Assembly: GCF_009914755.1 (NCBI RefSeq)
Contig: NC_060937.1
DNA length: 64,000 nt
Strand: one strand, 5' to 3'
Source: the human T2T-CHM13v2.0 reference genome, Homo sapiens
Below the pieces are notes generated by a model that was not told the origin of the DNA, ran no database searches, and saw nothing but the letters and a program-made list of their open reading frames with translations. Positions 1-64,000 of the stretch are shown in pieces. Made by a program: the position numbers and the translations under genes. The number at the start of each line of letters is the position of its first letter. Position 1 is the stretch's first letter.

Positions 1-850
1 GAGGACACAGAGCTCAGGGACAGCTTGGGGACTAGAGGTGCAGATGTGATCATCCCACCAGAAAGCACATGGGGTGGGAAATAGACCAAGGACTATCTAG
101 ATGGTGGACATGAAAATACTTGGTCCAAACACATACTTGAAAGCCCTTAACTAGACCAGGGGTAGTTGAGAACAATACCAATATTGTTACAGTTTCAACT
201 GTAGACTAAAATATTTTCACTGTCTATCTAATGTCTATCTAAATTCTAACAGCTCTATCTTAGGTACTATGTGAGGAATAATGGGCTGTTACTAGTTACT
301 AGAAGAGAATGTCATTGCTGTGTCTATTTGTGCAATTAAAGTTCAAAACACAGTGTTCTTTTTTACAGTAAAATAATCTGCATGCATGAATGCAGGCCTT
401 GCCTCTGGCCCAGCTGTGTCACTAAGGATAGAAACGCTGGGTATGTGATGATGGCTAAAGTAGCACAGTTGACAATCTATCATCTAGATATAGGTTATTA
501 CTTAAGTAGACTGAATCTGATTATAAATCAGGTTTCATGCATTCCCTATGTGCCAGGTTTCTTGATACAGAGAACATTTGTAGGGAAAACATTTAATTAA
601 GACATGGCTTTCCATAAAATGTGCTAGCCTATCACGCCATTTCTTCCTTTTTAATATTTGAGGGGTTGCCTCTCTCAGCTTTGGCGCCCTCCTCCTCTGT
701 ACAGGGTAGCTTCTTCCTTCTCTTTTCCTTCTTGCTTATTGAACTCTCTGCTCCTTAAAACCACTCCACGTGTGTCCGTGTCCTTGTATCTAAGCTGGCA
801 TGAGGACCAAAAACCCTGGTGCTCCACCACTCATCGGAGCCACATCATTT

Positions 851-868
851 TGGTGCGTTGGCCGAGAA
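851..868 (+). other. Retroviral primer-binding site, tRNA-Gly(TCC) type
   Basis: TGGTGCGTTGGCCGAGAA matches 17/18 the complement of the tRNA-Gly(TCC) 3' end (TGGTGCGTTGGCCGGGAA); it follows the LTR-terminal CA at 846-847 after a 3-nt gap. Confidence 0.85.
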
Positions 869-1268
869 AGGAAATTCATTCATCAGACTGAGTCAAGGAA
901 ACTTATTTTAAACTATTTATGGCCTTTAATAATTGAGTAAGGTGTACTCCTATGAACAAAATTTGAAGCATGTTTATTTCTCTGCCTGGTTCCTCTAGAA
1001 TTTGGAAATTATCTGTCTGGAAGCTCTGAGTTTATCTTGGGACCTCAAGAGGAGAGGATCACCCAACTCACAGCAATCAAACTCCAAATGGTGCTATAAA
1101 CTGAACCACACATGGACACGTCAGTCTTCCGAGGACCCTTAGATCAACCCCAGGAGGAGCCCTAGCTGCTGTTCCCCATTCGACGCCCCTTTCCAGCAGG
1201 AAGTAGCCAGAAGACATCGTCGCCCAAACCTCTAACAGCAGTTAGTGCGGCATCTCCACAGGGGGGAA

Positions 1269-1815
1269 TGTTGTAGGAGTTATTGATAAATTATTTTAGG
1301 CAGATAGAGAGGAAAAGGGGTCCTTAGGAAGTTTTTGTTTTTTAAAGCACGTCTGGAAAAGTTTCTTGTAAAGCTCCAGCTCTTAAAGCCAGGCCAGTTA
1401 CCCGATATCCAAATGCCAGCCATTAGAAAGTGGGTCCACCCAAACATGGCGATTCCTGTGGACTTCTTGCCCTTTCCCCACATTCCTGGATACATGGACA
1501 CCCCGAAGTATCCCCACCTGTGTAGAAGATCATGGTGCCCTGCATTTGCATATTAAAAGGCTAGGGTGGGAGAGCCAGCTTTTCCTGCGGGCTACGTGAA
1601 TGACATGCCTAGTCAAACCAATCCCCTGAGCCTGTGCAAATCAGACACTGCCTCCTCCAGCCTCTGTATATATACCTAGCTGGTATCTGTGGCAGGTGGG
1701 GTTCCCTCTCTTGGCTTTGGAGCCCCCCTTCCTCTGTCTCTGTACAGGGGAGCTTCTTCCTTCTCCCTTCCCTCTTGCTTCTTCTTGCCTATTAAACTCT
1801 CTCTGCTCCTTAAAA
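1269..1815 (+). promoter_or_regulatory. ERV1 LTR U3-R with core promoter motifs
   Basis: Starts TG after the purine tract; octamer ATTTGCAT 1544-1551, CCAAT 1618-1622, TATATATA 1667-1674, poly(A) signal ATTAAA 1791-1796. Confidence 0.75.
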
Positions 1816-3227
1816 ATAAAAAAAACTATATTTGAAACATTTCTATAATTACATGACTGGTCGTTTATAACTAAATGACTGGAATTCTCAGAAGAGAAAG
1901 CCATTTATTCAGAGCCAAGCTATTCAGGTAAGTATGGCTATCCTGTTCTTTGAAGTGGTTCACTTCAACTCAACAAACTGCCAATATAAATATGACCTTG
2001 CTCTCTCCTTCCCAGCAGACAGGCCCAACTAACACACGTCCTTCTCCAATTTCCCACCTTAAAACAATTCCTGTATCTCACAGAATGGCAACTGTGGCCA
2101 CAAGAGAAAAATATATACACTTGTGGGCTTTTCTAAAGAAATATAGTTAGAGCTAACTGGTTTGGTGATTTTGTATGTATGTGATTGCTGAAGATGAAGG
2201 TTCAAAAAGGAGGAAATCAGGACCTGAGCCTGGAAGGATAATGAAGAATAGTTACTGGGGAAGAATCCTGGGCACACTGTTATGCTAGCCCTGCTCTAAT
2301 TAGATTTAAATGTTCTGCGAGTGTTAACATGAACTAAACCCTACACAGAAAATTTAAAAAAAAACAAAAAAAAACAATGTTTCAGGTAGTTCCACAAGTA
2401 AGAAAAACTGGATTTGGATTTTGTATATGGCCATAGTAAAAAAATTCCAAGAAAGCTTTGGTTTCTTTTTTAAAGCTGACAAAGATGTCCCCTTTGCCTT
2501 CAAGTCTTAATTTTAGAAGGGTGACGATTAAAATTGTATTTTCCAAGCACCCCTGGGAACCAGCTTGGAGCTGTTAACTCCAACCAAGGTGGATGGAGTT
2601 AACAAACACATTTCACTCTGGAAATCACCTAAATTAGAGGGAGAATGAATGGATCTTGCCAAAAGGACTCAAACAGGCAATAACTTTACAATTAAAAAGA
2701 GAAAAGTGTCAATAGCAATATAAGAAAGACAAAATTGCATCAGGACACATATTGCAAATATGAGCTCACAAAAGGAAGCAGGTAGTAGATCTTCACCTAT
2801 TTGTCCTACTGAGAGGGACAGAGAATATATAAAGAGTAGTTAAAGAGTGAGAATTTAATGTATTTTTCTCCTCATTTTACCTGAGAGACAAATGGGCTAA
2901 GAAAAGACGGTACAAGCCAGAACATTTTTGTTCTGACGGCTCTGCTCAAATTAGCGTGTTTCATAACCTTGAAGTACTAGGGTAATTATTCTGGCCTGAC
3001 TAATTTAAATTATAATATCAACAAGATTCCAAGACTGAGTCTTAAAACGGCAGGGTTTCCAAACTGCGGCTTTCCAGTCCTCTTCTTCCGAGTGACTGCA
3101 GACATACAGCTGGAGAGAAAGTGAGGAGAAAAATACCATGCAGGAGGACTTGACCTGCAGACAGCTGGCCTAGACGGGGCTCATCAGAGAGAACACCAGC
3201 CACTCCACTCCCAGAACCACGGTGGCT

Positions 3228-3410
3228 GTTTACAGAGCATTCACTGTGCACCAGACACTGTCCTAAGAGCACTGATCCATGGTCTCCTTAAAACACACCT
3301 TGAGACACCTATCTTCACAAGTAAGAAAACAGAAGCCAAGAGAGTCACACAACTCATAGGTTTGCTTTAACCCTGGCAGTCTGGTTCCTGAGCCCATGCT
3401 CTTAAAGCGC
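3228..3410 (-). mobile_element. MIR SINE fragment
   Basis: Reverse complement of MIR core and 3' end (gcattcactgtgcaccagacactgtcctaag ... ggcagtctggttcctgagcccatgctcttaa). Confidence 0.65.
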
Positions 3411-4658
3411 TATGATATATTGCCTCATGCCCCGAAATTCTGTCAAATACATTCTAAAAAGGTTTATATTTAAATATCAGCATCCTTGATGTGACAGAAC
3501 CTAAATATGTAGAAAATCTTGAGAGAAAGGTCTCATTATTTCCTGATGCCACCCATGAGCACTTGTACCCAACTTACACGGCTTCCGTTCTGTGGAGCAC
3601 ACTTTACAAGCAGTCACGACTGTGCCCATCTAGCTGGAAGTAGAGGGCAGAGATCAGTGGCTTCGTCTCACAGGGCCGTAGTCTGGTACTGCCAACGGTG
3701 GCTTGGCCCAGCTGTGACCGGGACACTCATGACCAGGACAGGCACTCATGTAACGACCAAGAGCCTCTTCCCATCAGGGCACAACAGTGCTCACAATGCT
3801 TGGTTGCTGCTGGAGTTCCTGTCTTGGCGTGATACTGGGAGGAAAAAGTGCCCAAGAGTTCTGTGCTTAGGGATGCTTTCTGGGTGGTCTCCAAGTGCCT
3901 GTGGTAACCCCTTCAAACAGTAGCCTTCACATATTTAAGGGGCTCCTAACTATGCATATTTCTACACTTTCGCCAAGAAAAAATCCTGTCAGCTCCAGGA
4001 TGAGTTCAAATATATATGTGTACAAAGCTGCAAGTTCATATCCTGTTATTTTGTAATACATAATGAACATATAATCCAACCAGACCTTCATTTAAAAATC
4101 AGCATACTCATGGCCTCACCTGTTTAACCCTTGAATGCCCTTTTGGATGTACAATTAATATAATTATTTGAAAACATGATTGAGAGCAATTGGTTGGCAG
4201 TTTGACTATACCTGTAAGCCAACCTTGCAAAGACGAAATCTCATTCTGGCTCCCTTTCCTAAGGCCCTAGGGTGAAATCGTTGGTGTATCATTTAATTTC
4301 ATAAATACAGGGGATTACCAGGCAATTAAAAAGTAGAATTATTTTAAAGCTTGGAAGAAGAAGAATAGGTACATCTTTTCTTTGAGTCTATTTTATATAT
4401 TGCTTGACACCAAGCAAAGGTGCCCAATAAAATGAAACTATGGCTGTTTGATCAATGGCTGAGTATGATCCAAATTTAATGAAACTCAAAGAATGAATGA
4501 ATGAAGAAACTATTAATTGAATATTTGTAAGAGTTTTTTCCATTCATTCATCCATTCTATCTGTGCCTAAATGCCTAATGTGAATTTCAGGAAGGCAAAA
4601 CAAACAAACAACCCCAAAAAAGAAAAAACATGTTATTTATTAGGAAGATGTTATATAT

Positions 4659-4874
4659 CAAGCTTGTCCAACTCATGGCCTGTGGGCTGCATGTGGCCCA
4701 GGATGACTCTGAATGTGCCCCAACACAAATTCATAAACTTTCTTAAAATACTATGAAGTTTTTTCTTGGTGATTTTTTTTAGCTCATCAGCTATTGTTAA
4801 TGTAGTTTATGTGTGGCCCAAGACAATTCTTCTTCCAATGTGGCCCAGGGAAGCCAAAAGATTAGAGATCCCTG
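4659..4874 (-). mobile_element. MER30 (hAT-Charlie MITE)
   Basis: Close to MER30 consensus over its full length (caagcttgtccaac ... gggaagccaaaagattagagatccctg); TA-rich flanks. Confidence 0.85.
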
Positions 4875-4902
4875 TATATATTATATATAAAAATTACTGA
4901 GT

Positions 4903-5204
4903 TTTTTTTTTTTTTTTCTTGAGACAGGGTGTCACTCTGTCACTCAGGCTGGAGTGCAGTGGTGCAATCTCGGCTCACTGAAGTCTTGAATTTCTGGGCT
5001 CAAGTGATCCTTCCACCTCCGCCTTCCTCAGCTGGGACTATAGGAATGCACCACCACGCCCAGCTAGTTTTTTTTTTTTTTGTAGGAATGGGGTTTCGCC
5101 ATGTTGCTCAGGCTGGTCTCGAACTCCTGAGCTCAAGTGACCCAGCTACCTCAGCCTCTGAAAGTGCCCCATGGGATTACAGGCGTGCGCCTCTGTGACT
5201 GGCT
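4903..5204 (-). mobile_element. Alu (AluJ-like)
   Basis: Poly-T then gagacagggtgtcactctgtc, dimeric structure with central T-rich linker. Confidence 0.95.
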
Positions 5205-5230
5205 GAGACTTTCTTCTGAAAACTATGATC

Positions 5231-5410
5231 CAGTGGACCTAAAAGTGGACTGACATCACTGGTGTGTCAACTGGGAGCCTGTTAGAAATGTGAATTCTTA
5301 ATCCCCCATCCGAGCCCTGCTGAATCAGAACCTGGGGATAGGCCCAGTGACCTGTGTTTTAATAAGCCTTCCCAGTGACTCTGCTGCATGCTCGCCTTTA
5401 AGCCCCATGG
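5231..5410. mobile_element. MER5A-like hAT MITE
   Basis: gggagcctgttagaaatg ... ctgctgaatcagaa ... ctgtgttttaataagccttcccagtgactctg resembles MER5A. Confidence 0.7.
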
Positions 5411-6242
5411 CTCAGATGGACCTGCGGAAACCTGTTAAGCCTGAAAATGAGATGTCGTTTCTCTCAACTGGCAACTATAACTTGAAAAATACTGAGCAAG
5501 AAAGATGTAGACGATTGTAATTTTCTACTTAACTAAAAAAGATTTCTCAGGTGAAATAGAAAACAATTGTTTCATGTAAAACTATAATTTATTTGGGACA
5601 CTGTTCAAAGTTATTGAGTACCAGCTAGCTGGAAAAGCACCTACAATGATCTAGTGGATTTGGCATGGATATGGCCTACAGATCTGTAGTGGGGACGGAG
5701 AAAGGGACGTGGTGTCAGTGTGAGCTGTGTGGAAGCTGGGGCTCTGCACTTGCTCAAGAAGTCTCCCAGACGGGAGGTGCCCTTTGGAGATGAAGGCAGT
5801 CCTTTTATTTAAAAAGTTAAAAAGCAGGGTATGTTTTGATTACTAGGAACATTCTACAGGACAATAATTTGTGTTGATCAATTATTATGAGAAAAGCTCA
5901 GAAACACACACCTAAGAAGCTTCTTTCATTCTGACTGTTCTGAGCCTGAGAAATAGAACCCAACCTCAGTCAGGCAGGAGCCCAGAGGGAGCCATTTCTC
6001 AAGGAAAACACGAAGTTGGTAGAGGACTGGTCATCTGTTGATAGGTCATGATTTCTGCCAAAGTGGGCGATTTTAGCAGAAAGGTGGATGGAGTTGCTTA
6101 GGTCTGACTCCCCATAGGCATGGACCTCTCCCATCATTAGTGTTCTGAGATAAATGCCTCTGCCTGCAGGCCAAGCTCCCTGTGCACGGCAGCAAGCAGA
6201 AACATGACTACTCCTGACTCCACTTCAGACTGAACGTCTGCT

Positions 6243-6365
6243 CATGCATTTATCAAAAGGAAATGTTTACTAAGCACTTGTGTGCTAAACACTGTGTACT
6301 GGAGACAGCAGGCACACAGATATGAGTGAGACATGATTTCTGTTCTGAGGAACTTCATGAGTTGG
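6243..6365 (-). mobile_element. L2 3' end fragment
   Basis: catgcatttatc ... gtttactaagcacttgtgtgctaaacactgtg, typical L2 tail. Confidence 0.55.
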
Positions 6366-6409
6366 GGAGAAAGCCATGGAAATACATAACTGTTCATACA
6401 GCACCAAGG

Positions 6410-6944
6410 TGTCAATGGGGTAGGATATTGCTTTTTTCCACCTAGCATCCATTTCCCTTCTGGTTAGGAGAATAATTTTGCTTTAGAGCAGTGGTTTAGA
6501 GGGTGATTTTGTCAGGGCATCTGGCAAGGTCTGATGACATTTTTGGTTGTCACACTGGAGGAGTGAACCACCATACTACACACAGGACAGGCCCCATAAA
6601 AAGAACTTATCTGGTCCCAAAACGTCAACAGTGTGCAGGCAGACACCCTGCGGTGGGCCAACAAATGAGGAAGCTCTCCCTGCCCCTGGCTCAGCCAGTG
6701 AGGGTGGCCAGATGTGTTCTTCCAGGATTGAGTCTTGAGCCGAATGCAGAAAGGTCTATGGCTGGCTGGAGCTGAGCCATCCCAGTACCAGCCCCATGAA
6801 GAACACACCCTCTCCTCTGCCAAGCCCCACCGAGCTGCTCTTCTGGAGCCCTGTTGTAACTTCTTCCTTTGAGTCTGTGGCCTCAAAAAAAAAAAAAATT
6901 GGTTTTCTGCTTTGATAAGCCAGAGTTGGTTCTATTTCTTTCAA
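6410..6944 (+). mobile_element. Old ERVL LTR (LTR33-like) interrupted by MER20
   Basis: cctagcatccatttcccttctggt start and taagccagagttggttctatttctttcaa end resemble LTR33. Confidence 0.5.
6489..6650 (+). mobile_element. MER20 (hAT-Charlie) fragment
   Basis: cagtggtt ... ggcaaggtctgatgacatttttggttgtcaca ... aagaacttatctggtcccaaaacgtcaacagtg. Confidence 0.75.
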
Positions 6945-7552
6945 GAAGATTCCCAGTTGATTAAAAAAAAAAATCAGTTCACCCGTTATTAAAAAGAATT
7001 TAATGATGTCTAGGGAACACTGATCTTTTTGTTTGATCAAAGACCAACTCTGTAGACCCAGGATTTGTACCTGAAGCAGCTGTTTTTTCACTTAAATGAT
7101 TCTGTCTTTCCTCCGATTCATAAAGTCTGGGTGATACACAAGCAAGCTTTAATGCCTGATTTCTACTCCCCACCTTCACTGGAAAAGCAGGGGTTGTTCC
7201 TGGACAAAGAGAAAACAGTGTCTCACTGCCACCAAGCCCTGTCAGGTGTGGCAGGAGGTGTGAGGGGGATAGGAAGATGCACAGAGGGACTGCCCTCCAT
7301 AGCTTGGGTCTCCCTGAAACTGGATCTTCCCTTGTGGAGTCGGGGAAGGAAGTATCGCTGCTTGTGGGTTTCAAAGATGCAAGGGAAGTTCATGGACTGG
7401 GTGTCCAAGGCTGCCCAGGAGAGGGGAGGTCTGGGTGCTCTGTGTATGTGGCCAGGTGGATGGACTCGTAACACCAATCAGGCATGGCCAGTGCCATGGG
7501 CCAAGACACCCAGGACAAATACCTCATCAGTTCTTTAAAATCAAAGCTAAAA

Positions 7553-8300
7553 AATCAAAATCACAATGAGATACCATTGTACACCAGTCACAATGGTTAT
7601 TAGTAAAAAGTCAAAAAAATAACAGATGCTGGTGAGGTTGTAGAGAAAAAGGAATGCTTATACACTGTTGGCGGGGGTATAAATTAGTTCAGCCATTGTG
7701 GAAAGCAGTGTGGCAATTCCTCAAAGAGCTAAAAATAGAACTACCATCTGACCCAGCAATCCCATTACTGGTTAATATACACAAAAGGAATATAAATCAT
7801 CCTACCATGAAGACATATGCACGTGAATGTTCACTGATGCACTATTCCCAACAGCAAAGACATGGAATCAACCTAAATGCCCATCAATGACAGACTGGTT
7901 AAAGAAAATGTGGTACATACACACCAAGGAATACTATGTAGCTATAAAAAAATGAGATCACATCTTTTGCAGAAACATGGATGGAGTTGGAGGCCATTAT
8001 CCTTAGCAAACTAACACAAGAACAGAAAACCAATTACTGCATGTTCTTATTTATAAGTGGGAGCTAAATAATGAGAACACATGGACACAGAGGGGAACAA
8101 CACACGCTGACGCCTATGTGAGTGTGGAGCATGGGAGGAGGGAGAGCAAAAAAAAATAACTATTGGGTACTAGGCTTAGTACCTGGGTGATAATATAATT
8201 TGTACAAAAAGCCCCCATGACACAAGTTTACCTATATAACAAACCTGCACATGTACACCGAACCTAGAAAAAAAATTTAAAAAAAAAAAAATAAAAGTTA
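7553..8300 (+). mobile_element. 5'-truncated L1 (older L1PA, ~PA13-16): ORF2 C-terminus, 3' UTR, poly(A)
   Basis: ORF 7654-7890 ([38 protein letters not shown]) matches the L1 ORF2 C-terminal region; L1 3' UTR and A tail follow. Confidence 0.92.
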
Positions 8301-8759
8301 AAAGCTAGTCATATTCTTACATTTCAGCCACAGCACTGGACTTAGTAGAAATTAATTAATTAAGTTCCATTAGCCAGATTTCTATTTAAGGCCTATAAGT
8401 ATCAGTTAGGAACAGTCTGGTGGACCAAAAAAAGAGCCTCAGGCTCCAAAAAAGAAAATGTCCTGAGGACCCCCTACAGGACAATAGCCCCGTGGGGCCT
8501 TGCTGGTCAGCAGAGCAGCTATTCGAATGCAGTTCCACCAACAGCCTCAGGGGCACTGTGCTGGTGTGAATTTGGGGCTGAATGGAACATTATCTGGTTC
8601 CGCATGGTATCTTATTATTTGAAATTTCAGGCTATTTCTCTTCTGACTATACAAAAGTTTTCCTTTGAAGGGGTGCCAAGAAAGAATAGAGAGAAAAAAA
8701 TACCTTTTTCATTTTCTAAATAAAACTTTAGGTGGCTCGAAAGAAGGCAATATATCCTG

Positions 8760-8990
8760 ATGGTTAGAGCAAGGGTTTAGTAAGAGATTACCCTGGGTTA
8801 AACAACTGGGTAAGGACCTCAGACTAATCACTTAACCCCTGCTGGAGGAAATCTAAGTAAAAGTAAAATGTTGGAGTTTAGTATAATGTTTGAAGTTCAT
8901 AAAACTGGCACAATGTCATCTACTTTGCTAGATTGTTAATAAGGATTAAATAAGATACAGCATTTAACACACAGAAATGCTCAGTAACTC
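8760..8990 (+). mobile_element. MIR fragment(s)
   Basis: tggttagagc ... cacttaacc ... aggattaaataagata ... aatgctcagtaa. Confidence 0.5.
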
Positions 8991-9282
8991 ACTATAATAA
9001 TCAGACCCGAAGATTTATGAAAACCTGCTTCCTAGTTCAAGAGTTGAAGGAGGAGGTTGCTTACTATTTTTGCACAAGTTCAATTCCAAAACATTGATCT
9101 GTGATTAAATATCATAAAACTATCATAAAACTCACAATCACAAGCTACTTATCCAGCTCATAAATCACAGCTTTTTTCTACTTTTTGCCATCTGCTTATT
9201 AGGTAACTGTTTATCTACTAAAAGAAATAAAAGATGGAATTAAAATAAATCCATTTTTCTACCTGTTGACTTCTGTGATAAA

Positions 9283-9443
9283 GGGTCTTCACTGGGGTGA
9301 TGGGGAAGTTCTGAAAATGGATACTGGTGATGGCTCCACGGCATTGTAAGTGTAGGACATTGTGAATGGCTTGGAACTATACATCTAAAAATGGTTAAAA
9401 TGGCAAATGGTATGGCATGTATATTTTACCACAATTTTAAAAA
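9283..9443 (+). mobile_element. L1M (L1MB/ME) 3' terminal fragment
   Basis: ggggtgatggggaagttctgaaaatggatactggtgatgg ... aaaatggttaaaatggcaaat ... tatattttaccacaat. Confidence 0.75.
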
Positions 9444-10931
9444 GAGATCAGAAATCTCTTTTTAGAACCTGCGATTCACTCAAATATACAGCTGTCTGTG
9501 CTATGCCGTCCTCCATTACTAGACATAACAATAACTTGGATGTACCAAAAAGCAGATTATCTAAACAGATTTGGGAGTGAAAAGGAGGTTTGAGTATTCT
9601 CAGCACCATTACCAATTCTAATAATTCATCATAATAGTTTAATGGCTCTTTTTTCTGCTGAAATAATTATATGTGCCAAACTCAGCCTACTGATTAAGAA
9701 TTGTAGCTACAAAGGCTAGCCTGGCAGTTTGAAAAATCTTAAGTGAATTTTATGAGATCAGAATCCTCATTCCAGATCTGTCTCTCCCAAGCCTAGGGCA
9801 ACTGTATGGCTCACCATCTTGACTTTGAAGTTTTTCTCTGCTACAAGACTGTGGTTACCCACACCCTTTGCTAAAGGTGGATTCCCTCTATCTACAATCA
9901 GTTCTTGAGAAAATCAGACTATCGGCCAGGAAGTGAAATTCTTCTCTTCCTTTGAACTAAAAAGACTCTGCTGCTCCCTGTGCTGGATTGGTATCTGTCG
10001 GCATTCACATATGAGGCTCTCTCTGTCTCTCTAGAATTATTAACTGAAGTGAAGCCTCTGAACCTGTGTTAGACAGAAGTTGAGCCAGCAAGTACAGCCC
10101 CACATATGTGCCCTGTTTACACATTAGTTTATTTTAATTTCATTGTCAGATTTAATAATTCCATTTACAATTACATTTCTGGGTTACAAAACATCTTGCC
10201 TTTTGAAGCTCAGTGTCTTCCTTAAACAAACACACCCACACATTAAACACGCACACACCCTCTTAAAATATTAGTGCATTTACAAAAGGGAGGTCTTAGC
10301 CTTGAGAACGCAGGTGCTCCTTTCCATTTCTTTCTTCCAAAAAGCTTTCAGCGATTTCAGAGGCTACGTTGGGTAAATATATGAACAAGCCAAAGATTAG
10401 GGATTCTATTTACTTGGCTATTATTCTGGGCTGCCTCTATTATTGAAATTGTGTCATAATCCTAGAGCTAACTAAATTGTAACTCTGATTCCGTAACATG
10501 CTTTCCTCATTTATTCCTGCTACGCTGTGCAAGAAAAGCAGCTTTCTGCCAATGAACATCCTGTAAAGTTCCAAATCTTGCTTTGTACGCTGTGCGTTCA
10601 TGCCTTTACATTCAACAAATCTTATTTTCCTACAAAATCATTTTACTGTAGGTAAGGCAATTACATACTAGTATATATATTAGCTACTAGTTAGCATACT
10701 AGTTGGCACATGCCACTTTTCAGATTTGTCCCCATGATATCTTACTCTGATAACCCAATAATATCTTCTTTGAGCATCACTGTATTCCCAACAAGGCAAC
10801 TCAGTTGCCAAAAATTATGAAAGAGCAAGGGAAAAAAAATACAGTGGAATATGCATGCACATATTTCAAAGCAAAAACTTCCTGGTATAATGAGAAAGAA
10901 GTTGAAGAAATTACCAGCCCACACAGGTGAG

Positions 10932-11092
10932 TCAGAGTACCTGACTCTGAATCCTAGTTCTAATGTCTGCTACTAGGTGATCTCAGGCAAATAAGTTACT
11001 TATGCATCCCTTGGACTGTTTAGAGAATTAAATGAGATCATACAGCAACATGCATAGTACTTGGCACATCAAATACACTCAACAAATGCTTT
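10932..11092 (+). mobile_element. MIR
   Basis: gaatcctagttc ... ggtgatctcaggcaa ... gagaattaaatgagatcat ... ttggcacatc ... actcaacaaatg. Confidence 0.7.
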
Positions 11093-12095
11093 TAGCTGTA
11101 CTTAGTGTTATTGCTGTCACTATTGTAACAATGAACAATAAAATAACAAATGTATGCTTGGTTTGATTAAACTTTTATGACTCCCTCCTAGCCATTCAAT
11201 GCTGGCAATATACAAGTAGCAGAAATTAGTTTTATTGAAAGTATTTGACATGAAGGATTACTTATCTTTAGAAAATCAATACACAGGCTGTGGAAGCATT
11301 TAAATAAAATGTCTATCCTAATGTGGAATGCACGTGCATCAAAAGGAAGACAAAAATAAATCTAGTGTTGAAATTCCACTATTTTGAGTGTGTGACTTAA
11401 GCTTTTAAGAATTTTGTTAAAGCTCAGTTTTATTTAAACTGCTAGAAAGGGAAATTTAAGTACAGGTTGGCCTTCCTCCTGACCCTAAAGCTTAAACAAA
11501 ACATACATTTAGTACCGAATGGAAAGAGAGTAAAGAAACTGTGTGTTACCTGACATACTCTAACTTATGTGATGGGTCACAAAAATAACTTGATAATGCT
11601 ATTCAGATATTTGAGATGTGCAAACTCTACAATTAACCAGGGACTATTCAATAAGAGAAACTTTAATGTAAAGATAAACTATTAAATGTAAAAGAAAATC
11701 AGGTATAGGTATAATTTCTTAATCTAATTTCATTATTAATAATGTTACATCATAGTCATAAAGAAAAAGTTTCTTTTACATTTAGTTGAAAAAGACATAA
11801 ACACCAGAAGATGTCTTGTAAATGCTCTTTCAGGAAACAGTCCAGTTAAACCAAGAGAAATCTTGTTCCTACATCCTCTAGCAACATTTCATAAAAGAGT
11901 TGGCTAGCAAATGTCAATTTCAATTCTTCAACTAAAATCTGCTCTAAATCTCTATAATTATTACTATAATTTAACTTTTTACTGGTACTCCTTCCAAATG
12001 TAAATTCATCAGTGTATTGCCAACTTGTGATTTCCTCAGCCCTTGAAGCTTGATGCCTGAGGGTGTCACGCAGGAAAGTTAAGAATCTAGATCCA

Positions 12096-12398
12096 GGCCA
12101 GGTGCAGTGGCTCATGTCTGTAACACTGGCACTCTGGGAGGCCGAGGCGGGCGGATCACTTGAGGTCAGGAGTTCGAGACCAGCCTGGCCAACATGGTGA
12201 AAGCCCATCTCTGCGAAAAATAAAAAAATTAGCGAAGTGTGGTGGTGGGCGCCCGTAATCCCAGCTACAGTCAGGAGGCTGAGGCAGGAGAATCGCTTGA
12301 ACCTGGGTGGCAGAGTTTGCAGTGAGCCGAGATTGTGCCACTGAGCTCCAGCCTGGATGACAGAGCAAGACTATGTCTCAAAACAAAACAAAACAAAA
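12096..12398 (+). mobile_element. Alu (AluS-like)
   Basis: Full dimer with (AAAAC)n tail; imperfect TSD aatctagatcca / aacctagaacca. Confidence 0.97.
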
Positions 12399-12465
12399 CC
12401 TAGAACCAGACGTTTGGGGATACAACATCTGCTTCTGTAACCTGTGTTTAGCCCACTCAGCACAC

Positions 12466-12765
<300 letters not shown>

Positions 12766-12802
12766 AGAACAGTTTTAACCATAAGTTAAGAACACCATCT
12801 AT

Positions 12803-13114
12803 AGGCAGAGTGCAGTGGTTCACGCCTGTAATCTCAGCACTTTGGGAGGCTGGGGCAGGTGAATCACTTGAGGTCAGGAGTTGGAGACCAGCCTGGCCAA
12901 CATGGCAAAACCCCGTCTCTGCCAAAAATACAAAAATTAGCCAGGCATGGTGGCACACGCCTGTAATCCCAGCTACTCAGGAGGCTGAGGCATGAGAATC
13001 ACTTGAACCAAGGAGGCAGAGGTTGTAGTGAGCTGAGATCACCTCACTGCACTCCACCCTGGGTGAGAGAGAGAGACTCCCTCTCAAAAAAAAAAAAAAA
13101 AAAAAATTAAAAAA
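12803..13114 (+). mobile_element. Alu (AluS-like)
   Basis: Full dimer, poly(A), TSD gaacaccatctata on both sides. Confidence 0.97.
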
Positions 13115-14196
13115 AGGAACACCATCTATAACAAATGACCATCTTCAAAAACATCTTATGATGTTTCCATTCAGCACTCAAAGCACTGAGAGAACGTTAC
13201 CTACATTCCTTTTAGAAGGTAGTATACACTGACATCATCTAAAAATGGAATCATTAGTATATTTTTTGGAATGAATCTACTACAAGATATTTACTTGAGG
13301 AAGAAAAACCTCTCAGACCTCAAAGTCAACCTCTGGACGTATCTCAAAATGGAAGAGGGACCCATCAAATTTATACAGAAAGTAGATGATAGCTTACTAT
13401 TAGAGAAAACTGTCAAAACAAGCACTACCCACCAAAAGTAACGGTGACAAAACAGAAGTTGAAGAAGACAGTAATCAAGAGTCTATGGCTAAGAGGTGTC
13501 GAGGAGTGCTGTGGGGCAGCAGGGGCTCTGGAGGCAAAAGAGTGTGACCGACTCCTGACTATGCCAGAGAATGGCTCTGAAACAAGACCTTTGCTTCCAT
13601 ACATGGGAAGTGGAGATGACACGACCCACCAGAGCAGTGTTTGGTGGATTAAAGATGCTGCCCATGACCCACCTGGCACATTTTCACTCTGTCATTGTCC
13701 CTTTGCCTTTCCTGCATGGAGAATCTCCTTCCTGCATGCTGCTTAAACAGAGTACTATCTGAAATCATTTAGGCGGGATCTCTTGATGCCCAGGGCTTAT
13801 GAAGAGGTGCTTGACTCTGGCCAGTAAGGACCTATTTGGGAATGGATAGCGGACCCCCTTTCTTCTAGTGGTGTCCCCTACTTATTATGCCTGCTATCTA
13901 GCTGCTTAACAGTCAGTACTCGTCCAGTGGGCAGAACCAAGCACTGTACTAGAACAAAAAGTGTCTAAAACACCGTGACAGGAAGGAGGAAGGGCAGGAT
14001 AGGAGTAAGAGAACAGCTGAGAGACTGAACAAGTGTGGAGACAGCACAATGGCTATATATTTTTTTTCTTTTACATGATTAAAGAACTTCACGAAAATAT
14101 TTAGCCTGTAAAATATCCAAAAATATTCATGTGATAAAAAAAATTCCTGAACCAGGCAAATAAAAACCTGTTCCCATTGTAATCATCACAACTTTT

Positions 14197-14492
14197 TGTT
14201 GTTGTTGTTGTTGAGACGGGGTCTCGCTCTGTTGCCCGCACTGGAGTGCAGTGGTGTGATTTCGGCTCACCACAACCTCTGCCTCCCGGGTTCAAGTGAT
14301 TCTCCTGCCTCAGACTCCTGACTAGCTGGGACTACCGGCGTATGCCACCATGCCCAGCTAATTTTTGTATTTTTAGTAGAGAAGGAGTTTCACTATGTTG
14401 GCCAGGCTGGTCTCGAACTCCTGACCTTGTGATCAGCCCGCCTCGGCTTCCCAAAGTGCTGGTATTACAGGCATGAGCCACTGTGCCTGGCC
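14197..14492 (-). mobile_element. Alu (AluS-like)
   Basis: (GTT)n tail and full reverse dimer. Confidence 0.97.
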
Positions 14493-14493
14493 T

Positions 14494-14990
<497 letters not shown>

Positions 14991-15115
14991 AATGTTTAAA
15001 CAACCCATCAAAATTCATCAGAATGATTTACTTCCAACAGCAAAGTTTTACTTGGCATGCTAGTAGTTTTAAATCATCTTATCTTTTAATATTTAATGTA
15101 TCTGTGTGAAGGGGT

Positions 15116-15186
15116 TTCCTCCTAAGTCCCTCACAAATGTAAAACACATTTCCTTCCTCCTAAGTCCCTCACAAATGTAAAACACA
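15116..15186. repeat. Tandem duplication, 38-bp period
   Basis: ttcctcctaagtccctcacaaatgtaaaacaca identical at 15116-15148 and 15154-15186. Confidence 0.95.
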
Positions 15187-16521
15187 CCCTGGGGTGGGCA
15201 CTTATCCCAAGCCAAGGCTGGTGCTTTGAGCACGTTCTGGCATTTATTTATGCTGCGCCTCCACATACCTGGAGGCACAGATGCTGCTGGCTCAGTCAGG
15301 CAGAACCTGTCAGGCGTTAAGGCTTATCTTTCCCTTGAAATCCCTTATTAAAAAAATAAAAAGCAAAGACACCTAAAAAATAAATTTAGGAATAACCATC
15401 CAGAGGTAGTGTGCATTTACTGTTCTCCTACAGTGCTGGGCACACCAGCCTTGCCACACAATGCCAATATTTAGAGATTGATCAGATTACATAAATGCTA
15501 ACTGCATGCTTTAAAACTAGAAGTATTAACTACTACTAATTTTCAGTGCTATAAGACAATGTAAAACGCCTTTTCTGTTTCAGTATCTGTGTATACCTTT
15601 TGACAACAGGGAAATTAATCAAGCTATTGCTGAACAATGACTGTTTATTTAGCTTTCTTATTTTAAATGTCAGCAGTACTCCTGCTGACAGACAGGACTT
15701 ATTGCTCCTCGATTGTCGTGATGTTTGTATTGTGCAAATAACACCAATAGCAAAGCCTTGCACTAAGCATGTTTTGCCTACTAGGTTAGTAATCAGGTTA
15801 TTTAAAAAAAAAGGCATCAACGCTTATTATTTAAGCTGCTGTGTCACAAGACATCAAACTTTCAAGTGGACTAAATATTTTGGGTCAATTTGAATAAACG
15901 TGTCATCCTGTCAGTCAGAGCTGTCTGAAACTGAAGTGAGTTTCCTTGTGAAAAAGTGAGTTTCCCATCATCAGAACTGTATGGGCAAAGAGCTTTCTCC
16001 AGCCCATTCTGTACAGAGTCCTTCGCAGTCACTCAGAAACTGAATCCGACAGGCTTGGGAGCTTCCTGAGCTGAATTCTCGCAGTGGCCGAATTGCATAA
16101 GGGCTTCTTGATTTCTGTCCCCCGTGACAGTCATAACCATGCAACCATCTCTATAACAACTGAAGCACGGAGCTTGGGAGTCATCCTTGATATCACACTC
16201 ACCCTCCTCCATGCCAACATAAAACTGATCTTGGCACTACCTGCCTTAAAAATACTGTAATTGGTTTCTCATAGTCCTCAGAATAAACACCAACTCTCTT
16301 TCACAGTATCCACAATGCCCTGCCCGACCTGACGCCCACTTACCTTCCAGCCTCATTTTGTGCCTAATACTCCTCTTTCAATCTCACCTCCGTGCCCCTC
16401 CCTCCCCCAAGTGGCAATGAAAAGGCTGCTGGGAAGAAGGGAAACATGGTGGAGTCAAGGTGTGGACCAAACCATGAGCAGTGGTGTCACTGCTAAAAAC
16501 CTTCCCAAGGAGGTTCTTTGT

Positions 16522-17540
16522 TTTTAATTAAATTTTAAATTTCAGGATAGTTTTATATTTACTGAAAAACTGTGATGGAGTCAAGAGAGTTCCTCCACAC
16601 TCCACACTCAGCCAGTTTCCCCTATCATTAATATCTTTCATCATGTGGCACATCTGTCACAACTCACAAACCAGTATTGACAGAATATTGTTAGCTCCAG
16701 CTACACTTTAGTCAGATTGCCCTGGTACGATCAAAACTAGCTGTCTTTTTTCTGTTCCAGGACCAACCAGGGGACCATACTACATGTAGCTGCCGTGTCT
16801 CCTTAGGCTCCTCTAGACTGTGTCAGCTTCTCAGACTTCGTTTTCAATGACCTTGACAGTTTTGAGGAGTACTGCTTAGGCAGTTTGCAGAATGTCCTGA
16901 ATTTGGTGTGTCTGGCGTTTTTCTCATTATGAGACTGGGGTTATGGGTTTCTGGGAGGAAAACTTCCCATCATATTATATCAAGGATGCATACTGTCCAC
17001 ATGACGCATCACTGATGCTGACCTTGATCATCTGACTGAGGTCGTATTTGTCATTTCCCCCGCTGTCTCTAGAGTGCTCTGGACGGAACTCACTCTGCAC
17101 TGCCCACATAATGAGTGGGGAGTTATGTTCCACTTCCCTAAGGTGGGGAGTATGTACATAAATTACTTGGAACTCTTCTCTATGGGAGATTATTCTATTC
17201 TATTCATTTAATCATTTATATCAATATGGACTCATGGATATGTATTTAATACTTTGTATCACATCCCAAGACTGTGATTTATTTGGCTGCTGGAGTTGGC
17301 CCAGGTTGGGGCACTGGGAGCTCTTTCAGTGGGCCCCTGCTGCGATGACACATGCGCCCATCACTGTGTGTGTTTCTGGGCACTTCCTTCCTTTCTGGCA
17401 CTATAAGATGCTTCATGCTCATCTTCTGTCTTCCTTGTTCCAGCCCTGGAATCAGCCATTTCTCCAAGGAGCCTTGGTTCCTCTTACTGGAGAATGGTGT
17501 AAACCCAATTTCTGGGTGCTGATGTGCTCCGTGCTGCTGG
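16522..17540 (-). mobile_element. L1MC/MD-type 3' UTR
   Basis: ttctgttccaggac ... gtctccttaggctcctctagactgtg ... gaccttgacagttttgaggagtactg ... ccatttctccaaggagccttggttcct. Confidence 0.8.
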
Positions 17541-19387
17541 AACTGAGAACTGTTTTTAAAGAAACTAGTAGATAGATATCTTCATTGTTTGCATTAATCT
17601 TCTTGGAGCATGGAGGTGATTCTTTGGAGTATAAACCATAATTCTCTGGTTTGTTTCTTAAACAAAAAAAATTTAATAAGCTAGAAGAGATGATATAGGA
17701 TAATATGGCAAAAGCGAGTGTGTTTGGCAGACTATAAATAAAGCTCTACAGAAACGTAAGGTATTATATTTTAATCAGCTTAAGGTAAGGCCCTGCGGGC
17801 TTCTAGACTTTGGTTTGGTGAGTCAGTCTGATGCGAAAAAACAAACAAAATCGAGTTTCAGTTTGTTGAGAATTGACTCATTTAGCTACTACTATTTCTT
17901 TCCATCTGATCTGATGTTTGGTCCATTTGAAAAACTCCATAAAGTTATTATTTAGTATCTCTACTTGCATACTGCTTTTGGCCAGAGAGATTCTGATTAG
18001 AAAGGAGCATGGAAATAAAGTTGTTTAATATTTACAAATAACCTCCTGGAATGCTAAAATCTTGGACTTTATCCTTTCCCTTCCCCTCCCCTCAGATTCT
18101 TTGCGGAAGAGTTGAAGAAAGAGAGCATAAGGAATTCTGTAACCAGAGGCAGAACCCAAAACTAACTGGGCCATGTCCTGCTTACATGGCTGTGGGGAGA
18201 ATCTTTCCATCAGGACCCCCATGGCTAAAAATGGTTATAAACTAAATTGACAGCTTTGCCACAAAAGTCTAAAGGAGCTCACAGGAAGAGGAAGATTTTA
18301 TTGTTGATCAGTGGATGTCAGGCAGGTCTCTCCAATGTCAATGAGAATAGATAGGTTGCGACATTAAAAAAAAAAAAAACTTGGAGATCGTTAAGAGAAC
18401 CATCAGGGCCCAAGACCCACATTGCTTACATCTCTTGCCTTCTAAAGGCCAGGTCACTTTCATGTCAGAATGTAAGGATCAACAGAGAAAAATGTGGGCA
18501 AGGCAGCACAGAGGGTATGAACACTGACAAAGTTTCATTATTTATAAAAATAGGGACAATATGACCTGTGTTATAGGGGATTAAACTTATCAGAGGATAA
18601 GTAAAATCTGAACCTAAAAACTCAGTAAGAGGGATTTACCTAAAAATTTTACATAACATAAAACACAAAAAGACCAAATAGTTTACAGAGGGCAATATGA
18701 AAACTTGCATGAGTAATACAATTGCCATTCACAAACTGCTGAAGTAATATAGTTTCCATTCCTAATATCTATATAATTCTACCAGTCTATTTGCTGTAGT
18801 AAGAAACAATTCTGCTTCCTAGTGGGGGCAAAGTATTACTTCCTTGCTATTCACAAGCCTCAGCATATCTGTCTTTTTAGAAAACTGCACATTTTCTGAA
18901 GTGGCTGTAATGGAAACTGAACCTTAGATCATGCTCACCATAGCATACTTAACAAATATTCTAGTATATATTTTATAAAATGGTAAAATGAATGGAAATG
19001 CCATATCATCATGGTTTATTTTAAGCAAAAACCTTAAGTTATCTTATTACTCAGAAATGTGATTTAACATAAGCCAAAAACCATTGTGGGGGTATGAGAT
19101 GAACAGCAGAAAACCTTAACATTGACAATGAGAGTTAAACCTCACCCCAGATGTCTCAGCAATTAAGAAAGTTGGTTTCAGTCAGGTATTGCCACATGTG
19201 TTTAGTGGAGGATTAAGTGACTGAATGTCATGCCTATAATATATATATTTATGTAAGCTATGAATGTGTTTAAAAATAGACAAGGCCATACTGTCAATCT
19301 GCAAAGCTACTGCCACACGTCTGTACACACACCCCACCCCCTTCAGAGATTAAAAAAAGGAGAAGCAGATTAAAAAGAAGTGCTTTG

Positions 19388-19700
<313 letters not shown>

Positions 19701-21369
19701 AAAAAAAGAAGTGTTTTGAAGTCAAATCACATTTTACCTCCCGCAAGGAAATTAAGTGACTTTCCTAAGTAATTTATAGACAGTAAGTAGCAGAGTCACT
19801 GACTGCAAATCCAATTCTATTTCACCATGTGATTGCTTTCTTTCTCTGGGGAAGAAAATACTGTTTTAACCACTATTATGTTGCCTTCAAATGGTATTTG
19901 GTGTGTTAGGCTTTTTAAGAAAGCCCCTGCTGCTGCAACTTGTCTTTTTTCCTGTGAGGATCACTCTATGTAAAGTTAAGTAATGGAAAACTTCTGAATA
20001 AATACCTTGCAGCCAAGAGTTAGAGAGCATAGATACATGGTTGCCTAGCAGTGGCCTTTAACTGATGAATGTAAAGCAAACATCAGGGAAAAAAGAAAGT
20101 AGAGGAATCCTGTGTGCTCAGGGACTTCCTTGAATAGGGTGTTGGCCTCTAGCTGGTGAGGACTAGAAATGGCCGAGGGACTCAGAGCTCTGAGCAGAGC
20201 CCTGTTCCCAAGGGATGACTCATTCTGAAAAAGACAAATAATCTAAAAGTTTGCCTATGTAGAACTTATTATTCAAAGATCAAAAGCATTCCCTATTTGA
20301 CTTCTCTGAATTTGTATCATTCAAAGAGCACAAATATGAATACAAAGGTATTCTGACCCTAAGAAACACAGTCTTATAACTAAGGAGGTAAAAAAAAGTT
20401 GTGATTTGGTTAGGGAGGTACATAGTTTGAAGGCAGGTGTTCTATTTCTTTCCATTTTGCTATGTAATATAATTCTTTACATTTATCCAGGAAGCAGTTA
20501 AACAAAAATATATAAGGTACCTATAAAAAGTTACATTTTCATAGAAGAATACTGCCAACGAGATCCTGTATGCTTTTACATTACAAATCTCAGTAATTTC
20601 ACCCATCACTCCTGGTAATACCCCAGTGTTAAGGCTGTGAGCCAACACCTAAGACCTGCTGTTTTGGGGTACAGACTGACTGCCTCCAAGAAAATGAGAA
20701 GCCACTACTATGGGTCTTAGCTTACAAATCCAGCCCTATGAAGTGACAACTGGCATAACCCTCTTTGCATGTCCCCCATTCATCTCTGACATGAAACAAA
20801 TCATGTGAATTAATGAGATCTGACAGAACAGCATTAAGAAAAATATTAAAATGTAAAAGTAGAATTGTTCTATTGTTTGTGTTAACTAAAATCTGAATAC
20901 TTAATCATCTCTGGTTTGAATGATGGACTTCTTTTTCTCTCATATGTGAATTTTAGTGCAGAAAATATTAAGTTTCTTAACACAAAATTGTTTTGGATAA
21001 AGAACAGAATTTTTGAGAGTTAGTTGCAACATTCTGGGAAGCCGACTAGAAAAGCACACCAGCCAAAAGATAAACACTGAAAAAGATTTACATTTTTTTC
21101 TTTTGATGGTATCTCCTATCAGCAAATGTTGAGGTGTAGCAGCATGGCCTGGGAAAGGATGAGCCAAGCACGGCTGCCAGGAACACACACCTCACAGAAA
21201 CTCACCGCTTATTTCCGCCTTAGCTCGGGGTGGGCTGGCGCTACCAACCACCAGCCAAAAGTATACAATGTACCCAATCAGTAGCTTATTATGATGTGCC
21301 TATTGTTTCACTTTTGCCTGGGTCTGGAACAGACCCTGAACTAGATGTCCTGTCTGACAGTACAGGCAG

Positions 21370-21590
21370 CTGAAGAGCTTGGTCTGCTTGCTGCCTGAGG
21401 TCCTGGTTCAATCCCTGGCTCTTCCACATACTGCCTTGTTACATAAGCAGAGGGCCTAACCTGCTTATTGTCTATAAAACGGGGATCATAACTCCTACCT
21501 CATAGGGTTACTAAGAAGAGTCAATCAACAGATACATGGTAATCCCTAAAACCATCCCCAGAGGTGGAAAGTTCAATAAGGACCAGTAAG
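21370..21590 (+). mobile_element. MIR
   Basis: cctggttcaatccctggctcttcca ... tctataaaacggggatcataactcctacctcatagggtt. Confidence 0.7.
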
Positions 21591-21746
21591 GACTAGCTGT
21601 AAATGATGGCTGTGTCAGCATGCACACTTCCTCACTCTTCACAAAGCTGATGGAATGAATGCAGTCTCCAAAAGAGCAGGATGTTTGTCTAAGCGTCTTT
21701 CACTACTTCACCTCTGGCACATGGAATCATGTCTGGCACATAATTA

Positions 21747-21829
21747 GCACTTCACAAATATTTGCTGAATAAATGAATGGCTGAAGGCACTGCACAAATA
21801 TTTGCTGAATAAATGAATGGCTGAAGGCA
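21747..21829. repeat. Tandem duplication, 40-bp period, at an L2 3' end
   Basis: gcact(t/g)cacaaatatttgctgaataaatgaatggctgaag twice with one mismatch. Confidence 0.95.
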
Positions 21830-22583
21830 AGAATCTGGAATTCTGCTAAAAAGGAGTACAGGCATTAGATTCAACAGTCTTAGGCAAGGAGACATTTAAA
21901 TCACACTCATGACTACCCAGACACACTCAATTACTACAATGAAAACACTTCTCCAATATTGAAAGTTATTTCCTATATGCACTTTTTCAGATAGCCAGAA
22001 AACTTTTCAGATAGTCAAGCTCAGCTGCAAATATAACCATCAATATATTGCAATTATCTAGTAACATTCATATCTTCCTATAAATATTTGTAAGCATGTT
22101 TCAATGTTCTTATATTCATACATGAAAAATCATGATGATCACTTCCATTTACAATTAAATTTTCAGTAAAAATACTCAAATAAAAAATTACTGAGAAAAT
22201 TACATAGAAAAAAAGAATTGTAATACCTTAAAGATATTAAGTTCTAATTTTTCAACAGGTAAAAAAACAAATCTAACCCAATGCCTTGGAATTTCTTGAA
22301 AATATGTAGTTTTAAACTTTCAGAAAAAGAAATAAAGGAATAAAAAATAAATGAGTTCTTTAGACTAAAAAAAAAACACTGTGACCTGTTAAAATCTAAA
22401 GGAAAATTTTCTAAGAGTTTATGACAAATAAAAAATTTTTCTATTAGAGTATAAGTAACACTTTGAAAGCTAAAACCTGAATCTTTATCCTGGTACTTGA
22501 ATAAATCATGGCAACTAAAAATTAATTTACTTAGGACACAGTGAGACAGATGCTTAGAACACAATGCACAGCTAAGACATTTC

Positions 22584-22898
<315 letters not shown>

Positions 22899-23354
22899 TA
22901 AAACATTTTCTTTAAATGAAAAAAACATATGGAGAAAACATAAATCAGCTTTCATTATAGATGGTGCCATTTTGGTTTTGTTTTACCTTCAACCATGAGC
23001 ATGGGCTCCCTGCCTCCACCGTGGGCCAGCATCTCCCTGCGATAGCGCTCCCCGGCAGCCCTGGGGAAGAGAGGTTCTGTTACAGACTCCTGCTTGCACA
23101 GCCTCCATTCACACTTGTCTTGAATTCTCAAAGAAAGCCACACTGATGCCATATTCATAAAAGCTGCCACCATGTGACAATTTGGCCCCTATTTTCTTGC
23201 TTCTAAAAATCAAATTCTGGCTTTTAAATTGTTCTAAAATAAATTAAATCAGGTGTGACATATTCCCTGTAAGAGGATAACTATACTTTTGGCTATCTGT
23301 TCTGTTAACAAGAGACCTCACTTTATAAAAATAATTAACTTATGTATTATACAA

Positions 23355-23870
23355 TAGCTGTCCCCAATCTTTCTGGCACCAGGGACTGGTTTTGTGAAAG
23401 ACAATTTTTCCACAGACGAGGGCTGATGGGGGAGGGATGGTTTCAGGATGATTCAAGAACATTACATTTACGGTGCACTTTATTATTACATTATACATTG
23501 TAATATATAGTGAAATGATTATACAACTCACCATAATGTAGAATCAGTGGGAGCCCTGAGCTTGTTTTTCTACAACTAGATGGTACCATCCAGGGGTGAT
23601 GGGAGACAGTGACAGATCATCAGGCCTCAGAGTCTCATAAGGAGTGCCCATCCTAGATCCTTGTGAGAGGATCATAAGGATCACATGCGCAGTTCACAGT
23701 AGGGTTCCTGCTCCTATGAGAATCTAATGCTGCCACTAATTCAACAGGAGATGGATGGGGAGCGGCTGCAAATACAGATGAAGCTTCACTTGCTCACCCA
23801 CCCACCACACCTCCTGCTGTGTGGCCCAGTTCCCAGTACCAGTCTGTGGCCTGGGGGTTGGGGACTCCTG
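23355..23870. mobile_element. MER1A (hAT-Charlie)
   Basis: Terminal inverted repeats (tgtccccaa ... ttggggac), MER1A body, degenerate 8-bp TSD ttatacaa / ttacagaa. Confidence 0.88.
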
Positions 23871-24183
23871 TTACAGAATAAGTAAAATATTACATTTTAT
23901 TCTCTATAAAAATAGTTTTGTGATTATTTTAAATGAGGCTTGAAATTATACCATTAAGAAATAATTTGTGATGGCACCTAATAAAGAAGAGAAAAAGAAC
24001 ACTCTAAAACAAGAGTGAAGGAAGAGAAGCTGGCAGGAAAAGGTTAATTACACCAGAAAACCTTGGTTCAGGATAACAGTTAACGGATCAGCAAACTCCA
24101 CTGGAGTGTGCGGGTGATAAAGGCACAGTGGAGGCTGCCTTGTTCCCGTCTTCTGGTACTCTGTGTCACCTGGATATGCCTAC

Positions 24184-24278
24184 CTGACGGAGTTCCACAA
24201 GGAACGCTGTTAATGACAATATGTGAAGGCAGGTTTGGAATAATTTTTGTAGACATAAATCCTCCAAACTAATGGGAC
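24184..24278 (-). other. Candidate 95-nt cassette exon
   Basis: Minus strand acceptor aacttgtttccag| and donor CAG|gtaggc in unique sequence; one frame open (PISLEDLCLQKLFQTCLHILSLTAFLVELRQ) but no recognised homology. Confidence 0.25.
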
Positions 24279-25682
24279 CTGGAAACAAGTTATTTAGTAC
24301 TACTCTTTTGTATTTTATGAAAAATGCAATTCCTTTAACATACATGACTACATACTATGATGAGACAGGTTAAATAAATTTTGATATTGTTTCCATTTGA
24401 GAAGCTCTGGAGCCTCTTTACATGTGGGTCATTTTGTGAACATGGTCTTTAATCAGACTTTTTGATAGCATTACAGTATCAAAAACATGCTGACATCAAA
24501 CACTAGCCCTGGTCACATCCTGAAGTGAGTGCTAAGCGAAGCAGGAAGCCTGGACTGAGGTGGCGCCTCCCCTCAGGGGCAGGGGTGGCTGAGGGGCCCT
24601 GCCTGACTCCCGACCTGGGGTGCTCTGAGGCCCTTCTCAGCCATGGGATGTAGTGCCCTGACCCTAAATCAAATCCCTCCCCACAGGCCTCTAGCTCCTG
24701 GCTTGCCTCAGCTCTGCAATGCCTGGCTTTCTGATGTAGGCTCCAGCCTGGTTATTTCTCAGGAGTGAGATCAAAAAGGAGACTTTGACAGAGGTTAGAA
24801 ATTTTCTAGTCTAGTGAGCATTTTTACTAGCTTACTTTAATATGCCCATAAAAGTATGGCAACTACATGTCTAGGCAAGAATGTACACATAAACAAGATA
24901 TAAATATTTAGAAACGTATATATTTTATAGTATGTACTTTTCTAGTAAAGTATACTTCAAACAAGATGATATTTTGCCTATTTTACAGAAATCTACAGTA
25001 AAAAGTTATAATCCCTGAAACTGATTTACTGATGTCAAGTTTGGCTAAAGATCTTTTAAAAATAAAATCTGAAGAGCAGACCAAATGTCTACAGTCTGCA
25101 AAGGGCAGAAGACAAAATACATGTGAGTACCAAGCTGCAAAATATTTAAAAATTCTATGACATCACATTCAGACTCAAATAATTTGAAACAAATGTGATT
25201 ATTAACTGCTGAGAAAAATCCAAGTCTAAGTCAAATTGTATGACAGACTGAGAGGGTGAGGTGGAGGTGGGAGGGAGAAAAAACCAGGAATGAGAAGACC
25301 TAGATTATAGTCTTAGTCCAGTTTTTAATGGTGAAGTCTGAACAAACTGTTTTCTCTGAGCCTCAGTTTTCTCTTATAAAACGTGCTGGTTTCTGCCAAG
25401 ACTGCTGTGAATACTATGTGAAAACTCTAGGACACTCTAAAAACCAAGATAAAGCAGTAAAAATAGCACTCATCAGCCAAAGTTCCCTGAAAAGAATTTG
25501 GAGATGTAGTTATTTGTGTGGTGAGAAGATAAATGCTATAAACAACTCTGACACCAGATTATAATTACTGGTTTTCTTTCAAAGAAAGAGCCTTCTAAGG
25601 AATCATAGGACCCAAACTTGACAACGTCTTGGTTCCTATTGTTATAGGGATTCCTGTTAGGAGGATCAGGAGGCCAAATCAG

Positions 25683-26038
25683 GGAGCAAAGGGAAGATCT
25701 CCTACATCTCTCCAGCCAGCATGGGATCCTCTGCACCTCCCCAGACAGCACGGGAACCCTCGCACCCTTCACCCAGCACAGGACCCCCACGCACCTCTCC
25801 AGACAGCACGGGATACCCCACCCCCACCAGACAGCACAGGATCCCCCGCAACCCCTCAGCCAGCACAAGATCCCCATACCTCCCCAGACAGCACAGGATT
25901 CCCCACACCCCCAAGACAGCACGGGACGGGATCCCCCACACCCCCCTAGACAGCACAGGATCCCCTGCATCCCCCAGCCACAGCATAGAATCCCTCACAC
26001 CCTCCAGGAAGCAAGGGATCTCCTGTACCTCTCCACCC
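25683..26038. repeat. Degenerate C-rich minisatellite, ~28-30 bp unit, ~11-12 copies
   Basis: Unit about AGACAGCACAGGATCCCCCACACCCCCC; unit starts at 25714, 25743, 25771, 25801, 25829, 25858, 25886, 25914, 25948, 25976, 26006. Confidence 0.92.
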
Positions 26039-26536
26039 AATGGAAGTTTAACCACTACCTGGCCTTTAGAAAGAGATTGGGAAAGCAGGACTACTGATCC
26101 TAGGCACCCCTACTTCCTCCCGACAATGCTCCCAGCCTCTCCAGTGCCTTGTTTTGCCTCCATTCTGTGGAAAGGGGTGGGCATCCCGTATCACGTGGTG
26201 AGGTCAGAAAAGCCAAGAAAACCCACAGGAGCAGCAGGGGCTGCTTCAGGTAGCACAGGAGCCCTCATACAAGGGTTCCCTCAGACACCACACAGCCACC
26301 TCTACACAGTGGCTGCAGGGTAGGGGGATGTCCAGGGCCACCGGTCAGCTGCGGGAAGCAGGAGCAAGCTTGGGTGGGAATGGCCAAGTGGGGCGAGGCT
26401 GTGTGGGGAGCCTGCCACTTTCTGCCAGGTTTGGCTGTGTTATGTGGGCTGCAGTTCTCGAGCCCGACTTCCAGATGTAATAGAGTGGGGAATTACTGTG
26501 GTCCAAGATGGGGACATGTTAGAACTTACCCCCTTA

Positions 26537-26695
<159 letters not shown>

Positions 26696-26828
26696 TCAGT
26701 TTCCACTTGGAGAATATCACATGTGAGAACACAGTGGAGACACAGAGAGACCCGTAAATGCTTTCATTTGCATTTTACCCTAGAAGGCTACGTCACCTAT
26801 GATATCAATATTTTCACATTTTATACAC

Positions 26829-27183
26829 TGTTAGGGCTGAACTGTGTCTCCTGAAAATTCACATGTTGAAACCCAAAGCCATACCTCAGAATGTGACTTA
26901 TTAGGAGACACAGCCTCCAAAGACGTGATTAAGTAAAAGTGAAGCTCTTAGACTGGGCCCTTGCCCAAACTCACTGGTATCTTGGAAGAGGAGGAAAGGT
27001 GGATGCCAGGGTGTGGGCACAGAGGAAAGGCTGTCTGCAAGCCAAAGAGGCCTCGGGAGAAGCCAGATCTGCTGACACCTTGGTCTGGACTTCCAGCCTC
27101 CAAAACAGTGGGAAGTAAATTTCTGTTGTTTAAGCCACATAGTCTCTGGCATTTTGTGAAGGCAGCCTTAGCACACTAAGACA
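26829..27183 (+). mobile_element. MaLR solo LTR (MLT1A/B-like)
   Basis: TG...CA ends, MLT1 motifs (ggacttccagcctccaaaac, tttctgttgtttaagccac), perfect 5-bp TSD TACAC (26824-26828, 27184-27188). Confidence 0.9.
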
Positions 27184-28284
27184 TACACAAAGAAAATTTT
27201 GTATCACATAAATATAATCATATATAGATGTATATGTTTTGCTCCAAATATATGGCTATTCTTCTTCATTAAGTGAGTTTAATTACACTGATTATAATAC
27301 ATTTTATTTCACATGACTATCTACAAAAACAGTAAAGTCAGGAGTTTATTTATTTTTAATAATTTAGTTAGTTCAGAGAGTTGTACTCTGCAATGATTCT
27401 CTGTTGCATGAACTGCTTTTCATGAACTAGTTTTTGTAACACAAAAACCTTCCATGTTTTTACCATAATTACATTTTATGACAAAACAAAAAGTCACAGA
27501 GCAGAAGAAAAATGGGACAGAATTTAAAAATCATTACTATACAAAGAGGGGTAATCTGGGAATGCATTCTTTTTTTTTTTTTTTAAGAAGAGACAAACGC
27601 TAAGAACCAAAGATAACCACCAGCAACTTGCCTCTCAGTGGAAGAAGGGTGAACAAACTGTTGTCCCTCCTTCTCTAAGCTCCTTCCACTTATTTTCTAA
27701 TCATAAGAAGGAAGAAGCGGACACCTAATTGTTTTGTACAAGTTCATCACTTTGGGATTCACTTCTGTGACAGAAACGTAAAGACAGCCTAGAGACGGTG
27801 GCAGGAGTGCCAATGGTGGAGCCGGGTGGAGGTGCACATCTGTTCTGACCCACTTGGAACGCCTGGTCATCAACATTGGAGGAGAGAATTTGGAGTCTGG
27901 CACAGAGAGAGAGCATCCATTCTATCTCAGGACAATGATGTAGTTATGATAGGAAAAGCCACATGGATTTTCATGGAAGGACACAGTTCCACTGGAAACT
28001 TCTTTTCCTACGAATACTGCTCTTTTTCTGTTGCTAAAGTGGAAAACATCTCCATTCCAATTCATCAGCAGGTGCAGGGCTATGCAAGCACGGCACACGA
28101 GCTTGCGATGGTATATCTGCTGTAACGTCACCCCAGCCAAGGCTGGGACTATGAAAACTGTCCTCAAAGGCTACACTTAGGACTTTAACATTTTTACTTT
28201 TCTGAAACAAATCTGACACAGCAATCATCCACTTTCTTCTGTCTTTATCTGACATAAACATTTCTTTTAAAAAACAGAAGCTTG

Positions 28285-28703
<419 letters not shown>

Positions 28704-31002
28704 CTACAACTCTATAAACTAGATAAGTGAATTCTAGTTAACATATCAAGGAAGAAACATTTTTAAAAATATGGTTACTTCATCACAGGAACGTGGCAGC
28801 ATACTCCCTGTATTCACTACACAGTGGCTTAAAAGACGCATGGCAATGCTAGTGACTCTCTGGTTATGTCCGATTCTCCAAGACAACTAATTTGCTTGGG
28901 CTCGGCAAGGGCTCTGTCATAAGGAAGGTGTGCAGGAGCACTGCAATCAATTTAGGACATGGGGGCAGCACCTCAGAGACACACTGCACCTCCACATCCG
29001 TTCTCCTCTTTCTGTAAGAAGATATGATTGGAAGTCAGGTGGGCGCCTTGTGAGTGGTGTCCTGAAGGAATGATCCATGCCCCTTCCTCCTTGGGGATGC
29101 AGCCAGTCAGAAGTGTGGGCCTGTAATGGGGCAGCCGCCTCCTGTGCTGGGCAGGGGCACTTGCACGGCTATTGTTTTGGGTCTCTTGCACAGCAACTAG
29201 ACCTGTATCCCTACCTCACAGGATACCCCAACTTCAGGCCCAAATGCCACCCCCAAACAGTACCATGAATACACAACCAACAGCGGGGCTGAGGCTGCTG
29301 GAGGTGCAACAGATGCCATGCCCTTGGTAGAGCTGTGCCCTAGGTGGGAGGAGCTGGACACTCAAAATGTGGCCTGCACAGTCTTTTGCCAGCAAGGTCC
29401 CTCCAGCATAGTGAAGGGCAGAGAAAGGTAGACACGTACTTTTCATCCTATTAAGATGCAAGTGCTATTTAAAACGAAAGCAAAGAGACTAGGACCATCT
29501 ATGAATTAAATTCTAGTATAACAAACTTTGAATAACTACATTTTTAGTCAAAAGGCTTTTAGAATTCGTTTACAACATATACACAGTCCAATGTACTCTG
29601 TCTTATTTAAAAGGGGTATTTGTCAGTTTTTCTTTTTATGCTGGAATCCTAATCTACTAAATGATGAGAACTCATGGACCACTGGTAGCCTTTCTCGTAT
29701 GAAGCAGTTTGGATGTGAGGGTATCTTCTGTAATGGAATACAGCCTGCTGTTTTAATCTGATACTCCAACAAGATACGAGCGCTTGTACTACTGATGATA
29801 AGCGTCTCTCAGGGTGGAAGCCCCGGAATTTGTAGCATACAGTTAAGGGGCTTTGTCTTTGAAACATTTTCTTCATGGTGATTTGCCAGAACTAGTTTGG
29901 CAGCCTTTGCAGTATAGAGCAGAGTTTAATTCTGTTTAGATTCAAGCTGAATACAGCTTTGTTTTATCTTGAAAGCAGGCCCACTTCAATAGTGGCATTT
30001 GATCTGAGCTAAGAAATGTCTTAAGTTCCCTGGTTTCATCAGCTCATAACTGAGTTCCCACATCCCCCATAAACAGAGTTATAAAAATAAGACCTTTCAG
30101 AATGGTAGAAAGAGACATCAGGATTTGTGCATGCATCATTTCCTAGACAGCCAGGGGTCTGCCTTATCCTGATCCCCCTGCCTGAATCCAGGTCTTCTGG
30201 CACACACATGCCCCGTTGTGTCTTGCTCTTTAATTACAGGTTTGGGTTCAGGACTACACCTCAAGACATGCTAAATAAATTATCTCCACCTGACACCTTT
30301 CATCATAGGTTTGCAAGTCTGTGGCTAAGACCTACAATTCCACTGTTGTTTGAACACAATTGCTGAATTCCTGCTAATTCAACCTAATATTAAGTCCTTA
30401 TTACCATTTCACTCATTCATCTGGAAAAATAAAATATAGCATTTCATCTTAAGCGCTGGAATTATGATATCCTCTTCCTTTTAAATTGAAGTTTTCTTCT
30501 TCCTAAGGGATATTTGTCAGATGGATAAAAGCTTTCACACTTCCTTCAGGATATTTAACGTGTGGATCTGATTTCAAAAGCAAACCATGCAAACATCTTT
30601 GTAGTTTTCCTTTTATTACGGTGAGAGACATAGATTTTCAAATCCTATTGCTGTCCCAAGGCATGCCTATTTAAACCTTCCTTGAGTTACATAATCTCAG
30701 TGATCCCATACGAAAGACAAAACTTGGAGCCAGCAAAGCAGCCTGTCAGGAAACCCATGGATATGGTCACTTGCTTTAGAACTTCAGAGAATGGAAGGCT
30801 CTTTGATCATTTTTACTTGCCTATAGCCCTACTCTAATGCCACGATTTTCCAGGGCCGGAAATGGAAAGGTAGCAATGAGCCATTTACTTACTATCTATT
30901 TTCAGTTTCAAACACAGAACAGGGGCTAGTGCAGAGCAAGCACTCAGTAACTGTGTGCTAGATATGGAATAACGGAACTAACCATTTCTCCCAATTATAC
31001 TC

Positions 31003-31298
31003 TTTTTAAATTTTTTTAGAGACATGGTCTCACTCTGTGACTCAGGCTGGAGTGCAGAGGCATGAGCATGTCTCACTGTAACCTGGAGCTCCTGGGCTCA
31101 AGTAGCCTCAGACCTCAGCCTCCTGAGTAGCTGGGACCACAAGTGTGCACCACCATAATTGGCTAATTTTTAAAAAAAATTTTTGTAGAGATGAGGGTCT
31201 CTCTCTGTTTCCCAGGCTAGTTTTGAACTCCTGGCCTCAAGTGATCTGCTTACCTTGTCAAGTGCTGGGATTACAGGTGTTAGCCACTGTGCTCAGCC
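31003..31298 (-). mobile_element. Alu (AluJ-like)
   Basis: Diverged reverse dimer, TSD aa(t/c)tatactctt. Confidence 0.93.
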
Positions 31299-31404
31299 AA
31301 CTATACTCTTAAATAGTATACCATTTCTTCATGTCCAGCTATAAATGTAGAAATGCTTTAGCTAAAATTTATTTTCAAATGATTTTTATCACTGGAACAT
31401 TATA

Positions 31405-31683
31405 CAGTTGACTCTTGAACAACACAAGTGGATCCACTTATATGTGGATTTCTTTCAATGAATACAGTCGAATACATATTGGCAGGTTCTGCAACCACAA
31501 CCAAACGCAGGTGGGAAATACAGTATTTCAGGGATGTGAAACCTGCATCTATGGAGGGCTGAATTTTCCTGTCTGCAGGTTCCACATGGCCAATCACAGG
31601 ACTTGAACATGCTCAGATTTTGGTATCCATGCTCGGGGGGTGGGTCCTAGAACCAATTCCCCACAGATGCTGAGGGTCACTAT
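31405..31683. mobile_element. TcMar-Tigger MITE (Tigger2/MER8-like)
   Basis: ta|cagttgactcttgaacaaca ... cagatgctgagggtcac|tata. Confidence 0.75.
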
Positions 31684-31684
31684 A

Positions 31685-32015
31685 CAGTAGTCCTCCCAAC
31701 TCAAGTGAAAAGGTAACAGCAGCTTTCCTATCCACAGTTTCAGTTACCTATGGTCAACTTCGCTCCAAAAATAGGCAGGTGTACCATAATTACATATTTT
31801 GAGAGAGGGAGACACCACATTCATAAAACTTTTATTACAGTACATAAGTTGTCCTATCTTATTGCTGTTAATCTCTTACTGTGCCTAATTTATAAATGTC
31901 ACTTTATCATAGGTATGTATGTATAGTATATATAGAGTTCAGTACTATCTGTAGCTTCAGGCATCCACCTGGGGCCTTGAAACATATCCCTTGAGAATAA
32001 GCGGAGGACCCCTAT
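31685..32015. mobile_element. MER44-type Tigger MITE
   Basis: cagtagtcc ... tttcagttacctatggtcaac ... ctcttactgtgcctaatttataaat ... caggcatccacctggggccttgaaacatatccc. Confidence 0.75.
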
Positions 32016-33195
32016 AAACCACGAGTATAGAAATGCAACCTATTGCTCTGATGTGTGTTATAAACTTCCCAAGGGCATGGCCTACATATTGTGCCCATGT
32101 CTGGACTTACTGCAGTACTGGAAGCACAACGGGAACTCGACAGCAATCTGCTGAATGAATGGATGGACAGATGGACACCATGGGATTCTTTCACAATGAC
32201 ATTCAATGTTACTGACAACTGGACATCTGGCTGAGATGCAGAGTCCAGGAATAATATTTCTGGTTTACAAGACCGGTGTATTGGGTTGTACTACAAGGGC
32301 AGTTTCATTTAAGTAATTTATTTTCGACTAGGGAAGTGAGTGGTATTAGGGTAAGAATGGTAGTGAAATATATTAAATACATTGACTATATACCAATGAT
32401 GATGTGACACTGTCTGAGAGAGTACATTTCAAGACCACCACACAACAACCATCCAAAAAGGCCTCTGATATGGAATAATCCTATTCATTATTTCAGAAGT
32501 ATTTTTCTTCGCCGGATTCTTTTGAGCATCTACCATATCTGTTTTGCAGATAAGAAGATACTATGGTGTTAAAAACAAATTTGGATCTTAGGCTGTAAAT
32601 GATTTTTAAAAATAGTTCTTTGACTACATTATTTGATAGATGATGTAAGGTTTCTCAGGCTAATTTTGGTACCACATCTCCAGGTCTGGATCATGCAGAG
32701 AATCTGAGTAGGGCTTCCTAGAGTATGTTATCTCCTTCAAGCCTTAGAGACTCTAAACAAACAATGGGCTAGTAATACTGTATGAGCTCATATAATCTTG
32801 TTGTTCACACTTGCACCTGTTGTAATCAGGATAACAAGGCAGGAAGAAGCAAGTTCCTGAGCTCGTCTTCATAGAAAGACCATTTTGAGTTCTCACATTC
32901 TCTGTGTACAATATCACTGGTCTGCTAAAAAAGATACTCCAGAAGTGTTTAACGATTTAACCACAATGTAGAGCAGAGGACATATCCTTCTATTTGCCTC
33001 ACACATCCATGCTCTCTCTCTCTCTCTCACTCACTCTCTCAATGTGTGGGCATGTTCCATGCATCACTGGAGACTAGTGCTTCTAACTGATAAAAAGTCC
33101 CTACTGACAGTTTACCAAAACCCATGAAATAACAGTGCCCAACAGACAGGAATTCTCCATTTGGAATATAAAGTGTTGTTAAGTGGAACAGTTAT

Positions 33196-33765
33196 TGTGG
33201 TGGACACACTCTCAGGAGGCCCCCATGACCCATCCTCCTGATGGTCACACCTTTGTGGAATCCCCTGCCTTAAATATAGACAGAAGCTGCTCCTTGCTCC
33301 TAACCAACTGAATATGGCAGTGGTTCCGGATGTCACTCCTGTGAATACATTGTGTTATCCATGATGTCTCCATCTCGCTAGCAAGCTCACTCTAGAACAC
33401 TCCTTGTTAGCTAGAGGAAGAAGGTGACCATGTTGGGAAAGCCCACTGTCAGAGGTCTGGGGGAGGACCCTGGAACCTGGGGGGCCCTCTAGGACCTGTG
33501 GGTAGCCTAGAGCCAACCGGTAAGAAGCCTGTCCTCAGTGCTATAACTGTAGGACATGAATTATGCCAATAACCTGGGTGATGCAGCCAAGCTCCCAGAT
33601 GAGACTGCAGCCCTGCCAGCAACTTGCCTGCAGCCTTGTGTGACCCCCAGGCACAGCAAGCAGCTACACTGTGTTGACTCCTGATCCAAACCAACTGTGA
33701 GATAGGCACTGTTTTAAGCCACTACATTTGTAGAAATTTTTATACAGCAATTGAAAACTAATACC
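33196..33765 (+). mobile_element. MaLR solo LTR (MLT1F/G-like)
   Basis: tgtggtggac ... gatgagactgcagccctg ... ttttaagccactacatttg ... cagcaattgaaaactaatac. Confidence 0.8.
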
Positions 33766-33798
33766 AATATCTATTTTTTTAAATGAGACTTAGGTTAA

Positions 33799-34193
<395 letters not shown>

Positions 34194-34868
34194 CTTTGTA
34201 AATATTTTTTAATTTTTTTTTGTAAATATTTTACTAGCTTATATTTTATAAATAGACTTGAAAAGAGCGATTTGCCCAAGGCTACTGGCAGAGATTAGTA
34301 AGTGTTCCTTCCTTCATTTTCCCCTTTTTCCTTTTAGAAACAGAATAATACCCTTTTCTTGCTAAGTGTGAACAGGACTCTCGATTGCTGTGGCAGTGAC
34401 TGCATTTCCCAGATGCCCCGAGGCGTGTGGCTGTGCGACTATATTCTTGAAAATGGCTGTGAGTAAAGGTGACGTGTGCAGCTGGGTTCTGCAAAAGGAA
34501 GCTACTCGCCCTCCTTGTCCTCTTTCTCCTTTCCTGCTAGCTTTGAAATGGTGAAGACTGTAATCACCACCTTGGACTCAAAGGTGAACACCAGATGTTG
34601 ATGAAGCTACCAGCTCACTGGTTCTATCTGCTAGCTTGATAGGCAAGGGGAGGCCAAGTTTACACCCGGCTTGATTTTACATCACTAACACCAAAACTGA
34701 TGTCTATGCCACATTCATGTTGTGTATGTATGACACCTGTAACTTTTAACTTTGTTTCTACCATGTCTGCTAAAATACATATCAAAACACACCACAGAGC
34801 TATTTTTACAGCTGAAAAGAAAGTTCTTACACAAGCTATGTTAAGTAAATACTATAGTTTAAAATGTT

Positions 34869-35190
34869 GACCAGGCACGGTGGCTCATGTCTGTAATCCC
34901 AGAACTTTGGGAGGCCAATAAAAACAGATTGCTTGAGCCCAGGAATTTGAAACCAGCATGGGTAACATGGTGATAACCCATCTCTACCAAAAAAACAAAA
35001 CAAAACAAAAACAACCCAAAAATTAGCTAGGCGTGGTAGCCCACCTATAGTCCCAGCTACTCAGGAGGCTGAGGTAAGAAGGATCACCTGAGCCTGGGAG
35101 CAGAGGTGGCAGTGAGCTGAGATCACACCACTGTACTCCAGCCTGGGTGACAGAGTGAGACTCTGTCTCAAAAACAAAACAAAACAAAAA
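34869..35190 (+). mobile_element. Alu (AluJ-like)
   Basis: Dimer with expanded (AAAAC)n linker and tail. Confidence 0.95.
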
Positions 35191-36190
35191 CCCACACAAA
35201 GTAGTATGGCAGATGTAATGTTAAGGACACACAAAATATTAACTAGGAGCACATCTCTTCAGTATGCTAACCTCGACTGTTAATGTAATTTATATGTAAT
35301 ATTAAAAAACCCCTGGAAATACAGGATTGTGTCTATCAAAAGCAAATCTACTAGCAGAGCAGGGATGTAACTGACTCAAATGGAAATACATTTATTAGAT
35401 GAGACATAGAAAGGTAACATGGATCTAATTAAGACAAATGAAAAACAACCACCACAGAACCAGAACCAACAAATACTTGCTCTTTTTCTTCCCAGTCAAA
35501 ACTCTTTAACATTGCTTTTTCTCTCTCCTCCAACATCTGCTGAGAAAATGGTAAATTGCCCTGTCATTCTAAAGGAACCCATGCTAACATTGGGAAAGTG
35601 TCAGAGAAGTTAACACAGAAAATAAGGACGTCCATGGTCAGGAGAGTCAGCCCAGGACAGCAACGGGGCCTCTGTAGGAACAGGTACTGTGTCTGAACCC
35701 TGATCAGGCAGCTCTGGGAGTCAATGAAACCCCTGAGGCACACGACAAGAAGGGTTCTGTTTTTGTTTTCATGATAATCATAAGTCCTTCAGTAAAGGAG
35801 GTGTGTCTGCATAGGATCAGGGAAAATCCATGAAAGGAAAAATGGAAAAGGACATGAGTGCCCTTTGTAGACCATGAGATTTTCTCTCCAGGCATAGAGT
35901 ACAACAAAAAGTGATGCAGAAAGGACAGTAACTTCTCAATGGGAAGGAGTCCAAGGGCAGGTGTATCACCCACAGATTGCACACAAGTGTGCAAGGAAGC
36001 AGGTGTGTGGGGGGAGGGCTATAACTGGGCTTTGTGGGCAGAGGCTCCATTCCTGTAGGGGCTCATAGCTTTAGAACCCAGGTCTCCGCCTGCCGTGGGG
36101 AATCAGGCAGCCAGCACCTCTACCCTGTTAGATAAACTTGCAATACAAAAAGGAGAGGGACAAATGGGACAATTTGATGTCACATACGGC

Positions 36191-36569
36191 TGCTATGGTC
36201 CCTTCTAAAACTCATGTTGAAACTTAATCCCCAAAGCAGCAGTATTGAGAGGTGGGGCCTTTAAGAGGTGACCGGATCATGAGGGCCCTGACTTCATAAA
36301 CAGACTATCATGGGAGTGGGACTGGTGGCTTTATAAGAAGAGGAAGAGAGACCTGAGCTAGCCCATGAGCACACTCAGCACCCTTGCCATGTGAGGCCCT
36401 TTCCCATCTTGGGACTCTGCGGCGTCCCCACCAGCAGGAGGGCTCTCACCAGATGCAGATCCTCAACCTTGGATTTACATGCCTCCATTACTGTAAAAAA
36501 TAAACTCCTCTTTGTAAATTACCCGGTTTCAGGTATTCTGTTATAAGCAACAGAAAATGGGCTAGGAAA
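36191..36569 (+). mobile_element. MaLR solo LTR (MST family)
   Basis: tgctatggt ... actcatgttgaaacttaatcccca ... gaggtggggcctttaagaggtga ... aattacccggtttcaggtattctgttataagcaacagaaaatgggcta. Confidence 0.85.
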
Positions 36570-36597
36570 GGGCCTACTGACTTCTTTCATTAAACAG

Positions 36598-37815
36598 GCA
36601 AGCAGAACCCTGGAATGGCTTCCTCAGACCCTGTCCTGCTCAGACTTCACTTCCTGTCACTCTCCCGTTGTTCACTGTGCTCCAGACATGCCACTGACTT
36701 GCTGGTCCAGTAGCCTCCAGGTAAGCTCCTGATCCTAGCTCTCTCCTCTCTGCCTCAGATACTCTTCCCCCAGGTCGATCCATATGGCTCATTCTCACTT
36801 TCCTCAATGTCTTTTTAAATTACGCTTCTTCAACAAGACCTTCTCTGATGAGTAAAAAAAGGGGAGGGGGTCAGGATGCTGTCTCAGTGCCAATTCCAGG
36901 CACAATTGGAACAACCGGTTTCACTGCTGTCCCCCTGCCCCCAGGCAGCTGGGACCTCAGCATCGAAGTCTGTGCAGATGAACTCCCACTCCATACCCTC
37001 TTGCTCAATCAGGGCCTAACTCCCCTGCCTGCCAGCTTGGCCTCCCCCAGGTGCTCTCTGGTGTGGCTGATGTCCTGCAATTGGGCTGGAATCCTCACCT
37101 TCAGAGCCACTCACCCACCACCAGAGACCGCCACTGCCCCCTCCCCATTAATCTAATCAGCCAGCACCTGGGATTATTTCAGTGGGAAGATTTATTGAAG
37201 AGGGGGTAGAACACACGAGTTTATTATTTTCTAATGAGTTTGTATTGTCCCTTTACAGTCTTCATAGAGAAAACTGGAGAGGCTGTCCTAACTTCACCTC
37301 AGCATTGGCCGTGGCAGCGAGGGCCTGCCCTGTGTCTTGTGCGTGCTCACCACCCTTTCCTCTGTACCTCTGCATGGCGCATAAACACTAGGCACAGAGA
37401 CTTGAAAATCATCCATCTTTCCAAACCTCACTGAATTCACAACTGGCCAGCACTAGAGAGGACCCTGACCTCATGGCTGCACAGTCACTGGGGGGTGCAG
37501 ACAGTAAATCCGGGATCACTGGACAGTCACACTGCAACAAGTGCTATGGGAATGCAGGCTCTGCACTTACCGGCTGCACAGCCAACACCAGATCCCACAA
37601 CCACCCTGACCGTGGCCACACCCACCTCCTAGGGCTATGGCATGGGCTAAAGGAGAGAAGGGAAGGGAAAAGTGTGCACTGTGCTGGTCCTCGGGATGGT
37701 CCAGTTTGTCAGCTGCTAACAGAATCCTTTCTAAGCAGGGTGGACATCAGACATCTCTTTGTATCAGTGACTAGTGGGGTGTCTTCAATAAATATTTACA
37801 CAAACAATGATAAAA
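36598..37815 (+). ncRNA. Candidate spliced non-coding transcript (exons 36598-36720 and 37259-~37815)
   Basis: Acceptor actgacttctttcattaaacag|, donor CAG|gtaagc, acceptor ttctaat...tttgtattgtccctttacag|, AATAAA 37787-37792. Motif evidence only. Confidence 0.3.
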
Positions 37816-37963
37816 GGAGCAAGAATATTAGACATAAATGACTATAATTTGGAAACAATTTACATCTGTAAGTTCAAATTCTTTTTCTATAATTAACCAG
37901 TTTCAAAAATCAGTAAAATTATAAAGTTATCAACAAATAGGTAACATGTAACTAATTTGCTGA

Positions 37964-37965
<2 letters not shown>

Positions 37966-38006
<41 letters not shown>
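37966..38006. repeat. (CA)20 microsatellite
   Basis: Uninterrupted AC run of 41 nt. Confidence 0.98.
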
Positions 38007-38007
<1 letters not shown>

Positions 38008-39308
38008 CTGCATTTCTGAAGTGACAAAACAAAATTAAAATAATACTGCTATTAGCTTCTCATAAGCTTAGGCCAAGGTGTATGTGAAATACTGAAGAAT
38101 GCATGACTCCTACACAGACTCTTCCCTAACAGTCATGTTTCATTTGAAACCCGTGAAATGTGGTGTTTGCACAGCCACATCCTCATTTCAGTGTCTCTTA
38201 CCTATTAACCCTTACCTAATAACTCTAAATGATTCACTCAACTTCCTTGGTTTGAATAATTGCTGCTCCCCAAACTTATTTTCTCATTTTAATGGTGAAA
38301 GATCCCCCTAAGATCCTATTAAAAAGTACATCCTATTAACTTTCCTTTACATTGCCTAAGAGGTAAAAAGCCAGACGTGTGCAATTAGGAGGTGTGTCTT
38401 ACGAAGGATTATGCTCCTGCTAAGATGAAACTAAATTAATAAAGACAATAAAAACAACTTCACCTCCAGGAATCCGTAACAACTGCCCCCCCACTTCCCA
38501 TGTAAAGGCATTCCAGAGCTTATTAACTGCACATTCTAAAGGATAGCCCAGGGCTTGTGACAGTATGTCATTTGCAGGTCATGTTACCACCTGTATTTTG
38601 TTCAGAATAACTGACAGAAATAAAGAATGTGACTGAGCCACCGAAATGACTAAGGCTGCCTGCATTCTATCAACATGTGATCAATCCTCCCTGATTGTCT
38701 CATCTGAAGAATTTCCAAAATTCCTGATGCAAGAGTTTTTAGCAATTTTTTTTTAACAACAACAACAAAAAAAACGGCTACAGTTGTGGCTGAAATATAT
38801 GGAAAACTTGGGTAATGCCAAACAGTACATATTATGGAAATTTAAAAAACATATTAGATAAAAATATTCAATACCATTAGTTAAAAGTAGTATTCACTAT
38901 AAATAATGCTGCTGCGCTGAAGTATTCTTACAATTATTAGTATAAAAAGAGAATCAACTAGCATTACTTTAAAATGCTATAATATTATAGGTATTTTATA
39001 TATAGAAGCTCTGTAAGAGCTTTCTTCTCACATCTCCTAAGTTTGAAGGTTTGAGGTGTAATGTTAAAAGGATCTGTGGTGAATGACAACTTGTTGAAGG
39101 CTGAGGTGAGCTGATGGCCTCATATTTCCTTCTAGATCTATAGGTTACAACGTTAAACCTAATCCCTCAGAACACTAGCCAGAACACCCTTCCCAGGAAA
39201 GCTGGTCTCTAACTTCTATGGCAATTCAGTCTCCCTCTTCCTGGGAAGGAATGGAGGCATTGAGTGTGGCCCATCACAGCCCTTCCCTGCTCTAAGACAG
39301 TGACTCTT

Positions 39309-39498
39309 CTTTAAAAAATTGAGATAAACATCACATACCATATAATTCACTCTTTTCAAGTGTACACTTAAATGGTTTTCAGTATATTCACAAAATTGTG
39401 CAACTTTAAAAAACTGAGATAAACATCACACACCATACAATTCACTCTTTTCAAGTGTACACTTTAATGGTTTTCAGTATATTCACAAAATTGTGCAA
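39309..39498. repeat. 95-bp tandem duplication of the L1M 3' terminus
   Basis: 39309-39403 versus 39404-39498, four mismatches. Confidence 0.95.
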
Positions 39499-41152
39499 CC
39501 ATCATCACTAACTCCAGCACATTTTCTCACTCCCAAGAGAAACCCCGGGCCCATTCGCTGTCCCTCTCCATTCCTCCTTCCTTCAGCTCCTGGTAACCAC
39601 TGATCTATTTTCTGTCTCTATGGATTTACCTGTTCTGGACATTTCATATAAATGAAATCACACAATAGAGGTTTTTTGTGTCTAGTTTGTCGCACCGAGC
39701 GTAATGTTTTCAAAGTCTATCCATGTTGTAGCAATACTTCATTTCTTTTTATGACCAATTTTCCATTGAGTGGATACAAGGCTTTTGTGCATCCAGTCAT
39801 CTATTGAGTGGTTTCCACTTTTTGACTATCATGAATAATGCTGTTATGTACATTTGTGCATACATTTTTGGGTGGGCATATGTTTTCAGTTCTATTGGGT
39901 GAGAGTTCCCTACCACCTGGGAGTGGAACTGCTGGGCCATCTGGTAACTCTGTTTAACTTTTTGAGGAGCTATGAGACTGTTTCCCAGAGCTGCTGTACC
40001 CTTTTACATTCTCACCAGCAACGTGTGAGGGTTCCAATTTCTCCACATCCACACCAACACTTGCTACTGCCCATCTTTTTATTATATCCATCCCAGTGGG
40101 AATGAAGTAGTCTCGCACTGTGGTTTTGATTTGCATATCCCTAATGATGCTGAACATCTTTTCATGTGCTAATTTGTCATTTTTGTATCTTCCTTGGAGA
40201 AATATCTCTTCAAACCCTTTGCTCACTTTAAAATGGGTTGCTTTTCTAAAGATTAAACTCTGATCAGATACATATTCTCCCATTCTGTGGGTTATTTCAC
40301 TTTCATGGTAGTGTTCTTTGGATACAAATTTGAACTCATTAAAATTAAAAAATTTGTCCCCATTAAAATAAAAAAAATCTTCTGTTTCTTTGGTTGTTTA
40401 TGCTTTAGGTGATGTATCTAAGAAGCCATTGCCTAATCCAAGGTCATAAATGTGTACGTAATCCTATGTTTTCTTCTAGGAATATTCCAGTTTTAACTCT
40501 TAAATTTAGGTCTTTGATCTATTTTGAGTTAATTTTTGTATATAGTACAAGGTAGGAGTCCAATTTCATTCTTTTGCATGTGGAGATCCAGTTTTCCCAG
40601 CACCATTCTTCGAAAGGACAATTCTTTCCCCAATTAGTTGTCAACTGAACATAAATGTATGGCTTTTTTTTTTCTGGAATCTCAGTTGTATTCCATTGAC
40701 CTGTATGTTTATCCTTATGCCAGCACCACACAGTCTTGATTACTGTAGCTCTGTAGTAACTGCTTCAATTGGGAAGTGTGAGCCCTCTAGCTTTGTTCCT
40801 TTTCAAGATTGTTTTGGCTATTCTGGGTCTCCCACATTTCCGTGAGAAATTTTATTAGATTTGTCATTTTCTATAAAAAAAAGCAGCTGAGGTTTTGATA
40901 GAGATTGTGTTAAATCTGTAGGTCAATTTGGGGTGTATTGCCATCTTTAACAATAGTAAGTCTTACAATCCATGAACATGAGACATCTTTCCATTTATTT
41001 AGGTCTTCTTTCTTTCAATAATGTTTTACAGTTTGTACTTTACAAGTCTTGAATTTCTTTTGCTAAATTTATTCCTAAGTATTTTACTCTTCCAGATGCT
41101 ATTGTAAATAGAACGGTCTTCTTAATTTAATTTTTAGGTTGTTTATTGCTAG

Positions 41153-41694
<542 letters not shown>

Positions 41695-43167
41695 TGAAAA
41701 CCACCAGTACAATATTGAATAGAAGGGGCAATGGCAGACATTGCTGTCTTATTCCCATCTCAGAGGAAAGCTTTCAGTCTTTCACCCTGAGTATAATGTC
41801 AGCTGTGGGCTTTTTCTAGGTGCTCTTTTTAGGCTGGGGATCAGCATTGACTCTTGATTCCTTATCCGCAGTTACTGCCAATCAATCCTGAAGTCCTGAT
41901 AATTTTATCTCAATATATTCCTTGTAGTTTTTCCCTTCCATACTCATCCTCAATGCCCAGGTTTAGATCCTCATCACCTCTTGCCTAAACTGTAAGGCCT
42001 TTGGGGTACGTAGGGTCTATGTGCATATATGTTTTACTTACCAAAAAAAGTTACATTCATTAAACAAAACCAAAATGCTGTGGAAAATGAAGACAAGAAC
42101 AGGCAGCAGCTACCAGAAATAAAAATATCCTTGCCAAAACAAAAACAAAAACCAAACCAAAAACAGTGGGAAGAGCAGGAGGATAAAATCAAGGCAATCT
42201 CCAAGAATAAAGCAAAAACACAGGAAGAAGAGATAAATCAAATGGAGGAACTTCTGTTTCATCAGCATAATGGGTCTGCTATTTCCAACAGTCCTGAATG
42301 AAACAACTAAACTCTGGATAAAATATTTAAAAGAATTTTTTTTGGTAAATGTGTTGCTGAGAGAAGAATAAAATGTTACCAAAATGATGTAGATCATTCC
42401 AGCAGATTAAAAAACAGATGTTTTTAAGTATATGGTCATATTCACTGTATTTTTCTATTTGTTTTCATCTATTTCTTGGATAGATTGTTTTCTCCCTGCC
42501 TTCAATCTCTGTACCCCCCATCTATCACCCATACTGAAACCTTAACTTTTTGCCTGCAGCTTATATCTGCTCATGTCGCTTCTCTGCTTACAAACTTCAA
42601 ACCTCTAAGGCCTCCCTATTCCCTCCCCAGTCATACATAAGCCTCTGAGCAGACATAAAGAACTCTTCAGGACTTGATCCCAGTCTGATTTTCAACCCCC
42701 AAACAACAGCCCCTCCCTTCTGTTCCAAGTTCCCTATCATCAAGCAACCAGGACTAATATATTCTCTAACCACTTTCTATCATACCTTACCTGTTCCTCA
42801 CTCCCTCCTCCCTACTGTGGCTTAAGCTAGGGTAAAATCTGAAGCAGAAGCAACTAAGCCCAGATTAATGGTCATTTCTGACTCCACGAGGCAAAATTCA
42901 ACACTTCTCTATTTATAATAGTGTTCTCACAGCACTGCATTGTATCATTTTTCACACTGTCTTGTACATGTATATATCATCCATCCTGAAAGATGTCATT
43001 CAAATGAATTAACACACATGAGGAGAAGTGGTGGTGGGATTAAATAAAAGTTGTGGTTTTAGTGTTCTAAATAATTTAGTTCTAAAACATCTCTATCGGA
43101 AAAAGGTTTTATGGTTGACTTGGGAAAGAAAGTAGAATAAGCAAAATCACTGGGCAGGATAAGTTAA

Positions 43168-43450
43168 CATGGAGATTTTTCAAACTGTGCACCATTATCT
43201 ACTAATGGTTTGTAAAATCTGTACAGTAGCTTGTGACCTGCATTAAAAAAAAAAAGAAGAAAATGGGACAGAAAATATATAGTGCACAGCACAGAGGGTA
43301 ACTTTAGATTTGTGGTACTTTTGTTTCAGTTTCACTCCCACATACATGTACATATACACCTAAATGTACATACATGTATCTGTACAATAGATCATAATGT
43401 AAAATGCATTTCTTACTGCAGGTTTGCTCAAAATGCTTAAACGCCAGTGA
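43168..43450. mobile_element. Old hAT-Charlie MITE
   Basis: ttcaaactg ... gtgacctgcatt ... cttttgtttcagtt ... aatgtaaaatgcatttcttactg; subfamily uncertain. Confidence 0.5.
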
Positions 43451-45139
43451 GTAAACAGTTCAAGGACAGATTAAAAAATCAGTGCTACTAAAGTAAAAAG
43501 AGAAGTCAAGGATATAAAGGCAGGTGAAAATGCTTAAGATGGGTGATCTCGTGGCTTATTCTGACTTTACCCATGGGGCAAGTGGACCATAAACACAGCA
43601 ATGGCTGCTGTGGCTCTCAACTCTGAGCACTTTAAAGTATTTGTGTTTCTCTAACATGGTAGCATCAGAATGCAGGGCAAGTCCCAGTGATGTGCAAGTC
43701 TCTACTGATCTTGCTTCTGTTGTTCCTGTCTTCATGATGCACTTAAAATCTGGTTATCATCTAAACAGAACAAAAGGAGTCATAGGTTGTAGGTTAAACT
43801 TATAAACTATGTTTTGCTAACCATTCTGAGATGCACCATCCTAGAAAATAAAAGACAGTGAATTTCTGAAGTAATCATAATGAACAAATAGAGGATGTGA
43901 AAGTAATTCAGATTACTGTGTTACAGTATTGTACCACAGTTAATTTCCTGGGTTTGACGGTACACATGGTTACACAGAATGTTATCACTGGGGAAGCTGG
44001 GTGAAAGGTACTTTGCAACTTACGAACATAAACTATTTTGAGATAAGAAGTTATTAAAAAATAAGATTAGAGTGTTTTGTGAATTCCAAGGATTAGTCCA
44101 ATAGACTAGTTTGAGATTGACTCCACTGCAGTAATCATGTTTATTACTCACTACTGATGAGCTTAGAGCTGAATTACCTTATTTCAAATAAGCAAACTCC
44201 ACTGCACCTAGTGTTACTCTACTTGCCTTCAGTACTGTGCTTCTCTAAACTAACTGTGGCAGCATATTATTCTCTAAAATATTTTAATGTATTTCTTTAT
44301 TCATGTTCATTTAAATTCAATCAGGACAGAGTGTTCAACTTCTTAGAGGACATACTAAGTTTTAAGAGGGAAAATGGGTTAGAAAAAGTGGTTATGAAAT
44401 AAATGTAAACTATCATTTGATTTATAGACATCTATTGCTTCCATTTAAAGGACTTAGCAGTATGAAAGGATTGTTTAGACGTACTTTGGCTTAAGTGGGA
44501 AAAACTTATGGCTGCAATTGTATAAATCATTTCAAATACTGTTTGATTTTAGCTTTTGAGTGTCTGAGTTTTTCTAAATGTTCTGAGAAAGTCTGGTTCA
44601 CTTTTCACTCTCCATAAATCAGCAAGTATTTCAAAGCTTCCCCAAGACACAAAAAAACATACACATGTGAAAAGAACGATTGCATCATCACTAAGTTAGG
44701 AATTTGAAGATAATGTATGTTAAAGAAAGCAAATAACTGCTTTCTTTTATAATTATTAAATATATACATTACAAATCATGATGTGTGCAAGACACCAAGA
44801 TAAACTATTCTAGCACATTAATAATCACATATGGTCATGGAAGGCTGTTGGGGGCACGAATCACCATAACCATGCTCAAGCAACTAGCTGTGCATTATCA
44901 TGGGGACCCCTGGTGGCCTGGCCAATGGCTAGCCTTGGGGAGCAGAGACTCCCTCAAAACTCACTAATGAAAGAATGCTGAACACACAGATTCCCATCAA
45001 TTTTGGTCTATTTGTTTTTCTTGCTTTGACACATCCTATGTGCAACTGATTTTATTTACACATACCATTTTTATCATGTCAATTACCCGTTTTTTTCAAT
45101 TCCCCTTTCAAGCTCTACATTATTTTATTATACTGACAA

Positions 45140-45275
45140 TAATAATAATAATAATAATACATGACATCTGCTTAGTGTTTACTGGGTGCCAGGCACTGGG
45201 CTAAGTGCTTTGATCATACATTATTTCAGTCATAGTCCTGTGATTTAGATATCACCATCTTACTGATGAAGATCT
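45140..45275 (-). mobile_element. MIR fragment with (AAT)n
   Basis: tagtgtttactgggtgccaggcactgggctaagtgcttt. Confidence 0.65.
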
Positions 45276-45549
45276 CACGCCTAGCTCACCTGATTCTACA
45301 ACACCACACTCTACAGTATGCCTGAATTATCCATCATATCTGATTAATCTCACTCTCCTCAGAGGAGCCACCTCTACTCATGTTGTAACTCCTCCACACA
45401 GAGCTTCAGCTTTGTACAACCTGTTTCCACACATAACTTTCTCAATCCTTTCTTGTTAATTTGAATATGCCCACTCTTTATCCTGGAATGTTCTCTTCTC
45501 TCAAGTACACACACTAGCACTCTTTCAAACCATAGGTCAAACCAGAAAC

Positions 45550-45896
45550 ATGCCAAATAAGGATGTTTGCCTTTTCTATTATTATTTAGCAACAGTTTGA
45601 AAGTTCAAGCCATTGAATCAGCTGAGGACAAACAGAAACGTACAGCTATTGGAAAGCAGCAGCAAAAATGTTATTTACAAATGTTGTGAGCGATGTGTAT
45701 GTAGAAAACCCCGAAATTGTGGCAGGTATCAAAGATAGTATGTTTTCATTAGAATTTCCAGCCACAAAAATCAACAAATGAAAACAAGTAACTTCCTTAT
45801 GTATCAGTGATAATCAGCTAGAAAAAGGTGGGAGGATAAACATCCCATTCACAACAACAAAAAACCATAAAACAAATACATTTAAAAAGGTGTATG
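45550..45896 (+). mobile_element. Old L1M ORF2 remnant, left part (host of the young L1)
   Basis: Degenerate RT-region similarity (tatgtagaaaacccc, aaaatcaac, atcccattcacaacaacaa); resumes after 52110. Confidence 0.6.
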
Positions 45897-46351
45897 GGGG
45901 GGGCAGTTCCAAGATGGACGAACAGGAACAGCTCCAGTCTACAGCTCCCAGCGTGAGTGACGCAGAAGACGGGTGATTTCCACATTTCCAACTGAGGTAC
46001 TAGGATCATCTCACTGGGGCTCGTCGGACAGTAGGGGCAGGACAGTGGGTGCAGCCCACCGAGTGTGAGCCAAAGCAGGGTGAGGCATCGCCTCACCCAG
46101 GAAGCACAAGGGGTCAGGGGATTCTCTTTCCTAGCAAAGGTAAGGGGTGGCAGATGGCACCTGGAAAATCGGATCACTCCCACCCTAATACTGTACTTTT
46201 CCAACGGTCTTAGCAAACGGCACACGAGGAGATTATATCCCGCGCCTGGCTCAGAGGTTCCCACACTCACAGAGCCTCGTTCATTGCTAGCACAGCAGTC
46301 TGAGATTGATCTGCAAGGCAGCAGCGAGGCTGGGGGAGGGGCGCCCACCAT
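45818..46351 (-). CDS. L1 ORF0-like antisense ORF, 177 aa, extending past the element's 5' end
   Basis: ATG at 46351 in gcaATGG context; MVGAPPPASLLPCRSISDCCASNERGSV resembles primate L1 ORF0. Translation not shown. Confidence 0.4.
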   Translation of the reverse strand: MVGAPPPASLLPCRSISDCCASNERGSVSVGTSEPGAGYNLLVCRLLRPLEKYSIRVGVIRFSRCHLPPLTFARKENPLTPCASWVRRCLTLLWLTLGGLHPLSCPYCPTSPSEMILVPQLEMWKSPVFCVTHAGSCRLELFLFVHLGTAPPIHLFKCICFMVFCCCEWDVYPPTFF

Positions 46352-46923
46352 TGCTGAAGCTTTGAGTAGGCAAACAAAGTGGCCAGGAAGCTGGAACTGG
46401 GTGGAGCCCACCTCAGCTCAAGGAGGCCTGCCTCAGTAGACTCCACCTCTGGGGGCAGGACATTGCCAAACAAAAGGCAGCAGAAACCTCTGCAGACTTA
46501 AATGTCCCTGTCTGACAGCTTTGAAGAGAGTAGTGGTTCTCCCAGCATGGAGTTTGAGATCTGAGAACGGACAGACTGCCTCCTCAAGTGGGTCCCTGAC
46601 CCCCGAGTAGCCTAATTGGGAGGCACCCCCCAGTAGGGGCAGACTGACACCTCACACGGCCGGGTACCCCTCTGAGACGAAGCTTCCAGAGGAATGATCA
46701 AGCAGGAACATTTGCTGTTCAGCAATATTTGCTGTTCTGCAGCCTCCGCTGCTGATACCCAGGCAAACTGGGTCTGGAGTGGACCTCCAGCAAACTCCAA
46801 CAGACCTGCAGCTGAGGGTCCTGACTGTTAGAAGGAAAACTAACAAACAGAAAGGACATCCACACCAAAACCCCATCTGTACATCACCATCATCAAAGAC
46901 CAAAGGTAGATAAAACCACAAAG
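45897..46923 (+). promoter_or_regulatory. L1 5' UTR with sense and antisense promoters; YY1-type motif; retains the ZNF93-bound segment
   Basis: caagatgg near the 5' end; ~128-bp segment 46668-46795 that L1HS lacks. Confidence 0.8.
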
Positions 46924-47940
46924 ATGAGGAAAAAACAGAGCAGAAAAGCTGAAAATTCTAAAAATCAGAGCGCCTCTCCCCCTCCAAAGGAACACAGCTC
47001 CTCACCAGCAACGGAATAAAGCTGGATGGAGAATGACTTTGATGAGTTGAGAGAAGAAGGCTTCAGATGATCAAACTTCTCCGAGCTAAAGGAAGATGTT
47101 CAAACCCATTGCAAAGAAGCTAAAAACCTTGAAAAAAGATTAGACGAATGGCTAACTAGAATAACCAGTGTAGAGAAGTCCTTAAATGACCTGATGGAGT
47201 TGAAAACTACGGCACAAGAACTACGTGACGAATGCACAAGCTTCAGTAGCCCATTCGATCAACTGGAAGAAAGGGTATCAGTGATTAAAGATCAAATGAA
47301 TGAAATGAAGCGAGAAGAGAAGTTTAGAAAAAAAAGGGTAAAAAGAAATGAACAAAGCCTCCAAGAAATAAGGGACTATGCGAAAAGACCAAATCTACGT
47401 CTGATTGGTGTACCTGAAAGTGACGGGGAGAATGGAACCAAGTTGGAAAACACTCTGCAGGATATTATCCAGGAGAACTTCCTGAACTTAGCAAGGCAGG
47501 CCAACATTCAAATTCAGGAAATACAGAGAACACCACAAAGATACTCCTCGAGAAGAGCAACTCCAAGACACATAATTATCAGATTCACCAAAGTTGAAAT
47601 GACGGAAAAAATGTTAAGGGCAGCCAGAGAGAAAGGTCGGGTTACCCACAAAAGGAAACCCATCAGACTAACAGCAAATCTCTTGGCAGAAACTCTACAA
47701 GCCAGAAGAGAGTGGGGGCCAATATTCAACATTCTTAAAGAAAAGAATTTTCAACCCAGAATTTCATATCCAGCCAAACTAAGCTTCATAAGTGAAGGAG
47801 AAATAAAATACTTTACAGACAAGCAAATGCTGAGAGACTTTGTCACCACCAGGCTTGCCCTACAAGAGCTCCCAAAGGAAGCACTAAACATGGAAAGGAA
47901 CAACTGGTACCAGCCACTGCAAAAACATGCCAAATTGTAA
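46924..47940 (+). pseudogene. L1 ORF1p (338 codons) with two nonsense codons
   Basis: ATG 46924; TAA at codon 32 (47017) and TGA at codon 49 (47068); downstream 248 aa keep coiled-coil/RRM/CTD motifs (RPNLRLIG, ARREW, YPAKLSF). Confidence 0.95.
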
Positions 47941-47988
47941 AGACCATCGATGCTAGGAAGAAACTGCATCAACTAGCGAGCAAAATAA

Positions 47989-51861
<3,873 letters not shown>

Positions 51862-52110
51862 ACAATGAGAACACTTGGACATCATACACCGGGGCCTGTC
51901 TTGGGGTTGGGGGAGGGGGGAGGGAAAGCATTAGGAGATATACCCAATGTAAATGACGAGTTAATGGGTGCAGCACACCAACATGGCACATGTATACATA
52001 TGTAATGAACCTGCACATTGTGCACATGTACCCTAGAACTTAAAGTATAATAAAAAAAAAAAAAGAAAAAAAGAAAGAAGTCCTCTAAAAAAAGAAAAAA
52101 AGGGTGTATG

Positions 52111-53400
52111 AGGGACTTCTAAGAAGAACATATATGATAGTATGCTAGCAATAGGCAGGTAAATCGAACAGTAAAAATTTCATATTAAAAATCCATCAAC
52201 AATCAATTAAAAACTTCACAAATGATTATCCAGCCTGGGCAAGAACATCTGAGACAGAAGGCTGAGAAACAAATCTTGTTGCATATGAAAACCTAGTATC
52301 TGACAAAAAAATACCTTTTCAAATCAGTGGGGAAAAGACGAATTATAACGATGTAGAGACACTAAATCTGCCAGTGACTCACGTCTGTAATCCTAGCACT
52401 TTGGGAGGCTAAGGCGAAAGGACCCTTTAAGCCCAGGAGTTGAAAACCAGACTGAGCAACATCGTGAGACCCTGTCTCTACAAAAAACAGTAATAAAAAA
52501 AAATTAACCAGGCATGGTGGCACATGCCTGTAGACCCAGCTACTCAGGAGGCTGAGGTGGGAGGACTGCTTGAGCCCGGGATGTCAAGGCTGCATTGAGC
52601 CATGACTAAGCCCCTGCATGCCAGCCTGGGCAACAGAGTGAGGACCGTATCTTAAAAAAGACAAGAAAAACTAAAGCTGGTTCCAAATTTCATACTTTAC
52701 ATCAAAACAAATTTACATAAGTAAAGATTTAATGTGAAAAATAAAATCATAAATACTAGAAGAAAATATAGGCAAAAATTTAAATAATCTTAGATAAGAA
52801 GTTCTCTTTAAGCATAACAGGAAACGGAAAAAGTCTAATAGATTTAATTAAAGCTATCAACAACATACAAGCAAAACAACAAAAATAAAATCTTTTCGAT
52901 GTTAAAAAATCATAAAAGATGAAAGACAAATAACAAAATAGGGGAAATACGTATATCAAGAAGGATAAATGATTAACATTTTCATAAAAATCAATAGCAA
53001 AAGAAAGATCAACATAAACATGGGAAAATAATAAAAATAGGCATTTCACTCCCCATATAGTTGGTAAAAAGAAAAAAAAATAAAGAGTGACTTTACTAGT
53101 AATACATGAATTGCAAGCACAACTAAGTTAGCATTTGTGGAGCATCAGATTGGCAAAAATTAAAATCAGCAGTGAGGGTTGTCAAAAGAAAACTACCTAA
53201 TCTATTGCACAACTTTGCAACGTGTCTGGGAACATCAACTTTGCTTACCTTTTGGCCCAGCAGTACACTGTTACGAACTTATTTTAAGGCTAAAGTAGTC
53301 AAGTGCACAGAGTTATGCAGACCTTCTATAATAACGAAAAAGGAGTACACAATCTTGAACACAAGGAGGGTCTGGGGCAAGATTTCAGAGCAAGCAGAGT
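52111..53400 (+). mobile_element. Old L1M ORF2/3' remnant, right part, interrupted by an Alu
   Basis: aaatcagtggggaaaagac, tactagaagaaaatatagg, catcagattggcaaaaatt, ttggcccagcagtacactg. Confidence 0.7.
52370..52660 (+). mobile_element. Alu (AluJ-like)
   Basis: Diverged dimer, slightly 5'-eroded. Confidence 0.93.
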
Positions 53401-53603
53401 GAATGTGAATACTAACTTCAACTAGGAGCAGAAGTCACACATGGGAGACAAACCAGGGGTGATGGGAACGCCACAGCTTGACACGCAGGTAAGTGGCAAG
53501 CAGATTGCTCAGTGCAAAGTATCCACACGTTGTGTCTGACACACAGTGGTAAAGGTCTTAGGAAAATGTCTGATGAACAAAAATGTACAAAGTTTAAACT
53601 ACA

Positions 53604-53981
53604 CATCTTAGTTTGGGCTGCTATAACAAAATACCATAGACTGGGTGGCTTAAACAATAGAAGTTATTTCTCATAGTTCTGGAGGCTGGGAAGTGCAAGA
53701 ATCCAGGCACCAGCAGATCCAGTGTCTGATGACGGCCTGCTTCCAGTGTGGAGATGGCAGTTTGCTTGCTGCATCCTCACATGGTAGGGTGGGGGGAGAG
53801 AGAGCAAGAGCAAGAGACGGGGAGAGGGAGAGAGAGAGAGAGAGAGAAGACAGAGAGAGAGAGAGCACAGCAGGAGTGCACATGCTTCTCCTGTCTCTTC
53901 TTCTAAGGCACTAATCCCTTCATGAGGGCTCTATCTTCATATCCTAAAGATCTCCCAAAGGTCCCACCTCCTCACACCATC
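53604..53981 (-). mobile_element. MaLR LTR (MLT1A-like) containing a (GA)n tract
   Basis: cttagtttgggctgctataacaaaataccatagactgggtggcttaaac ... cactaatcccttcatgagggc. Confidence 0.85.
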
Positions 53982-54710
53982 CTATTCATTTTCATTTATT
54001 GATTTATGTGTGTTTTATCCAGGCAAATAACACACTTTCTCTTTCTCTCGTGTCCCCTACCACGGCACTTCCAGGGAGTGCTCTGCAGTGAATGATTGCT
54101 CAGCATTGCGAAAAGTCTAGTTACCACCTCCAAGAATATCTCTTTTAGGATGCAGCTTTTCCGACGCAAGTGAGTTTGCATTCTCTATCTCCAAGATCAT
54201 TTAAAGGAGAGGGAAAGAATTTAGGCTCTAGGGAAATGGATGTTATATCTAGAACTAAAGCCATGATGACAGGAAATTTCTACTCTGAGCCCAAGTTAAG
54301 TTTAGTCCTGATCCTCCACCTCAGCTGCACTCTCCAGGTAAAAAAGGGTCCCTATGATTACTATCATTTCCATGAGCGTGGCCTCTTTAATGGTTCACAG
54401 AGAACTGAATGGCCATACCACTGGGAGTCAGCTGGAGGAGGGTGGGTGTGCATATGTTTGTGTGTTTCCTCTTCTGATTTTAGAAGGAATACATGCTCAT
54501 TAGAGAAAAAATGGAATACTGTGAAAAATATAAAAAAGGAAACTCCCACCCTTAATCCACGTGTGTGATCAATATTTGCTAATGTTTCAAAGTTTTCTTC
54601 AGTCTATTTTAAAAAGACAAAATCACACTATGTATACTTTCCTATCAGTTTTTCCCTAAACTTATTTATGAATTCTTTCTAAACATGAATGACTGCATAT
54701 TATTTCATAT

Positions 54711-55092
54711 GGGCCATATTAGGCTATGCTATGTTACAATGTGATCACATGAACCCTAAAATCTCTGTGTTTGCTCCTTGAGCATACAACATGTCATCAC
54801 AGGTCAGTGGGCCCGTCTCGCACTATCAGTATTTAGGAACCCATGTTCTCAGGACCTCCACCAACTGGAATGTCATTGACTGCTGAACCAAGGGCAGGAG
54901 ATGTGGACAACTGTATAGTAGCTCTCGAAGGCCACAGCCTAGGAATGATACACATCACTTCTGCTCACATTTCTTTGGTCATATTAAGTCACAAGGCCAC
55001 AAATAACTGCAAGGGGCATGAAAGTGCAATTCTACCATGGGGCAGAGATAGGAGAGCTGGATTACTAGTGAGCAGGCCTAGTGACAACCACA
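54711..55092 (-). mobile_element. Old MaLR LTR (MLT1K/L-like)
   Basis: ttaggctatgct ... cacatcacttctgctcacatttctttggtc ... aactgcaaggggcatgaaagtg ... gacaaccaca. Confidence 0.65.
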
Positions 55093-55329
55093 TGATGCGC
55101 ACTAGTTTATCTAGCCATTCCTTGAATGCTGGATTCTTTCCAATGTTTTTGTACATGTTATGATGATCAGTTCACCAAGCTTTATTGGATTTCTATTTAT
55201 TCCTTTAGAACAAATTCTTAAATGTTACATTATTGGCTTAAGGGATATGTAAACTCTTCAGGTTCTTGGTCCCTCCTTTTAAACAAATTTATCCTTTTAT
55301 GAACAAATATAAAATTATCTATCTCAGTG

Positions 55330-55527
55330 GAGCAATCCTCCTACCTCAGCCTCCCAAGTAGCTGGGACTACAGGCATGCAGCAACATGCCCAGCTAAGTT
55401 TATTTTTTGTAGAGACATGGTCTCGTCATGTTGCCCAGGCTGGTCTTGAACTCCTGGGCTCAAGCAATCTGCCCACCTTGCCTTCCCAAAGTGCTGGGAT
55501 TACAGGTGTGAGCCATTGCACCTGGCC
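55330..55527 (-). mobile_element. Partial Alu (AluJ-like)
   Basis: Left arm plus part of right arm, reverse orientation. Confidence 0.9.
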
Positions 55528-56797
55528 AATGTTGGGATTTTTAAAAAATTGTTCTTCTGTTGTCATTGTTTTATTTGTATGAGCTCTTTATGCAGCAAAA
55601 CGTAAACCATATGTCACAGATGTTATAATTTAAAAAAACCAGTTTGTTTGCCAGTACATTTTATTCATCATGTTTTATGAGAGAAGTTCAAATCTACTAC
55701 TCTTTGCATTTGTGATTTCTTCCATTTCTATTACATTTACCAACCTTCTCTAAATGAAAAAGAGCTATCTGTCTATAGAAGCCTTTTTTAATGGCTTATG
55801 TTTTTCCATTTAAATGTTTACTCTATCTGGAATTTACTTCATGACAGTAAAATAGAGTAACAGAAAGAGCTCCAGTCCAAATGTCAGGCAATGTGTGTAC
55901 TAATTCTGCCCGGAACACCTTAGGTAAATGCCTTAATCCTCAGTCTATTCTGGCCCCATAGCATTACTCCAAAGTTTGGAAAGCTACGCAAAGCTTCTTA
56001 GCTTCAGCACAAAACTGAACGGTCATCCTGGCCTCTGCATTACCCAGAGTATCAGGTACAAATAAAGAGAAAGAAATACTGTACTTCTATTTGGCAAGCT
56101 AACATAAAAACAGATCTCACTTTCCATGCCCTTCTTGTTGACCCTCAGTTTCTCCCACCTGCCGGGTTTGGGGCTTTCCTCATCCTACGCCCTCGTGCTC
56201 TGCTGGGAATTCCCACCCTCCCCTCTACCCGCACTAGCAGTTCCACTGCGATCAGTCTTGAGACCTTTAACCCTGTGGATACCCATGACTATGGCAGCAC
56301 TGCTCTCCTGGCTGTTCTCTGTATCCACTTTCTGCCCTCTTCTTTTTCCTCCCTTTTCTTCTGCTGAGCTTTCTAAAATCCAGTCATCAGCAAAACCACC
56401 TGTATTTTCCTCTGCCTTCTTTGAAGGTTCCTTTCACCTTTTTATTCTAAAAGAAACCCAGGTCTCTGCTAAGAACCATACTTCCCTTGCAACTTTTTCA
56501 TGACACGGCTGGTTTCTCGCCAAATCCTGCATATGACTGGGTCTGAAGGCAAGTAGGTGTTGGCTCTGGTTTTCACTGCCAGTTCCTTCTCCTTCAGAAC
56601 ACTCCAACTCTGATTTTGCTGACAGTGGACCATAATCCTCTTTACCCTTCACTACTGCAGTCACTAGCAGAAGCGTCCATCCTTCTCACTCACTCCTTGA
56701 AGATTTCTTACTTCTGTTTTACTTCACTCTCACCAATCCTACTCCTGTTAGAATTCTGATGACAGCAATGCCCCCAAAGCTAATCTTTCAAATGTTC

Positions 56798-57270
56798 TGT
56801 GTGGCGGAAAGAATAATGCCCTCTCCTCCAAAGATGTCCACATCCTATCCCTAGAACCTGTGAATGTCACCTTATTTGGGAAAAAAATGGACTTTGCAGA
56901 TGTGATTAAGCTAAAGATCCTGAGGTGAGAAGGTTATCCTGAATTATCTGAGTACGCCCTAGTCAGAACCACAAGGGTCCTTATAAAAGAAAAGCAAGAA
57001 GTAGAAGGAGGGGAGGCAATGTGATGAGGGAAGCAGAGAATGCAGCCTGTGGCCCGGAGCCAGGGCACACCATCTGCCTCATGGAGTGGGGAGAGGCAGG
57101 GACTGGATGCTCTTAGGGGCCTCTGGAAGAAGTCAGCCCTGCTGACATCTTCATTCAGCCCATTAACACTCACTGTGGTCTTCTCCAGAATTCTAAGAAA
57201 ACACATTTTTGCTATATTAAGCCACCAAGTTTGTGGTAATTTGTTACAGCAACAATAGGCAACTAATACT
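56798..57270 (+). mobile_element. MaLR solo LTR (MLT1D-like)
   Basis: aataatgccc ... aaagatgtccacatcct ... gactttgcagatgtgattaag ... gtggtaatttgttacagcaacaataggcaactaatac. Confidence 0.85.
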
Positions 57271-58823
57271 CTGGCCTCTCGACTCCTTGACCTTCTCTTC
57301 TTTAGTGATGATGTTCTTGGCCCTAACTCAGCCTCTCACTCCATGGTTACAATCTAGGCCTTGCCATTACTGTAACTGGAACCCCTTCATAATATCCATT
57401 CCAAGCATTCCTTTGCTCAACAATCACACCCTGTCTTTTCAGCTAACTCTCTAGTACCCTATCTCCAATCCCACTGGGACCTCACAATCCACTTCCAAAT
57501 GTTCACCAGGCCAGAGCTCCCTCATGTGCTCACTGTCCTCTGCCTTGTTAAATCCCACAGTCAGTTGTCACAGTTGCTCTGAATAACCCTCAGGTCCATG
57601 GCCTGCTCTTGGACTATACTCTACATTCACTTGGCAAAACCACAGCCCTGGTGAAAGCTAGGCACCGAGTATGGCCAGGAAAAGCACACAACCATCCCCA
57701 CAGCTCTCTTTTCAAACCAGTGGCACTAACCCCACTTGGGCCCTTAACGTGGCCTGCAATCATAACTCACATCTCCACTCTGCCATCTCTCCCACTCTCC
57801 TTTATACCTGCTCCTCTCTCCTCAAATGCCAGCAGCACTGCCCCATTTGCATGCTCAGCTGGTGCCCTGCTTCCGATTGACTGAGCAAAGCCCCGGAAGA
57901 GGACTTCCACAACACCATCTACCCACTGCTTGCATCTTTGTTCACACACCCTAAAGACGGTTAGGCTGTGCTCTCGGGCTCTACGGGCTAACCCCTCCAC
58001 CCGTACAAAAATCCCTTCCCCTTGTCTATTCTCCCCTGCATCACTGGCTTTTCAGTCTTAATAGATCTTTCCCATTCACTTACACATATTATTCACCTCG
58101 TTAAAAATCCAAATGAAATCAGTCAGTCAAGCAAAAAAACAAAAACAACCTCCCTTTATCTGTACATCTCCTCCAAGTTCAATTTTTCTTCTCTTGCAGG
58201 AAAACACCAGAAGTGCCTCTACTCACTGCCTCCAATTCTTCTCTCTCACTTTACTTGATACCCACTCCATTTAGCCTTTGTCCCACCAACCACTCAACTG
58301 ATAATGTTCTTATCCAGGTCAATAACGACCTTCACCTTGCTAAATCCAATAGTTGTTGCTCAGTTCTCAGCTCTTCTACCCTAAAGGTACCATTTGATAC
58401 AATCACTCACTCACTCTGCCTTGAAACATTTTCTTCAGTTGGTTCCAAGACATTACCCTCTTTTTCCTCCTGCCTCATTGGTGTCTCCCTCTCAATTCAC
58501 CTTTTTTTTTGGTTCCTCCTCACTGTCCCCGCCTCTAAATGTTGGAATGCCCCAAGGCTCATCTTTTAGACAGATTGTTCCCATTTATACTTACTCTTGG
58601 GGTTGATCTCACCCAGTTCCTTGGCTTTTTGATACAATCTGTGTGGGGATGACTCCAAATGGGTATCACCAGCACAGACCAGTCCTCTGAACTTGTACAT
58701 CCAACTACCTATTTGACATCTTTTCTGGTTTGTTTAGTAGACGTCTTAAACTTAGTATTTCCTGATCTTCTGCTCTCCCTTAAGACCTACATTTCCCATA
58801 GTCTTCATAGTCTTCTCCATCTT

Positions 58824-59076
58824 TATTTTCTGAGGCAGGGTCTTGCCCAGGCTAGAATGCACTGGTGCAATCACAGCTCATTGCCTTGACTGGACTCAAG
58901 TGATCCTCCCACCTCAGCTTCCCAAGTAGCTGGGACTACAGGTGCGTGCCACCATGCCCAGATAATTTTTTAGTCTACATTGCCCAGGCTGGTCTTGAAT
59001 GCCTGGGCTCAAGCGATCCTCTCATCTTGGCCTCCCAAAGTGCTAGGATTACAGGTGTGAGCCACGATGTCTGGCC
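58824..59076 (-). mobile_element. Alu (AluJ-like, internally deleted)
   Basis: Reverse dimer; 14-bp TSD gtcttctccatctt (58810-58823, 59077-59090). Confidence 0.92.
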
Positions 59077-59209
59077 GTCTTCTCCATCTTAATGGCAATG
59101 CCATCCTTTGGGTGCTCAGATCAAAACCCTTGCAGTAATTTTCAACTCACTTCTTTCTCTTACATTCCACATTCCATCTGTCAGTCCTCTGTTTGAAACC
59201 CTCCTATTT

Positions 59210-59968
59210 CATCCAGATTAGAGAAAACTTACACAAAGAGGACATTCAAGTGGCCTCTGAACATATGAAGAAGCACCCAGTATGAGTGGGTGTCATGAGA
59301 CAAGTGCAAATTAAAACCACAGTGAGATCATTCTCCATGCTCCAGAATGGCTGAAGTAAAAAGGATTGATTACATCCTTTTAATTATAACTGGAGAGGAT
59401 GAAGCAAATATCCAAATATTGCTGGTTGGAATGTAACTCATGATGGTCACTTTGAAAAACTGGCGATAGCAAAATAAAACTAAACAAAAGTGTTCCCCAT
59501 TTCACTCAGCTAAAATGAATGTTTATGTCCACCAAAAACCACATACAGGAGTATTCATAGGAACTTTATTCATAAAAGCCCCAAACTGGAAATAACTCAA
59601 ATGTCCATCAGTAGTGGAACAGATAAATAAGTTGTGGCATACTGGAAAAGAAAATACCACAAAGCAATGAAAAGGAACAGATTACTAAAACATGCAACAA
59701 GACAGTGGATCTCACAGACATGTTGTATAAAAGTCATTAGACACAAAAGAGGATTTCTGTATGATGCCACCTACATGAAGGTCAAAACAGGCAAAACTAG
59801 TGGTTAACTTTAAAGGGGGTCGCAAGAGCCTTCTGGATAACTGCAGATGTATATATTTTGATCTGGGTGGTGGTTCCACAGGCAAACATATTTCCAGAAG
59901 TTCATGGAGCTATAAATTAAGATTTGTGTACTTTATGTACATTATATCTCAATAAAAATGTAAAAACA
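59210..59968 (+). mobile_element. L1ME-type 3' end
   Basis: gcaaattaaaaccacagtgagat, cccaaactggaaataactcaaatgtccatca, ttatatctcaataaaaa. Confidence 0.8.
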
Positions 59969-59969
59969 T

Positions 59970-60590
59970 TTCTCAGTAAATATTTATTGGGTACATACTA
60001 CTAACTGTTCAGGGCCCTGGGAAAACAATAAACAAATCAGAAATGAGCCATGCTGTTCTTTGAGGTTCACTCCAGTTGGGAAGATAGAAATGAATCAAAT
60101 GGCATCAATACATTATAAACTGAGATGACCCATCTTAAGGGAAGGACCCCAGCCCTGGGAGACTGTAACAGAGGCTGGCCAGGTCTGGAGAAATGATGGT
60201 TCAAGCAGAAGGCAAAGGGAGCAGAAAGAGAGCACTCCAGGCAGCAGAAACAAGTGCCAAGACTCCAGTGCCAAAGGAAGCAGGCTGTGTCCTGCTGGAG
60301 GAAGCTTGGGTGACCAGACCACGCAGGAACTTGCAAGTGGGCAAAGGACTCTGGCCTTTAGCTTAAGATCAATGGAAGCCATTGAGGGTTTTAAGGGAAG
60401 GGACGTCACACTCAAATCTGTATTTAGAAAAGACCTCACTAATGTTGTGTGGATTTGAGAGTTGTATAGCAGATACTTCCTAGGACGCTCATTAGGGGAA
60501 GACTGTGAGTCCAGTCTAGAGCTGCTCTATCCATGAGAAAAGGCAAGAAGAATATTAAGAGGAGGAAGTGACTGAGAACTGCAGATTTTA
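59970..60590 (-). mobile_element. L2 3' region
   Basis: cagtaaatatttattgggtac ... aatggaagccattgagggttttaag ... aatctgtatttagaaaagacctcact. Confidence 0.7.
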
Positions 60591-60915
60591 TGTCTTTAAA
60601 TTTATGTTGAACCGAGGTAATTCATCTTCAAATCAGTGTGATATAGTACCCCAGGCTGCCTCCAGAGAAAGGGACCTGAGGAGGAGGGAGACTGTATTGT
60701 AAAGCTTTTGACACCCTGTGATTTTTTAATCATGCATATGTATTACTTACTCAACATAAAATTAAAATTAAAAATTAACAACACTCAACTGGAGCCTTCC
60801 TCATATTGCTAACGCTGCCTTAACTCCCTGTTGGTGATAAGGCATAAAGGTAAAGAGGCATCACAATGGTCCCTGTGTCCGGCTCTCATTCCTTGTGAGT
60901 AAAAACGGGACTTAC

Positions 60916-60943
60916 CTCAGAAAATTACCAGAGAAAACGCTTC
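60916..60943 (-). other. Candidate 28-nt micro-exon
   Basis: Minus strand: ggctgtttctatttcag|GAAGCGTTTTCTCTGGTAATTTTCTGAG|gtaagt, near-consensus acceptor and perfect donor in unique sequence. Confidence 0.4.
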
Positions 60944-62164
60944 CTGAAATAGAAACAGCCTAAATCTAAAAGACACATGTGCATCATTTAAGATACAAAA
61001 GTTTACCTGGTAAAGAAATAACTTCTACTAATAGCCTGGATTTTTAGTTCCTTATATCTAGCTTGTCAAATTGCAGGCCGAGAAGAAAAAAAGGGCAGCA
61101 TTATTCATGAAAACCAAGACAAAAATGAAAGTTGGTGATTTGGCTCAAAGGACCATATTAAAAAAACAACCGGGTAGTCATAATTTCCTCATGTTTTAAA
61201 TCACTGAAATCTAGAGTTGCAGCTGTCCCACAAACTGAAACCATATAAATTTTTAGAAAATGAGTCAATCATGAGATTAAAGTTTCAATTTATAACACTT
61301 CTGTGTTTTAGTTACAAAGTCATAAATAAACCTAGCATGACACAGAAAGTAAATATTTTTTCAGTTGTTTATGCAGGCAAAGAGGAAAGAAATTTAACAT
61401 GCAATTAACCACTTAGGTGTTTCTAGATATGCACCATATGGTCTTTCTTCGTATTTAAGATAAAAACAAAAATAAATATTGTTTTCTTTAACCTGATGTT
61501 TGCTTAGCAACATCAAATATTCCAAGCTAGCTCAGCCCAGGCACTAACTTCACCTCATGGAAGAGACTTTCCATTTGCAGGAGAGCTGGGGCATAAGAAT
61601 AGGAGGAAACTTCTTCCCCAGGGCGAAGAAAAAAAAAAAGAATAGGAGGAATAAGCATTTTTACCAAATAGTTTAAATTGAATACTCTGGAGAGAGAGCA
61701 GTAAATATTTAACCCGCCTGGGGCTCCAGTCCTATTGTTTAATAGACAATATATTTGTTTATACATTTAAAAACAGACCCTTATGCCATTCTTTCAACCA
61801 ACATCTGAACAAGTGTGGGATAAAAATAGCCAAGGTCCAAAGCAACCCTAAGATTTCTGTATAAGGACTCCCCATATGATCACGGTTACTTACCTGTCTT
61901 AGTTTAAAAATAACTAATGGGAACAATCTGATTGACATTTTAATCTAGATGACAGAAATCACTTAATGGATAATTATTTTCTTATCTTCATGTCTTATCA
62001 ACTATTCTAAAATTAACGCTTTTAAGGTAAAATCATTATATACTTGATGCTACATAAGGTCAATACGTGGTGCTACACTTTTATATTAACAACTGAAATA
62101 AAGTTGTAAAGTCACCCATGAACAGCTTTAAGATATACAGTTAAAATTAAAAACACAAAAACAT

Positions 62165-62410
62165 TTGAGAAGCTGAGGTAGGAGGACCACTTGAGGCCAG
62201 GAGTTTAAGACTAGCCTGTGAAACATAGTGAAACCTCATCTCTACCAAAAAAAAAAAAAAAGCTGGGAGTGGGGTGTGGTGATGAGCGCCTGTAGTCCTA
62301 GCTACCTGGGAAACCGAGACAGGAGGGTCAGTTGAGCCTTGAGGTTAAGGCTGCAATGAGCCATAATCATGCCAATGCACTCCAGCCTAAGTGATGGAGC
62401 AAGACCCTGT
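62165..62410 (+). mobile_element. Alu (AluJ-like, 5'-truncated)
   Basis: gctgaggtaggaggaccacttgaggccaggagttt ... gcaagaccctgtc. Confidence 0.9.
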
Positions 62411-62555
62411 CATACATATACACACACAATTGTTAATATGCTTGAGTGTTTAAATGTCACCTATCTTCATATATTATATATATATGTGTGTGTGTATATG
62501 TATATACATGTATGCTCTATATATCGAACAAAGAAGCTCTTAAAAATTGACTATC

Positions 62556-62901
<346 letters not shown>

Positions 62902-63599
62902 CTAGTAGTAATAATATATTAAAGCATTAACACCAAAATTGTGCATAACAATGCCATTTTCTCATGGTAGGTTTTAAATTTTTCTTCTTTTTGGGACTAC
63001 TAAAAAAAAAAAACAAAAAAACTCCACGTAGTAAATGTAACAGTACTCTCAAAATCTCTCTGCACTCTTCCATTATATTGATTTCATCTCCCTATTCTCA
63101 TCTTTCCACATGGTTAAGAGGCATGTTTGAAAGTTAATCCGGATGAGCACACTATGTAAACAACAGGGTTCACCACTAGCTGCACTCCATCTCCAAGCTG
63201 GTACAGTGGTTACTTTCCTTTGCATACATAATCATGGTAACAGCAGTGTCAGCTTAAGAATCTTCTCTAGAAATCAAGCAATCTTAACATGGGAAGCCCT
63301 CAAATTACACATAAGTTATATGCTAAAAGTTCATTCACTATTCTGTTACTTGGGAACTCACAACACACATCCAAAACAAATGTTCTATAAGTGATGTTTC
63401 AAGCCACTATACAGCCAATGTAACCCTAAAATAATAGAAAGGAGCAGAGCATTATATTGTTGTGATTATAGCAGTAGAAACTGAAAAGAAAATGTTTAAA
63501 ATTTGGGGTTTTGCTGGTACTTGAGAAAAGGCTGTTCCAATGAGAACATCATGCCAACCACACTGGCTGACCCAGTCTGTGCCCTTTGACGGACACACC

Positions 63600-64000
63600 T
63601 CTGGGTAATCTCCTCAATTTCCCCTCATCCTACACAGCAAACTCTCCCTGTTCCCTGCTGCCCCTTCCCACAGTTAGTACCTTCACTAGACTAATGACTC
63701 CCAAATCTACAGAGCTCCCACCTTGCTCTGTCTCCTGGGCTGTGGACCCACTGGCCCAACACTGTTCATCTCCACTTGGATATTCTACAGTCACATCAAA
63801 TGAAACTCATCACCCATGCACTCCTCACTGCATGAAGCAGCTACCACCCCTCCTGTACTCTGTTTCTGAACGTCATCCCCACCCCCACAGATGGCTCATT
63901 TTATTAAAACAGTGGGTGTCATTCCCACTCCTTCTCTTTTATCACCACCTCCCAAACTAGCAAGCACCAAACACCCAGGTCTGTCTGCTGGCTGCCGTGA
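63600..64000 (+). mobile_element. L2 fragment
   Basis: atgactcccaaatctacag ... catctccacttggatattc ... caaatgaaactcatca. Confidence 0.6.

What the first reader, a model, noticed from the sequence alone, without database searches (positions are those of the whole stretch)
654..1835. Processed pseudogene of an endogenous retrovirus RNA, apparently mobilised in trans by LINE-1
Seen: the 5' LTR copy begins at GGGGTT (662), the same sequence that lies 31 nt downstream of the TATA box in the 3' LTR (TATA 1667, GGGGTT 1698), i.e. at the expected cap site. The 3' LTR stops ~15-19 nt after ATTAAA (1791) and runs into an A tract where the 5' copy continues into U5 (ccactccacg...). The unit is flanked by ATATTTGA direct repeats after a TTTTT|AA site. 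Established: R-U5...U3-R-poly(A) with a longer TSD is the structure of an RNA copied by L1 target-primed reverse transcription, well known for HERV-W; integrase-made proviruses keep complete LTRs. Inference: this is such a retrocopy from a MER4-group (MER83-like, tRNA-Gly-primed) family, which repeat masking would probably report only as LTR and internal fragments.
Basis: partly seen in the sequence, partly recalled or inferred. Interest (0 to 1): 0.8.

Follow-up and report, generated by a model that had tools for sequence, protein, structure and literature searches.

The report
L1-copied spliced endogenous retrovirus RNA
This stretch is a DNA copy of a spliced, polyadenylated RNA of an ancient endogenous retrovirus, pasted into the genome by the LINE-1 machinery, and it belongs to a retrovirus family other than HERV-W, the one family usually credited with such copies.

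Summary
Window 662-1825 has the order R-U5-PBS ... PPT-U3-R-A tail. It starts at the cap site 31 nt after the TATA box and ends 16-19 nt after ATTAAA. It is flanked by an exact 8-nt duplication, ATATTTGA, with a chance expectation of about 5e-4.

Unspliced relatives elsewhere in the genome carry three GT..AG introns (about 4.5 kb, 250 nt and 1050 nt) exactly where the window copy has junctions at 890/891, 1014/1015 and 1073/1074. Among the scored hits, no other copy has the middle junction.

The family is not MER4. It is HUERS-P3b/LTR9B-like, in the HUERSP supergroup that also holds MER83. It uses a tRNA-Gly(GCC) primer site and has no detectable gag or pol.

The window copy is one of many such retrocopies.
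- 24 of 26 relatives that keep internal 3' sequence end in R plus poly(A), not U5.
- 5' ends are either the cap site or variable truncations.
- 14 of 16 copies have 8-17-nt duplications, most at TT|AAAA-like sites.
- Integrase-made copies survive mainly as solo LTRs.

A 2017 review calls HERV-W the sole HERV group mobilised by L1. No paper found links HUERS-P3 to processed pseudogenes.

The parts
654..661 (+). 5' target-site duplication ATATTTGA, preceded by TTTTTA (648-653)
   Evidence: family D20. Chance 4.75e-4.
662..762 (+). 5' R, beginning at the transcription start GGGGTT
   Evidence: Aligns to 1698-1815. The 5'-complete siblings whose ends were read start within a few nt of the same site, with unrelated upstream flanks.
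763..847 (+). U5, ending in CA
   Evidence: Complete and solo LTRs elsewhere continue from R into this sequence and end near here.
851..868 (+). Primer binding site TGGTGCGTTGGCCGAGAA, complementary to the 3' end of tRNA-Gly
   Evidence: The sibling form of the motif is the reverse complement of the 3' end of three tRNA-Gly(GCC) genes. The window copy differs from that 18-mer at 2 positions.
662..890 (+). Exon 1 (R-U5-PBS-leader), ending ...CAGACTG
   Evidence: Unspliced siblings continue with gtgagt at this point. In one search all 38 non-spanning hits match exon 2 only and start at or near the junction.
891..1014 (+). Exon 2 (124 nt)
   Evidence: In siblings it is preceded by ttgttttgtttttcag and followed by gtaagt. 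About 4.3-4.6 kb separates it from exon 1 in L031-L034.
1015..1073 (+). Exon 3 (59 nt)
   Evidence: In siblings it is preceded by ctttctaacag and followed by gtatt. Only the window spans the exon 2-exon 3 junction among 40 scored hits.
1074..1268 (+). Exon 4, internal part: the end of env, a short untranslated stretch and the polypurine tract ACAGGGGGGAA (1258-1268)
   Evidence: The acceptor in siblings reads cctagaag|CAATC. A Pfam TLV_coat C-terminus lies just upstream in unspliced L033.
1269..1697 (+). U3 of the 3' LTR, starting TGTTGTAGGAG, with TATATATA at 1667-1674
   Evidence: Solo LTRs start at the same TG.
1698..1815 (+). 3' R, with poly(A) signal ATTAAA at 1791-1796
1816..1825 (+). 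Remnant of the poly(A) tail (ATAAAAAAAA)
   Evidence: Siblings carry longer A-rich tails at the same point.
1828..1835 (+). 3' target-site duplication ATATTTGA

Best explanation
Window 662-1825 is a processed pseudogene of a triply spliced, capped and polyadenylated RNA from a HUERS-P3b/LTR9B-like endogenous retrovirus. That family is a gag/pol-less mosaic element with a tRNA-Gly primer site.

Shown:
- The copy begins at the LTR transcription start and ends at the LTR poly(A) site with an A tail.
- It lacks three GT..AG introns that unspliced relatives keep.
- It is flanked by an 8-nt duplication at a TTTTT|AATA site.
- Dozens of relatives share these ends but have their own duplications and variable 5' truncations.

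Inferred:
- A source provirus with complete LTRs was transcribed in the germ line.
- The RNA was spliced exon 1-2-3-4.
- LINE-1 ORF2p nicked the bottom strand at about TATT/AAAAA and primed reverse transcription on the poly(A) tail (target-primed reverse transcription).
- Second-strand cleavage 8-9 nt away made the duplication.

The copy has no promoter at its 5' end and no + strand ORF longer than 47 aa. It is therefore an inert fossil of an ancient retroviral transcript.
For: End structure.

Splicing:
- In L031-L034, L037 and L038 the window's three junctions coincide with CTG|gtgagt...tttttcag|AGTCAAGG, ATCT|gtaagt...ctaacag|GTCTGG and CACAG|gtatt...cctagaag|CAATC.
- In the genome-wide junction searches, every hit that does not span a junction breaks at or near it.

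Family pattern:
- 24 of 26 siblings carrying internal 3' sequence end in R plus a poly(A) or A-rich tail. Two (L019, L024) continue into U5.
- 5'-complete copies start at the same GGGG motif.
- The others are truncated at scattered positions.
- 14 of 16 copies reach a duplication score of at least 8, against 7.9% of 240 mismatched-flank controls.
- Duplications mostly begin A-rich after a T-rich dinucleotide.

Contrast: solo LTR L028 has TG..CA ends and a 4-bp GTGG duplication.

The criteria match those stated for HERV-W processed pseudogenes (PMC5016936, passages).
Against: - The window's duplication is only 8 nt and is separated from the A tail by CT.
- The A tail is short (10 nt).
- The inferred nick site (TATT/AA) is one base off the TTTT/AA consensus.
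- No empty orthologous site could be examined.
- L1 involvement is inferred from these signatures and was not observed.
- The top-40 limit of the genome search may favour the window's own lineage.
Confidence: 0.9

Rival explanations
1. It is an ordinary integrase-made provirus that later lost U3 of its 5' LTR, U5 of its 3' LTR and three internal blocks through unrelated deletions.
For: Old proviruses are often deleted. The family did integrate in the ordinary way: 30 of 40 hits to a proviral-type query are complete LTRs without the internal part.
Against: - Five deletions would have to end exactly at the cap site, the poly(A) site and three GT..AG intron borders.
- The A tail and the 8-nt duplication would be unexplained. 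An integrase-made relative has a 4-bp duplication.
Confidence: 0.02
2. A spliced RNA was packaged and reverse-transcribed by a retroviral RT and integrase (complementation in trans), not by L1.
For: The spliced RNA keeps R, U5, the PBS, the PPT and U3, so it could in principle be copied by a retroviral RT. This rests on general knowledge and no call tests it.
Against: That route rebuilds complete U3-R-U5 LTRs at both ends, with TG..CA termini and a 4-6-bp duplication, and leaves no A tail. None of this is seen at the window.
Confidence: 0.03
3. The locus is a DNA-level (segmental) duplicate of another retrocopy and not an independent insertion.
For: None specific to this locus.
Against: - No other scored copy spans the exon 2-exon 3 junction (1 of 40).
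- The best sibling is 88% identical and covers only exon 4 onward.
- The duplication abuts the element's ends.
Confidence: 0.02

Closest known systems
HERV-W (HERV17/LTR17) processed pseudogenes made by LINE-1 (Pavlicek 2002, as summarised in Grandi 2016, PMC5016936)
   Same: R-U5 at the 5' end, U3-R plus poly(A) at the 3' end, a TT/AAAA-type target, a 5-15-bp duplication, and frequent 5' truncation among siblings.
   Different: - The retrovirus family differs. The primer site is tRNA-Gly. The LTR is about 633 nt, split U3 429, R about 100-118 and U5 about 85.
- The parent element has no detectable gag or pol.
- The window copy derives from a triply spliced RNA. In PMC5016936 the word 'spliced' occurs 0 times.
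HUERS-P3b / LTR9B elements (Repbase/Dfam names, described in PMC3597737 as replication-defective mosaics flanked by LTR9B)
   Same: - The PBS string occurs in RetroTector chains classed HUERSP3.
- The internal region is colinear with a chrY copy taken to be the chain annotated LTR9B + HUERS-P3b.
- No gag or pol is detectable.
   Different: The published description is of LTR-flanked proviruses and solo LTRs. The window copy and most internal-bearing siblings are poly(A)-ended retrocopies without complete LTRs.
Processed pseudogenes of cellular mRNAs
   Same: Intron loss, a poly(A) tail, target-site duplications and an L1 endonuclease target.
   Different: The template is a retroviral transcript, so the copy carries a U3 promoter near its 3' end.

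Membership tests
L1-made ERV processed pseudogene (criteria as quoted in PMC5016936) | 5' LTR reduced to R-U5, starting at the transcription start | tested here: met
   Siblings share the start.
L1-made ERV processed pseudogene (criteria as quoted in PMC5016936) | 3' LTR reduced to U3-R, ending at the poly(A) site | tested here: met
L1-made ERV processed pseudogene (criteria as quoted in PMC5016936) | Poly(A) tail | tested here: met
   A 10-nt A-rich remnant at 1816-1825. Siblings carry longer tails.
L1-made ERV processed pseudogene (criteria as quoted in PMC5016936) | Target-site duplication of variable length (5-15 bp) | tested here: met
   An exact 8-nt duplication with chance 4.75e-4. 14 of 16 family copies score at least 8, against 7.9% of controls.
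L1-made ERV processed pseudogene (criteria as quoted in PMC5016936) | TT/AAAA insertion motif | tested here: inconclusive
   The window reads TTTTT|AATA, a near match. Siblings read TT|AAGA, TT|AAAA and AT|AAAA among others. No formal enrichment test was run.
L1-made ERV processed pseudogene (criteria as quoted in PMC5016936) | Absent from the orthologous site before insertion | not testable with these tools
   No other primate genome is held.
HERV-W group | LTR17/HERV17 sequence and its LTR layout (R from nt 256 to 326 of a 780-nt LTR) | tested here: not met
   - The layout here is U3 429, R about 100-118 and U5 about 85.
- The primer site is tRNA-Gly.
- The PBS string is found in HUERSP3 chains.
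- No direct alignment to LTR17 was possible.
HUERS-P3b / LTR9B | Sequence homology to annotated members | tested here: met
   - L047, taken to be the chr12 HUERSP3 chain, aligns over R-U5-PBS.
- L048, taken to be the chrY LTR9B + HUERS-P3b chain, is colinear with L033 over the 2.5 kb fetched at 71-81% identity.
- The link between these T2T places and the hg19 chains rests on the exact PBS match, chromosome and strand. No liftover was done.
HUERS-P3b / LTR9B | Replication-defective mosaic with an internal LTR8A | tested here: inconclusive
   No Pfam gag or pol hit in the three forward frames of L033 or in all six frames of L031. LTR8A could not be tested because no reference sequence is held.
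   Dfam is not held. Repbase tables place MER83 and HUERS-P3/P3b in one supergroup, HUERSP (PMC5753468, passages).

The most novel reading that the evidence does not exclude
HUERS-P3b is a gag/pol-less mosaic retrovirus. It would be a second human ERV family, besides HERV-W, whose RNAs were repeatedly retrotransposed by LINE-1. Its retrocopies would preserve a fossil set of at least five RNA forms: unspliced, intron 1 removed, exon 1-4, exon 1-2-3-4, and intron 3 removed. One of these uses a NAGNAG tandem acceptor. This contradicts the statement that HERV-W is the sole L1-mobilised HERV group, and it suggests that most surviving internal HUERS-P3b sequence in the genome is L1-made.
Probability: 0.6. 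Interest if true: 0.65.

Novelty: new member of a known kind. Interest (0 to 1): 0.6.

Why it matters
- L1-made ERV pseudogenes would not be a HERV-W peculiarity.
- Counts of 'proviruses' for this family would need to separate retrocopies, which have no promoter and were never infectious integrations.
- LTR-divergence dating does not apply to such copies.
- The retrocopies record which splice sites an extinct retrovirus-like element used tens of millions of years ago.
- For this locus the practical point is small. It is an inert insertion in a MIPEP intron whose sequence supplies the acceptor of a predicted lncRNA exon.

Tried and rejected
- Pavlicek 2002 (PMC155283, doi 10.1101/gr.216902) is not held. 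Whether it mentions other families is therefore unknown to me.
- I tried to name siblings by hg19 coordinates in Vargiu Table S1 using number prefixes. This gave only irrelevant rows.
- A fuzzy-regex search for 5' ends timed out and was replaced by BLAST.
- The bacterial promoter/terminator scan does not apply to a human Pol II element and is not used.
- ORFs of at least 55 aa from L033 gave only the env C-terminus.
- Read-through with X gave no gag or pol hit: three forward frames of L033 plus three frames of its env region, and six frames of L031.
- I first read '24 of 26' as showing that L1 was the main amplifier. I rejected that after a proviral-type query returned 30 complete LTRs without internal sequence among 40 hits. 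Integrase-made copies are common but survive as solo LTRs.
- No coding potential is left in the window copy. The longest + strand ATG ORFs are 46 and 47 aa.

Full report
**Observation**

- GGGGTT lies at 662 and again at 1698, 31 nt after TATATATA (1667-1674).
- The two R copies align over 99 columns with 9 mismatches and 4 indels.
- After CTCCTTAAAA the 5' copy goes on into U5 (761 onward). The 3' copy (ending at 1815) runs into ATAAAAAAAA.
- ATATTTGA lies at 654-661 and 1828-1835.
- In 200,000 random placements in this window, such an 8-mer pair arose 95 times.
- BLAST of the element against its own locus with 1.5-kb flanks found only the self match and the R-R match. No U3 lies upstream and no U5 lies downstream.

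**LTR borders**

A search of the window's own genome returned complete LTRs that run from query 616 through R into U5, up to query 194-197. Read together with the TG start and CA end, this sets U3 at window 1269-1697 and the end of U5 at 847. Solo LTR L028 starts TGATGTAGGAG, ends ...ATCA and has a 4-bp GTGG duplication. That is the integrase signature and it contrasts with the window.

**Splicing**

- Eleven relatives extended upstream carry extra DNA between blocks that are contiguous in the window. The extra blocks are about 4.3-4.6 kb between query 237 and 238 (seen in the four copies that reach the 5' end), about 250 nt at query 361/362 and about 1050 nt at query 420/421.
- In six of these copies I read the borders. 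They are CTG|gtgagt...tttttcag|AGTCAAGG, ATCT|gtaagt...ctaacag|GTCTGG and CACAG|gtatt...cctagaag|CAATC.
- The window therefore reads exon 1 (662-890), exon 2 (891-1014), exon 3 (1015-1073) and exon 4 (1074 to the R end).

81-nt queries centred on each junction gave the following.

| Junction | Hits spanning it, of 40 scored | First-look candidates | Spanning copies |
|---|---|---|---|
| 1 (exon 1-2) | 2 | 145 | window and C1:152.74M |
| 2 (exon 2-3) | 1 | 151 | window only |
| 3 (exon 3-4) | 4 | 287 | window, C1:225.68M, C5:39.90M, C1:244.70M |

Every other hit breaks at or near the junction.

Other RNA forms are also fossilised.
- L003, L018 and L023 join exon 1 directly to exon 4. They use the AG three bases upstream (cctag|AAGCAATC), which makes this a NAGNAG tandem acceptor.
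- L042 lacks intron 1 and 138 nt of intron 2.
- L043 and L004 lack intron 3.

**A family of retrocopies**

- Of the 29 sibling loci, 26 carry internal 3' sequence plus the LTR. Of these, 24 end in R followed by poly(A) or an A-rich microsatellite, and 2 (L019, L024) continue into U5. The other 3 (L027-L029) are complete LTRs.
- The 5'-complete copies whose ends I read (window, L003, L018, L023, L031-L034 and L042) start within a few bases of the same GGGG motif, with unrelated upstream DNA.
- Other copies are truncated at scattered positions of the reference copy: 4659, 4970, 5109, 5732, 5794, 5856, 6022 and 6115.
- An automated flank comparison gave a duplication score of at least 8 in 14 of 16 copies, against 7.9% of 240 mismatched flank pairs.
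  - Two of the 14 (L023, L004) lie in A-rich DNA and are uninformative.
  - L003 and L018 score low.
- Examples are AAGAAACTGTATGGG/AAGAAACTCTATGGG, AAATGTGCCCAC, AAAAACAGGAACT and AGGTTGGCAGCTG.
- Most duplications start A-rich after TT, AT or CT. This fits the L1 endonuclease target as I recall it, and the TT/AAAA motif quoted in PMC5016936 (passages).

**A correction to my own first reading**

A query made from a proviral-type 3' end (200 nt of internal sequence plus a complete LTR) returned 40 hits.
- 2 are internal sequence plus a complete LTR, counting the query itself.
- 8 stop at the R end.
- 30 are complete LTRs without internal sequence.

Ordinary integration was therefore common and survives mostly as solo LTRs. 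What is L1-made is most of the surviving internal sequence, not most insertions.

**Which family**

- The primer site is TGGTGCGTTGGCCGAGAA. Siblings read TGGTGCATTGG...
- The 15-mer TGCATTGGCCGGGAA has 19 exact genome matches and 0 for the reversed control. At 3 of 3 places examined, it is the reverse complement of the 3' end of a tRNA-Gly(GCC) gene.
- In Table S1 of Vargiu 2016 (PMC4724089, supplement searched), the full PBS string occurs in 2 chains, both classed HUERSP3 and annotated with LTR9B plus HUERS-P3 and/or HUERS-P3b. RetroTector labels the string 'P'.
- Shorter forms of the string occur in rows that are mostly HUERSP3.
- A chr12 place with the exact motif aligns to the window's R-U5-PBS-leader and shows the gtgagt donor.
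- A chrY place is colinear with full-length sibling L033 across the 2.5 kb fetched, at 71-81% identity. I take it to be the chain annotated LTR9B + HUERS-P3b.
- PMC3597737 (passages) describes HUERS-P3b as a replication-defective mosaic flanked by LTR9B.
- In line with that, the 4.3-4.6-kb block between the leader and exon 2 gives no Pfam hit in three frames of L033 or in six frames of L031, read through with X at stops.
- Only the C-terminus of a gamma-type env (TLV_coat, positions 478-559 of 560, E = 6e-10) lies just before exon 4.
- Repbase tables put HUERS-P3/P3b and MER83 in one supergroup (PMC5753468, passages).
- Dfam is not held, so the exact subfamily is unnamed.

**Age**

- The R-R divergence is 9 of 99 (K2P 0.098).
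- With a recalled neutral rate of about 2.2e-9 per site per year, and identical R copies at insertion, this gives roughly 20 Myr, with a wide error.
- Identity to siblings is 78-88%.
- PMC3597737 reports a HUERS-P3b/LTR9B insertion shared by New World and Old World primates.
- I place the copy at tens of millions of years and cannot resolve it further.

**Mechanism and rivals**

The best account is L1 target-primed reverse transcription of a spliced retroviral mRNA (confidence 0.9).
- Chance deletions of a provirus would need five breakpoints exactly at RNA-processing sites.
- Retroviral reverse transcription of a packaged spliced RNA would rebuild complete LTRs.
- A DNA-level duplicate would need a second locus with the same junctions, and none was scored.

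**Literature**

[quoted passage not shown] - Full-text searches on processed pseudogenes in HERVs, with and without HUERS-P3, HUERSP3, HUERS-P3b or LTR9, listed no paper that describes such copies for this family. One search, for HUERS-P3b alone, found 4 papers.
- The only listed paper holding both kinds of terms, PMC5753468, uses them in unrelated passages.
- Subscription papers, Repbase and Dfam notes, and Pavlicek 2002 could not be read.

**Verdict**

- It is a new member of a known kind.
- Interest is moderate to good (0.6).

Noticed in passing
window 990-1000: The last exon of the predicted lncRNA LOC124906997 starts at 999 according to the hub annotation. That is just after ...ttcctctag inside retrocopy exon 2, so the retrocopy supplies the acceptor. 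The exon then reads through the retroviral ATTAAA at 1791 without ending there.
   Followed up: partly
window 1069-1078; L003, L018, L023 junctions; L034 near 8835: The intron 3 acceptor is a NAGNAG pair (cctAG|AAG|CAATC). The window used the downstream AG. The three exon 1-exon 4 retrocopies used the upstream AG.
   Followed up: yes
window 851-868; Vargiu 2016 Table S1: RetroTector labels this primer site 'P' (proline, as in the name HuERS-P), yet it is complementary to the 3' end of tRNA-Gly(GCC). The family name seems to rest on a mislabelled primer site.
   Followed up: partly
L033 3031-7304; L031 2773-7367: The 4.3-4.6-kb block removed as intron 1 has no Pfam-detectable gag, pro or pol: three forward frames were read in L033 and six frames in L031. 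The translations of L031 show at least two later Alu-like insertions.
   Followed up: partly
L042 494 and L043 428 (L033 7434-7572): Two retrocopies lack the same 138 nt directly after the exon 2 donor. This suggests an alternative acceptor inside intron 2, or a subfamily indel.
   Followed up: no
L032 3' end; L014 3' end: In some siblings the poly(A) tail has turned into a long (CA)n microsatellite.
   Followed up: no

What the first reader, a model, noticed from the sequence alone, without database searches (positions are those of the whole stretch)
869..1268. Fossil four-exon splice pattern inside the ERV retrocopy
Seen: only ~400 bp separate PBS and PPT. From my recollection of MER4-group internal consensus, this consists of non-contiguous blocks joined at 890/891, 1014/1015 and 1073/1074. 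Block 891-1014 (agtcaagg...tttggaaattatct) is normally bounded by ttttcag and gtgagt, block 1015-1073 (...ttatcttgggacctcaagaggagagg...aactcacag) by aacag and gtattt, and block 1074 onward is the env-3'/PPT region. Inference: the copy records a multiply spliced, non-coding ERV transcript with two small internal exons, unexpected for a simple gammaretrovirus-like element and resembling ERV-derived lncRNAs.
Basis: partly seen in the sequence, partly recalled or inferred. Interest (0 to 1): 0.75.

Follow-up and report, generated by a model that had tools for sequence, protein, structure and literature searches.

The report
Retrocopy of a triply spliced ERV RNA
This stretch of human chromosome 13 is a dead DNA copy, pasted in by LINE-1 machinery, of an ancient endogenous-retrovirus RNA from which three introns had been spliced out, so it preserves a fossil record of how that virus-derived RNA was processed.

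Summary
Window 662-1815 reads R-U5-PBS-[400 nt]-PPT-U3-R-A tail. It lacks a 5' U3 and a 3' U5 and is flanked by an 8-bp direct repeat. That is the form of a LINE-1-made processed pseudogene of an ERV RNA.

The 400 nt between PBS and PPT consist of blocks joined at 890/891, 1014/1015 and 1073/1074. In 9-12 unspliced genomic copies of the same family these blocks lie about 4.6 kb, 245 nt and 1045 nt apart. Each is bounded there by canonical splice signals:
- ACTG|gtgagt
- ttttcag|AGTCAAGG
- ATCT|gtgagt or gtaagt
- ctaacag|GTCTGG
- CACAG|gtattt
- cctagaag|CAATC

Other retrocopies re-use the same sites in other combinations, including an acceptor 3 nt upstream of the last one. This is therefore alternative splicing, not deletion.

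The spliced RNA has no meaningful ORF. The four-exon form was found only here.

The kind is known (HERV-W, HERV-H and HML-2 rec-like retrocopies), so this is a new member. The family-wide picture is more notable: 24 of 30 related loci examined are R-to-R, A-tailed copies, much as in HERV-W. The MER4/MER83 label could not be tested.

The parts
654..661 (+). 5' target-site duplication ATATTTGA, preceded by TTTTTA
   Evidence: Identical 8-mer at 1828-1835. The target context TTTTT/AATATTTGA resembles the L1 TT/AAAA nick site.
662..763 (+). 5' R region: the start of the copied RNA, with no U3 upstream
   Evidence: Aligns to 1698-1815 of the 3' LTR. Both begin GGGGTT(G/C)CCTCTCT. No match to U3 lies upstream.
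764..847 (+). U5
   Evidence: Matches the U5 that follows R in loci with full LTRs (L019, L022, L027-L029).
851..868 (+). Primer-binding site, complementary to the 3' end of tRNA-Gly(TCC) in 17 of 18 positions
   Evidence: The 15-mer after TGG matches, with 1 mismatch, the 3' end of genes that ARAGORN calls tRNA-Gly(tcc). TGG pairs with the added CCA (established knowledge).
662..890 (+). Exon 1 (R-U5-PBS-leader), ending at splice donor SD1
   Evidence: In unspliced copies C17 and CXa the homologous CATCAGACTG is followed by gtgagtatggag.
891..1014 (+). Exon 2 (124 nt)
   Evidence: Bounded by ...ttttcag| and |gtgagt or gtaagt in 9 of 9 unspliced copies. It lies about 4.6 kb downstream of the leader.
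1015..1073 (+). Exon 3 (59 nt)
   Evidence: Bounded by ...ctaacag| or aatag| (12 of 12) and |gtattt (GT in 11 of 12) in unspliced copies, about 245 nt after exon 2.
1074..1815 (+). Exon 4: post-env segment with PPT (about 1256-1268), U3 (1269-1697, TATATATA at 1667), R (1698-1815, ATTAAA at 1791)
   Evidence: Preceded by ttgtttcttctcgcctagaag| in unspliced copies (AG in 11 of 12). The LTR start at 1269 comes from LTR-only hits.
1816..1825 (+). A-rich tail (ATAAAAAAAA) directly after R, with no U5
1828..1835 (+). 3' target-site duplication ATATTTGA
997..999 (+). AG|A: annotated start (999) of the last exon of predicted lncRNA LOC124906997, inside ERV exon 2
   Evidence: Hub annotation (exon 999-6913).

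Best explanation
Window 662-1815 is a LINE-1-mediated processed pseudogene (retrocopy) of a triply spliced, polyadenylated RNA of a class I (gammaretrovirus-like) ERV family. That family uses a tRNA-Gly primer site and keeps only the end of env as recognisable coding sequence.

Proposed sequence of events:
1. Transcription started at the U3/R border of a source element.
2. The spliceosome removed three introns: SD1 to SA2 (about 4.6 kb), SD2 to SA3 (about 245 nt) and SD3 to SA4 (about 1045 nt, essentially all of the env remnant).
3. The RNA was cleaved and polyadenylated about 19 nt after the ATTAAA in the 3' R.
4. L1 ORF2p nicked a TTTTT/AATA site, reverse-transcribed the RNA from its A tail and left an 8-bp target-site duplication.

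Shown here: the R-to-R architecture, the A tail, the duplication, the exact GT-AG junctions in relatives, and re-use of the same sites in other retrocopies.

Inferred: the L1 enzyme itself, the germline setting, an age of tens of millions of years, and that the RNA was non-coding when made.

The copy is now inert, except that a predicted host lncRNA exon starts inside it.
For: Architecture:
- The 5' end is at R, which aligns to 1698-1815 of the 3' LTR, with no U3 upstream.
- The 3' end is at R plus an A tail, with no U5.
- ATATTTGA flanks both sides.

Junctions:
- GT-AG with extended consensus and polypyrimidine tracts at all six sites in 9-12 unspliced copies (2 copies for SD1).

Independent re-use of the sites in other retrocopies:
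- SD1-SA2 also in L043.
- SD3-SA4 in L005, L048 and L049, using the AG 3 nt upstream (cctag|AAGCAATC), a tandem acceptor.
- SD1 joined directly to that acceptor in L003, L017 and L024.
- SD2 joined to a further conserved acceptor ccctttaag|GAATCAAGC in L043 and L049.

Family context:
- 24 of 30 loci end at R followed by A-rich sequence. 5 have U5 and 1 is undetermined.
- 4 of 12 long copies start at R, with flanking repeats sharing 8-13 identical bases (about 12-16 bp by eye).
- 7 of 12 are 5'-truncated at different points.

Env remnant:
- The only retroviral Pfam match was TLV_coat, profile positions 450-559, ending just upstream of SA4.
Against: - The TSD is only 8 bp perfect, short for L1. 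The next bases differ (TTA versus ACT).
- The 5' and 3' R of the copy are only 76% alike, with length differences. One RNA from one source element would be expected to have more similar R copies, unless the source had divergent LTRs or decay was heavy.
- SD1 was seen at the exact homologous position in only 2 copies. Three other copies (C9, C12a, CXb) have a different leader after the PBS. I read a GT(G/A)AGT there by eye but did not align it.
- No source element and no empty orthologous site could be examined.
- No RNA evidence was available that these splice sites are used.
Confidence: 0.92

Rival explanations
1. The three gaps are ordinary genomic deletions (replication slippage or microhomology-mediated) that arose in a retrocopy or provirus after insertion, not splicing.
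For: Each junction has 1-2 nt of shared sequence (G, GT, AG) between the two sides. Old ERV copies in this family do carry other internal deletions.
Against: All three gaps start at GT(G/A)AGT or GTATTT and end at a polypyrimidine tract plus AG in the unspliced copies. The same end-points recur in independent loci in different combinations, including a 3-nt alternative acceptor. The shared bases are those of the splice consensus itself.
Confidence: 0.02
2. A spliced viral RNA was packaged and copied by the retrovirus's own reverse transcriptase and integrase, as proposed for one HML-2 locus. It would then be a short provirus, not an L1 product.
For: PBS and PPT are both retained, so such an RNA could in principle be reverse-transcribed in a virion. 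PMC3590776 (passages) discusses such a case at 10q24.2.
Against: That route rebuilds full U3-R-U5 LTRs at both ends and gives a 4-6 bp duplication with no A tail (established retrovirology). Here the 5' U3 and the 3' U5 are absent, and an A tail follows R.
Confidence: 0.02
3. The splice pattern is real, but it reflects aberrant or cryptic splicing of one mutated or read-through source locus (transcriptional noise). It is not a regular property of the ERV family.
For: The exon 2/exon 3 junction was found only in the window (1 of 11 candidates). The four-exon RNA has no ORF.
Against: All six sites are conserved across 9-12 copies that are about 80-88% alike. Five of the six are used in other retrocopies. 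Exon 2 also appears as an internal exon in a retrocopy with a different LTR type (L044).
Confidence: 0.15

Closest known systems
HERV-W processed pseudogenes (Pavlicek et al. 2002, recalled and not held; criteria as restated in PMC5016936, passages read)
   Same: A 5' R-U5 without U3, a 3' U3-R without U5, a poly(A) tail, a TT/AAAA-like target and a short target-site duplication. Most members of the family are such copies.
   Different: A different ERV group. The primer site is tRNA-Gly(TCC)-like. The LTR is about 630 nt, against 780 nt for HERV-W. No gag/pro/pol was detectable in 100 translated fragments. The window copy is triply spliced, whereas HERV-W pseudogenes are mostly genome-length.
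Retrotransposed rec-like HERV-K(HML-2) mRNA at 2q32.1 (PMC3590776, passages read)
   Same: An L1-type retrocopy (A stretch, TSD) of a multiply spliced ERV mRNA whose junctions match the known viral splice sites.
   Different: HML-2 is betaretrovirus-like, and that splice pattern makes the accessory protein Rec; that copy keeps a 136-codon ORF. Here the element is gamma-like and the spliced RNA has no ORF above 46 codons.
HERV-W processed pseudogenes lacking the pre-gag region (PMC6995185, passages read)
   Same: Splicing of an ERV RNA is inferred from processed pseudogenes and from conserved GT/branch/AG signals in unspliced copies.
   Different: That case has one intron in the leader. Here three introns and two small internal exons lie within or before the env remnant, and several alternative isoforms are recorded.
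Multiply spliced non-coding HERV-H transcripts (PMC3253121, abstract and section 7 read)
   Same: A gamma-like, largely non-coding ERV that gives PBS-to-3'R RNAs, most of them multiply spliced.
   Different: Those are present-day cDNAs from cancer cells. Here the RNA is known only from its DNA fossil.

Membership tests
L1-mediated ERV processed pseudogene (criteria in PMC5016936) | 5' end is R-U5, with U3 missing | tested here: met
   662-763 aligns to R of the 3' LTR (1698-1815). Nothing upstream matches U3 1269-1697.
L1-mediated ERV processed pseudogene (criteria in PMC5016936) | 3' end is U3-R, with U5 missing | tested here: met
   R ends at 1815 and is followed by ATAAAAAAAA. There is no U5 match, unlike L019, L022 and L027-L029.
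L1-mediated ERV processed pseudogene (criteria in PMC5016936) | Poly(A) tail after the viral polyadenylation site | tested here: met
   ATTAAA at 1791; A-rich tail at 1816-1825. The tail is short and interrupted, as expected for an old copy.
L1-mediated ERV processed pseudogene (criteria in PMC5016936) | Target-site duplication of 5-15 bp and a TT/AAAA-like target | tested here: met
   ATATTTGA at 654-661 and 1828-1835. The upstream context is TTTTTA. The nick motif is only approximate (TT/AATA).
Retrocopy of a spliced RNA | Missing segments bounded by GT...AG in the unspliced parent sequence | tested here: met
   All three introns. Site counts were 9/9, 9/9, 12/12, 11/12, 11/12 and 2/2.
Class I (gammaretrovirus-like) ERV | Gamma-type Env TM domain; LTR-PBS-PPT layout | tested here: met
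   TLV_coat PF00429 matched at E = 3.6e-17, 1e-5 and 9.4e-5 in unspliced relatives just upstream of SA4. The window copy itself has this part spliced out. PBS and PPT are present in the window.
Class I (gammaretrovirus-like) ERV | gag, pro, pol genes | tested here: not met
   0 of 100 stop-free fragments of at least 33 aa from two long copies (CXb, C17) matched a gag/pro/pol family at E <= 0.05. The same held for 23 fragments of at least 60 aa from C9 and CXb. The family looks non-autonomous or too decayed.
   No repeat library is on hand. Rfam gave nothing. The papers read (PMC5753468, PMC4724089, PMC11905727) give no sequences or PBS type for these families.
ERV-derived lncRNA | Evidence that the locus or its source is transcribed as a stable spliced RNA today | not testable with these tools
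   The only evidence is the hub's predicted model LOC124906997, whose last exon starts at 999. No RNA-seq is on hand.

The most novel reading that the evidence does not exclude
This ERV family is a second, so far unremarked, HERV-W-like case. It is a non-autonomous gamma-like ERV with a tRNA-Gly primer site that spread in primate genomes mainly by LINE-1 copying of its RNAs.

Its retrocopies together preserve a fossil alternative-splicing map: at least 4 donors, at least 6 acceptors and one tandem AG pair. That map hints at a regulated, complex-retrovirus-like expression programme, for example a small leader or accessory exon set upstream of env, rather than splicing noise.
Probability: 0.2. 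Interest if true: 0.65.

Novelty: new member of a known kind. Interest (0 to 1): 0.42.

Why it matters
Retrocopies of spliced ERV RNAs are among the few direct records of how extinct retroviruses processed their transcripts. Here six splice sites of an ERV that is probably tens of millions of years old can be read from DNA alone, and several isoforms can be told apart.

The family context bears on a statement in print that HERV-W is the sole HERV group mobilised by L1 (PMC5537654, abstract). In the sample examined here, 24 of 30 related loci have the processed-pseudogene form.

For genome annotation, such loci are likely to be split into several unrelated-looking repeat fragments. They can also donate splice sites to host lncRNAs, as the predicted exon start at 999 suggests.

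Tried and rejected
- Rfam scan of 1-3000 at gathering thresholds: 0 matches.
It was replaced by 100 stop-free fragments.
- First PBS pattern, which included the TGG: it found only the window, because tRNA genes do not encode CCA. The 15-mer without TGG then found the tRNA-Gly(TCC) genes.
- Coding potential of the spliced RNA: no sense-strand ORF above 46 codons. Stops in exon 2 are shared by the window, L043 and L049. I rejected an accessory-protein reading for the four-exon form. An ATG-led frame that runs from exon 2 across the SD2-to-extra-acceptor junction in L043 and L049 stays open for about 45 codons only and was not pursued.
- The 45-nt piece L044 586-629 has no significant match in the 12 long copies, so its origin is unknown.
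- Literature on other L1-amplified HERV families or on MER4/MER83 retrocopies: nothing found beyond HERV-W, HERV-H and HML-2. Pavlicek et al. 2002 is not held. Supplements of PMC11905727 were searched for Gly and MER83 without a useful result.
- Family naming through PBS type in PMC4724089: no mention of Gly.

Full report
**1. What is in the window.**

Reading 1-2400 with the repeat scan shows that 662-760 repeats 1698-1815. The internal BLAST gives 76% identity over the whole stretch. The repeat scan gives an 85% core plus an exact 17-mer.

The element has these parts:
- Both repeat copies begin GGGGTT(G/C)CCTCTCT.
- The 3' copy is preceded by 429 nt of U3 (1269-1697) with TATATATA at 1667.
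- The 3' copy carries ATTAAA at 1791 and ends at 1815, followed by ATAAAAAAAA.
- The 5' copy has no U3 in front of it.
- The 5' copy is followed by U5 (to 847), a primer-binding site at 851-868, 400 nt, and a purine tract (AGGGGGGAA) that ends at 1268.
- ATATTTGA flanks the whole element at 654-661 and 1828-1835. The upstream flank reads TTTTTA before it.

This R-U5...U3-R-A(n)-TSD form is the definition of an L1-made ERV processed pseudogene, as restated in PMC5016936 (passages read).

The PBS was tested against the genome. The 15 nt after TGG match the 3' end of genes that ARAGORN calls tRNA-Gly(tcc), with one mismatch. These genes include the chromosome 1 tandem array.

**2. The three junctions.**

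A genome search with 662-1815 (40 of 1807 first-look candidates scored) returned many loci that align only from window 1072 to the end. It also returned separate small hits for 890-1016 and 1015/1022-1073.

I extended twelve such copies by 10 kb upstream and laid them out as natural contiguous stretches. The layout is the same in all that hold the parts:
- the leader;
- about 4.6 kb;
- the 124-nt block;
- about 245 nt;
- the 59-nt block;
- about 1045 nt (about 730-1080 nt across copies);
- the block that starts at window 1074.

| Site | Flanking sequence in unspliced copies | Count |
|---|---|---|
| SD1 | CATCAGACTG\|gtgagtatgg | 2 of 2 copies whose leader aligns to the end |
| SA2 | tgctgatccttgttttgtttttcag\|AGTCAAGG | AG in 9 of 9 |
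| SD2 | ATCT\|gtgagt or gtaagt | GT in 9 of 9 |
| SA3 | cactttctaacag\|GTCTGG | AG in 12 of 12 |
| SD3 | CTCACAG\|gtatttgagg | GT in 11 of 12 |
| SA4 | ttgtttcttctcgcctagaag\|CAATCAAAC | AG in 11 of 12 |

**3. Independent re-use of the sites.**

Other retrocopies use the same donors and acceptors in other combinations:
- L003 (chr16), L017 (chr13:35.6 Mb) and L024 (chr10) join SD1 directly to an AG 3 nt upstream of SA4: CAGACTG|AAGCAATC. All three start at R and end in A-rich tails.
- L005 (chr1:225.7 Mb) joins exon 3 to that same upstream AG. It is 5'-truncated inside intron 2 and ends in a long A tail.
- Junction-centred 60-mers give lower bounds, because few candidates pass the first look.
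  - The exon 3/exon 4 junction is in 4 loci of 11 candidates: the window, L005, L048 and L049.
  - The exon 1/exon 2 junction is in 2 of 7: the window and L043.
  - The exon 2/exon 3 junction is only in the window, 1 of 11.
- L043 (chr1:152.7 Mb) and L049 (chr5:39.9 Mb) splice SD2 to a further acceptor, gtgtgtttccctttaag|GAATCAAGC. This acceptor is conserved in 10 of the long copies.
- L044 (chr14) has a different LTR type. It carries exon 2 joined to another small exon that is bounded in the long copies by ttttag| and |gtaacg. An unplaced 45-nt piece follows, then exon 4.

Mix-and-match use of fixed sites, including a tandem AG pair, is the signature of alternative splicing. It is not what repeated deletion would give.

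**4. What kind of ERV.**

Stop-free fragments of at least 33 aa from two long copies were scanned against Pfam. 4 of the 100 fragments (5 matches) hit a retroviral family, and all lay at the C-terminal end of a gamma-type Env:
- TLV_coat profile positions 450-559 of 560, with the best E-value 3.6e-17;
- one weak GP41 match.

None matched gag, pro or pol. A first set of 23 longer fragments gave the same result.

The Env match ends a few codons before SA4. Exon 4 is therefore the post-env untranslated segment plus U3-R, and intron 3 removes the whole recognisable env remnant.

The family looks non-autonomous.

**5. Family-wide mobilisation by L1.**

Of the 30 loci returned (the window included):
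- 24 end at R followed by A-rich sequence or an A-derived microsatellite;
- 5 continue into U5;
- 1 lacks the R end.

Of the 12 long copies:
- 4 start at R and have flanking direct repeats sharing 8-13 identical bases (about 12-16 bp by eye) that begin in A-rich sequence;
- 7 are 5'-truncated at different points;
- 1 (on chrX) has two full LTRs.

The sample is biased. The loci are the best matches to a query that is itself a retrocopy. Even so, the pattern is that of HERV-W, which a review calls the sole HERV group mobilised by L1 (PMC5537654, abstract). Six literature searches found no description of another such family. PMC3590776 (passages) notes retrotransposed HERV-H and HERV-W elements and one HML-2 rec-like copy.

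**6. Function.**

The window copy has no sense-strand ORF above 46 codons. Stops in exon 2 are shared with L043 and L049, so they probably predate the copies. From the only ATG that reads through exon 2, the frame stops four codons into exon 3 in the window. I therefore read the four-exon RNA as non-coding.

The copy is inert today. The one visible exception is that the predicted lncRNA LOC124906997 begins its last exon at 999, right after ttcctctag inside ERV exon 2 (hub annotation).

Pairwise identity to relatives is 78-88%. This suggests an age of tens of millions of years. That is an inference, since no outgroup genomes were on hand.

**7. Verdict.**

The locus is a clean new example of a known kind: an L1 retrocopy of a spliced ERV RNA. 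The four-exon isoform was seen only here. Wider interest lies in the family-level picture, which needs a proper census with repeat annotation and primate alignments.

Noticed in passing
L001-L030 (loci); long copies on chr9, chr17, chr12, chrX (L031-L034 with L010, L008, L013, L016): Most copies of this ERV family are R-to-R, A-tailed, often 5'-truncated retrocopies: 24 of 30 loci examined. The four full-length ones have flanking direct repeats sharing 8-13 identical bases (about 12-16 bp by eye). This is HERV-W-like amplification by L1 in a different family.
   Followed up: partly
L003, L005, L017, L024, L048, L049 against window 1071-1076: A tandem acceptor (cctAG|AAG|CAATC). The window used the downstream AG and six other retrocopies used the AG 3 nt upstream. 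This is a NAGNAG-type choice preserved in DNA.
   Followed up: yes
L043 (chr1:152,740,700-152,743,700) and L049 (chr5:39,904,300-39,905,800): Retrocopies of other isoforms. A roughly 130-nt intron runs from SD2 to a further conserved acceptor (ccctttaag|GAATCAAGC). In L043 the rest of the env remnant is retained, and in L049 intron 3 is removed as well.
   Followed up: partly
L044 (chr14:70,865,600-70,867,100): A multi-exon retrocopy with a different LTR type. It shares exon 2 and exon 4 but carries another small exon (bounded by ttttag| and |gtaacg in long copies) and a 45-nt piece of unknown origin.
   Followed up: partly
window 997-999: The annotated last exon of predicted lncRNA LOC124906997 starts at 999, just after a polypyrimidine tract and AG inside ERV exon 2. 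The retrocopy seems to supply a host splice acceptor.
   Followed up: no
window 662-763 against 1698-1815: The two R copies of the retrocopy are only 76% alike and differ in length (99 versus 118 aligned nt), more than the rest of the element would suggest. The source may have had LTRs of different subtypes.
   Followed up: no
L046 (chr1:160,584,590-160,584,740) and neighbours: The PBS search lit up a tandem array of 21 tRNA-Gly(TCC)-type matches spaced about 7.4 kb apart on chromosome 1 (160.58-160.73 Mb). This is the likely source of the primer tRNA.
   Followed up: partly
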